Origin: Guillardia theta CCMP2712
Lineage: Eukaryota; Protista; Cryptophyta
Direction: 5' to 3'
DNA: 64,000 nt
Assembly (NCBI RefSeq): GCF_000315625.1
Contig: NW_005434641.1
Coordinates: 139,113-203,112, forward strand
Part shown: piece by piece, positions 1-64,000 of the stretch
Layout of the letters: every line of letters starts with the position of its first letter
Position numbering within the stretch: position 1 is the stretch's first letter
Notes under the pieces: generated by a model
What the model was told of the DNA's origin: nothing
Seen by the model: the letters and a program-made list of their open reading frames with translations, nothing else
Database searches by the model: none
Program-made: the position numbers and the translations under genes

Positions 1-94
1 CGTTATCCCCGAAGACAATCGTTGTCGTTAATCGTCATCGTCATGATGCTCATGATCATAACCATCATCGCGAATATCATGGTCATCATGGTGG

Positions 95-96
<2 letters not shown>

Positions 97-132
<36 letters not shown>

Positions 133-173
133 GGAGGAGGAGGAGGAGGAGGAGGAGGAGGAGGAGGAGGAGG

Positions 174-232
<59 letters not shown>

Positions 233-254
233 CAGCAGCAGCAGCATCAGCAGC
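97..254. repeat. Compound trinucleotide microsatellite (ATC)n(GGA)n(GCA)n
   Basis: Directly visible runs; they produce the spurious poly-I/G/A ORF 22..276. Confidence 0.95.
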
Positions 255-338
255 TCTTCTAATTACGTCATATTGATCCTCCTCCTTCTCCCTCCCCTCC
301 TCATCGCCGTCATAATCACCTCCATTACAACCTTTCCA

Positions 339-1034
339 TCAAGATTTACCTTGCAAGAAGCACCAGAAAGAATCTGAAGATGACCTCTTCACGCAGGGGA
401 GCAAACAGCTAGAGGTGTACCAGAGACAACGAAAGATCAGCAACAAAACAAAACAAGGAGACATGAGTACAATAAGTTCCAGCAGACGGTGCAAGGAGAA
501 GGCAAGCTCCCCCTCGACGAAGTTGTCTACCCCGAACAACTGCCTATGCATCCGTCGCTGCATGTACAGCTGCTGGACGAAGCCCAAGACCATGAGGAAG
601 CAGATCACCATGGTACTGATCGACACGCTCCCGCACTTGGAGAGACATCTGACCACGTGGCTGAAACTGACGCCAAAGAAGCTGCTGTACCGCCATGACA
701 GGTACACAGTCACAGCCGCGACTATGGCGAAGCTCGACGCAATGACGAGCACGTCACGCTGCAACGAGCATGAAAGAGCAATCATGATCCCTTCATGGAG
801 AGGACACGGCGTCTTCCTAGGCATAGCGGCCTTGGACAGGTCTGAGAGAACGGTGTTGAATACAAAAATTACGATCATTGCCTCGCAGTAGCACGAGAGC
901 ATATCCATCAAGGCCAGCCCGACTCCTAGCTTCCCGCCACGAATAACCCTCGTGATCTTCTCCTCGTTGGCAGCATTCCTCGCCTCTAGCAGCACGAGAG
1001 CCAGCGATCCTCGCTCCTCCTCTGCACGTAGCAT
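339..1034 (-). CDS. Hypothetical multi-pass membrane protein (3' end may be spliced)
   Basis: 231-aa ORF with about 4 hydrophobic segments; ends near a GTAAAT donor; no recognised family. Confidence 0.45.
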   Translation of the reverse strand: MLRAEEERGSLALVLLEARNAANEEKITRVIRGGKLGVGLALMDMLSCYCEAMIVIFVFNTVLSDLSKAAMPRKTPCPLHEGIMIALSCSLQRDVLVIASSFAIVAAVTVYLSWRYSSFFGVSFSHVVRCLSKCGSVSISTMVICFLMVLGFVQQLYMQRRMHRQLFGVDNFVEGELAFSLHRLLELIVLMSPCFVLLLIFRCLWYTSSCLLPCVKRSSSDSFWCFLQGKS

Positions 1035-1652
1035 CCTGCCAAGATCCTCCCGCGGTGGAGCTGATCTCTCAGCTGGTACTGGCCATAATGTGAGTATCCC
1101 TTGGCAACCTGCTCATACACCAGCAAGGCATGATGGTGTAGAGATGATCGCTAGCAGGCGCTTCCCCGATGAGAAGTTTTGGTCGAAAGTTTGCAAAGAT
1201 TTCACATGGTAAACTTTACCTGGTCAAAGTTTCAAACGTTTCAAAGTTCTCAACGGCTATCAACAGCGACTAACCACCGCTACCCCCTCGCCACAGGGAA
1301 ACGACGAGGAAATCACTGAGGTGGGTACTCTATGAGGTCGGTTGAGCATTGCGACGAAGTGCAACGGGCCAGAGGAGTGCGACTGAAGGGGGACTGAGGA
1401 GGAGAAAGAACGAGAGAGCAAGAGAGTTGAGAGGAGAAAGATTGGGGTCATCGGAAGAACGGACTGAGAGACCGTACTGCGATGCTTGATGGATACAGAC
1501 AACATACACACTCTTCAAGTGCAGCACATTGGAGTGTACATCTATTGGCAGGTGTGCGAAGTGAGAGTTGAATGTGACCGACCAAGGATCTGTTTGAACT
1601 TGACAAAGCAAAAAAGTGCCTTGATTGACTCCTATAACATACCGTAGACGGC

Positions 1653-2549
1653 ATGTTCCCTGACAGAAGCAAGTCCGCAAGGGTGAACCCACCCAACAGA
1701 AGGCAGGTTCCGAGATGGCTGCCTGCTTCATACACCAGACACGTCTTCTTGAAGAACCATCCAGTCGAGAAAACAGACGCACCTGGTCCTGGAACATATG
1801 ATATCTTGACTGTAAAACGGAGCCCTGCTGATTTCCGGCAACGAAAACCGATCGAGAAGAGTAGGAGCGTCGATGTGCTGAGCAAGCTGCCATTTCGAAG
1901 GACAAAGAAGCTGCACGCAAAGAAAGATAGGAAGAAGCACAACCATGGAGATGCCGTCAAAATGCCAAAGCTCAAGATGGAAGCCATTCGGAAGCTCAGG
2001 ACATGGGATTTCTTTCTTGACGAATGTGCCGACGTGATCAGCATGCTGAACACACTGCGAGAAGAGAATAAGGATGACATCAATTATGTGAAGAGACTTC
2101 AACTGAATGCAGTCGCGAGAGGCTCAACGAGAGCTGCTCAATCTTGGCGGCCAAGATCATATTGCACTTTGAATGATCTCGGGGACATAGATACCGTGAC
2201 GAACCGACAAAAACTCCTTGACTCCCTTGATCAGACCAGCAGATCTGTCGTCAACAATTTGTTTGTGAATGCCGACCCAGCATTCAAGCTGCTAGGTATA
2301 CACGATGACTGCAATGAGCTTCAGTTCGCAGACAGCATGCTCAGCGTGCAGGTCAACTTTGATCCAGCAGAATTGTTGCTACCACAGTCAGTGAGGAGTA
2401 GGACTCAAAATCTAGAGAGCGTGGAGGAGACGGAAGTCCAGCCCGGTCGGAAGTCAACCGGTCGCCCTGTGGCAAAGGATCGTCAGCCGCATGATTATCT
2501 TGAGATGGATGAAATAGTTGAACGGTTTGCAGGCCATAGTATCCGGTGA
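1653..2549 (+). CDS. Hypothetical protein with one PGPGxY (SHIPPO/STPG-like) motif; short upstream exons likely
   Basis: 298-aa ORF containing APGPGTYD, a motif typical of flagellar PG-rich repeat proteins. Confidence 0.5.
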   Translation: MFPDRSKSARVNPPNRRQVPRWLPASYTRHVFLKNHPVEKTDAPGPGTYDILTVKRSPADFRQRKPIEKSRSVDVLSKLPFRRTKKLHAKKDRKKHNHGDAVKMPKLKMEAIRKLRTWDFFLDECADVISMLNTLREENKDDINYVKRLQLNAVARGSTRAAQSWRPRSYCTLNDLGDIDTVTNRQKLLDSLDQTSRSVVNNLFVNADPAFKLLGIHDDCNELQFADSMLSVQVNFDPAELLLPQSVRSRTQNLESVEETEVQPGRKSTGRPVAKDRQPHDYLEMDEIVERFAGHSIR

Positions 2550-2699
2550 CAGAGGAATAGAGGCAAGCGTTTCGACATTGCAAGGGATCTTTGAAATGCT
2601 TTGGTGCTGCTCCGTGAAGGTTGCAGAATGATTCGTTTTCTTTCAAAGTACCATTTAAAGTTATATTGACACACCCACTGATTGTTATACATAGCAACA

Positions 2700-3803
2700 C
2701 TCGATGCAGCTATCCAGGGCTCTGACCCTGAGCCAACCATGTCATGTCGAAGGAATCGGAATCAGAGAGGATGGGTCACCTCCTGGATGAGCTCAATACC
2801 TGCTGCCGGACCCAAACATTCCTCTCTTCATCGTATCTTTCCAGCACAAGAGCCTTGAAGCAGATGCTCACAACCTAGTCAAGCTGACAGCAAGATACCT
2901 TCTTTCCGACAGGAAAATCTTGGCAAGGCGGCTCAAGCTCCTGGAGTTTTCGCTCGCCATCCTCTTGGTGCGGTAGTGTCCATCGTTGTGCAATTCTTCT
3001 CGTCTCTCATGAGAGGAGCAACAACACGTTTACATTCCCTCACCTTCCACAAAAGCTGTTCTTCCCTGTTATCGACTCCAGACCTACCTGTTCTCAAACT
3101 CTCACACAACCCTTGTGACCTTCCAAGTTCGAGAGACTTGTTACCGGCTGCTGTACAGCAGAGGACGACTTCATGGGACTGAAGTAGCCCAGACCTGCAA
3201 TGAACCGAGATTATGACATGGAAGGGAGGTGCTGCACGAGGCACCAGCATAAACTGACGGCTCCATGTTAGAGCAATTATCGCCATCGGGTTCCTGTAGA
3301 TGAAAATGAGATGAAACCAGATAGTCCTCAAAGAAAGGTGTCTACCTCATGGTAGGCGTCTTGAATCAAGAAAAACCCTGAGTCATCCTGTCCGTTCCAG
3401 CTCACGTATGGAGACGATGCTCCTGAAAGCCTGCAAGCACTTCGATCAGCCAGAATGAAATGTGCCGTCGTTGTTGGGTGAGGATACATGACACTTCTCC
3501 ATTCTTCATCTTCCAAGGGTAATCTCCACATTCCTGCACTGCAACCAGTCATTGCAAGGCAGCACAACGAGCTCAAGAATCTCTCATTCGATGTCACAAT
3601 GGCAACGAGGCGATTGAGGAACGACTCAGCGTAATGATACTCGTCGCAATCTTCCTGAGCCTGCGCGTCCACCTTGCTCATCTGAGCCTTCTCCTCTTCC
3701 TCTACCAGAGCCTGCCTGATGGCGACTCAGCACATCACCCTCATCAGCATGAAGCCTATCAGCCTCACTCCCAGCCTCGAAACCCTCGCTCTTCCGTCTC
3801 TCA
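2700..3803 (-). CDS. Hypothetical multi-exon protein (boundaries approximate)
   Basis: ORF pieces 3328..3681 and 2933..3331 with plausible GT-AG junctions. Confidence 0.35.
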
Positions 3804-4992
3804 TGGTTTTGACTTCGGATCCCCCGGACCGTCATCGGAATCGCAAAAAAAAAGTAACTGACCGGACCCGGGGCCGGCGAGGCCCTGGCCGCCCGGCCCG
3901 GGAACTTGGCGTGTAGACTACTCAGTGGTACCGTGTAGTAGTCCTTCCGAAGTTCCAGGAGGAAATCAGTCCTTTACTTTAAATCAGTAATCAGCATCAG
4001 CACGTCCCGCCAAAGGCCTTTCTTCCCATCATCGCCAGCACTGATGGACTCTTGCTGGATGATGCCTTGCGCTTTCGGAAGTTCTGTGGAAGGCTGACCG
4101 CTGGGGGATCGCTCGGCGAACAGGGAAACGGCAGCGCTGGCTGGCCTCTCGGCCTCGTCCTTCGCTGCCATCATCGCGGGTGCATTCCGGTGTGCGTCTC
4201 ATTCCTTCGGCGGCGGCCCCAGCGACATCGCCGCGACATGGCGGGGGGCCCGGAATGGTCCTGCGTGCAGTCAAGTGAAGGTCAGTATCAGTTAAGTCTG
4301 GGGGACAGCAGTTGGCAGGATTGCGTTTGGTTCTCGCTGTCTTCTCTCTTCTCGCCGTTTGGCCTGTGCGGCGACAGTGGTCAAGCCTCCTCGACTCTCC
4401 TCATTGTCCTCGTACTGATCTTAAACTTAACTTTGAGTAAAAAGCATGATACTATTCAATTTCAATCCTGACTTGCGATCTAGTCATGCTGCACCACTAA
4501 GGTCAGCAACCTAACAAGTGTCTTCCTTTGGTCAGGATATCCATGGCGGCCTCTCCTCCTCTACCCCCGGACTCACTGGCATGAGAGCATCGGATACCGT
4601 CATCACATGGGATCATCGTCACCCTCCTGGCGTCAAGCTCGTTTATTACATGCCCGCTACCTCCATCTCTCCCTCCGCATCGCCTGTCTAGGTCTGCACG
4701 CCTGCCCGGGTCCTTGCACGACCAACGCGGTCGGGCGGGTGGAGACGTCGACAAGTGGGAGGCTCGCGGAGGCTCCGCCTGAGGGAGAGGAGGAGGAGGA
4801 CGGGTGGTAGGCGCCCGGCGACGCCCGGGGTCTCCTGCAGGGAGGCAGATGCGAGCTGCTGCAGGGCTGCGGAGACGTCCTCGCGGTGTGTATGGATGGG
4901 GTTAGAGGGGCGGGTGGTAAGTATTGGCTGTGGGGCTTGTGGACGGGTGTTGGGTGGGAGTGGAGCGGAGAAGGCTGCAGGGGAGGAAGACG

Positions 4993-5428
4993 CTAGGGCG
5001 AGGGAAGGGCCCACCTGCTGTCCTGCCAGCAGATGCGCTCTAGCCGGAGGATCGGAGCGTGCAGCCTGCGGACCGCGGAGACCATCTCCTCGTCGCACCT
5101 CAGGAGGCCCTCCTCCTCCAGGTCGAAGAGAAAGTCGATGATCTCCCCCAGGCGGGCGTAGACAGAGTGAGGAGCAGACCAGCTGTGCTTTCGCTCGCTA
5201 TGCACGATGTCGTGCTTGTGTCTCAGCACGAACTTGCGTAGCTCCTGCACCATCGCCAGCAGGGACGGGCGCTGGAGGGACAAGTAATGCTGGAGAGTCG
5301 GCATGTTGTCCGACCTCTGGGGGTGCGGCAGGGATCGCCAGTCCTCGTACGCGTCCATGAGGGTACCCCAAGGAGTATAGAGGGCGTCAAACAGGGAAGG
5401 CATCAGATCGCTGATGTAGGAGGGCATG
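4993..5428 (-). CDS. Hypothetical protein (MPSYISDLMPSLF...)
   Basis: Globular, helical-looking coding segment with GC3-rich codons between low-complexity flanks. Confidence 0.45.
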
Positions 5429-6077
5429 GCGTAGCGGCTCCCCTCCCCTCCCCTTTCCCTTATGAAGCCTTTCCGTCGTCCCCTGGTCGTGTTTGTGGGA
5501 AGCGGGGCGGGGTGGGGATATCCAGAAGGTGGGTGGAGGAAGGTCAGAAAGAGGGTCAAGCCAGGGACCGACACGGGGTGGGAGCTCTAGGGGGTGGGGC
5601 AGGACTTGTGGGGTGGTGGTAGGGAAGGTTTGTGGGATTGAGGGAGCATCCTTGGCGACGAGGAAACGTAGCGAGGAGCGAGGAGCGAGGAGCGAGGAGC
5701 GAGGAGCGAGGAGAGACTAGCAGGGAGAGTACAGCCAGACGACAGCAGCCAGGAGGGGTCAGCAGGAGGATGGGAGCAGGGAGCAGGGATATGGGAGGAG
5801 GGAGCAGGGAGCAGGAAGCAGGGAGGAGGGAGCAGGGAGCAGGGAATAGAAGCAAGGAGGGGGGAGCCAAAAGGGGAGCCAGCAAATGGCAGCAGGGTGA
5901 TGGTAGCAGCAACAAGCCAGCAGCCAGCACGGAGATGGCAGCAGCAACGAGGGAGGACCCTGCAGCAGGCAGAACCCATCAGATACCAGGCAGCCCGCAG
6001 CCAGGAGAGACAGGTCAGCGTGTCCCTGGCCATCTCATCCCATGGCTCTTCCATATCCCAAGACAAGCTGCAGATCT

Positions 6078-7577
<1,500 letters not shown>

Positions 7578-8004
7578 CTATGCGCGGAGACGACACCGGG
7601 ATAGCAAAGCCAAGACGAGGAGAGATAGAGAGGGAGGGATAGAGAGGAGAGATTGCTCTCTCAAGACCTCACGGCGCACAGACATCGCGCAGACCTGTGT
7701 ACGCGCACGGTCATCACGCGACGATATGGCAAGACGATCCTTGAAGCATCTCACTTGAAGCACCCGGATAAACAATAGAGATAGTCTGCTGAGCTGTCGA
7801 TGGGCAATCACGTGCCGTCAGGTCGTCGGGTCTGCAAGCACAGCCATGCTGAGATGAGGCGGTTCTATTCCATCCATCCCAGTCGACACGACAAGGTCTC
7901 GCAGCACGGTTCGCGTACACAGCGCGAGGGCCCGAAAGAGCATCAAGCTCTATATGACACGATCATTGCAGGTGCATGACTGGCTGCGGAGCGTGTCGAG
8001 GACA

Positions 8005-12473
<4,469 letters not shown>

Positions 12474-13616
12474 TCACGACTAGTCCTTGATCGCATTTTT
12501 CGCTTTGACCATTGTTTTGACCACACCATACGAGTCTGAGTTCGGCCGTCCGGCGGGTCCGGGACGTGCCGGGCCTGCCCGGCCCAAAAGATTGTTGAGT
12601 AAATATTTATATATAGTTTTAGCTAGGTCACTTTGTCAGATTCAAGGTACTGTATCGTCTTACTAATTTTTATTTTGAGTGTAAAGTGATACCTGGTACT
12701 GTTTTCCCCTCAAGTACGTCGTACGGGAGTGTCTTTTAAAATATCGTCAACAACTATTTTTGTGGTATTGAGGGCCTTCCATGCCTTGTAGAACCAGCTC
12801 AACTCCAATTATTTGTTTTTAAAAATACTACGACAATCCCCAGTAGTAGAGTGGAAGGATTCCGCTGTTTTACACGGTGGAATCATAGGGGATTTCGAAT
12901 AATGTCAGCTAAAATGCTCTCTAACATTTCAAAATTAATTTGAGAATGGAGGCAAATTATAAACAATTGAGTTCATTTTAACAAATTAACCTTTGCACTC
13001 AAAACCGTCGCCATGCTACCTCCCCAAGTGGCATAGTGTCATCCTCCTCCTCCTCTCCTCTCCTCGCTCTCCCCCACTCTTTGTCCTTCCCTTCCCCTCT
13101 CTCCCGCCGCTCCGCTGTCTTCTACCTTCATCGCCATCCTCTGTTCGTCCCCATCCTGCTCACTTCCCACTCTCCTCCTTCGAATAGCCCGCCCACTGTC
13201 CCCCGCTCGCCAGCCCTTCACCTCCTTTCCCACTTGTGTTCGTCTCCTCTTCCCACTTCACTTCACCCACTCAAGGAGAAGATGATAGTCTCATCAAAAC
13301 ATGGTTCCTCATTGTTTCATGGCAACATCGCTCTGCTATTCTGTTGTTGAATTATGCCTGTCGCTCTTTGTTCTCCCTGGCACCTGCAACTGCATTCTTT
13401 TGGAGTCTTGCCCCTCCTTGCTTATGTTTGCCTCCCGTTATTTTGGCCAAATGGTATCAACCCCTCACAATTCCATACCTCCCAATCCGCAGATCTTTAG
13501 GTTCCTGTTTCGGGATATGTTTCTCACCGCTACTGCCAGTTTGATTTTGAGATAAAACCCATTGACGCTGCCTTGTTGTGCAGGTTTCAATCCATCACTC
13601 ACCTTGGCTTTATGTG

Positions 13617-15476
13617 ATGAGTGACCTACCGCCGTTGGGCAACCCTGTAAGAATGGACTCAGCCCATGTATTGCAGCAGCTCGAGGCTCTGAAAGAACAT
13701 CTGCTGAATCAAAATCCTGATCTGAGGGTTGGTTCCATGAGCGAGATGGACCACAGAGCTGGAGGTGAGGAGGGATCGACTGCCAACAGGGACCAGACGA
13801 CAGGAACAGCGGGGGGGCAGGAGCAGAGCTCCATGATGGTGATAAGTGAAGACAAGCTCAGGCTGCTCATACAGGAATATGTCGAAGCTCGTCTGAAGGA
13901 GAGAGAAGATTGTGATGGCGAGAACTACAAGGCACGAAACAGTGAAATCTCCTCCGGCCATGATTTTGCTGAGATGACCTCCATGTCGACCGAGAGCGCT
14001 GAGTCTCATGCTACTGTGCAAGCTGACAGGGCGCACAGTCCAGACCCAGACCGGAGGCCCCGACTCGGCCCCATCCATGTGCGCGCTCATCGAGAGAAGA
14101 CTATGTTCGACCCCGAGCTCGCCATGAGCCCCAGCCCCGGATACCGTCCGAGCACGTTCCGTGTTCCCACGATGAAGCATGACCACTTCGTGGTTGACAG
14201 CACTAGCTCCAGGCCCTCGAACCCGAACCGAGTGTACCCAGATGCCCTGACCGAGGTAGACCAGAATAAGGTGGAGGAGAGCGGATGCTGTGAGGTCGAA
14301 AACGTGTCGACGCAGGATCTTGACGAGGGTTGCATGTGGGTGACAACCGCACAGAACGCGTACGGCGCGTTCATTCACGTGGGGCTGCAGTCAGGGTTGA
14401 AGTCAGCCTTGTGGAAATGTGGATTTCTCGTCGCAGTCTCTGCACTGATCCAGTCCATCTTCGCTGCCGAGCTCATCGAGAACCACCTGCCCTCCTTTGA
14501 CCTGGAAGGGCACAACATCTGCGAGATCCCAGTGAAGCTGCAGTTTGCTGCGACTATGATCTTCCTGACCCTCATGTTCAACAACATCGCGGGTATGAGC
14601 ATGGCGGCAAGGTTGGTTGAGCCTCTTCCCGTGCGAGAGCTTCCCTGACGATTTTTTTAAGGATTTGCCTCACTTGCACTCATCACAAGCTTGGCGATGG
14701 CGATTTCGTGGGGGAGCTGGTAAAGGAAGTTTCAGACACAGAGGAAGCGCGAAGTTTGAATGTCTCCATGGTCAAGAGAGTCATCATCCTGATCTGCGCT
14801 GTCCTGACCGAGGTCTGCACTTGGTACGGCATCCTCATGGCCGGGGTTCTCTTCATCTTCACCTCCCCTACCGTGGACCTGGTCATCCGCTCCACTGTCG
14901 CCGTCATGTTCGTCCTCAACGTCGACGAGATCGTCTTCGAGTCGGTGAGGCCGAACCGAGTTTGATGTTGGTGGGTGCTGAGATGCTCTTGCAGTGCTGC
15001 CCAGAAAAGATCAAAGAAGATGTTCAGGAGACCAAGTGAGTACATTCTTTCTCATTACTCTGCTCCTCACCCCCGTCCCCACCTTCTTCCTCCTCATCCT
15101 TGTTCCCCTACTTGTTTTTCTCCTCATTCCCCTCATCCCCTTCATAATCTTCCAATGACGTCTCTGGAATCCAAACTCTCCTGTCCCCGTACAATCCTCT
15201 TACAGTGCACCCTTCCTCTTCACCATCATCCCCTGCCTCATGCAACAGGTCGGTGACGTTCCTTTCTTCAGGTATCGCGTTCCCAAGATCAACCTCAGCA
15301 ACAAGACTGAGCAGCTCATGGCCCATCACTTCGGGGTGTACATCTACCTCCCTCTTCTCATATTCATCACAGCTGCAATCATTTTTGGCCTGAGACAGTC
15401 TGTACTGAGCTGTGAATGGCCGCCTCCCATGTGGCAGTCTTGCGAAGTCAAGGGCAACTGCAATGTTACAACGTAG
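13617..15476 (+). CDS. Uncharacterised multi-pass membrane protein, 4 exons
   Basis: Disordered N-terminus, then 5-6 TM segments across ORFs 13578..14648, 14708..14965 and 15240..15476, with motif VIRSTVAVMFVLNVDE; clean GT-AG junctions. Confidence 0.7.
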
Positions 15477-15619
15477 GCAGAGAGTCCTTGTGAAAGAGAA
15501 GCTTGTTGAGGCTCGCCAATTAACACATGATGTGCAATCGATGACTGAAGTGATGTGCAATAGAAGGCAGGGTTTGCAAATCGGTGAAAGATTAATGAAG
15601 GAGTGACTTAAGAAGAGCG

Positions 15620-16388
15620 CTATTGTAGCTCTTTTTCGAAGATTGTTCTCAAGGCCTCTTTGCCATGATCCTCGATCTCTTCGATGATCTGCAGAGGGGT
15701 AAGTCAGTGGAGGAGCAGGATCGAGCTCGACAGCATGAGACCTTGAGTTTGATCTGCACTCGGTCCATTGCATCTTCATCCGGCAAAACTGTCAAGCGAG
15801 CCACCTGAGCACCGTTGTGTCATGGCAGAAGGTAGTTTCGCCGGACGAACCGTCTTTCCGGTGAACGTCGCAATGGTGCCGCATGCATCTCTCTGGATCC
15901 CCTCCTTCTCAGGGATGCTGAACACCTCTCTCAAACGCTTCGCAGCAACAGACGCAGTGAAGTTGAGCGAGTCCCCTTCATCTCTTGCGCCTTCTACCTC
16001 ACTTCCACACCATGTGCACTTGAGTTGAGCGAGCAGAGGAATCTGCGAGAAAAGGCAAGATGCTTCACTTTGATAGAGAGACACAGCAAGGAGGACAAGG
16101 GGCTGCAGAAGAGGATGCAGAAAGCGACGGGCCGAGGAGGAACTTCAGAGGAAAAAGTCTCTCACATGCAAGGTGCTGGTGATTTGAAGCTGATTTCCTG
16201 TTCCAGGACTTGGAAATGATGCCGTCAAATGCAGAGCATAACACTTGGGATAGCTCTGACGTATCTTGATAATACTCTCCTTGCTCTCTCCTGGCATCAA
16301 GTCGAAGGCCGTCGAACTCCATGTACCCACATCTGTGAAGGCGAGCAGAAACTCTCAGAGGAAATAGATTGTAGCGAGAAAGGAGGCA

Positions 16389-16442
<54 letters not shown>

Positions 16443-17014
16443 AGAGGTGAAATCCCGACGAGGACTGGACTTACCTTCTTTCCACTCCAACGCAGTTGCC
16501 TGGTTAGATTACGGTTAGCGGATCCCGAACGAAAGGCACTGGATCGACCTCAGTCTTATTCTCTTCATGTTTATCGTTATCCATGACTTTCCTCCTATCC
16601 AACACGTGAGGAGGAGGTTGAAATCAGCCGATACCAGCACCTCTTGTTAGCTTGGTCGGTCACCAGAGGTCCATACTCATACGAGGAGACAGAGGCGTCT
16701 ATCCTCTCACTCTTACTCTCACTCTCACTCTCACTCTTGTCATGAAGGGTGAGTGAAAATGTGACGTTCTTGATCGGAAACTTGATCTTGTCCTCTGCTA
16801 CTACCCTCACCCTCGTCCCTTCCTCTCCGCATCCGGCACTTTCCAACCTCAAGGCCAGCCCGCTTGTCATGTAGAACTCCATGCACTCGTTCATGCTCTG
16901 CATGATGGAGAGGTTCTGCTTCAGTGTGTCCGTCAACTTCCCATAAGCCTCCCCCATGCTCGCTTGCAACTTTCCCACTGCCATCGAAAGCGCTCCCACC
17001 GCATGCCCCGCCAT
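15620..17014 (-). CDS. Hypothetical multi-exon protein
   Basis: Coding-like pieces 16595..17014, SFPSPGTGNQLQ and 15776..16084 joined by short introns. Confidence 0.5.
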
Positions 17015-17432
17015 TTCGCCCGTCGACTGACCTCGTCCCCACCCTGACCAACATCTTTATCCATGGCAGTTTGTACGTGTACCGCAGGGCGGGGCAGAAG
17101 GATGAAGGGCAGAGAGGGGCAGCAGACAGCGGAGATGAGAGAGAAGATCAGAAGGAGACAGGACTAGAGGTAGAGCTGGAGAGAGCAGAGCAAGAGAGGA
17201 TCGAGCACAAGAGAGCAGGGGAGGAACTGGAAGGAAACAGGAAACCTTGGGCGAAATCAGGCGACCCAGGGGGCAAACTGGGAGGGTAGCGAGACGATGA
17301 CGAATACTCTGAAGGCAAATAGATCGAATCTGTCATGAGGAGGGGGGGGGGGGGGGGGAGGGGAGGAGAGTCGGAGGGTAGGAGGAAGGGAAGGAGGAAA
17401 CGAATTAGGGTAGGGGAGGTACGAGCTAGTAG

Positions 17433-17532
17433 ANNNNNNNNNNNNNNNNNNNNNNNNNNNNNNNNNNNNNNNNNNNNNNNNNNNNNNNNNNNNNNNNNNN
17501 NNNNNNNNNNNNNNNNNNNNNNNNNNNNNNNN
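17433..17532. other. Assembly gap (100 N) flanked by a duplicated G-rich unit
   Basis: GAGGTACGAGCTAGTAGA occurs on both sides of the gap. Confidence 0.95.
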
Positions 17533-17844
17533 NGGAGGGGGGAGGGGAGAGAGTCGAGGGTAGAGGAAGGGAAGAGGAAACAATTTGGGAGGGAGGTACG
17601 AGCTAGTAGATATTAGCTTCTTCAATCGGAACTTGGCCAGCACAGGAAGGGTATTGTGTGGATTTGAGAGATCCTGTTGATCGAGACGAGGCTGGATGTT
17701 ATCCGTTCCAACCGACGGTTCTCATCCTTCTGTCTTGATGCTGCCAACAGGATGGAATGAAGGCAACATGCCGGGCGATCCATCGCGCACGATCTTGAGC
17801 CAGGAAGGGACCTTTGACATGTTATGAGCTCCTAGCGGTCAGGC

Positions 17845-20800
17845 ATGAGGGTCCCTGTGCCTGCTGTCCTCCTCCTCCTCGTTTTCTCGTTGATCCCAAT
17901 AGAGGTCGGAGGGGTGCTTGATGCGACTCTCGAGACAGACACACAGTCCTTGACCACGGTATACTTCTCCCTCGGCGGTCCAGGATGGCTGCGACGAGCG
18001 GGTACGATGACTGTAGGAGGAGGAGCATGCAGGAGTTGACGGCCTTGACAGGATGGGAGATGTTGGAGCAGGCGCATGACCAGTTCGTCGACGTGTTCGA
18101 TGTCGACGGCAACCAAGTCCTTTCGCCCCAAGAGATTAAGGAAGGGCTGAATGTGAACTACGTCGGATGCAGATTCCCTCCCTGCTACCCGACTCTGACC
18201 GTCCCCAACCCGCTGTTCAAGATCCCGGAGCCTCCCAACAGATATTTCTTGCAGGAGTTTGGCTTCACGGACAGCGAGGTCCAGGCCTTAGTGGTCAAGG
18301 CAACCAGCGAACGTACAGACCCGATCCGAGGTCAAGCCAAGGTCTACAGTTATGTGATGTTTGCTGCCGCCTCCTTCTCCTGCACCTGCTGCTCCTCCTT
18401 CCCTATCTCAGATTCGACTCACTCACTCCCCCTTCTCGTCTCATTGGCTTCTCAACTTTCTTCTCTACTCCGGCACCTCCCTCCCCTCACTTCCCAAGGC
18501 CTCCCCTTCCCCTTTCCTCTTTCGCTTCTTTGCTGTATCCCTCTTCGCACAAGGCCCTTACGGCCTCATACAGATCGACGCGAGAGACAAGAGCTTGGAT
18601 GGTCTTGTCCTCTTCAAAGAGTTCTTCTCGACCTTCATCGCCTCCGACCCTTGCCTCGACGGCTGGTACGGCGTGACCTGCAGCGATCAGGGTCGCGTCA
18701 TAGGCCTCTCCTTGCAGTCTAACCAGCTCACGGGCATCATCCCTCCTGACATCGGCAACTTGACCCTCCTGCAAGGGCTCCACCTCGGCAGCAAGGACCG
18801 CAGCAGCCTGTCGAGCAACAACATCATGGGCGAAATCCCCAGCACCATCTCTCAAATGTTTGCGCTGCAATCGCTCTCCCTCGACCACAACCTCCTCACA
18901 GGCACCATCCCCGATGCCATTGGCGAGCTGACTAGCCTGACGATGCTGGACCTCGGCTGGAACCGCCTGCATGGCCCCCTGCCCAACATCACGCGGCTGA
19001 CCGGGCTGAGCAGGCTCTACCTGGACCACAACTACCTCAACGGGACGGTGGAGGAGCTCAGTGAGCTGACAAGGCTGGAGGAGGTGGACATCAGCAACAA
19101 CGACTTCGAGGGGGACCTGCAAGCCCCCCTCCTCGGCCTGCCCCTCCTCCAGTCCGCCTACTTCCACGCCAACCCCAAGGCTAGCCTGCACGCGCAATTC
19201 TCTCCTCTCATTGCTGGTCTCTCAGCCCAGTACGCCAACAACCTGGGGCGAACAAGCAGCTCAGCTCTCGTGCAGGACAAGGCCGCTCTGCTCGACCTTT
19301 ACCAGAGCAGCGGGGGAGGCGGCTGGTTCATCAGGTTCGGATGGGAGGAGCCTCTGTCAGACCCGTGCCTGTCCTCCTGGTATGGTGTGGAGTGCGACGA
19401 CGCGGGGCGGGTTATTTCCCTGCTTCTCAACGGGAACAACCTCACCGGCTTTCTGCCCCGCAGCGTCGGACATCTCGCGATGCTCTCAACGGCCAACTTC
19501 GCCAAGAACCGGCTGCAAGGCAGTATCCCTCCTGAGGTCGCCTCCCTCAACCGGCTGAGGTACCTGGACCTCTCCTCGAACCAGCTCGTTGGAGGGGTCC
19601 CTTCTGCCCTGGGAGCCGCGCGGGAGCTGGAGACGCTCTTGCTCAACGACAACTTCCTCACGGGCTCCCTCCCTCCCATCGCTGACGGTGCCTGGACTCG
19701 CATCCACAACGTGAACCTTGCGAGGAACAGGATGCAAGGCAGTATTCCTCCCTCCCTCGGCGCCCTCCGCAGCATCCAGTACCTTGACTTGTCGAGCAAT
19801 CTGCTGCTGGGATCCTTGCCGGGGTCGATGGGGTCGATGTGGAGCTTGAAGGAGCTTCGGCTGCAGGACAACCAGCTGTTCTCCGAGCTGCCGGCACAGT
19901 GGGCAGGGATGACAGAGCTGCGGGTGCTCAATGCGGCAAGGAACAGGCTCTACGGGAGGATCCCAGGAGCATGGGGGCAGGGGATGCGAAACTTGAGGGC
20001 TCTCATCCTCCACTCGAACCGCCTGAACGGAGAGATCCCTCCCTCCCTCTTCAGCATCAGGTTCCTGCAGCAGGTGGTGCTGAGCAGCAACCTACTGGCC
20101 GGGGAGATTCCTTCCTCCATCGTGCAGGTGAGCAACTCGCTCGCCCTCCTCGACCTCCGAGACAACCGGCTGAGTGGCAACCTGCCGTCCAGCCTGGCGA
20201 ACCTCAGCAGTCTCCTCTTCCTCGACCTGTCCTCCAACATGTTCTCCGGCTTCCTCCCTGACTACTTCAACACCTCCTCCCACCTCCTCTACCTGGCACA
20301 GTGGGGCAAAGTCCGTCTTGCCTCCAACGACTTCGCCTGCCCCGTTCCCACCCAAGGCGCTGCAAGATCTGCCACCTGCTCGACTCGCAACTGCCCGCTG
20401 GACTGGGTGAGCAACGGGACCTCCTGCGTCAAGTGCAGCCCGGGGTATAGCAGAGGTCGGGGGATGGAGAAGTGCAGCCGGTGCATGCAGGCGGGGAGGA
20501 AAGAGGAGGAGCGGGTGTGTGCGGTGTTCTCTGCGGACTGGCAGCGAGTTATGACGAAGCAGAACGAGACGGGCGCAGCTGTCAAGTGCATCCTCTGCTC
20601 TGAAGCAGCAGCTCTCAACCTTTACGTCCTCCCCGAGCTCGACGCTCAGTCGCTGCCGGGAGAGCCGGCAGGAGGGGCAGGGGGCTCTCAGCATGATGTC
20701 CTGAGCTACAACGGCAGCTCTGCGTACCCCGACGGCACGAGGTATGTAGGGGAGGTCATGCTTGGAGCCCCGCACGGTCGAGGGACGATGACGAGCCGGC

Positions 20801-21073
20801 GAGGGATGTACGTTGGGTCCTTCCAGCTCGGAAAGAGGAGCGGGAGGGGAACGTTCACAACAGTGGAGGGGGACGAGTTCGGGGGGGAGTGGGGAGACGG
20901 CGGGAGGTTCTTCGACAACACAGGGACGAACTGGGGAGGAGTTCTCAACGGGAAAGGGTACGCGCGGTACCGATCAAACGCCATGGTGGCCTTACGTGCG
21001 ATTCTCAAGGGCGTGATGCGACCAGAAGAGGTACGGGAAGTTCCCTTCCTCCTCCTCCTCCTCCTCCTCCTCC

Positions 21074-21148
<75 letters not shown>

Positions 21149-22358
21149 CCCTTCCCTGACTACGAACATCACTTCCACCTGTTTCTGCTCCTCTTGCTCC
21201 TGCTCCTGCTCCTGCTGACCTGCAACCATCAAGGTGGGGACTGCGGGAGGAACGTATGAGGGGGAGTGGTTCGACGGGGAGTGGGAAGGGATGGGCTCTT
21301 TCTCCACGGCAAACGGCGACGTGTACTTGGGTGAGTTCCACAGAGGGAAGTACCACGGACGAGGGATGCAGGTACGCCAGATGATGATAGGATGAGAATC
21401 GAAGCTTCGCAGACCTTGAGTGGCCCCTGTAGGAACTGCAGCTTGGAGGATTCTACAAGGGCTGGTGGGTGGAGGGCAGGAAGGAGGGCAACGGGACGAT
21501 GTTTTATGCCAACGGCGACATCTACGAGGGGGGCTGGTTGAGGGACACGCGCCATGGATGGGGAAAGTTGTGGTGAGCGTCTGCTGGGCTGTTGAATGCT
21601 CCAGAGCCTCACCAGCTGGTTCAGGTTTTGGGATGGAAGAGTCTATGAGGGGTAAATACCTGTCAACTGCTCTCACCTTCCCTTTCCCCCTGCCCCTTCC
21701 CTCTATCTCTCAAACTCTTCCCGTCCTTCCTCCCTTCCACAAGGGCCGGTGAAGATGACTGGCACAGGTACTGGCGCTATGGTTTAAAGCACGGCTGGGG
21801 TAGAGAAACGATACAGGTCCTCCTTCTCTCCCCAGCTCTGCCTTACCTGACGAGCTGGCAGAGGACCGGGCAGGTCTTCGAGGGGAAGTGGCAGGACGGG
21901 TTGCGATATGGGCACGGAGCGATACACTATGGTAGGAGACCCGGCAAGTGGGGCGAGGAGCTGACCAGCTGCAAGGCAACGGCGATGCTTTCTATGGCAA
22001 CTTCGTGGACGATGAGCGGCAAGGAGACGGTGATCCGTTTCTCCTCCTTCCTCCCCCCTGACTCAGCCCGAACCCTCAGGCGTAATGCACTATGCTGATC
22101 CCAACCTACGGGACTCAGGGGCTGACCTCAAGGTGGCCCTTCTAACTTGACTAGAACAGCTCAGCTGAACCCTAGCAGGCTAGCTTCATGTTCGGAGAGC
22201 CACGGAATGCCTTCAGCCCCATCGTCATCCGCAAGGTGAGGACGGCGCAGGGGATGTTTGACAGGCCTGACAAGGCGCAGGGCAATTTGACCGCTGGGAG
22301 CATCACCATGTACGTGCCGCAGGATTCCAACCAGATTGCCGACAACGCGCTGGAGTGA
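17845..22358 (+). CDS. Secreted protein: signal peptide, LRRNT with inserted EF-hand pair, two plant-type LRR blocks, Cys-rich segment, MORN repeats
   Basis: Signal MRVPVPAVLLLLVFSLIPIEVGG; EF loops DVDGNQVLSPQE and DKSLDGLVLFKE; caps DPCxxxWYGVxC; LxxLDLSxNxLxGxIP repeats; CVKCSPGYS; YxGxWxxGxxxGxG repeats in short downstream exons. Confidence 0.88.
21046..21150. repeat. Intronic (CCT)n(CAT)n microsatellite
   Basis: Follows the GTACGG donor at ~21031; explains the poly-L/I tail of ORF 18361..21159. Confidence 0.9.
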
Positions 22359-22577
22359 GTAGAAGAAGGATCCTCCTGACTGCATGTGAAGTGGAAGGGT
22401 TGCTGAGTGATATCATGGCAGGTACTGGGGCATCAGCAACACCAACTATCTGGTGGGCACAGGGTACGCAGGAACGGGTTAGAAGAAGCCCCTGCTCAGA
22501 ACCAGCTACATGTTCATGTCTATCATTGTCAAAGTAAACGATCTTAAACGGTTAGTTGGTGAGCTACAGGTAACATC

Positions 22578-24024
22578 TTATCGCAAGGTGGCCAGCATGG
22601 CCTCGAGCTGGGCCTGCATGGCTAGCACGTTCTGAGCTGCTTTCAGCCGCAGGTGCTTGGGGAGTTTAGCACATGCGTCAGGATTTGCCAGATTTACCTG
22701 AATCAACAAGTGAGAAGGAAGAGGAGACAGGAGAGGAGAGGAGAGGACACAAGAGAGGAGAGGAGAGGACACAAGAGAGGAGAGGAGAGGAGAGGAGAGG
22801 AGACGAAAAGAGAGGAGTAAGAGAACGAGGTAGAAGGCAAGAGGTGAGAACGAGCAAGGCAGGACGAGACGATGATTGAGACTTACTGTCTCCCCATTCG
22901 ATGATCCAGTAGCGATCTCGAACGCGGCAATCTTGTTCTCCCCATCCATGATCATCTGCCATTCAAGTCAAAGGCCCTGGAGACCACCGAACCGAATCCT
23001 CGCCTGAGCTGTGGCATCTGAGTTCATCGTCGAGAGAGGAGAGCCTCTAGAAGACAGGATGGACTCTCCTCTCTTGGGCAGTCGCATGCAAGTGGCCAAG
23101 CCTGGTCCTCCGCCGCCATGTTGACCCGCGGGAGTGAAGGGAAGTGCGCTGTTGAAGATAGGTGTCTGGGGGACCTTGCTTGTTCCAGCCGCGGGGGTTG
23201 CTGTGATCGCGTTCTGTCGCGTTGCTCTCCTGGTGGTTCGCGGAGCAGGATCATTCTCCACGCCCTTGCCGCCATCGGAGTCCGAAATGTTGGAGATCTT
23301 GCATGTTCGGCGCGTGGTCCTCAGCACCGTCGTGGACCCGTTGGGGTTGTTGATGACTCGGAAGGGAGTCTGAGGGGGCAGGTCTGGCTCCTCCACCCTA
23401 GCCGAGTCAGAGCCACCAAACGTCTGAATGAGCTGCTGGAGCTCTGCAAGCTGTACGTCTGAGGAAGAAATCCCTCCCTGCGAGAAGAACTCGGATACTG
23501 TCATCCCCCTCACCTTCTTCGGAAGCTTCTCCAGGAGCATCTTGTATTCGCTCCTCACCCAACTTGCCATTCTCTCCGCATCGCTCTTCAGCATCTGACA
23601 TCTCGAGTCGACTGTTTGAAAGACACGTTTCTAGTCAGAACATGAAAATCCGATCGCAAAATTTTCAAAAAATGCATCGCAACAAGCCCTGACTTTGTGA
23701 TCTCAAGTGTGCCCCTCACAAGGATGAAAAAGCGTGCAACAAATACAGAAGAACACTCACAATCCTTGTCTTTCATGAACAACAATCGTTCATTTCATCA
23801 GAGTGCTGCAAAGGCTCTGCTTGCATCTTTGGAGCCACCATTCCACCAAGTCGGACATTTCATTCCACAAGAAGGAAAGAATTTAAGGGTGGAGAAACAA
23901 CAAAACAGCCAGGATTTCATCAAGATCTCAACACACCTTCAACGTCGAGCTCTTCAACCAGTGCTTGCAGCTTCGCCTCTCCGTCATCCTGTCCCTCCTG
24001 CCGCGGCTTCCTCCTCACCGGCAT
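22578..24024 (-). CDS. CDCA8: Borealin (chromosomal passenger complex subunit)
   Basis: N-terminal helix LQALVEELDVE...YKMLLEKLPKKVRGMTVSEFF (Nbl1/Borealin N), TP-rich linker, conserved RLPKRGESILSSRGSPL. Confidence 0.8.
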
Positions 24025-24407
24025 GTTTTGAATTCCGAGCGACCGTTGGCACGCCGAGCCCGCCTCCCTCTTGAAGATTTTGGGTGAAACTCGATCCGCC
24101 TCAGGGAAGTTTTTAAATCGATTGTTTTTAATTTAGGATGGTTTGGTATTAAAAATAGTGACAAGAACGAATTATTTGCTATATATAGAAGGCGAAGCAG
24201 TGCCGGTGACGGGGCATTTGTTCTGAACGGTACAAACTAAAACTATATATCAAATTATAAGTATTTATCTCCATGTATACATAGATGTAAATGAATTTGG
24301 CACAGAGAGGACCGGGTGGTAGAGGTGGTAGAGGTGGGGGTCCCGGAGGTTATAAAATGGAGGTGGGGGTGGAGGCTTCGAGAGAAGCGGATAGCGCAAG
24401 GAGAACA

Positions 24408-25371
24408 ATGGAGTGGTTGATGGGAGCTCAGGGAGCGGGAGGGATGCCGGGCATGAGAGCCATGGACTGGAACAGCCTTGGAAAGATGGACCAGCTCACT
24501 CCCCAGGTGCAGAGGCACCTTACCAAGGTCTATGCTGCCCTCTCGGGGGCGCTGCTCGCGGCTGTGCTGGGAGCCTACTACGGGTGGAAGTTTGCGGTGA
24601 CCGGAGTCTGGACTCAGATCGCCTTGTTCGGATGCATCATTGGGCTGAGCATGATTCAAGGTGAGATTCATGATGGAGTGATAGTGCCTTGTGAACTTAG
24701 CGCTGTGAAACCGTGTTTGATAGCAATTTTTCGTAGATGTGTATAATCGGCTCATCGTTTTCCATGCCGCTGGCTTCCTTATGGGATGCAACTTAAGTCC
24801 TCTTCTGGCTATGGTCGCATTTCACAATCCTCAGCTGATAGTTACTGCTCTCATGGGAACTGCCATGATTTTTATATGCTTCTCCCTATCTGCAATGTAC
24901 GCGAAGCGTCGTCACTTCCTTTACTTGGGAGGCATGCTTGGGTCCGCAATGTCGATTCTGTTCACCTTCAGGTCAGCATGTCATTCTCCTCAACATTAAT
25001 CCCCCCCTCACCTCTTGTCCTCTGCGTGTCCCTCGCTCAATGACTCGCTTTTCCAGATTTCTCAACTTCATCATGGGTGGCACCTTGTCTGCTGGCCTTT
25101 ACGAGATTGAGCTCTACGGAGGATTGTTCATGTTCATGGCGTATGTCATCTTCGACACTCAGATGATTATTGAAGATGCATATGCTAATCGCAAGGACTT
25201 TGTCGCTCATGCCATGGAGCTTTTGATCGGTAAATGCTGTTCATTGCCGCCGGTTTGACACTAACCTGTTCGATGCAAGATTTTGTTGCGATCTTTGTCA
25301 GACTCCTTGTAATTCTTACAAGGAATGCGGAGAGGAAAAGGGAAGAGGAGAGACGTAAGGAACGTCAATAA
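24408..25371 (+). CDS. BI-1: Bax inhibitor-1 (TMBIM6 family)
   Basis: QLTPQVQRHLTKVYAAL, IFICFSLSAMYAKRRHFLYLGGMLGS, YVIFDTQMIIE, DFVAIFVRLLVIL and a basic tail; 4 exons. Confidence 0.95.
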
Positions 25372-25648
25372 CTGGAGCATCGTCTACGTTTTTTAGCATC
25401 CTGCTGTCGTGTGATTCAAAACTACGAATGAATTAGGAGAGTTTTTTTTATTTCTGCTGCATTTCTTGAACTACCAAAAGAGAAGGAACCAAAGAACGAA
25501 GAGGAGGAGGAGGAGACCGTCAAAGAGTGTCTTCACTTCAAATTCATCTCTTCTAGGATGGCATGTCACCAAATAGGGTCAACGAATGCATGGTTTCCGG
25601 GTTACAACACAATGCCACTCAGATTTTGGACAAGCTTCGATTCTCACG

Positions 25649-26768
25649 TCACATTTCTTCCTGCCAGATTTCATCTAGGACCTGAGAAATAGATGATCAG
25701 AAGGCCGGCATCAAGACATCCCGGAATCACGTACCGGAATCAAGTCGTGGAGAGGGATGGACTGGGAAAATTCACTCAATTCAGGATCTTCCATCTCATC
25801 TGCTATGTCCGCGTATCCCATGCTTCCTGTTCACGAAGCATTTTACAAGTCGAACCAAACTGAGTGGTGTTCGGAAAGCAACCTTTGGAGTTCCGCTCAG
25901 ACTTGCGCTTGCTGTGCGCCAATTCCCTTTCTTCTCTCGTTCCACGCCACTCCCTTCTGACAGCTTCCCAGACGATGTAACCTTCCCACGCAATCAGATT
26001 GTGGAAATCCTATGTCAATCGTTCAAGACAAACCAATACCTTTGTTCAGAAAGTCTTCTTCATAGAACGGTCCAAGGAACGGAGTTGATTCATCCTCAGC
26101 ATCGGACGATCTGGCTCCTTTAGCGACACTACAGGACCATCACAATCGATAAAGACTGTCTTCTTGACAACCTTGAGCCTTTCTGCCGACGTGATTGCTT
26201 ATCAGAATCCTGTTTCAGATCTTAGAACAATCTCCAGCCCAGAATGTCCTTACCCTACTCCTGTTACGTCTTGTAGCCTCCTCTGCATCCTCTTGCCTCG
26301 TTCCTATGTATAATGCCCTCTTTCCATCACGAACTTGTGCGCCGCTTCCCAGAAGCCCCGTCGGAGTATATTGCGATCTCCCCTGCCCCAAGAGACACGT
26401 CAAAAACAACCATGGCTGCTAGCCAAGTGTCTAAGGGAGCAGCGGGCACAGCATCCCAGTCTTTCTGTGACAATTACCTTCATGTACTCGTGGATATGCA
26501 TGTACTTGAAAACCTGCAAGGGTCTTTGATACGTTCCAAGCGACTCAGCGTTCATAACTTGCGTTCTCGCTCTTGTGAAACAATGTGTCAACGTTTACAG
26601 ACACGCCCATTGTATGTACAACTCACTTGGAAGAAACGTCCCCTGCCCAACTATTATCAACATTCATTTCCAATGCGTGTGAGTAATCCGAAACTGAGAC
26701 GTGATGGTCAAAATGATTGCCATACCGGTGAGTGCAAAACGAGACTTACTCATTGGATTGGCCGACAT
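25649..26768 (-). CDS. DUF4050 (Gag1-like clamp) protein, multi-exon
   Basis: Spliced C-terminus FLNKGYIVWEAVRREWRG...FSQSIPLHDLIPVLDEIWQEEM* fits the DUF4050 pattern FxNxGxxxWxxxRxxWxG...FxxPIPLxxxxxxLxxxW. Confidence 0.7.
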
Positions 26769-27189
26769 CTTAGAAAGATGACAAGAGGCTTACTTCTTTT
26801 CTTCAAATTATGCTATCAAGCTGTGGAATGAGAAGTGAAATGTCAGCGACCAATTCAGACGCTCTACAACTACATATCAACCCAACACCCGAAATACCGC
26901 AGATCAAACACGAACAAACTAAGAACCAGAAAATCGAACATGAACGATCAGACGTAAAGTAAAATTGGTATCAACAAAATGAGAATTCAGGCAGAGTCCA
27001 AGAATAGTTCTCGTCATTCAACAATTTTTGGATCCACAACAAGGCCCGGCACAGTCATTGGTGTACAAAGGAAAAATCAAACAAAATGAAAAAGAGCGAA
27101 AATCAGTGTAAGACTTGAGAAATGAACTTTACAAAGCAACTAAAAACATGATTATCTCGGCATTCGCGCCATTCCTCGCACTCTCACTC

Positions 27190-28070
27190 CTCCCTCCGCC
27201 CCCTCCACCTCCACATTGACCCACCAGCCTTGCATAGGCTTCGCGCCTTTTGCAGACTCCATAAGGAACCACGACGGTTCCTTATATTCACGGGATGGTT
27301 TCTTCACGGTTTCTTCTCGTGTTTCCTTATGGAGTCCAGCAAGCCCGCCTCATGCCATCGTCGGAACGCACCCACCCTTTACAATTTACCTACCCCACCT
27401 ACCCATCATGTTCTACCAGCAAGATTTTTGAGGGCACCCCTACCTATCTCTCACCACCCCACCATTCTACGCCTGCTAGGTCGCTCCAACAAAGATTCCT
27501 ACCCCTAGCCTCCTTTACACCGGTTTGTTCCTACATCTCACCGGTAGGGTAGAATGAGAAAACAACCGGTACTGAGTACCCCTTTCATCGAATTCGGGTC
27601 CATTTGATGAACGAAAAGACGAGATTCAGTTCCACCACCCATCCCATCCATGAGCGGCTGAACAAGCACTACCCTAGCAAAAAGTACCCCACCTACTCAA
27701 TACAACACTGACTCTATCCTCATCTTATATCAAAAGCCACCCTACCCATGTCATAGGCACCCCACCCATCATCAGGGCTGCTTTCCTTTCTGCCACCCCA
27801 ACAGATTCAGTACCCCTACCCTCATATAGAGTGTAGCGCCTCCCCACCCCAACCGTCAACCACCTACAATAAATACCACCCACCTTCAAGTCCAACAATG
27901 AAACATCTTATCTGGGATCACCCCTGTGATTCAGACTCAAGTACCCTAGGAAATGTTTACCCCCACCCACCACGAGAAATTTCTTACCCACCCCATGGAC
28001 GGAGAAAACCACTACCCTACCCTTCAGACTAAAATCAAACCCACCCTCCCCTCGATCTCCCCCACTAGCA
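27190..28070. repeat. Degenerate C-rich region with recurrent TACCC/CCACC words
   Basis: Dozens of TACCC/CCACCC words, strong C over G skew, no convincing ORF. Confidence 0.55.
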
Positions 28071-28474
28071 CTGATTCCCGCATGCTAACTGCGAGGGAGG
28101 GTGGAGCAGTGGGAGGAGGCGACTTGCACAACTGAGCATAGTCGCATTCAAACTTGTTCCGTTCCTCCTACCCAACAGTTTCTTCTGTTTAGCCCTCTCC
28201 TCTTCTGTCTCGGTCTTGCAGTGCATTTTCACGGTACTGAGAACGCAAACGAAGCTATCAGGAGGCGAGCAGGGCAGGATTGTCCCCCTACCTTGCTGTA
28301 GGCCTTGAGAATAGGTGAGAAAGACTCTCGGCACGTTGCAGGTGAATGATTTGTTGATTTCCTAACATCCTTACCTTGTCCGTCCTGTTTCTTGCGTGCA
28401 CGAACTTCCTCTAGTGCGAGATCTTGCAAAGAGCTTCTAGAAAGCTGCCCTCCTCCTCGCGCCAATTGTTCCAT
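28065..28474 (-). CDS. Possible small hypothetical gene divergent from LETM1
   Basis: MEQLARGG...DGQ followed by a GTAAGG donor; downstream frame ambiguous. Confidence 0.25.
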
Positions 28475-28738
28475 GTGTCCTGGTGTCCTGATTCTTGTAC
28501 TAACGCTTAAATTAGCTGGAATCTAAAATGGTGCGGCGCATGAACCATCCAAAGTATGTGTCTTCATGCTGATGTGATTGGTTGCTGAGTTGCAAGTGCA
28601 GCTTCGGCAAGAACTTTGCGCAGCAGGCAAAGGGGGGCATCGCGCCTACCCAGCGCGGCAGGCTGGGTGTGAATCAATATAATAAGGTCAGTGGCCATGA
28701 CTATCTCAGCGGTATGCTCCTTGACTTCCGGGATAGAC

Positions 28739-31700
28739 ATGGAGGAAATGGAAAGATACGAAAGTGTCCCGCGAACCCATGGTGGCGTGCGGTGTTTCGT
28801 ATCGCAGTCCCGGGAAAGACATGAAAGCCATGGAGGTCCAGACTCAAAGAATTTGTCAGAACCTCAGCCAGCAGAGCGTGGAGTTCATGGCAAGACGTAT
28901 GGTGCATCCGACGTTCCGTGTGAATTCCAGCAACGACGGTGTGACATCGTCACGAACGCACGATCTGGTCGCTTTTCGTGTGCTCTGCTCAATTTCACCA
29001 GTACATGCTCGATCCTTGAACAGAGGAGTCTGGACTGAAGGGCGGGTTCTTGTGCTCTCCCCTTCCTGGCAGAGATGTGAGATGGTGAGGCTGCTCTCCT
29101 CGAAGCCAAAGATGGGCGCGGAGGAGGAAGTTGACAAGGGCACGTTGGTCCTGCAAGATCGAGCCAAGCAACAGGTCTCACTGCCGTCCAAAGATTCGAT
29201 GACATCGAGCTCGGATGAACCGAAGCCATCTTGGTTGGCAACCAAGTGGGCGCATGTGAAGCATGAAGCGTACCACTATTGGCTGGGAACGAAGTTGCTA
29301 GGGAAGGAAATCGGCATCTGTGTCGGCATCCTCAAGCAGATCTTGAGGGGGGAAGAGCTGTCTCGTCGTGAATATCGTCAGCTCAGAACGACGTCCACTG
29401 ATCTCCTCAAGATGGTTCCATTCGCCATCATCGTGCTTGTTCCTTTCATGGAGCTAGCGCTGCCTGTCATCCTCTGGGCGTTTCCTGGAATTCTTCCTTC
29501 GACATTCCAGCAGGAGTGGAAGAAGGAGGATGATATGAAGAGGAAGTTGAAGGCTAGGATCGAAGTTGCTGGATTCTTGCAGGACGCGATGAACGACATG
29601 GCCAAGTCCATCAAGATGGTGGAGGCTGAGGACGGCACAGCCGAGAAGTTTGTCGAGTTCATGAAGAAAGTGCAAAGGGGAGACGCGAGGGTTTCAAATG
29701 ACGAAATTATCAAGTTCTCCAAGCTGTTCACGGATGATATCACCCTGGACAACGTGGGGAGGATGCAGCTCGTAAACCTCTGCCGCCTGCTGGACATTCC
29801 CGTCTTCGGGACCGACTCCTTCCTCAAGTATCGCCTGCTCGAGAGGATGCGAGCAATCCGCAAGGACGACAGGATGATCGAGATGGAGGGCGTAGACTCC
29901 CTGAGCTTCTTCGAGCTCCGCGAGGCCCTCATGTACCGAGGGATGCGATCGGTGGGCCTTACAAAGTCTGCCTACAAGAACATGCTGGAGAACTGGCTTG
30001 ACCTCAGCCTGAAGAAGAACGTCCCCACCACCCTCCTGCTCATGTCCAGAGCCTTCAAGATCACTCAGAATGTTGCGGACGAGGACGCGCTCAAGGACAC
30101 GATCCAGGCCATGCCCAGCGCCGCTATGAAGAGTGCGGAGGCACAGGCCGCTGAGCCCGATAAGGTGGGGGGAGAGAGGAGGGTGATGGAAGAGTGGATT
30201 AATGGGATGTGTAGGTGCTGGAGGCCAGGAAGAAGCTGGAACAGATCCAACGCGAGCAGGAGCTGATCAAGCAGGAGAGGATCGAGAAGACGGAGATGAT
30301 TCTTGCCGAGCTGCATTTGTCTGCTGGGAGGTGAGCTCACTCTGGGGTTTCGATCATTCTCATCGTGACCCTCTAGGTTCCTGGATAAGAATGCTAGCTC
30401 TTGGCTGCAAGACCGCATGGGTCAGATCACTCTGCAGATACAAGACGGTGCGGAGTCAGGGGAGAAGGATGGGAATTAGTGCTTGTGGCGAGGGCGAGGG
30501 GCGAGGGAAAGGTCGAAGAGCGTGCAGTGACGGTTTTGGTGGAGGGCTGGAAGACACCGTTTTGTCTTGCCGTGACTGTTGCTTGTCCTGCAGGACACGA
30601 TCATGAAGGGGAAGCTTCTCCCGATGCGGAGAGCAAGGAGAACACGAAACTCGCCAACATGCGAATTCAGTTCAGCATGTTGGAAGACCAGCTGCTTGAC
30701 ACTCTCAGAGAAGCTCTGCAGCCCAAGTGAGTGGGAGTAGAAGTAGGATGATTGATACCTTGACGTTACTGAGACGAGTGCCCGAACCCCTGGAGGAGAG
30801 ATGAGAGGAGCAAGGTTCACTGACGGTCCTGTAACAGGTTCGATAAGCTTGACTTGAAGTCAAAGCAATACTTCTCAATCCTCCGGGCCGAGCTGGACTC
30901 GAGAAAGGAGGTTCGAGCGAGGAGGAGGAGGATACGGGAGGAAAGCCACTCTTACAACTAGTCAACAGGAGCTGATTCAAAAGATGCTTGCTGGGCCTGA
31001 AAAGGAGACGGCCAAGCTTGAGGCAGGAGAAGGCACGGAGGAGGTTCAGACAGGTAGCCGCCAGCATGCACGTGAGGCCACCGGGCTGAAGAAGATCTAA
31101 CAATCATATGCCAACAGCACAGGTCAGGATGGAACAGGATGTTGTTACCATCGACGCCGTAGCTGCTGAGGTGGAAAGGAGGAGGGGGGAAGGAGTGAAG
31201 CTGAGATGACGCAACAGGAGAAGCCAAAGAGCATCCCAGCTACGAGCGAGGCGAAGCACGAGGCTTCCCTCGACTACAAGACCCTTGCGGAGGTTGCTGA
31301 CGTCATCATGCTGCTGGCAAGTAAGCAGGGCGCGACGACGGAAGAAAGAGAGCAGGTAGGACGACCAAGAGGTTGAGGACTGGCTGACGCTGGTTCAGCT
31401 CGAAGACTTGAGGTCGCAGACTCGGCACACGGACGAGGAGCTGGCGAGCATTGACATGAGGGACGAGAAGCTGACGGGGAGAAAGTACGTGAACGCCCTC
31501 ATCGCTCTTGCTCGTTATCGTGCTCATCCTCATGGCGCGCTCGTGGTGGTGGTCAAGTGACTGTGTGCTCTTGCAGGGAGACGAAAGCTGTTCAGATCCT
31601 CAGGGATCGGGTAAGAGCCTTCGATGGAGCCTCCCATTGCTAGCGGCGGCCCTCCGCTCACTCCGCTGCAGGTGAAGATGATGATGCGGAACTTGGACCA

Positions 31701-32778
31701 CGACATCTCGCGGGTCGGGCATGAGGTGCTGTAGCAGCTGCTGTAGGAGAACAGGGGAGGGCTGAACGCTGGAGTCCCCTGGCAGATCGGGGACAAGTTC
31801 TACTTGATCGACAGGGATGGCGATGGGATCATCTCGGAGGACGAGCTCAAGGATGCAATTCAGGTTTGTCAGGCAGAGAGTGAGCGAGCGAGCAGACTGA
31901 CGTGCTGCCGACCCTCCAGGCTGTGCTCAAGAAGAAACTCAACTCGGAGGAGCTGGCCGCTGTCATTGCTTTCCTCGACGTCTCCCGGGTACTTTGTTGT
32001 GGAGCAGGAGTGTCATTCTCATCCCTCCTATCTTCAGGACGGGAAGATCGACATGCTGGATGTGCAGAAGATCGCTCACTCATTTGCCAGCGCGAGGCAC
32101 GAGGTAGGAACCAGTGCTCCCCGTCAGCTCGTGACCTTGTCCGCAGCTGCTGACTAGTGAGGAGGGAATCGCGCATGTCAAACTCCCGGAGTTCATGAAC
32201 GTTAGCAGACATCTCCGTCCTTTTCCTCGCATCCTGTCGCTATCAGCTGCCGTTTTCTATTCTCCGTCCCTCCTCTGCCTTTTCTTCCCTCCTCCCACTT
32301 CACCTCCTCTGTGTTCCTCGCCTGCTCCTCCGCATGTGTGTGCCCTGTGCTTCCCTGCTGCTTTTCTCCTTCGACTTCCTCCTCTTCGAGTTTCTCACGC
32401 TGGGCTCAGCAACCCGTTGAGGATCTCACGGACACGCAAGCTGCCATGTGGGGAGCACTGCTGGAGGAATACAGAGACAAGGTGAGACGAGAGAGAGCTG
32501 GAATGGCTGGGCAGAAGCTAAAATTCTCCAGATTCGGGAGCAAAAGCAGCTGCTTGATACGGAGAAGCGTCTTGAGGTGGGAGGAGGGGAAGGAGGGGTG
32601 GACTCGGGATTCACTTTAGCTGCAGAAGGAAAGATTTGCCAAGGAGAAAGCGGCGCTCGAGGAGGCGAAGGCAAGTTCATTGAGGCTCTGTTCCGAGCTT
32701 ACATGCTTGCAGGCATTGAAGGAGCAGGCGACAAAGGAGCAGGCAGGAAAGGAGCAGGCGCGGGAGGGCGGTGCATGA
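28739..32778 (+). CDS. LETM1: LETM1 mitochondrial inner-membrane protein with C-terminal EF-hands and coiled coil
   Basis: HEAYHYWLGTKLL, LSRREYRQLRTTSTDLLKMVPF, PFMELALPVILWAFPGILPSTF, DDITLDN, RGMRSVGL; EF loop DRDGDGIISEDEL; many short 3' exons; start approximate. Confidence 0.95.
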
Positions 32779-32951
32779 TTGAGAAATGAACGTTGAGATG
32801 GAGGATTCACAAGGCATGACCACAGTGAGAACAAGATAATGCAGCAGGACACAATAGAGCAACATTCAGCAGGTAGCAAAGCAAACTGAGAAAGAGAAAT
32901 GAAATTATTTGCAAGTCAAGGAAGTCTATTCCACCTCTCAGATTAAAAGTT

Positions 32952-34291
32952 TCACTCGTCGTCCATGTCCTCCTCCAGCGCTTTCTTCGCCTCCTCCTCA
33001 GCTTGCTGCAAGCATGTCAATCAGCCATGTGAAGGTGAAAAATCTGCTCGCACTCAACCTGAGCAAGCTCCTTGGGAACCATCTTGTGCTTCCATCCCGA
33101 TTCCTCACATATCCAGCTACACAATTCAAGTCAACAATCAGCACACTCCCTCGCCTCCTTCACCAACCTCAACTCAAGCTCGAAGTCCTTATCCTTGACG
33201 TCATCGTGGACTGAGTGGATGATCCTGGCGACCTCCTTGAGCACTTCTCTGCATGTCGTCTCGTTCAACTTGATCTTCTCCATCTCCACCTTTGCCGGCT
33301 GCTTCCCCTTGCCGATCGCGCAACCAAAGTAGTTGTAGGTCAACCCCGAGGGCTCAATCATCCAGAGGAAGGGTCCATCCTTGTCCACTCCGCCGATCAA
33401 CACCGAAGCTCCGAAGGGTCTCACAGACCAGTACATTGTGTACGCATGCACAAATCCAGCTACTCTCTCCGCTAGAACTTTTCCTGGGATGGGCTCTCCA
33501 TAGAACTCCTTGTATGAGGCAGCTTCATCGCGCGCCCTGTTCACAAGTTGTCTTCCATCTGCCAGCAAACCAGACACAGCCATGCCAACATGATCGTCGA
33601 CGGTCAACAATCTTCGGCTAGAACCCTCAACCAGCATCTTCGAGATGACCAACTTTTCGAAACCCAACACAACCCCATCCTTGCAGCGGACGCCTACAGC
33701 AGTGCTGCCAACAGGATGTCAGAACAGTACACGCTTCTAGCGTACACTTACCCACTACTCTCCACAGCTTTCCCAGCATATTCTACCTGAAACACTCTCC
33801 CATCTGGCGAGTAACTTGTAGTGTACAAGTCGTACTGTCATGTACAGTCAGCGTTCACACAAAGGAAATGATCTTTGAAACTACTGAGTTCAATCGCTCG
33901 TCTTCATTTACAAGACACAAACGCATCTTCAAACTTTCAAGCTAGATTGACCTACCTACATTCTCATTCTATGGTTAGCCACATACTGCCGAACCCTTTC
34001 ACCTAATCAATTGTAGCAACAGCAGCCACATTTTCATTTCTGACCATTAAAGAGGAACACGCGAGAAGAAAAACAAAGATGTCCGTTCTCCCCTGGTTCC
34101 AACCACAGCATGACAGCGAGAAGGACCAGAATCGTCTCTCCTCTCCTCCTCTCTCCCTATCGAATCCACACCTCTCCTTCAATCTACTTCCTCCTTGTCA
34201 CATACTGTGTTAGATCATCTTCTTCTCCTCCTCCTCCTCTGTCCTTCTTCTCCTCCTCCTCCTCTCTTACCCCAGTGCCGATGGAGCTCAT
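32952..34291 (-). CDS. PSMA3: 20S proteasome subunit alpha-7 (alpha type 3)
   Basis: Spliced MSSIGTG|[16 protein letters not shown]|VEYAGKAVE..., [27 protein letters not shown]. Confidence 0.97.
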
Positions 34292-35822
34292 TGCCGCCGG
34301 ATGGAGATGGACACCTGGCCAGTGTTCGTTATGTGATCGTTACATAGTTCGTTATCACGACGTTTTAACGAGACCGTGCAGTGAGCGCCGGTTGCGCCGG
34401 TACCGTAGCCTTAAAAAGGCCCCGGCGAGGCCGGGCCGCGGTGTGACTCCCGTACGGTCCGATCCGATCCGATCCGGGCCGATCGGACGGGCGGGGTCGG
34501 GGCTTCTTCTTGCAAACTGCTGAGCGTCTCATTCGAATCCGAGTGCAACCCCATTTCTGACAGGCTCGAGTACCCGACGGTGCCAGTGACCGGCCGCGGC
34601 GGCCGCTCCCGCCCGGGCGGCCGGGCCGGACGGTGAGTCACTGTCAAGCCCGGCCGGGCACTGAGCCTCCGAGCCCCCCGGGTGTTGAGGCAACTGATCA
34701 GAGCAAGCCTCATGACCTCAGGTCATGTCAACTGAGCACTCCCGGAGGGCCGCCTGAGCCTCCGTCGATGACCGTGTGGCTCTGTGCCGCACTGACCGTC
34801 AAGCCGCTCACGGACTGAAGGACAGCAACAGCTACCAGGTTGAATAGGGACGGCGACGTAGGAGGATCACGAAGAAGACAGCAAGAATCTAGGACCCATG
34901 GAGAACAGCACTGATGTGACTGGCAGGAATAACGGCTGAGAGCAACTATGAGTCAACTCGACAGGAAGCGTTGGATGAGAATCGAAGACCGTCTCATCAT
35001 GTCAAGGCGGCCTATGACTCTCTCCACGGTGACTGCCGGGAGCCTCCAGGCTAATCAGTAGTCACGGTGATGGGGCTAGGACGGTCGGACTTGGACCGGA
35101 GTCCGATCGAAGGACCGTACGGGGCATCAGTACGGTAGTACGGTACTACGGTAGTACCGCAGACTCAGTACGAAGCCTTCTGGCAACATCGGCAGTGATC
35201 GCAAGTATCATCACCGTATACTCAGATACTTCAAGTGACTGTCTACTTCGTGTGAGGAGAGAGTTCCAATGGAAATCTCGACATATTCTAAAATTTTGGG
35301 CCGCAGCGCCTCACCGGGGGCCGGGCCTCGGAGTGCCAGATGCCTGTTCAACGGTTGTCATTTACATAACAGGCTTGTAATCAGTCACTTGAGGATATTC
35401 AGTCTCAAGACTTTGGGGATGTGACTTTGGGTGCGGCCGGGCTGGCGGGGCGGCGGGAGCTGAGCCAATCCGGCGAGCCCGGCCGCGCCGCGCGTTCCGA
35501 GTGACTGAAATGGCATTACCGGCCGCAGTGTGAAGGTGACTCAGACCGCGGACGGTGAAGTGACCCGGGGTGACTCCGGTGACTCTGGCGTATCAGCGGC
35601 CCCGCCGCCGACGGACTCGTGACTCGGTCCGTTTGGCGGGCCGGGCGCGGCCCGGCCGTCGACTCGATCATCGGATAACTGCATTGAACATCTTTGAGTA
35701 AAGAACATCATGGCCCGGTGTAGTTACTGCACGGCACGTTTTTAGTCTGAAACCTTAGTAGTCACCAGTACTAGTAGCTAAAAAAAGAAAGCGCATTCCC
35801 CCTTGACGTCTACGTGACAACG

Positions 35823-38800
35823 ATGTGGGGCTGCTCCTACTGCGAAGTGAGGAAACAGTCTGGCAGCGATGAGACGCTTGTTTGCTTGACCTGCACGTTT
35901 GATGGAGATGCTTTCTTTGCTCGTCTACACTCACATCCTCATATCATGCTCCTTCCGCTTCTGACTCGACAGGCTCCAGATTGGGCTCATTGGGCTCCAG
36001 TTTGGGCTCCATTCAAGTACCAACGACTTCACAACATGCGTAATATCAAGGGCTGCAAGGGGATCGATTTGCTGACATTCAATTGTCTTCATGGCGTTTC
36101 CACATGTGTGAATGGGCGAGATAGGCGGTAAGTAGTATCTTTATTGGAACTTCCCATTGTCTAGCTGACATGTATCTTCGCGTTTTGGCCGGTTTTCAAC
36201 CTGGATGGTCGTCGTGAATGGGACTGGATAGAGTGTAAGTTAAAATTTCGTCATAAGCATCCAGGGGATGATGAGACTGACATGTACTTGTGTTTTCATG
36301 GATGTTTCATCGGACGGGTCGTGAATAGCGTGTAAGTTATCATCATGACGATTTGGCTCGCTGAACTGTGGTGTTGCAATGTCTGTCGTTTGTCATCGGA
36401 TGGGCGATGAATTGGGCATGGCCAGCGGGTAAGTCAAGATCCGATAAAATGCGCGGTCAGGGGAGAATTAAACTGACATGTACTTTGTTTCATCGGATGG
36501 GTATGGATGGGGCTGGATAGGAGGTAAGCGAGCATGAAGAAAGATGAGTTAGAGATGGATAAGGACTGACATGCATTTCGCAAACTCCATTGTTTTGGCT
36601 TGAATGGGCCATGAATGGGGCTGGGCCGATGACAGCCGGTAATTGAGGAAGATGAAAGTTGTGCTCAACGATTGGCTGACGTGCTTTTGTTCTTTTCGAA
36701 AATGAAAATCGCTTCTGGCTGGAACTGGAAACAATTGACTGGATAGGGAGTGAGTAGCATTTGCAATGATGCGGTCATGTTTACATTGCATGTTTTTTCT
36801 TGAAATCTTCTTGTCTCGGTTCGCATGAAAACCTATGCTCCGGATAGTTTGTAAGTGCCTTGTTGAAAGAAACAGTATGCTGACACGTATCTTTGAATCG
36901 GTTTGGGGTGTGAATGGGGCTGGATAGGCGGTAAGTGAGTATGATGAACGATGCGTTGAGGAGACAACAAGCTCAACTGACATTTGATTTTGCTTTTTCT
37001 GTCGTATTTTCTGTCGCTTGGGGTGTGAATGGGGCTGGTTAGGAGGTAAGTTATAATCATGAAAGAAGCGGAACTGACGTAGTGTACTTATGTCTTTTCG
37101 TCGATTATTTGCGAATTTACTGTTGGTGGGGCTGGATAGAAAGTGAGAATCGCTCAGGGAGCCGTATGTTGGCTGACTTGTATTTTTGCAACTTCCTTCA
37201 CTTTGGGCTGCTCGGCTGAGGTGCGAATGGGGCTGGATAGTGGGTAAGTAGCGATGATGAAAGATGCGTTCACAGAACGATAGGGACTGACGTGTACTTG
37301 GATTGTGTATTTATGGGTTTCTCATCGAATTCATTGTTGGTGCGGCTTGATAGAAAGTAAGTGAGGACGATGAAAGATGCGCTCGGGGAAAAATGTTAGC
37401 TGACATGTATCTTTTCCATTCGGTTTGTTGCTGTCATGATTTGGGTTCTAGTGCTGCATTTGCTACCTCGACAATAGGTCTGAAGATGAAAGGCAAGCAT
37501 ACATGTGTCAGCACTGCAAGGATCGACGCTCGTGCATGCACAGCCTTGAGCAAGAACTTGCATCAGAAAGACCCAGCAGGCAGGACGCCATCGCTAAGAT
37601 CGAGGAGGTCCGCAAGCACGTTAACAACGTGGGAAAGCAGTTTGCCGGGAGACTGGACCTGGTCAAGTGTCATTACATCTTCGGTATGCAAGAGATAGAT
37701 ACCTCTGCTGTCGATGAAGTGAAGCAGCTTCTGTCTGGGGGGGAGCTCGGGAGCTGCTACAACAGCAAGGAGGGTGAGCTTGACATGTCTATCAAGACGG
37801 ACAGCATGACACGATATGTGATACGAGATCTGAGAATGAAGAGCCTGCCTCCCTGGATTGCCGATCTCGGCATCCCTCTTCGAATTATCAACGTGTCCGG
37901 CAACCCCAGCCTCTCTCGCGTTCCCTTGGATGAGCTGTGCAGCATGGAAGCTAGCCTGAAGGAGGTCAAATGTGAGAACTGTATCCGCCTACAGGTGCCT
38001 CCCCCCGAGATCGCCAGGCAGGGAGGGGCAGCTGCCCTCAGGTACCTGCAGAGTGTCAAGAGAGACGGCGAGGCGAACAAGCGGATCAACCTCGTCCTCA
38101 TCGGCAACGGAGAAGCAGGCAAGACGAGCGTCCTAAGAGCTCTGAGATCAGAGGAGGACAGGGCGGACAAGATCGAGGTAGACAGGAGGACGATCGGGAT
38201 AGACCTGCACGAGTGGAGGCCCGAGGACGCTGACGGGCTGACGTTCGACGTGATGGACTTCGGGGGCCAGCAGATCTATGCCAAGACGAACCAGTACTTC
38301 ATCGTGAGGCGGGCCTTGCACCTACTGGTGTGGAACATAAGGGCGAAGCGAGACGAGCAGAGAAGTGCAGACGACAGCGAGGAGAGCATGGAAAAGCTGA
38401 AGAAGATGATCTCTACATGGCTGCGAGCTACTCAAGCGCGAGTGCCGGGAGCGAGCATATTGTTGGTAGTAACGCATATCGATCTTGCGGAGGCAGGAGA
38501 GGTGGAGCAGCAGTGTGAAGAGGTGAAGGCATGCGTGGAAGAGGAGCTGAGGAAATTGGCAGAGGATGGAGATGAGAATATCCTGCCATTACATGTGATC
38601 AACGGAGGCAAAAGCGTCAGGGTGAATTGCCTTGAGGGAGAGGGGATCAAGGAGCTGCGGCAATTGGTGTGTGAGAACGCGAAAGAGCTGCTGTGGTGGG
38701 AGGAAAGAATTCCTCGATCTTATCTGAGACTGAGAGAAGCTGTGGAGAATCGAAAGTTGGAATCTGTTTCGTACCTCAAGGTAGAGGAGTACAAGAACAT

Positions 38801-41315
38801 GTTGGAAGAGTCAGGAGTCGTCGAGAATGAGCACAAGGTGGCGACAACCTTCCTGCACGACATGGGCGTGCTCAAGTACTTTGGTCATGAGCTGAGTCTC
38901 GATCATCGCAAGGCAGACCATGACAAGTACTCCGTCGAGGACACGGTCTTCATCGATCCCGTGTGGATGATCGACGTGTTCAAGGGCGTGATGCGACATG
39001 ACTGGCAGCACCTCCTTGACTTCTTCCAGCAGGACCCGACCAAGTCCAAGAAGACAAAGAAGCTGCTGCACCTGGGTATCATCGACGAAGTCATATTCGA
39101 GTACTTGTGGCCCCAGCAAGACAGCGACTTCTGGCGCGAGGAGAAGGCTGACAAGATATCAAGATCGGCAGAGGTAGGGTTCATCAAGAGCCATGTGGAC
39201 GTCAAGGAGGCGGTAGCTCTGCTTCGGGGCTGCGACCTGGCGCACTTCCTGGGCGAGGGGATGAACGACTTGAAGGATACAGACAAGAAGAGCAGAGAGC
39301 TGCTGTGTCCCGGCATCATCCCGTCGTTCATACATGAGCACAAGCGAGCAGTGACGGACAAGCAGTCTCTCTGCGCATCTGTCGAGTGCGAGTACAACAT
39401 CTTCCCTGCCGGCTTCATCGACAGGCTGGTCGTGCTGTGCGCTGCTCGACACTTTGAGGTAGACTGCAGCGGTACGATGGCGGTGATGAAGGGCTGGGGC
39501 CGGACGCTGCTGGTGAGCTGGCGGGAAGACAAGGACCAGCACGTGCTGATAGCAGATGCGTCGACTAAGCAGCAAATCAAGAACTTGCAAGAGGACTTGA
39601 AGCGACTAGAGGCTTTCTTCCCGGGGATGAAGCGGAGGAGATACGCAGACAAGAGCTCAGGCCAGGAGGCCGTACAGGTTGGGATCTTCACGCATGGCGA
39701 GAGCTCAAGAGAATGTGCGAGGGATATTGCAGGAAAGGTGAAGAACATTTACAACGCGGAGAACCTCCCTCTAGATCTTACTTGTAGGATTCATCAATGT
39801 GACAACAAGCATGGGGATGATGCTGATGAATGTCTTGTGAACATTTTATGTATATCGACAGAGTGTCTTGATGAGCAGGGAGCTATTCGAGCAGAAAGCA
39901 ACTTCTGCAAGCTATGGAACAGATTGACAGCGAGCAAAGCGGTTATCATCCCCGTCGTACTGACAGATTACTACGACGAGCAAATCAAGTCGAAGAACAG
40001 GTTCAACGAGTGGTGGCCGCAGGAGATACAAGGGATGGAGCGATACAGGATCTTCCACGCATACCAGGAGAACGATGAAGTATCGATGCGAACGTTGTAC
40101 GAAGGCATCATCAGGAAACTTCATCAGGGACGAGGAAGCTTCGAAGACTTGTACGACGTCACCAGTCAGAACGAGCTTCTGTGCAAAGATTGCTTACATG
40201 AGTCTCAACCTGCCTCCAAAGGCGATCGAACTGTTGGCACGTTTGATCTGTCGAAGATCAAGACGATGCTAGAAGAAGAAAGCAAGGGTATTGCAGACAC
40301 ACCGCAAGGGCTCGAGCAGGAAGATATCCTCAAATACAAGGTCATGATGAACACGATCAGCTGCACAAATGGTCATGAAACATCCGTCAAAGAGGTGCTG
40401 GCATTCAATGACTCTAGCTCCCCTTGTCCCCTCTGCTTGAAGGAGAAGAGACTCCCGCACTTCTTCAGCCGACCCAAGTGCTTGAGCATGCTCGCTCGCG
40501 ACCTGACGGCCAAGATTCGCTGCGACGGATGTCAGAGGGAGGTGGAGGTGCTGGACGTCACGCCGCCACAGGTGTTCTTGAGCTACCAGTGGGGGCACGA
40601 AAACTCGACGCAGAAGATGGTGAGGGAGGTGAAGCGGTGGATCGAAGAGCAGACAAGCTTGCAGTGCTGGTTCGACGTGGAGGGAGGGATCAACCCCGGG
40701 GAAGATCACATGCAGAAGATGGAGCTGGGAGTCTCGCGCTGCGAGGTGTTTGTGGTCTTCATGAGCGACAAGTATGTCAAGAGCGCCAACTGCAGGAGAG
40801 AGTTTGCTCGGGCGTGTGAGGCAGGGAAGTACATCATCCCTGTCTTGGTGCCGGTGCTGTTTGAACCAGGTCAAGACTCAGATCGTTTAGAGTCCGAGTC
40901 AGGCTGGAAGGGCGACCACAGGCATGCAGACGACTGGTGGAAGAGAGTTGCAGTCATCGAGGGGAGCGGAGGAGCTGTTCAAGAGGTCAAGGTCGATTGG
41001 AGGCGTCTGGCGGACTTCCCAAAGACCTTTGAGATTGGAGCAGAGTGGCTAGAGCAGCAGCAGCAACAAGACAAGGCCGAAGGCGGTTTGAACATTTCAA
41101 GGCTTGAGAAGCTGGTGGCAGCAGTGCAGGCAAGGGTCTACCGGGGAGGGGTCGTGTTTCACGAGGTTGCTTGTTTGGTTGTGGCTGACTTGGGCTTGAC
41201 ATGCGATGAGCAGCAGGAGAACTCATTGCTGAGGTCGTTACATCGCCAGAAGCATCTGTTCGACTGCATTCTCCGTCGTATCAACTTGATGCAGTCCAGA
41301 TTCCAGACGAAATGA
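35823..41315 (+). CDS. Roco protein: N-terminal Zn ribbon built from microexons, short LRR, Roc GTPase, COR, Cys clusters, TIR_2
   Basis: P-loop LIGNGEAGKTS, RTIGID, DFGGQQIY, LLVVTHID; COR FLHDMGVL and VFIDPVWM; TIR VFLSYQW, SDKYVKSANCRREF. Model: exon1 35823-35846, exon2 35973-36016, 13 microexons, main exon from 37478, small intron near 41166-41216. The 5' exons are predictions. Confidence 0.9.
36017..37477 (+). other. Array of 13 three-nucleotide microexons separated by related introns
   Basis: AG|NNN|GTRAG-type units at 36125 GCG, 36232 AGT, 36329 CGT, 36426 CGG, 36521 GAG, 36636 CCG, 36747 GGA, 36848 TTT, 36928 GCG, 37043 GAG, 37140 AAA, 37241 TGG, 37354 AAA. Confidence 0.85.
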
Positions 41316-41419
41316 TCTGTGGCACGCTTGCTTGAAGGGAGACAAGGTCGATTTTTACATGATAGCTGGGTTGTGTGTGATGAACCTTTGCAGATTCCTT
41401 CTCACATCCTTGTGCAATC

Positions 41420-42870
41420 ATGATGTCTGTCTATCCGATCAAACTTCTTCCTCCTCACCTAATTCGTCATTCATCATGTTGCCCTCGATCAAGGAGACAG
41501 CAAGATGATTTATTCAGGAATGAGACGACAATCTTTGACGTCATCACCATATCTGGGGCGTCCTCGCCTCTGATGAATCCTTGCGCAACATCTCATCCAG
41601 CCTTATCAATGACCATGTCGAAAACCGCATTCACCAAGATCGCATACTACTCCAACTCAACAATTCTGACTTCCTTCCTATACATTGCTCCTTCGCACGC
41701 AAAAACCAACAAGAAACCAAGACACTCAAGAAAACAGCTTGTGACCTCTTCCTCCGACAACTTGAAGGCACACGAATACCAGAAGTTTATCAATGACCCT
41801 ACTGACTACACACCCGTCTCTTATCTCGTACAAAAGACCTCCTTTAAGGCCGCTAACAAAGAAGACCTGCTCCCTTCCCTTGTCCGCACTCTCAGTCAAT
41901 TCCTATGATGCTCCAACAAATACTCTGATACCCTTGCACTCCTTCAATCCAATGCATCGGTGTCGCCTCTCCACGTACCTATCGGCCGTCATTCTCGCAA
42001 GCGCGCAGCAACTTTTCAGCGTCTCTGCATGCAACTGACCCTCACCGCGCTTGTCTCCGGCGCTCGCCGGATGACGCCGCTCAACGCTCAAGCGTTCAGA
42101 ACAGCTACTCTCCTTGCAAGCCGACGACGAGCCGCTCGGCTCCCAAGATATGGCCCCGGCGCCCAGCTCGGACTCATCCGCTTCCTCCTCCCAGCCGTCG
42201 CTCTCTCACCAGCCGCCGCTGGCCCCTCCCAATCCTCCCGCTGCTTGATCGCAGCGTCTGCTCCCGCCGTTGCTTCCCGGTCGCAGTCCAGCTCTCAGGG
42301 CGCTGCTGCGGTAGCTGCCTTGGCCGCCTCGCCTGGGTCTCTCCCCGGCGAGGCGCGCCGGCTCCGGACGGTCTGAGACGCTCCGGAGGCTCTCGTCGGA
42401 CTTGTCTGGAGATCAGTCTCCTCAGTCCGACAGGTCCGATTACATCTCCACCTCTGCTGGAACCCCTTAGGACGGCGCTGCTGAGCTGGAGATGCCGACG
42501 GTCGCCGCATCCATGGTCCGCGCATTGTGTGTGTTGTGAGCTTCGACCTTCGGATCTTGTTGCTCGTATGCTTGAGGCAGCTTTGTGTGTTTTGCTTTAA
42601 TAATAAATTTCTACATGTTTTGAACATGAACCCGTACTCCACCACCTCCAGCAGAGAAAGCTCGGCGTTGAGGGCGGAGACCTTGTTGCGCATGTATCCC
42701 GAATGAAACTGGTCGGTTCCAACAGGGAGCCCACCAAGAACGACCCCTCGCGTTGTGACGGGGAAGTGAAGAAGCTGGCGCTTCAAGCGTCGAGTCAGGT
42801 CTTTCTGCAGAGCAGACAGGTTGGGGAGACCATGCCAAGATTGTATGAAGATCTGAGACTCCCTAGACAT
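41420..42870. mobile_element. Degenerate non-LTR (CRE/RLE-type) retrotransposon fragments in opposite orientations
   Basis: Minus-strand GVVLGGLPVGTDQF resembles the post-RT LGxPxG motif; plus-strand LTALVSGARRMTPLNAQAFRTATLL resembles the WLxAxP...FRxAxxLRL pre-endonuclease motif; frames are broken. Confidence 0.4.
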
Positions 42871-42985
42871 TGAACGGCATCACATTTACTTCTAACGGTA
42901 CGATAACTCACCGTCACGGTGGCCACGGTTGTGACCGCCGGGCACTAGTTACTGGACCACCGTCGGAAGTTTCAAGCTTCTCATG

Positions 42986-45430
42986 TCACAAGCCTCGAAG
43001 CTTCCTCTGAGCCATGCGCATGTCAATCCCAAGGTCGCTCAGATCCTTCTCCATGGCTTGCAGAAGCAAACCTTGCTCATGCGGAGACACTTGAGATCGT
43101 AAGAAGGAGCTCAGCTCGTTCAGCCTTCGACGATTTTGAATGTTCTGGACAACGTCAAACGTCGCGAAGACATCTCGAGACTCATTCAATCGACAGCTCG
43201 CAACGTGCTGATGTGCATCTTCTCCGCAGTCCTGCATGCAAAAGGCACAAAATGCACAGCGGCAAGAAGAGCATGTCAGCGCACAACAGCCGTCGAAGTC
43301 GACGAACGCCATGGAGCATCGCGGGCACTTGAGCGTCAAGATGTCTTCTACGATTCGCTGTCTGAGCTTCAGTATGTTCGAGTCTTTGGCTTCCTTTACG
43401 GCCCTCAGAGCCTCTTGATGCGTCCGATCCTGTTCGCGCAAGGCTTCTCTGACCAGTACCCCTTCTCGTGCCTTCAAGTATGCTTCGAAGGCCTCGGCAG
43501 ACAAGTGCTGAGCCCCCTCTTTGACATCGAAGATCGTGAAGTCTTGACATTGACGGCATCTCACGAACAGACCGCTGTTGTCAAAGTCTGCTGCATTGTT
43601 GGGAGAGCACTGCTCGATGACTTCATGGTTCAGGCAATCTGAGCACAGAAAGTGCTCGTTGTTAAGACATCGCAATCCTTCATTGGATTGAAACTCGTCC
43701 CAACAGACGGTGCATACCTGCTTTGATTTGGCACCTTGTGGAACACGGCGTTCCAGAGTTTGTATCACATTCCTGTGTTGCAGCAACTGATTCTCAACAG
43801 CTTTCAACACATCGTCATCTATCTGCAGGGCCTCCGTCTTCTTGAGAATCGAATGCAGCCTTGCCTCTCCGTCATCGCATGCGCAGTACAATGCCTCGAT
43901 GCTTCTCAATTCATGGAGCACGGAGAGTACGGAGGACAAACGCTTGGGATACTTGTCAACAGCAAGAAAACAGAGGCCTTGCAACTTCTCGATGCAACCT
44001 GCATCCCATGAACCGGCTCGACTATCAGCCAAGATCGGCTCTTCCTCCTCGAAGTATTTATCATACAAGTTGATGTCCTGGTTTTGAATCTTTCCAGTGA
44101 GCATCTCGAGCAGCACGATGCCGAGAGAGAAAACCTCACACTTGGCATCGAAGTCGATCCCTCCTCGGCTGTAACGGGGACACATGTACCCAGGAGTGCC
44201 GACTGGCAGGTTGCAGGTGGATGTGACAGTGAGCGAACTTCTGTCTACTCCGACAAACTTGGCGAGCCCGCAGTCGATGAGCTTCGGAGAAAGACTCGAT
44301 GTGAGTACAACATTGTCACTCTTCACATCCCGGTGAAACACAGGCTTCGCGTCGTGAGAATGTAAGTAGTTGATCGCCTTTGCCAGTCCACAGCTGATCT
44401 GAATTCGTAACTTCCAAGTCAGTTCCTTCGAGAGATTGTCGTCCTTTAGATTTTGAGCAAGAGAGCCCCTCGCTCCCAGCTCATACACCAGGCAAACATG
44501 TGCGGGGCGTCCACGTTCCCCAGCATCTTCAGCATGATCCACAGAATAACCGATCAGTCTGATAATGTGTGGATGTCGAAAGCGGCTCAAGACGCTGATC
44601 TCTTTCTTCATGTGCTTGTCACCATGGTCGGCAAGAACATCTCGATTCAGCATCTTCACAGCAACAATTCCTCTGAAGGGTCGGACGGTGAGCAATGAGT
44701 CGACCACCCCCTTGTACACCTTGCCGAAGGCTCCTTCTCCCAAGACTCTGTCTTCGCTGAAGCCATCCGTCCACTTCTGAACACAAGGAAGAGGGATGAC
44801 TGCTACTCGATCGTTCAAAACATCTTCTACCAGCTCCTTCTCCAAGGTCTCAGTCACGCTGGGCTCTTGCTGCTCTGCTACTCCACAACCCCTGCATGCC
44901 TCGATGTTCTTTCGCTGTTCGTTCACTCTCGCTTCAATTTCCTTTCGCCTCTCTTTCTCTGGACGATCGTTTGATCCGATGGCCTCCTTCCCACCTTCGT
45001 TCCGAACTCCGATCGCATCCTTCAAAACTTGTGGTGCATTCTGGCGCTCCTGACGCCCTTGTCTCTGGACGTGACCCTGTCGCATCTCCCGCACTCGCTC
45101 TCTTTCATGCTCTGCTCCTTGCCGTTCACGTTCTCTCCTGCCTTTGCAGAAACTGCATGCATACTTTTCGTAACTTCCATCCACCCATCCATGTCTTTGC
45201 TGAGACACGTCGGCACAATTGCAGCACCAGTAATCCGTGGGGTCCTTGGAAACCTTTACACCATTGCAGTACACATCACCCCCTCTTCTTCGGAAACCCC
45301 ATGTACACCCCAGCTCTACATCAGCTGGAATATGAGAACCCATTCCCCAGTTGACACGACAACCACACGTTCTGCCAGGATCTTTGTTGTACGCATTGTA
45401 GATCTTGCAATGGATCATAGCGTGGGGAGC
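42986..45430 (-). CDS. IRAK/Pelle (RLK-type) Ser/Thr kinase fused to RING1 and Rcat (RBR-type) ubiquitin-ligase domains, Cys-rich N-terminus; 5' end probably incomplete
   Basis: TDGFSEDRVLGEGAFGKVYKG, VAVKML, LTWKLRIQI, HRDVKSDNVVL, GTPGYMCP; RING CTVC..C..HFLCSDC..CRQC; Rcat CPRC..DFDGCCALTC..C..FCAFC; in-frame acceptor TCTCCAG| at 45430. Confidence 0.92.
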   Translation of the reverse strand, partial: APHAMIHCKIYNAYNKDPGRTCGCRVNWGMGSHIPADVELGCTWGFRRRGGDVYCNGVKVSKDPTDYWCCNCADVSQQRHGWVDGSYEKYACSFCKGRRERERQGAEHERERVREMRQGHVQRQGRQERQNAPQVLKDAIGVRNEGGKEAIGSNDRPEKERRKEIEARVNEQRKNIEACRGCGVAEQQEPSVTETLEKELVEDVLNDRVAVIPLPCVQKWTDGFSEDRVLGEGAFGKVYKGVVDSLLTVRPFRGIVAVKMLNRDVLADHGDKHMKKEISVLSRFRHPHIIRLIGYSVDHAEDAGERGRPAHVCLVYELGARGSLAQNLKDDNLSKELTWKLRIQISCGLAKAINYLHSHDAKPVFHRDVKSDNVVLTSSLSPKLIDCGLAKFVGVDRSSLTVTSTCNLPVGTPGYMCPRYSRGGIDFDAKCEVFSLGIVLLEMLTGKIQNQDINLYDKYFEEEEPILADSRAGSWDAGCIEKLQGLCFLAVDKYPKRLSSVLSVLHELRSIEALYCACDDGEARLHSILKKTEALQIDDDVLKAVENQLLQHRNVIQTLERRVPQGAKSKQVCTVCWDEFQSNEGLRCLNNEHFLCSDCLNHEVIEQCSPNNAADFDNSGLFVRCRQCQDFTIFDVKEGAQHLSAEAFEAYLKAREGVLVREALREQDRTHQEALRAVKEAKDSNILKLRQRIVEDILTLKCPRCSMAFVDFDGCCALTCSSCRCAFCAFCMQDCGEDAHQHVASCRLNESRDVFATFDVVQNIQNRRRLNELSSFLRSQVSPHEQGLLLQAMEKDLSDLGIDMRMAQRKLRGL

Positions 45431-45463
45431 CTGGAGAATGCAGACGAAGACTCTCAGGTTCTC

Positions 45464-45563
45464 NNNNNNNNNNNNNNNNNNNNNNNNNNNNNNNNNNNNN
45501 NNNNNNNNNNNNNNNNNNNNNNNNNNNNNNNNNNNNNNNNNNNNNNNNNNNNNNNNNNNNNNN
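45464..45563. other. Assembly gap (100 N)
   Basis: N run. Confidence 0.99.
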
Positions 45564-46141
45564 ACGTGGTAGAAAAAAGTGGTGGTGGTGGTGGTGGTGA
45601 GGAGGAGGAGGAGGAGGAGGAGGAGGAGGGAGGAGCTTCCCAGCTAACTTCTTCTATTAGGATGAACACGCTCGCGAGGTCGCATTAGTAATAAAAAGGT
45701 TTAATTAAACAGTACTGCACTCTTATATAATATACCAGGTCTTCTACAATGTTTGCAGTTTTCAATAATATTTTTAAAAACTGATATACATTTCAAAAAA
45801 ATTAATTGGGAATTTACACGCACATTTGTACCACTTTGTATCTGATAATATAAAAAGTTTCAAAATAACATCTTTTTTAATTTTAAAACTACCTTGTCGC
45901 ATTGCCTTGAAAGGTGGGTTTTTAATTGAATCAAATCGAAAGATTTTTGATTTAATCGTAGTTCTACCTGAATCTCTTCGATTCGATCTGATTCATCCAG
46001 GGGGTTTGCCATGGTCGGCCCGCTTCGCAGGATGGCGATGGCGGTGGCAGGCAGAGGGATGAAAGCGGAAAGTTTTGGGAGAGGGAGAGGGAAAGTGAGG
46101 GAAGAAGCAAGAGAAGAAGCAGTTTGAGGGAAGGGGAGGAC

Positions 46142-48520
46142 ATGAAGGGAATGAAGCGGCAGGATTGGATGAGGTTGGCAATATGCGCCTTTGTTGTGTT
46201 TTGCAAGGCAGAGAGACACGAGAGGGTTACAGCTTCGCTTGAATGTCATGCTGTGATAGTGTACATGAATCAGCGTCAAATGCGCAAAAATGCAAAGAAG
46301 AATGTGGATAGCTTGATGGCCAAATCGGTTTTGTCCTTCTTGTTCACTTGGCCAAGTTTGCGTTAGGACGAAACATAGCATATCAGTCAGTCTAGCGGGC
46401 CTCTGCCGACTTGCATCGTCCTTTGTTGATTCATGACTGATTTGGTCGCAGGATGACGCGTCTTGTTGTAAAACAGCATGTCGTGAGTAAGAACAGCAGC
46501 AATGGCAGCAGCACTGGCAGCAGCAGCAACAACAATAGCAACAACCATCATGCAAGCAACCAGAATAGATCTAACTCGAGAAACAACTCACCCACCATCT
46601 GGAGGAATGTGCATGAGGGAAGCAGGCAGAATGTATTCGAGAACTCAACGTTGGGCGCTCCAGGGGATGACACGACAAGTTTCATCGCCCCAGCAAGGAG
46701 CTATGGAGAACTCAGTGAAATGTGTGGCCATGAGGCAAGAGAGGACGAGAAAGAACTGGCGGGCGTTGTTTCACATGAAAACTGGAGGGATACGTCGACC
46801 ATCGAGAGGAAGCAGTTTGGACTGGGGCCGTCTCACTCCCCTGCGGCAGCCAAGACGTCTCATGAGGATTGCTCAGAGGACGAGTATAACTCAGCTGTAA
46901 GATGGCTGCAGTTGTGCATCTGTTGTGTGTGTATATCTGATGTTGGATGCTCCAGGATGAAGCGTGCAATGACTGTGGGAGGAGAGGAGACAACTTGAGC
47001 GAGGGTGCTTCGCGTTCCTTGTGGTTGATCCCGTTGTTGACCTCAAAAGCAGAGGAGCTGGAGAATATTTTGTGGAAGGAGAAAGGATTCAAGATCCGAC
47101 GGATGAAGGAAGTGAGTCTAGCAGCGCATTCTCCTTCTGTCGTGATCCTCGATTTGCAATTGAGCCTTGTGATAGGACGGAAACTGTCTCTTCCGTGCGA
47201 TCTCCGACCAGGTCCTTGCTCTCAAGTTTACATGGTGCTCCTTGGCTGACAACGAGACGCGCAGGTGTACGGGGACCCTGAGATGCACGAAGAGGTCTCG
47301 TGGAATCTCTGAGATGAAACTTCCTGATGTTTCATGCCATGATCAGGTTCGGGAACTCTGCATGGATTATCTCGTTGCGGAGAGAGGCCACTTTTCACAG
47401 TTTGTGACACAGGATTTCGATGAGGTGACTGTCAATTCTCCTCAGGCCTCTCTTGCCAGCTGAAGTCTGTGATGCAGTATGTACGAAGGAAGAGGAATGA
47501 CAAGGAGTTTGGAAACAATTTGGAGATGCAGGTCTTTTCCTTTCCTTCCCGCTGCCCGTGGTACTGATATGTTTCAAGGCCTTGTCTGAGATCTACAATC
47601 GTCCGATTGAGGTCAGAGAACGAATCTGAAAATCCTCTGTTGATCTCCTCATTGTCCCTCTGCGTTTGAAGACTTCTGCGCCTGCTTCTCGTGTTCCCCC
47701 TCACTCTCCCACTCTAGGTTTATCGTGGATCGGCGGTACCCATGAAGATCTTTCATGAGGGATACGGAAGCGGCAGCGCCCCTCTCCGTCTAAGTTACCA
47801 CCGAGGAAACCATTATAACAGTGTCATCGACCCCAAAGGTAAAGTCGTAGGAGCTACCCCCCTCCCCTCCTCCCTCCTGCCCGAGCCTTAACATGATTGC
47901 TCCTCGGTCGGTGATCCATTTTCGTGACCTGTTGTTGCTTCAGAGCACACCGTTGGCGTTGGCCTCGGCCTTCCTGGTTACGAGACGAGGAATCCTGTCA
48001 ACGAGAGGATAGAGGAAGAGTTCGAGAAGGTGAGGAGAAGGAAACTGTTGCTTGGCGATCGAAGCTTGCGATGGTTTTTAGCACGCTGAACTTCCTCTGC
48101 AGTTTGCGTTGAGGGAATCAGAAGCGGATGAAATGGAGGTATAACCCTCTCCTCCTCCCCTCGTCCCATTCTTCTTCTTTACTGCCTCCTCCTTCTCTGA
48201 AACTTCACAGGCTGCTCTGCTTGAGTCGACCCTCCGTGCGAGCCGGGAGACATGGGAGGACGCGGAGATCCAGAAACAACTGGACGAGGTACGTTGGAGG
48301 GAGGAGCGGAGGAGGGAGGAATGGAGCGGAGGTGGCGGGCGGCTTGAAGGAGAGCACTGAGATGATCGTGGCAGCTCGGATTCATGCAGAGCAGACTTGA
48401 AGAATCGCCGTACTCAAGGTAGGCAGTCTCAGCCTCATTGCGGTTCTTGACAAGCTTCAAGGATGTTCTTTCAGGGCGGCGGCGGCAGTGGAGGAGCTGC
48501 TGCGGGAAGAGATTCATAGG
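46142..48520 (+). CDS. OTU-domain deubiquitinase, OTUD5-like; multi-exon, ends approximate
   Basis: Spliced KGFKIRRMKE|DGNCLFRAISDQ, FSQFVTQDF, GNNLEMQ|ALSEIYNRPIE, LRLSYHRGNHYNSVIDP, TVGVGLGLP. Confidence 0.92.
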
Positions 48521-48679
48521 AGGAAGACTGTTTCTGTACACTAAAATCCCAAGAAGAGAAGTGCTATACGCTCCTGGCACCCTTGCTAGGAGCAGCGGGA
48601 AGTGGGCGGAGAACAAGGGGAGATGGAGAGGGGTGGGGAGAGGGGGTACTAGAGAGGAGGGACGACCAGGATGGACTTG

Positions 48680-51600
48680 CTAGCTGAAGGCGAGGAGTTG
48701 TGAGCGAATTCCACTGAGCCAGCCGCGTTGACGAGCTGAAAGTCCTTGGACGTCGACGAGGACGCGGCCTTCCTCGAGCTCTTGTACAGCATCATACCTG
48801 CAGGAACCAATGAGGAGCAGGAGGAGCAGGAAGAGGAAGAGAGAAGAAGAGCGCAGGGAAGATGATGCGTCTTACCACTCGTCCAGAGCAGCGAGGTAGG
48901 AGGCAGCAACGCCCATCAGGCCATATCCCTGAAGGAGATGCGTGAGGGGGAAGAGGAGGCGCAGGCAGGAAGAGCTCCACCTCCTCGTTGGTCAGATCGA
49001 CGAGATGCTCGTAGACGGAGATGCGAACAGGATCTGCAAATTGAAGAGCGATGGTGCCTGCGAGCTAGTGAGACTGGGAGAGGAGAGGAGAGCAAGCGAG
49101 AGAGAGAAAAGGTGGTGGGGGAAGGAAGGGAGAGAGGGAGAGACAGTGACAGACAGACATAGACAGAGAGAGAGGAGCGCAGAAGACGGCAGAGGAAGAG
49201 AGGTAATGAGAAAGGAGCGCGGAAGGAGGAGGAGGAGGAGGAGGAGGAGGAGGAGAGAAGGTACCGAGAGCATGGACTGCGAGATGTCTTGTCTCCAGTC
49301 TCTCAAAGGCTGCTGCATGCTTGAGATGCTGCAGGACGAGCTGCTCACCCGACGCTCATCAGTTTGAGACAAGGTTAAGTGCAGAGCAGGAGGAGGAGCA
49401 GGAGCAGGAGCAGGAGCAGTTACCTGCCAGGTCGCCATCCCCGTCTCGGGATCCACCTCTTCGTCAGCCCTCAGTCCCGAAGCCTTTGAGGGTGTTGCTT
49501 CCCCTTCCCCCTGGGCCTCCTCCCAAGTACAGAGGAGGAGAGGAGCGAGCCGACCGAGGGACCAGATGGCGATGCGATCGATCTCTTGAAGCTTCAGCAT
49601 CTCTCCTCGAGGACAGCTTCTCTCCCTCAGGCTCAGCATCCCCTGCGTTGCCTGTCAGTCAAGTTCATTCCTTCCTGCAGCTGGACCTTGACGATCTTCC
49701 TCCTCCAGCCCTCCAGCATGGGCCGCATGCTCGCAAGCGCCTTCCAGCACTGAGCAGAGGGGGTCAGCCGGTTGCAAGGAAGGGGACGAGGAGAAGAGAG
49801 CAACGGATAGAAGGGCGAGGGAGGTGAAGGAAGGACGGGAGGGTGGGGGCAAGGAAGAGAAAGCTCACGTCTGCGAGAAGGATAGGATCCAAACGACCGG
49901 CAGCTTCTTCCGGACACCTGGTGGTGAGCTATGTGGAGTTTAGAGCGAAGCTGAAAGAGGAGGAGGAGGGTCTGGTGAGGATTGGGGGCACTTAGAGGAT
50001 GAAAGGAGAGAGAGGAGAGGAAGGAAGAAGCAAGAGGGAGTGTGGAGGAGTCTGGACCTCGAGAAGGATGGGAGCGAAGGATGGTAATTTCTTGGTCTTC
50101 TTCAGCAACTCGTTCAGCACCTGGCTGATCATCTCCTTTGGGAAAAAATGCTTCGCCCCTCCCGCCTTCCCCTCGTCTGCCACCACGCTTGACTGCTTGT
50201 CGGCCTCGACATTGCGAATTTGGAGGAGAAAGTTGCTGGTGAGTTCTTGATGGGGCAACAGCCACACAAGGACGCACATGGCCTGGTGAAGAAGATGAGA
50301 AGGATGAACAGAGGAAGGAGGAGATGAAGGAAGAGAGCACAAGGAGGGAGTGAGGGGCGGAGGGACGGATGGAGGGAGGAGGAGAAAGGTAGGAAGGACG
50401 TCAGGCAGGATTACCCTGCAGGCAACGCACCTGGCATCGAAGAAAGGAGCAGCGAGAGAAGAGGAGGTGCGTGCACGTGGTTCGAATCTCCCCCGTAAGT
50501 TCGGGTCTGGACGCCTACCAGGTCAGCACGGTCAGCTCGCCTCCGCCTGACACTCCAGCTGCTGCCCTACCAGCATCTCGATGTTGTCGCACAGGAAGCC
50601 CTTGAGGTACCGGCAGGCGGCCTGTCAAGCAGCTCTGAGCTGAAGCCTCCTCCCAACTCCCTCTGTCCTTCTTGTCAGCTCACCGTCTGCTGGGGGATGC
50701 GGTTGGACCTCAACATCTGGTCGAACCGCTTCATGACAGCTGGATCGCCACAGTCAGCTAAAGGCGTTGGGTCAGGCTAAGGGCCACCTGTGATCGAGTT
50801 TGAGGGGAACTCCTTGAAGTCGAAGGCCTGACATTGACCGTAAGAGATCGAGTAGAAGGAGAGCGAGAAAGTCAGGGGGAGAAGGAGGGGGGAAAAGAGG
50901 GGGGGGGGGGGGGGCGGGGATGGCAAAGGCAGCTGGGAAGGAGGAGAGAAGAAGGTGAAAGTTGAGATCGCATGGGAGCAGGAGCTTCGCCAGGCACCTG
51001 CAGAAGCTCTAGGAAGATGCGGTCAGACGGGATGTCAGCGACACCCTGAAGGATCTGCTGGGCAGTTTGCGCGATCTCCCTCACGATGCCCCCTGCCTTC
51101 TCCTCCTGCGCAGGAGCGACGTCTCCTCCTCCCTGCACCGTCTTGCTCCACCTGATCAGCCGGACAAGGAACACGCCGCAGGAGGAGTCGCTGAGAATCA
51201 GCTGAAAGGGGGTGAGCTGAGAGAACAGAGGATGGAGAAGGAGCACCTTGACGTGCGCTGGGTTGGAGAGAACTTCCAGCAGGCTGCTCAGCACGGAGAT
51301 GGCATGCACTGGAGCCATCTCGAGCATGAGCGCAAGGACGTGCCGCAAGATCATGACGTCGTGAAAGCGCCAGCCAGCGAGCACGATCTACTCACATGCG
51401 ATCATCCTCCCCATGTTGAGGGGGAAAGGTAGAAGAATTGGAGGAGAGAGACAAGGCAAGGAATTAAAATGCAGGGAGGGAGGAGGGAGGAGGGAGGAGG
51501 GAGGAGGGAGGAGGGAGGAGGGAGGAGGGAGGAGGGAGGAGGGAGGAGGACAGGGAAAGTAATACACATGTTTCACAAGGGCGGCGGGGAATTTTCACCT

Positions 51601-52834
51601 GAGCTGGAGCTGATCTTGTTCGTCCGCACGCTCGGATACCGCTGTAAAGTGAGGCAGCCAGAGCAAACCTCTCCTGCCAGCTGGAATCAGCCGTTGGTCG
51701 GAGGAGGATCGCAAGGAATCGAAGGCCCGCCCCCTCCATCACGCACGCCTCCCTCCTCACGATCAAGCTGACTGCTAATGCTGGTGCTCACACAGCCCCA
51801 CATCGCATCATGTCGACATATTGGGACGGACGAAAACACCTCGAACCCAGACTCACCTGACTGCTCGAGTCGTCCTTCACAGAGAAACGCTTGAGGGCTC
51901 CCAGGATCGACATCCTGCTTCGAGGGTCAGCTGCCTTTGGAGTTGAACGGCAGGGTCAAAGTTCCTGTTCCTTCCCGATTGCTTCGTGCCAGATTCTGCT
52001 GCTGATTGTGAGAGGAGAATCTGACAGCAGGTCAGTCACCCTCGTCATGTCTGCTGAGATGAAATCACCTTCTCGAGCTGCTCTGCTAGCATCGTCACGA
52101 CATGTCCTTCAGCCCCCCCGTGCCGCGCCAGACATCCCATGCTGCGATAGCTCGCCATTCGCTGAGGAGCCGACTTTGAGGAGCTGCTACCTCGCTCGAT
52201 GACACTCAGAACCTGAACATGTCAAGTCAAGACGGTGCCACCACAACCTTCTTCTCACTTGGTTGGCTTGATCGGGGAATTCTTCGACGTATCGGCACAA
52301 CAAGAAGTGAAGCAGTCGGAGAACTTTGCGCTCATCCTTGCTGGAGATCTTCGCACAGTCAGCAAGTGAGCACGAGAGAGGCTCCTTACCTTATCCTCCT
52401 CATTGAGTTGCGACAGTAGGAGGATAAGGAGGGACCCACTGCTGCCGGAGGGTCTGAAGAAGGTGAGATCCTTCAGAGCATGTTTCGCCTTAGAGCCTAT
52501 CTTCTTGTCGTTGCAACATTCCCGCAGGGTAGCCACGACAGATCCATACTGAGACTTGGCCTTTGACTGGCAACATACAGTCAGAAACTGATACATGGGG
52601 CCATGGCCCGGTGACGAGGGGCGAGTGAAGGAGTATAGTAAGTGGAGGGGATCATGTTTGAAGAACAGACGACGGATTGACCTGGATGTAACTGTTGATC
52701 TCTGTCAAGTCCGGTACATCTGAATCGAAGGATTTGGACGAGTCACCCCTCTTCGGTGACTGATGCCCAAGGCGAGGCGACGGCATGAAGATGTTCATGC
52801 TCCACCCTCCTTGGCGTGTATCTTGCTTGGCCAT
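48680..52834 (-). CDS. Large multi-exon hypothetical protein, probably alpha-solenoid
   Basis: Many Leu-rich helical exon pieces (ORFs 52652..52834, 52255..52596, 51464..51766, 50872..51384, 49992..50342) joined by GT-AG introns; family not recognised. Confidence 0.55.
51474..51550. repeat. Heptamer tandem repeat (GGGAGGA)n in an intron
   Basis: About 10 copies visible. Confidence 0.9.
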
Positions 52835-53260
52835 GTCTCGCTCAACAAGAGAGATGCAGGATCAGCCCGTGACGATCATCCAACGTCGCTCTCAACACAT
52901 CAGTCCCGCCTGCAGTGTAAGATATCAACATCGCTCACCCTGTTCCTCTTTTTCGCCCGAAATTTCTCTCCTTGTCTATGATCTCCACACATCCGTCCTC
53001 GTTCTCCTCCACTGACTCCTCTCTCCTGGACGCACTTCTGCTTTCTTCTCATCACAACTCTGTCTTCATCCTCTTCTCCCTCCCTCAGCTACTCTTCTCT
53101 CCCACTCGGTTCCCTGTGCGCCCCGGGCATTTCATCGAAATCCCATATGATTGCGAGGCGGGCCATTGTTCACTCTGAGGCGAACCTGAATCAATATGGA
53201 GCAGAGCGGGGAGGTGGACCACTGGGAGGCGCCCCTTCATGCAGTCAGCGTAAGATCGGG

Positions 53261-54525
53261 ATGGGCGGAAGGAGGAGGAGGCTTGTCTCAGCGCTTCCTC
53301 TCTCTCTCTCCCTCTTGCTTTTCGCATGTGCCAGCTGGATCTCCCAACGGGATGAGCGCGTCACTTCACTCGGGGCAAACTCAGGTGACCCTCCCCGTCT
53401 CCCTCCCCATCCCCCTTGTTCCGCCGCTGGCATGCAGATTGACTGCGGACTCAGCACCATGGTACTACCCGGCACGTAGCCAGAGCACAGCTGGCCTGAT
53501 GCCCGGTGCAGAGCAGTACTACAACCCGGACGTCGATCCTAAGGAAGCTGAAGCGGCGATCGGGTCTCCGTCGCAGATGCAGGACATGTATTGGCCCAAT
53601 AGCGATGAACTTCGACTGACTGAGTTCCCCCAGCCTACAGAGAATGACGAGGGAACTAACGACGGACACCATGGAGATTGCGAACCTAGATCATCGAATC
53701 GCCATCGTCAGAGCCAATAACAAGTTCCTCGCTGTAATGCAGCGAGTGCCCTGCCCCACGGATTCCTTACCTGCGGTCACAGGACAAGTACCAAGGACTG
53801 CTCAACCTGCAGGTCAAACGCGGTCCTCCTGGTCCGCAGGGGATGCCTGGTCCGGGATTTCCAGGTAGGATCTTCCCATTTCTTCACCATTCGCCTCCTT
53901 GTCCCTTGCTTTCGCTCATCTCCCTGAAGCTGGATTTCCTTTCAACAAGATTCCTTTTTGACTCTGGATGCTTCAGGGTTGCCTGGGCCGCCGGGTGAGA
54001 AAGGACCACCCGGCAAGGCAGGGAAGGAAGGGGCTCCTGGAGAGGAGAGTGGGGAGTCAGGTCCGCCAGGGCCTCCAGGAGAAGAGGGAGCGCCGGAGGC
54101 AGGTAGGACAAGATCGAGTTGGATGGGCGGCATCTGAGGGGTTGCTGCTGCTCCAGTGTGACTGAGAGACTGTGTGTGTGCTGCAGAAGGCGAACCTGCT
54201 GAGGAGTCGTTGTCTTCAGCAAGAGGGAAAGTGTTGTTGCGACTGAAGTCGAAGAGACAAGCTCTGGTGAAGGAGATCCAGGCGGCAGGGCGCTACCGCG
54301 ATCAGATGAACGACATTCAGAGCTACAACATTATTCATCCAACAAGCTTCAGGTGTGTTCGGTTGCTAAGAGGAGCGGATTTTCTAGAAGTCAAACACTC
54401 TGGTGGCTGACGTTGGCTGCAGGCGGAACGAAGCAAACAAACGAGTGATTGAAAGCAAGGCTCCTCCTCCTTACTGGACAAAGGAAGGAATCGAGATGGT
54501 TCCTGTCTTTGTTCCAGACAAATGA
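53261..54525 (+). CDS. Membrane-anchored or secreted protein with a short collagen-like Gly-X-Y domain
   Basis: N-terminal RRRR plus hydrophobic anchor; GPPGPQGMPG and GLPGPPGEKGPPGKAGKEGAPG...GPPGPPGEEGAP exons; stop at 54525. Confidence 0.7.
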
Positions 54526-54699
54526 GCGTGAAAGGAGATCATGTGATTCATGTGCAGAATAATTGGGATAACAAACAACTATATGATGTCATTTTGCCTG
54601 TTAGTGTACACTGGTCGGTCATAATGTTTTCACGTCACCTCCTCGTGCTCTGTGCAAGGATGAAACATTCAGACCGAGAAAGTTGGGAGAAATGATCTG

Positions 54700-56300
54700 C
54701 TGAAGGTCGGTCTTCATTCGAACCATCTGCCACATGCGTCAGAAAAGAGCTGCGGTTTGGAAGGGCTGATAAGAACATTTCGTATTGAACCCGGGGAATC
54801 TCCGGGCACAGAGGTTCCTCTCATCTCTCGATGAGCACGAGAGTTGCTCTGATTCACATCAAGGGAAAATCCTTCGTAGATATGCAGAGGCGCCTGACCC
54901 GCCATAAGAAACAAGCGACATGTGCCTTGTCATCGTGTCACCAAGTACACCGGGCGATGAACGTCGGTCAGTTGTCTTGAGATCCGCTTGGAGTGGCTTT
55001 CATGCTCTGCAAGTAGATTCTTGACCCTGAACGCATGATGAACAATATCAGCTCTGACATGTCGACCTGTCTCTGCTACGGTATAACCTATCGTCCGTGG
55101 AACTTGGTTTCTCCGGCACATCTTTCTCACTTGGCTCGATGGCTCCTTTCAGGGTCGTGAGGTCTGGAGCGCTCTGCCACACTCAGTTCAGCTCTCCGCG
55201 AGCACAAGCAAAATAGCTTCACCCCAAATTCAAGGCGCCTGCTAAGGGACATGTGCCGATATCGGATAGGAGAGACAAACGGGAAAAGATCGTCCATTTT
55301 CTTTCTGCTGTGTTTCTGGAAGGACCTCAACCTTGAATGAGAAATGTCAGGCGTTTGTGCAAGTCCTTGTGATAGATGGAACATGGATGATGCAGAGGAA
55401 CTCTCTCCAGGATGCGGCACGCCATTCAAGAAAGGCTCGGAATCTGCAGAGTCATATTTTTAATACCAGCAGAAGGGAGATCACAACTACCTTTCGTTCC
55501 GCTTGCTTCATCCCTTTCCTGTACCACCGCATTTCTTTCAAGAGGATCAGCAAGATTCATCCACTCCCTGAGCAACACATTCATAGTCATACAGTCAAAC
55601 TTTGCATAGCACAGGGCCTTACGTCTCAGTGTGTGAAACTTCGACGGAAAGGTTGCTGTGCTGCCGTGGATTGGTCAGACCTTTCAATGGCTCTTGAGAG
55701 CTTCTCTTTGAAGACTTGAGGGAAGACGGTCAGCCTAGCTTCCTGGCATCGCTCCCTCCTACCTGAGGAGGCGAAGAAAATTTTGTCGCAATTTCCAGGA
55801 GTCCCTCATCCTTAATCCTGCTCTCGCCGACTGCGCGATCCCTTCCCCTCACATCCAGTCTTGTTGTGCTGAGTGTGAGCTCGCCGCTAGAGCCGATGGC
55901 AGGCGCTGACATGATGATGTCGTTGGCATGCGATGCCAACCTGCCTGTGTGCATCAGCTTCATGCTCGGTCGAGCGAACGAACCAGTCTGGGAGCCGCAT
56001 GAGCGGCTGGAATTTGCAGCATGCTCGTGATTGCTCCCGAGAAGGTCGTACTGGGTCAGGATCGAATGATGGGCCTCTGGCAATACATGGCTCAGAATAT
56101 GCGTCGCGAGCGGTGGGGGTTTGAACTTTGCTCTGTACGCTTCAATAGACAATTCTTTCTCTCTCTTCATCATTTCGATCTGAATCTTGAGGCTACTGCA
56201 TTACGATTGCCTCATGCGGATCAAATCAAGCCATGGACTTCATCCTCTTCGAATTCCGTGCGGCAGAGCCTCTCGCCGCCCCCTCCTCCTCCCCTGCATG
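54700..56300 (-). CDS. Hypothetical multi-exon low-complexity protein
   Basis: ORF 55730..56173 plus downstream pieces with splice-like junctions. Confidence 0.3.
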
Positions 56301-58007
56301 AGGCGTAGATGTCGCTTTATCGCATGTCAACTTGACAAAGGAATCTGTGTAAATGCAGCCAAGAGCACGGGGTGGAAGGATATGCATATTTACTTAGTGA
56401 TAGATATAGAAAATGATGCAGATAGTCAGGGGTTCACGACAACAGGAGGTAGAGCCTTGATGAAGAGCTGAAATAACAAGGGGGTCATGTCAGCTGCTTG
56501 CTGTTGGATTGGTGTTGCCTCTGATTGAAGTCCTGGTGCTGCGGCCTCCGAGCCTGAAGACGATCACTCTGACTAACCGTTGAACCATGATTACTGGCAG
56601 AGTCACTGCCTCAGTGACGGCCAGGCTCGGCGGAGCCCGGGCTCAGCTGGATATCAACTCACGGCGACTCAGTGCGCGCGCGGGGGGGGGGGGTCACTAT
56701 GTGTACTGGCAGGGCCGAGTCACGCGGCTCAGCGGCCGCCATCATAGCATGTTCAACAATGATGTATTAGTATGCTGGCCTGACTGTCAGTGAAGTTCAA
56801 GGCATCAAAGGTGCCGCGCTGTTGATCGGATGGGCCGGCCGCGATGAGCGGCGCGGCTGTGGGGCTGCTACCGTGACGGTGAGCGGCTCAGCGGCTACCG
56901 TACTGACAGCCGCAGCTGTTCAACATGCCATGATGCTCGCCTACCATTCCTAACTGCTGTAGACCCCAGCCGCGCTTCCGAGTCTGCTACTTGACTCAGT
57001 GACAGTCAGGCTGCTGATGACAAGAACCAGCCGCCGAGCAGCGCAGCTGCGGCAGCAGCATGGCAACAGCGGCAGCGGCAGCGGCAGCAGCAGCTAATCT
57101 ACTTCCTCGATGCCATGATGCTTCTAATATTGCTATTACATTGCGGTTCCTGGTGCTGCTCCCGCTACCGTCTCCGCGGCAGCCACAACCACTTATGCTA
57201 CGGCAGAATGTTGTTTCCACTTCTGATACTTCCGCTCTTCCTCTTCATCATGGCCTCCTTGCTGCTCCTGCTCCTGCTCCTGCTCCTTCTCTTAGGTGTC
57301 CATACCCTAATAATTGCTTCGCTAGAAACATCATACTTTGAGGCTGAAGGAGGAGGGGGAGGGGGAGGAGGGGGGGAGGGCACAGGATGGCCGGAATTCA
57401 GTATGAGGATGGCCAGAAGTGCAACTGCTGCATGAAGAGGGTCGGAGGTCAACTCAAGGAGGAGAAGGGAGAGGGGAGAGGGGAGATAGGGAGATGGGGA
57501 GGAAGATAGGGGATGAGGACCAGGAGGGAGGAGGGAGGAGGCAGGAAGACCGAACAAGACCAAAGCAGAGGGCAGTGAGCAGAGGGCCAGAGGGCAGTGA
57601 GCACAGGACAGTGGAGGCGAGGAAGGGAGTGAGTAGCAAGAAGGATGGAGCACACAGATCAGGAAGTGATGAGAGGCGCGGAGGGGAGTAGGAGAGGTCA
57701 CAAGGGAGCAGTCGGAGACCTGGGGGGGTCCAATAGGGAGGAGGGGCGACCCGGCGACCCAGTCTTTTTGGGTCGGAAATCACGTGGCGGGGTTGAGGGG
57801 GGGTCAGGAGCGATAGGAAACGAGGGAGAAGCAGGGAAGGGAAGGGAGCGATGACAGAGACGGAAGAGGAGAGGAGAGGAAACTGTACCCAAGCCCTCCT
57901 CCTCCTCCTCCTCCTCTCCTCCCCTTAAAGGCAAGAGGCTCTTGGTCGTCCTCCTACCACTCAATCATGACCTTTCCTCCACGTGCGTGATCGATTCCCA
58001 TCCAAGA

Positions 58008-59159
58008 ATGGCGCCTCCCCTGATCACAGGAGTGCCGCTGCGGGAAGCCGTGGCGCGGATAGGAAGCAGGAGGTACTGGGAGGAGCTTTGCCCCTACCTG
58101 CATATCGACAACAAGGGGCTCAGTACCAAGAGAAAGCTCAGCAAGGGGGAGCGCGTGAGGGTCAAGCAGGAGCTGGTGGAGGAGGGGTACTCCAAGGTGG
58201 GCGGCTGCGAACTCCTCGACATGTCGCACGTGGAGCTGCTGAGACGAGGGATCGAGGACCTGGTGGCAGAAGGCTGGCCGCCAACCTTCATCGGGCTATA
58301 CGATGAGTGTTGGCAGGCGGTCGGGGCGATGCAGAACAACTTGAAGCAGGTGACGGACGGCAGGAACTCCTGCAACTTCGACGTGGTCGCCTGGCACGTC
58401 GACCCGAGCAAGGGACAGCACGGCTTCTCTCCCCATCGAGACAGGCAGCCAGAAGACTGGGTACCCCGGGGCCTCCCCCATGACGTGGAGGCGACTTTCG
58501 TCAAGGACGAGGAGGGGAACCTTGTGGCCAAGTACGTCACCTGTTGGCTGGCCCTGACCGAGGCCTCTCCTGACAACTCCTGCCTCAACTTCGTCCCAGC
58601 TCCTCATGATCCGGGGTACTACCAAGGGGATGTAGAGGAGCAGGACCCCATGGAGAGAGTGTTCTCATGCAGGAAGGAAGCATATCAGCATATCCGATCC
58701 GTACCCCTCAGCCCAGGAGGATGCACTTTCCACACTCACAGGATCATCCACTGGGGATCTGCAGCAAAGCCCAACGCAGCTTCCCGGCCGAGGATCTCAC
58801 TCTCCTGCGCCTTCAGCACCAGCGACTTTGAGAAGGCGTACGTGCTCAAGGAGGAGGCCCGGAGCTTTTCTCAGTTCGACTTCGATCTCCGCCTGGCCCT
58901 CTGTGCCGGTCAGATGATCAACTATGGCGACCGATTCCTGAACGAGCTGGGGCCCCACGTGCTACGAGTTTATCATCGCGTTTTCTCCTCCCTGTCGCAT
59001 CTCTTCTCCGACGAGTTGTTCTCCTTGGACTACTTCCCTTGTTGTGATGAGGTTCGCAGGTACCAAGCGGAGATCGGCAACAAGTACGTCCAACTTGCAA
59101 GCAGCGTGCAAGACAAGATGGAAGAAGACATCAACGCAACGGCCAAGAAGCCAGGAGAG

Positions 59160-59194
<35 letters not shown>

Positions 59195-59489
59195 TATCCT
59201 CGACTCAGCGCTTGACTCCATCCTCAGGTGAACTACTCTCTTCGCAACTCTTCTTCCTCCTCCTCCTTTTGATTGTGTCAGCAGCGCCAAGGTGAAAGGG
59301 ATGAAGGGCTTTGTGGATGATTTCGAAGACATTTACGGACATGCCGACTTTCCGGCAGATCGCAAGGAGATGCAGAGGAAGCAGAGGAAGCAGCTGCCGG
59401 CCAAGTTCTTTGGACGTGTGTCGCGTATCCGCGGCATCCTGAAGGGTCAGGGATCGAAGAAGAAGAGGGGAGGGAAACGTGGCGACTGA
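58008..59489 (+). CDS. Phytanoyl-CoA dioxygenase (PhyH)-family Fe(II)/2-oxoglutarate oxygenase
   Basis: HxD motif FSPHRD, VTCWLALTEASPDNSCLNFVP, distal His HRIIHWGS and RISLS; two short introns near the 3' end. Confidence 0.85.
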
Positions 59490-59619
59490 GAGGACAGACA
59501 CACAAAGAGGAGCGGGCGGTAGGATCTAAACATTCATTGATTTATATTTACCCCATCACTCATTTCCTCCTGTACAAGCTTCGCACCCAAGTCAGTAAAG
59601 GATTGATAGAGAGTTCGAC

Positions 59620-61150
59620 TTACCTTCTATCAAGTTGTCGTATTCTCAAGGCGATGATGACGGAGATGGTATGGAACGGCATCATCATAGCACAGAGCTG
59701 CCGGAGGGTATCAGGCAGGGTGCCAGGAGCAAGAATCGGCATGCCACACCTCGCTGAAGACTTGGTTCTTCCATATCCAAACCCCGAAGAAGGCGAGGAT
59801 GCCAAAGTCAAGGAGGATCTGAAACGATAACGGTAAGGCGAGCGAAAGAGTCGACAGTCAAGGCAGGGAAGACCAGGAGGTCATGAATGATCTCTGCGTT
59901 TGAGACCAGAACGTTTGAAATCAGGATCCCAGAAATGAAACCTTCCGTCAAGGTGAGCGGTCGCACAGATCCCAACTCAGACTTCACCTCTCCCCGTTGA
60001 TTTCGCCCCGCTCGCTGTCTTGGAGGGCTTCAAACACATTTCAGCATGGGAGAAGGCGCACAGGGACAGCAACCTGCTTGGCCCTTGCTGAGTGCAGACT
60101 GTACGAGACCACAAAGGAACGAGCCACAAACAAGTTTGCCTGCCAGCCATCGTGAGAAGGCAGTCCGGTCCACCGGGAACTGATCTACATGAAAGATGAT
60201 AGAAGCAAGGAGGATGTAGGTTGAAGAGTAAAGAGTTGCCGACGTGTCGATGCCGTCCTGCAATCGAGTGGTGAGTTGAAGGGGAGCAGGTATCGAGGCA
60301 GAAAGACCGAGAAGAAGACAACGGGAGACCTTCCGGCATACACGTAGGTCTCAAAGGCAACCAACCAGAGCTGATCATAATGTTGCTGCGTCACAGCAAA
60401 TCAGCACCTCCTCCTCCTCCTTTCATCATGGGATCTCACGCTAATGATTGAACTAAGATCCCCCTCCCTCTTGCTGTTGCTCCACGGAGTCATCCGCAGC
60501 AAGTGATCCAGGAAAATCAGCAGGAAGCAAAGGATCGACCACCGCGAGTTGACCTGCAAAGTCGGAGAACTGCTCACGTGGAAGCATGAGGAAAGAAGTA
60601 TCCTTACCAAGAGCTTGTCCACAGGTAAGAGGCAGAGCATGACATAGAACGCGTCCACTTTGTACATGCACGTCAAGAGGAGCCTGCCGATCTACCAGAC
60701 ACAGACGTCATATGGACGTCTCGAGTGTCCACTGGAGGCCACGACACCTTGATGCAGCTCATGTGTGGAAGAGGCTCGGAAGGAGAGCTTTGAGGGAACA
60801 GATTCATGATCTGCCGTTCGAACTGCAAGGATGTCAATCCAAGGGAGAACCCATAGAGTCAGAGTGCACAACCATAAAGAAGATGCATATCACGAGAAAG
60901 AGGAAATCAATAGCCTTGAGAGAAGCCCCGAGCACGTTTGTAGTCTGACAGCGGAGGGTTAAGCTCGCAGTCAGATCGAGGATTCACATCGACCTGAATC
61001 ACTAGACATGCGATCTTATGGGCAGTGATGAGATTCGAGTAAAAGGATATCTCAAATCTGTTTCATCACCAAACTCAACTTGTCATGATGCAAATCAGAT
61101 GTTCACCTGGAAGTGTGCAATTTCTTCTCGAGAATCTTAAGTTGGGCATG
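59620..61150 (-). CDS. Hypothetical multi-exon membrane protein
   Basis: Hydrophobic exon fragments (FYVMLCLLPV, SILCFLLIFL, VVFFSVFL); no family recognised. Confidence 0.3.
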
Positions 61151-62315
61151 GGCATGGAGTTGGGAAGACATCGGAATTTTCAGCTTCTAGAGTACCCAGT
61201 GGATTCCAGTTTACATTCTGTGCAGAACAAAGTGATTCTTCGTTGAGGGTTATCACACAAACCATCTATAACATGTACAAGATTGCTTCCTGCAGAAGAA
61301 TTCTCTCTGGTCTGTCAGGTATAGTCTTTTGTCTTCTCTTTCTCCTACGTCATCTATTATTTCATGCTCTTTCACATACTTTCTTTCGACGTGCTGCTTC
61401 TCTTCAAGCATCGCCTCTTCTTTTCCCTTCACTGCCCAAGTCTCCTGCCCAATTTCCTTTGCTTCCTCGCCTTCCTCGTCCCTCCTTCTTCCTCTTGGTA
61501 GCTTCCTCCTTCCTCCTTCCTCCTTCCATCTCCATCATCTCCATCCCCTCACACTGCATTCTTACCCCCCCCCCCCCTTCCTCCTCCTCCTGCTGCCTCT
61601 CACCTTCAGTGCGAGTTCCTGCCATGCGACCGTGACACGGATACTCGTGGATGCCTCCGGATATCCTTTAGTCCGGGCCGAGCCCAGGGCATGCCGGGCG
61701 GCACCCGGCGACGGCTGAGTGACTGCTGATCATCGACTGAGCCACCGAGCGGCCGGGCGCCGCCACCGTGGCACCCGGCCTGACCAGCGTGGCCCGGTGG
61801 GTCCGGCAGGGTGTGATCGGTCGGGAGTCCGCAGCCTCTGTGAATGTTCAAGTTCCGTAATATGGCGAAAGATTAAGTTGACTCAGTGAAGTACTGCTTC
61901 ATTCAACTTGATAGTATTTCAATAGTATCGATCAATCATTGAACGAAGGTTCAACGGTTAGCCTCGCCAGAGGGCCGGGTGCCAGTGCTTCGGTGCTCAG
62001 TCGCCGCTTACTCAAAGTCAAGTTTCATCAAGCCTGCGGACACTCAGGCACGCAGTGGCACTGGGCAGGCTGGCCGAGAGTCGGCGAAGCCTCGGAGGCT
62101 TGACCGGCGGCCGCCGGGGCACTGAACTGAGCACGCGGCACAGGCGGGCCATACGGAGACAGAGCTTCGGACGGCGTGGCACGCTTGACGCTCAGTTTCC
62201 ATCGCGGTTTATCGCGCAGCCTCACGGTGCTGCCACACTCAGCGGCAGTCGCGGCCGAGACTCGGGCTCCCCCTGCGGAAGGCCGTGATAGCCACCGGGA
62301 AGCCAACGGGACCCA

Positions 62316-64000
62316 TCAATCAGCTTCCTCCTCCAAGAGGAGGACGTTGTCTTCAACTGACTCGCTGATCAAACTTGTGAGGCCGCACGAGATCTTGGAG
62401 CGCGTGGCTGGTCCCTGCCGCGTCTCCACGTCAGCAGGTCTCAGCATGCGCCTCTCTGACCCACCTGGATGCGCATCCCGAACCTTCTTGCGACGCTCGC
62501 GAACCCGCCATGGTAGATCTTGATCGCGTGCACCTGCTGACGTGTCAGGCTCACTCCCTACTGCCTTCAGCTGGGCACCAGGTCGGTCATCCCGTGCTGC
62601 TCCATCTGCTCCTCCGTGGGCATGTACCAGAGGCGACGAGGCTTGACGCAGGAGGAGGCGGCAAAGAGATACCTGTTCATCTGCCTGCAGCGTCAGGTGG
62701 GAGGTGCAGGTGGCCAGTCACCTCCACGAGGGCCTCCCGCACGTGCTTCTCGCTCTTGAAGTGGACGGCACTCCGTCGGCGAGGGATCACATCCTGCACC
62801 TGCACCCCTGAAGCATCCCAGGATCTCGACATCTTGCTCCGCTCCCGATCAAAAGAAGAGAAGATGCGATCGGAAGATTGCTCGGCCTCACTGTTCCTGT
62901 GCCCGTAGAGGGAAGGATCGCTGTGCTTCATGCTCTCTCTCCCTCTCCTTCCTGGCTTCAGGGAGACCACGGTGCGAGGACGAGATTTCAGTTCCTGAAT
63001 CCCCGGGGGCTCCACCGATGACTTGGGAACCTGCACGTCAGCCTCTTTGGAAACTGAATGATCTGCCCCTTTCCGCTCCATCTCCATCTCCATCTCCTCC
63101 TCCTTGTCCTTGTCCTTGTCCTTGTCCTTGTCCTTGTCCTTTTTTTTCTTGTCTTCTTGCTCCTCCTCCTCCTCCTCCTCCTCGAAAGAGTTCTGGTAGG
63201 TCAGAGCATCATTTCTTCCACCCGCCATAGAAGGGTCCTCGACTTCCTTCTCTCGCTTCACCTTCCTCATTGAAACCACTTTCTCCTTCTCTGCCTCCAC
63301 CTCTCCAGTCACTGCCACATCGTTCCAGTTTGCCGCTTCGCTGAGTGCGTTCGATCTCGTCATGCTCAGCCTTTCTTCGCTCTTCCACTGCTCTCTCATG
63401 CTCGTCACAGTTTCTTGCTGAGCCCCACTTGTCAGCATCCAAGGGATCAAGCCAACGAGCCTCTGTACCTGCAGCCTGACCAGCTCCTGGGTCGATGTCG
63501 AGAGAGGCTCGAGCGTGAACTTGAGCGCATCTGCAATCTCCTTGAATCCCTACCACCACAGCAGTCAGAGCCGTCACAGCAGACGCATACCAATCATCGA
63601 GACTCTCCCCTCCGTCAGGCCCCCACCTCCTGCATAGCCCTCCTCGCCTCATCCGAGAAACTCTGGCCCCGATGGGTCGAGCTGATTTGCACGTCCTCGC
63701 CGTCCTCCTCGAAATGATACTCCTGCAAGGAGCACTCGTGCTTGAAGTGCTGTATCCAATCGCAGAAACTGCTCGTGCTCTCGCACCTGCCGCCTCCTGG
63801 TCAGGATTCTCCTTTGCGTTCGGACTTCCCACCTGAACTGCAGACGCCGCCGGAGCCCAGGGAGCTGCAAGATGAAGGAGAGAGAGTGAGAGGGATGAGC
63901 TCCGAAACATGCGCCTCTAAGGTTTACGCTGAGGAGGGGGGAAAGTAGGTCACCAGGAGATCGATCGCTTCTGCTGTTGTCGTAGTATTCTCTGCACTCC
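62316..64000 (-). CDS. Partial hypothetical protein with a C-terminal MPTxxQx..GxxDLxxAI..HGGxxxVAxxxG domain
   Basis: Spliced WYMPTEEQMEQHGMTDL|VHAIKIYHGGFASVARRFGM resembles a small helical domain of algal/plant (PTST2/3-like) and cyanobacterial proteins; 5' end outside the window. Confidence 0.6.

What the first reader, a model, noticed from the sequence alone, without database searches (positions are those of the whole stretch)
35823..37502. Thirteen consecutive 3-nt microexons at the 5' end of a Roco-TIR gene: candidate splicing-based receptor diversification
Seen: between exon 2 (ends 36016) and the long Roco exon (starts 37478), the pattern YAG + exactly 3 nt + GTAAG/GTGAG/GTAAT recurs 13 times at 80-115 nt spacing. 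The triplets are GCG, AGT, CGT, CGG, GAG, CCG, GGA, TTT, GCG, GAG, AAA, TGG and AAA, and nearly every spacer has a CTGAC branch motif. Joining everything gives an open frame, MWGCSYCE-APDWAHWAPVWAPF-KRVVGSRDLRRNGK-SEDERQAYMCQHCKDRR, continuous with the 1270-aa ORF. About 1.4 kb of introns therefore encodes only 39 nt. Known: Roco and TIR proteins are immunity-associated; exon-level variation is described for brown-algal Roco LRRs and schistosome micro-exon genes. I do not recall a serial single-codon exon array in a Roco gene. Inference: independent skipping allows up to 2^13 = 8192 in-frame combinations, varying one peptide loop a residue at a time.
Basis: partly seen in the sequence, partly recalled or inferred. 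Interest (0 to 1): 0.95.

Follow-up and report, generated by a model that had tools for sequence, protein, structure and literature searches.

The report
Thirteen spliced one-codon exons, Roco-TIR gene
A receptor-like Roco-TIR gene of the alga Guillardia theta carries thirteen consecutive exons that are each one codon long, a layout that sister genes demonstrably splice into mRNA in order and that no paper found describes, but there is no sign that the cell mixes and matches these codons to diversify the protein.

Summary
The 13 YAG+3 nt+GTRAK junctions exist exactly where stated. The 14 spacers are diverged copies (54% identity) of one intron that keep every GT, every AG, the 3-nt spacing, usually CTGAC, and an AG-free zone of about 59 nt.

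The gene model needs three corrections.
- RNA contigs from two studies splice 37356 to 37452, not to 37478.
- Paralogue alignment puts exon 2 at 35980-36039.
This gives a 1328-aa open frame.

Public transcript-derived proteins of two sister genes contain their full microexon chains in genomic order, 11 and 13 codons. Across 149 triplets in 11 loci there is no stop codon, against about 7 expected.

At this locus RNA shows only the last junction directly, and intron 13 is retained. No isoform with skipped codons was seen anywhere, so the 2^13 diversification idea is unsupported.

This scan had already reported the same architecture on other pieces of this genome. No paper describing it was found.

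The parts
35823..35846 (+). Exon 1, 24 nt: start codon and a CxxC motif (MWGCSYCE), donor GTGAGG
   Evidence: The ATG and CxxC align in 9 loci. The homologous exon of paralogue L012 is the start of transcript-derived protein P0029. It is in frame in the corrected model. No RNA from this locus covers it.
35847..35979 (+). Intron 1, 133 nt: GT..AG, CTGAC 14 nt before the acceptor 'ctccAG'
   Evidence: The acceptor is homologous to the paralogues' 'ctccAG|ATC', which is used in P0029. The AG at 35971-72 lies too close to the branch motif and would break the frame (inference).
35980..36039 (+). Exon 2, 60 nt, phase 0 (IGLIGLQFGLHSSTNDFTTC), ending ..TGC|GTAATA; contains a 9/12-nt in-frame tandem repeat
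   Evidence: Alignment to the paralogues' exon 2 (..TNDSLKC|GTAATT); paralogue model verified; tandem repeat; frame.
36040..36124 (+). Intron 2, 85 nt: first unit of the repeated intron family (GTAATA..CTGAC..ATAG)
   Evidence: The homologous intron is spliced in P0029 but retained in contig L022.
36125..36127 (+). Microexon 1, GCG (Ala)
   Evidence: GCG is the first microexon in 8 of 10 paralogues and is spliced in P0029.
36232..36234 (+). Microexon 2, AGT (Ser)
36329..36331 (+). Microexon 3, CGT (Arg)
36426..36428 (+). Microexon 4, CGG (Arg)
   Evidence: The preceding intron has CTGAA instead of CTGAC.
36521..36523 (+). Microexon 5, GAG (Glu)
36636..36638 (+). Microexon 6, CCG (Pro), donor GTAATT
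36747..36749 (+). Microexon 7, GGA (Gly)
36848..36850 (+). Microexon 8, TTT (Phe)
   Evidence: The preceding intron lacks a CTGAC motif.
36928..36930 (+). Microexon 9, GCG (Ala)
37043..37045 (+). Microexon 10, GAG (Glu)
37140..37142 (+). Microexon 11, AAA (Lys)
37241..37243 (+). Microexon 12, TGG (Trp); RNA contigs of two studies begin to fit the genome exactly here
   Evidence: X2 record 8 ends at 37241. X1 record 1 fits from 37241 and has 7 further letters that do not fit the genome upstream. Use of this acceptor is inferred, not shown.
37244..37353 (+). Intron 13, 110 nt: retained in the RNA contigs of two studies
   Evidence: Records 1 (X1) and 8 (X2) lie on 37241-37356 without gaps or other letters.
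37354..37356 (+). Microexon 13, AAA (Lys); its donor is shown in use by RNA
   Evidence: joint 37356 to 37452, GT..AG, in X1 and X2.
37357..37451 (+).
   Evidence: Joint. The homologous acceptor lies directly before TGCTGC in all paralogues.
37452..41315 (+). Long exon: CCICY..CQHC cysteine-rich start, then Roc, COR-A and TIR_2, through the stop codon
   Evidence: CC[IV]CY is conserved in the paralogues.

Best explanation
The window holds a Guillardia theta Roco-TIR gene whose 5' part is built from two short exons (35823-35846 and 35980-36039), thirteen exons of exactly one codon each, and a 3.9-kb exon (37452-41315). All exons are in phase 0.

How it is spliced. The ~100-nt introns between the codons are diverged tandem copies of one intron. 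Each carries its own GTAAGT donor, a CTGAC branch motif unusually far (about 60 nt) from the acceptor, and no AG in between. Each intron is therefore recognised and removed on its own (intron definition). Each removal leaves one codon attached to the growing exon.

What it encodes. The codons encode a short linker (ASRREPGFAEKWK) between cysteine motifs of an N-terminal Cys-rich module.

How it evolves. The array grows, shrinks and changes by duplication or loss of intron-plus-codon cassettes and by point changes in the codon. Paralogues that are 93-97% identical in the long exon therefore carry entirely different linkers.

Shown: the sequence anatomy; the last splice junction at this locus; complete ordered inclusion in two sister genes; selection against stop codons and against AG in the branch-to-acceptor zone.

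Inferred: splicing of microexons 1-12 at this locus; the steric role of the distant branch point; the cassette-duplication mechanism; translation of the linker here.
For: - Thirteen junctions, against 7 in the rest of the + strand.
- The 14 intron units are only 54% identical pairwise, yet GT is kept in 14/14, AG in 14/14, the 3-nt spacing in 13/13 and CTGAC in 12/14.
- In 124 introns between adjacent 3-nt exons of 11 loci, the branch A lies a median 59 nt from the acceptor. That zone holds 5 AG in 5416 nt, against about 220 expected from its composition and 0.048 per nt in the 5' part of the same introns.
- 149 triplets hold 0 stop codons in phase 0, against 6.7-7.5 expected (P about 0.001 or less). 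Phases 1 and 2 have 1 and 4.
- RNA contigs of two studies join 37356 to 37452 and begin to fit at 37241.
- Protein P0021 and its contig L022 carry the 13 triplets of paralogue L019 in order.
- UniRef proteins P0029 and P0031 match my exon model of paralogue L012 at 161/162 residues. That model has an ATG exon with a GC donor, exon 2, 8 microexons, an 87-nt exon, 3 microexons and the long exon.
- The corrected window model is a 1328-aa ORF without stops.
- The same layout occurs at more than 25 loci: 160 pattern hits against 26 in the control. They lie upstream of Roco-TIR, kinase, kinase-RING and kinase-caspase genes.
Against: - At this locus no RNA covers 35928-37104, so microexons 1-11 and exons 1-2 are unproven here.
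- The only contigs that reach the array retain intron 13. This puts a TAG directly before the last microexon and shifts the frame. The dominant assembled RNA in two studies is therefore not the productive form.
- Two introns (36332-36425 and 36750-36847) lack CTGAC.
- The window lacks the 87-nt CxxC..H..C exon present in several paralogues.
- The raw-read run X8 gave almost no reads.
- Runs X1 and X2 are only guessed to be RNA, although their zero depth over 1.2 kb of intron argues against DNA.
- No Pfam family matches the N-terminal module.
Confidence: 0.72

Rival explanations
1. In this particular copy the array is poorly spliced or decaying and acts mainly as a gate or untranslated leader. 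Most transcripts keep at least one array intron, which brings in stops or frameshifts. The protein is then made from ATG 37503 without the N-terminal module, or not at all. Slow serial splicing of the array could in this way hold down expression of a TIR-bearing protein.
For: - Intron 13 is retained in the assembled contigs of two independent studies.
- Contig L022 of a sister gene retains the intron between exon 2 and GCG while 13 later introns are removed.
- Unspliced pieces of paralogue introns appear as loose ends in X1 and X2.
- MMETSP peptides P0022 and P0030 and the public gene models start at MCQHC.
- Two window introns lack CTGAC.
Against: - The complete 1328-aa frame from the conserved ATG is intact.
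- All 28 splice dinucleotides and the 3-nt spacing are kept despite 46% divergence of the units.
- Fully spliced ATG-to-long-exon transcripts exist for a sister gene.
- The absence of stop codons in 149 triplets indicates translation.
- Contigs drop minor forms, so a retained form in a contig does not give the share of spliced RNA.
Confidence: 0.2
2. One reading: the 13 codons are cassette exons skipped independently, so one gene yields up to 8192 protein variants differing in one loop (splicing-based receptor diversification).
For: - In phase 0 every subset is in frame and free of stops, so skipping would be tolerated.
- X2's contig ends exactly at the acceptor of microexon 12. A branch in the assembly graph at that point would produce this (weak).
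- The host genes carry immune or cell-death type domains: TIR, caspase, kinase-RING.
Against: - All three transcript-derived N-termini found carry every microexon in genomic order.
- Searches for further isoforms found none.
- No joint that skips a microexon was reported at this locus.
- The observed diversity lies between paralogues, in the germline.
Confidence: 0.06
3. The region is one large intron (36017 or 36040 to 37451) that merely contains a tandem repeat resembling splice sites. The triplets never reach mRNA.
For: No RNA evidence at this locus for microexons 1-11. TRF does not even detect the repeat.
Against: - RNA contigs contain microexon 13 joined to the long exon, and microexon 12.
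- Splice signals, spacing and the AG-free zone are conserved far beyond the 54% background identity.
- Homologous arrays are spliced codon by codon in sister genes.
Confidence: 0.02

Closest known systems
Single 3-nt microexons of animals and plants (for example Drosophila homothorax micro-Ex8, PMC7392893; the 3-nt RPS24 microexon, PMC12207440; plant microexons of 15 nt or less, PMC8831610)
   Same: Exons of 3 nt flanked by canonical AG and GT are spliced into mRNA, add one residue, and are routinely missed by annotation.
   Different: Those are isolated exons, or clusters of two or three, of unrelated origin, and are often regulated cassettes. Here 13 (up to 31 at other loci) follow one another. 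They are separated by homologous ~100-nt introns and are included together in every full transcript seen.
Schistosome micro-exon genes (MEGs; from my own knowledge, DeMarco et al. 2010)
   Same: Most of a coding region is made of tandem symmetric (multiple-of-3) microexons. Skipping is frame-neutral. The genes form fast-evolving families.
   Different: MEG exons are 6-36 nt and encode secreted parasite proteins, and alternative skipping is documented for them. Here every exon is exactly 3 nt, the introns are copies of one unit, the hosts are intracellular Roco-TIR and kinase genes, and no skipping was seen.
Recursive splicing at ratchet points (Drosophila and vertebrate long introns; from my own knowledge)
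   Same: A 3' splice site is juxtaposed to a 5' splice site, so that after each splice a new donor sits at the end of the growing exon and the region is removed stepwise.
   Different: Ratchet points leave 0 nt (or a later-removed RS exon) and serve to remove one very long intron. Here each step leaves a coding codon and the introns are short. Retention patterns show no strict 5'-to-3' order.
Introner elements (intron-generating transposons of Micromonas, Aureococcus and others; from my own knowledge)
   Same: Many near-identical short introns in one genome, each carrying its own splice signals.
   Different: Introners are dispersed singly through many unrelated genes. This unit family gave 84 matches confined to about 20 array loci, always head to tail with 3 nt between copies. 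No terminal repeats or target duplications were looked for.
Exon-per-repeat LRR-ROCO genes of brown algae (Zambounis et al. 2012; from my own knowledge)
   Same: A ROCO family with immune-type domains in which short phase-compatible exons are duplicated and shuffled between paralogues.
   Different: There each exon is a whole 24-residue LRR. Here it is a single residue in a Cys-rich N-terminal linker, not in the LRR.

Membership tests
Microexon (exon of 30 nt or less, flanked by spliceosomal introns) | Canonical AG acceptor and GT donor on both sides of a very short exon | tested here: met
   13 of 13 sites have YAG|NNN|GTRAK.
Microexon (exon of 30 nt or less, flanked by spliceosomal introns) | The exon is present in mature RNA | tested here: inconclusive
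   At this locus the donor of microexon 13 is used, and the acceptor of microexon 12 is inferred from where the contigs end. Microexons 1-11 have no coverage. The feature is met in sister genes L019 and L012.
Microexon (exon of 30 nt or less, flanked by spliceosomal introns) | The exon is coding and in frame | tested here: met
   1328-aa ORF. 0 stops in 149 triplets against about 7 expected.
Alternatively spliced micro-exon gene (MEG-like diversification) | Transcript isoforms that differ by inclusion or skipping of individual microexons | tested here: not met
   P0021, P0029 and P0031 all carry the full chain. No skipping joint was seen and no further isoforms were found. The depth of sampling is small.
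Recursive splicing | Juxtaposed 3' and 5' splice sites that regenerate a donor after each step | tested here: met
   The sequence shows AG+3 nt+GTAAGT at each junction.
Recursive splicing | Stepwise intermediates and zero-length (or later removed) exon | tested here: not met
   The 3 nt stay in the mRNA. Partly spliced forms exist but their order is not 5' to 3'.
Introner element | Copies dispersed as single introns in many unrelated genes | tested here: not met
   84 matches in about 20 clustered array loci only.
ROCO protein | Roc GTPase domain followed by COR | tested here: met
   Roc scores 45.4 bits (cut-off 27) and COR-A 38.2 bits (cut-off 35.3). COR-B is below its cut-off.
TIR-domain protein | TIR domain above the Pfam threshold | tested here: met
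   TIR_2 scores 61.3 bits (cut-off 28) at residues 1024-1118 of the 1270-aa ORF. Catalytic residues were not examined.

The most novel reading that the evidence does not exclude
Tandem intron-plus-codon cassettes are a dedicated device of cryptophyte immune or cell-death receptors with two effects. First, they let the germline add, delete and rewrite single residues of a linker through unequal exchange between look-alike introns. Second, through slow or regulated serial splicing (retention or occasional skipping) they gate or diversify the protein within a cell population.
Probability: 0.12. Interest if true: 0.95.

Novelty: new variant of a known kind. Interest (0 to 1): 0.85.

Why it matters
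Exons of 3 nt are thought to be rare, isolated and hard to splice. A genome that routinely splices chains of 13 to 31 of them tests the lower limits of exon and intron definition. The uniform distant branch point and AG-free zone give a concrete sequence rule that can be tested in minigenes.

It also matters for annotation. The public models of these genes start at an internal Met and miss the Cys-rich N-terminal module.

It is also a natural case of codon-by-codon modular evolution in a family carrying TIR, caspase, kinase and RING domains.

Tried and rejected
- Tandem Repeats Finder does not detect the ~100-nt repeat, because the units are too diverged.
- Two exact-pattern scans of metagenome contigs gave nothing for this locus and only chance hits for the paralogues.
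- The raw-read RNA run X8 gave about 20 reads and no junction.
- Protein searches for transcript-derived N-termini of this locus found none. They found only three for sister genes.
- A conserved hairpin in the array introns is not supported here. Ten introns folded with z-scores from -1.3 to +1.7.
- Pfam finds no domain in the N-terminal Cys-rich module.
- The Introner (transposon) origin was rejected on distribution.
- I first took GCG for the end of a longer first exon, because contig L022 runs unspliced through the region. P0029 showed that intron is spliced, so GCG is a true microexon.
Full report
**Observation**

The region was read directly. A regex for [CT]AG + 3 nt + GT[AG]A[GT] finds 13 consecutive sites between 36122 and 37351, spaced 80-115 nt apart. 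The rest of the + strand has 7 such sites and the whole - strand has 10.

Cutting at these sites gives 14 spacers that align as copies of one unit. The unit runs GTAAGT, an A/G-rich stretch, CTGAC, a T-rich stretch, a G-rich stretch (GAATGGGGCTGGA), then TAG. Pairwise identity of the units is only 54% (range 37-74%). Tandem Repeats Finder misses the array for that reason. Even so, GT is kept in 14/14 units, AG in 14/14, the 3-nt spacing in 13/13 and CTGAC in 12/14. Neutral decay of a satellite would not leave this pattern.

**What gene it is**

- The ORF 37503-41315 carries Roc, COR-A and TIR_2 above Pfam thresholds.
- Its closest named relatives are hypothetical proteins of Guillardia theta CCMP2712. 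This agrees with earlier notes of this scan on the genome's identity.
- The genome holds ten paralogues. Every one has an array of 3-nt junctions upstream of a long exon that begins, directly after YAG, with TGCTGC or TGTTGT encoding CC[IVL]C.

**RNA at this locus**

Runs were found and laid on 35500-38700.

- X4 covers everything at low even depth and behaves like DNA.
- X1 and X2 come from two different studies. They have zero depth over 35928-37104 but cover the long exon, so they behave like RNA, although the tool only guesses so.
- In both, one contig lies on 37241-37356 without a mismatch, skips 37357-37451 (95 nt, GT..AG), and continues at 37452.

Four things follow.

1. The donor after microexon 13 is used.
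2. The acceptor is the TCTAG at 37451, the first AG after the branch motif.
3. Intron 13 (37244-37353) is retained in these contigs.
4. Both contigs stop fitting the genome exactly at 37241, the first base of microexon 12. X1 has 7 further letters that do not fit the upstream genome. This is what splicing at that acceptor would give, but I could not see those letters.

No joint that skips a microexon was reported. The raw-read run X8 gave almost nothing.

**Corrected gene model**

Starting the long exon at 37452 adds CCICYLDNR in frame. This stretch is conserved in the paralogues. It also puts the microexons in phase 0.

Aligning the upstream region with eight paralogues shows three conserved features.

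- A conserved ATG exon encoding M..CxxC, with a GT donor (here) or a GC donor (paralogues).
- An acceptor 'ctccAG'.
- A second exon ending ..TGC|GTAAT.

In the window these are 35823-35846 and 35980-36039. The first array intron is 36040-36124. The full model is a 1328-aa ORF with no internal stop, and the array reads ASRREPGFAEKWK.

**Proof in sister genes**

A protein search with the start of the long exon returned P0021, from a 1411-nt JGI contig, L022. It reads ..VIRKA-GHWFSEHFSYKPG-CCVCYYDD. The 39 nt between the two genomic blocks are the 13 triplets of paralogue L019, in order.

The cluster of P0022 holds two UniRef entries from the G. theta transcriptome, P0029 and P0031. Their N-terminus equals, at 161 of 162 residues, my exon model of paralogue L012. 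That model consists of:

- exon 1 (27 nt, GC donor)
- exon 2 (39 nt)
- 8 microexons
- an 87-nt exon encoding a CxxC..H..C motif
- 3 microexons
- the long exon

The layout, its phase, the GCG first microexon and an ORF starting at the conserved ATG are therefore shown for sister genes. The public genome models (P0001, P0003, P0024-P0028) start at the internal MCQHC and miss all of this.

**Selection signatures**

- Across 11 loci I collected 149 triplets. None is a stop codon in phase 0, against 6.7-7.5 expected. P is about 0.001 with a composition shuffle, and 0 of 5000 with a position-specific shuffle. Phases 1 and 2 have 1 and 4 stops.
- Third positions avoid C (7/149) and first positions favour G, as expected for bases that double as splice-site context.
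- The 124 introns between adjacent 3-nt exons have a median length of 104 nt. Where CTGAC is present (97 introns), the branch A lies a median 59 nt from the acceptor.
- That zone holds 5 AG dinucleotides in 5416 nt. About 220 are expected from its composition, and the 5' part of the same introns has 0.048 per nt.
- The one AG inside the zone of the window's last intron is the acceptor that RNA shows in use. This fits first-AG scanning from a distant branch point.

**Mechanism (inference)**

Short introns are recognised as units, so exon length is not limiting. With a 3-nt exon the acceptor and the next donor overlap. A branch point about 60 nt upstream keeps U2 on one intron and U1 on the next roughly 62 nt apart. 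That is beyond the ~50-nt steric limit known from vertebrate exon studies (my own knowledge).

Each splice leaves a codon and a fresh donor at the end of the growing exon. This works like recursive splicing but leaves a 3-nt residue. The partly spliced forms seen show no fixed order: window intron 13 is retained while introns 12 and 14 are gone, and L022 keeps the first array intron while 13 later ones are gone. No stable hairpin is indicated in the window's introns (z from -1.3 to +1.7).

**Evolution**

- Between paralogues the long exon is 93-97% identical in nucleotide and nearly identical in protein. The microexon chains differ in number (9-26 triplets per locus counted) and cannot be aligned.
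- The intron unit family is confined to about 20 array loci. It is therefore not a dispersed Introner-type element.
- A genome-wide pattern for three consecutive junctions gives 160 hits against 26 for the reversed control, on more than 25 contigs.
- Arrays with other intron sequences lie upstream of kinase, kinase-RING and kinase plus caspase-domain genes. One has 31 junctions with W/L-rich codons.
- Gain and loss of intron-plus-codon cassettes by unequal exchange is the simplest explanation. It was not tested.

**The diversification claim**

In phase 0 any subset of codons would be in frame and free of stops, so skipping is possible in principle. None was observed in three transcript-derived N-termini, in the contigs at this locus, or in two further protein searches.

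The variation seen in RNA is intron retention. Retention makes a non-productive upstream frame and leaves ATG 37503 as the first usable start. A gating role for slow array splicing is therefore a serious rival for this copy.

**Literature and earlier notes**

No paper in the library combines Guillardia with microexons. Papers on 3-nt exons describe isolated cases in animals and plants. Searches for consecutive or tandem microexons return only small clusters such as RPS24. Introner papers that mention Guillardia do not concern this.

This scan has already reported the same architecture at other loci of this genome. I re-derived it independently here from public proteins, and I corrected the model for this locus.

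Noticed in passing
L041 (G000:C116:128000-137999), locus coordinates 1874-5669: An array of 31 junctions of the same AG+3 nt+GT type whose codons are W/L-rich (ARPRKLWLWSLKRWLW...). It lies upstream of an ORF with a Tyr/Ser-Thr kinase domain and a C3HC4 RING finger.
   Followed up: partly
L043 (G000:C118:14500-24499), locus coordinates 2494-6648: A 12-unit microexon array is followed by a kinase ORF and then an ORF with a caspase (Peptidase_C14) domain. The same N-terminal module therefore seems attached to several different effector domains.
   Followed up: partly
L037 (G000:C33:45500-54500), same contig as the window but about 90 kb upstream of it: A 17-junction array with different intron sequences lies upstream of a kinase-domain ORF whose first exon starts NGCLSCK.
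   Followed up: partly
L012 3475-3561, L013 2750-2836, L014 3126-3212, L016 2097-2183, L021 1559-1645 and 3487-3573: A conserved 87-nt exon encoding a CxxC-x6-H-x6-C motif sits inside the microexon arrays of several paralogues (twice in L021). It is absent from the window's array.
   Followed up: partly
window 35972-36011: A 9/12-nt tandem repeat (ATTGGGCTC...) inside exon 2 expands it in frame to 60 nt, against 39 nt in the paralogues.
   Followed up: no
window 36040-37353, last ~20 nt of each array intron: The acceptors are preceded by a G-rich tract (GAATGGGGCTGGATAG) rather than a pyrimidine tract, which sits next to the branch motif instead. G tracts between the Py tract and the 3' AG are described as splicing silencers in mammals (PMC4320613, abstract only read).
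   Followed up: no
paralogue exon 1 (for example L012 2341-2367): The first intron of most paralogues uses a GC donor (GCAAGG), confirmed by P0029. The window's copy has GTGAGG.
   Followed up: yes
window 37208 and 37249 (loose ends): RNA-type contigs of X1 and X2 include unspliced intron sequence of paralogous arrays (for example the unit at G000:C150:7427). Intron retention or pre-mRNA of these arrays is therefore common in the data.
   Followed up: partly
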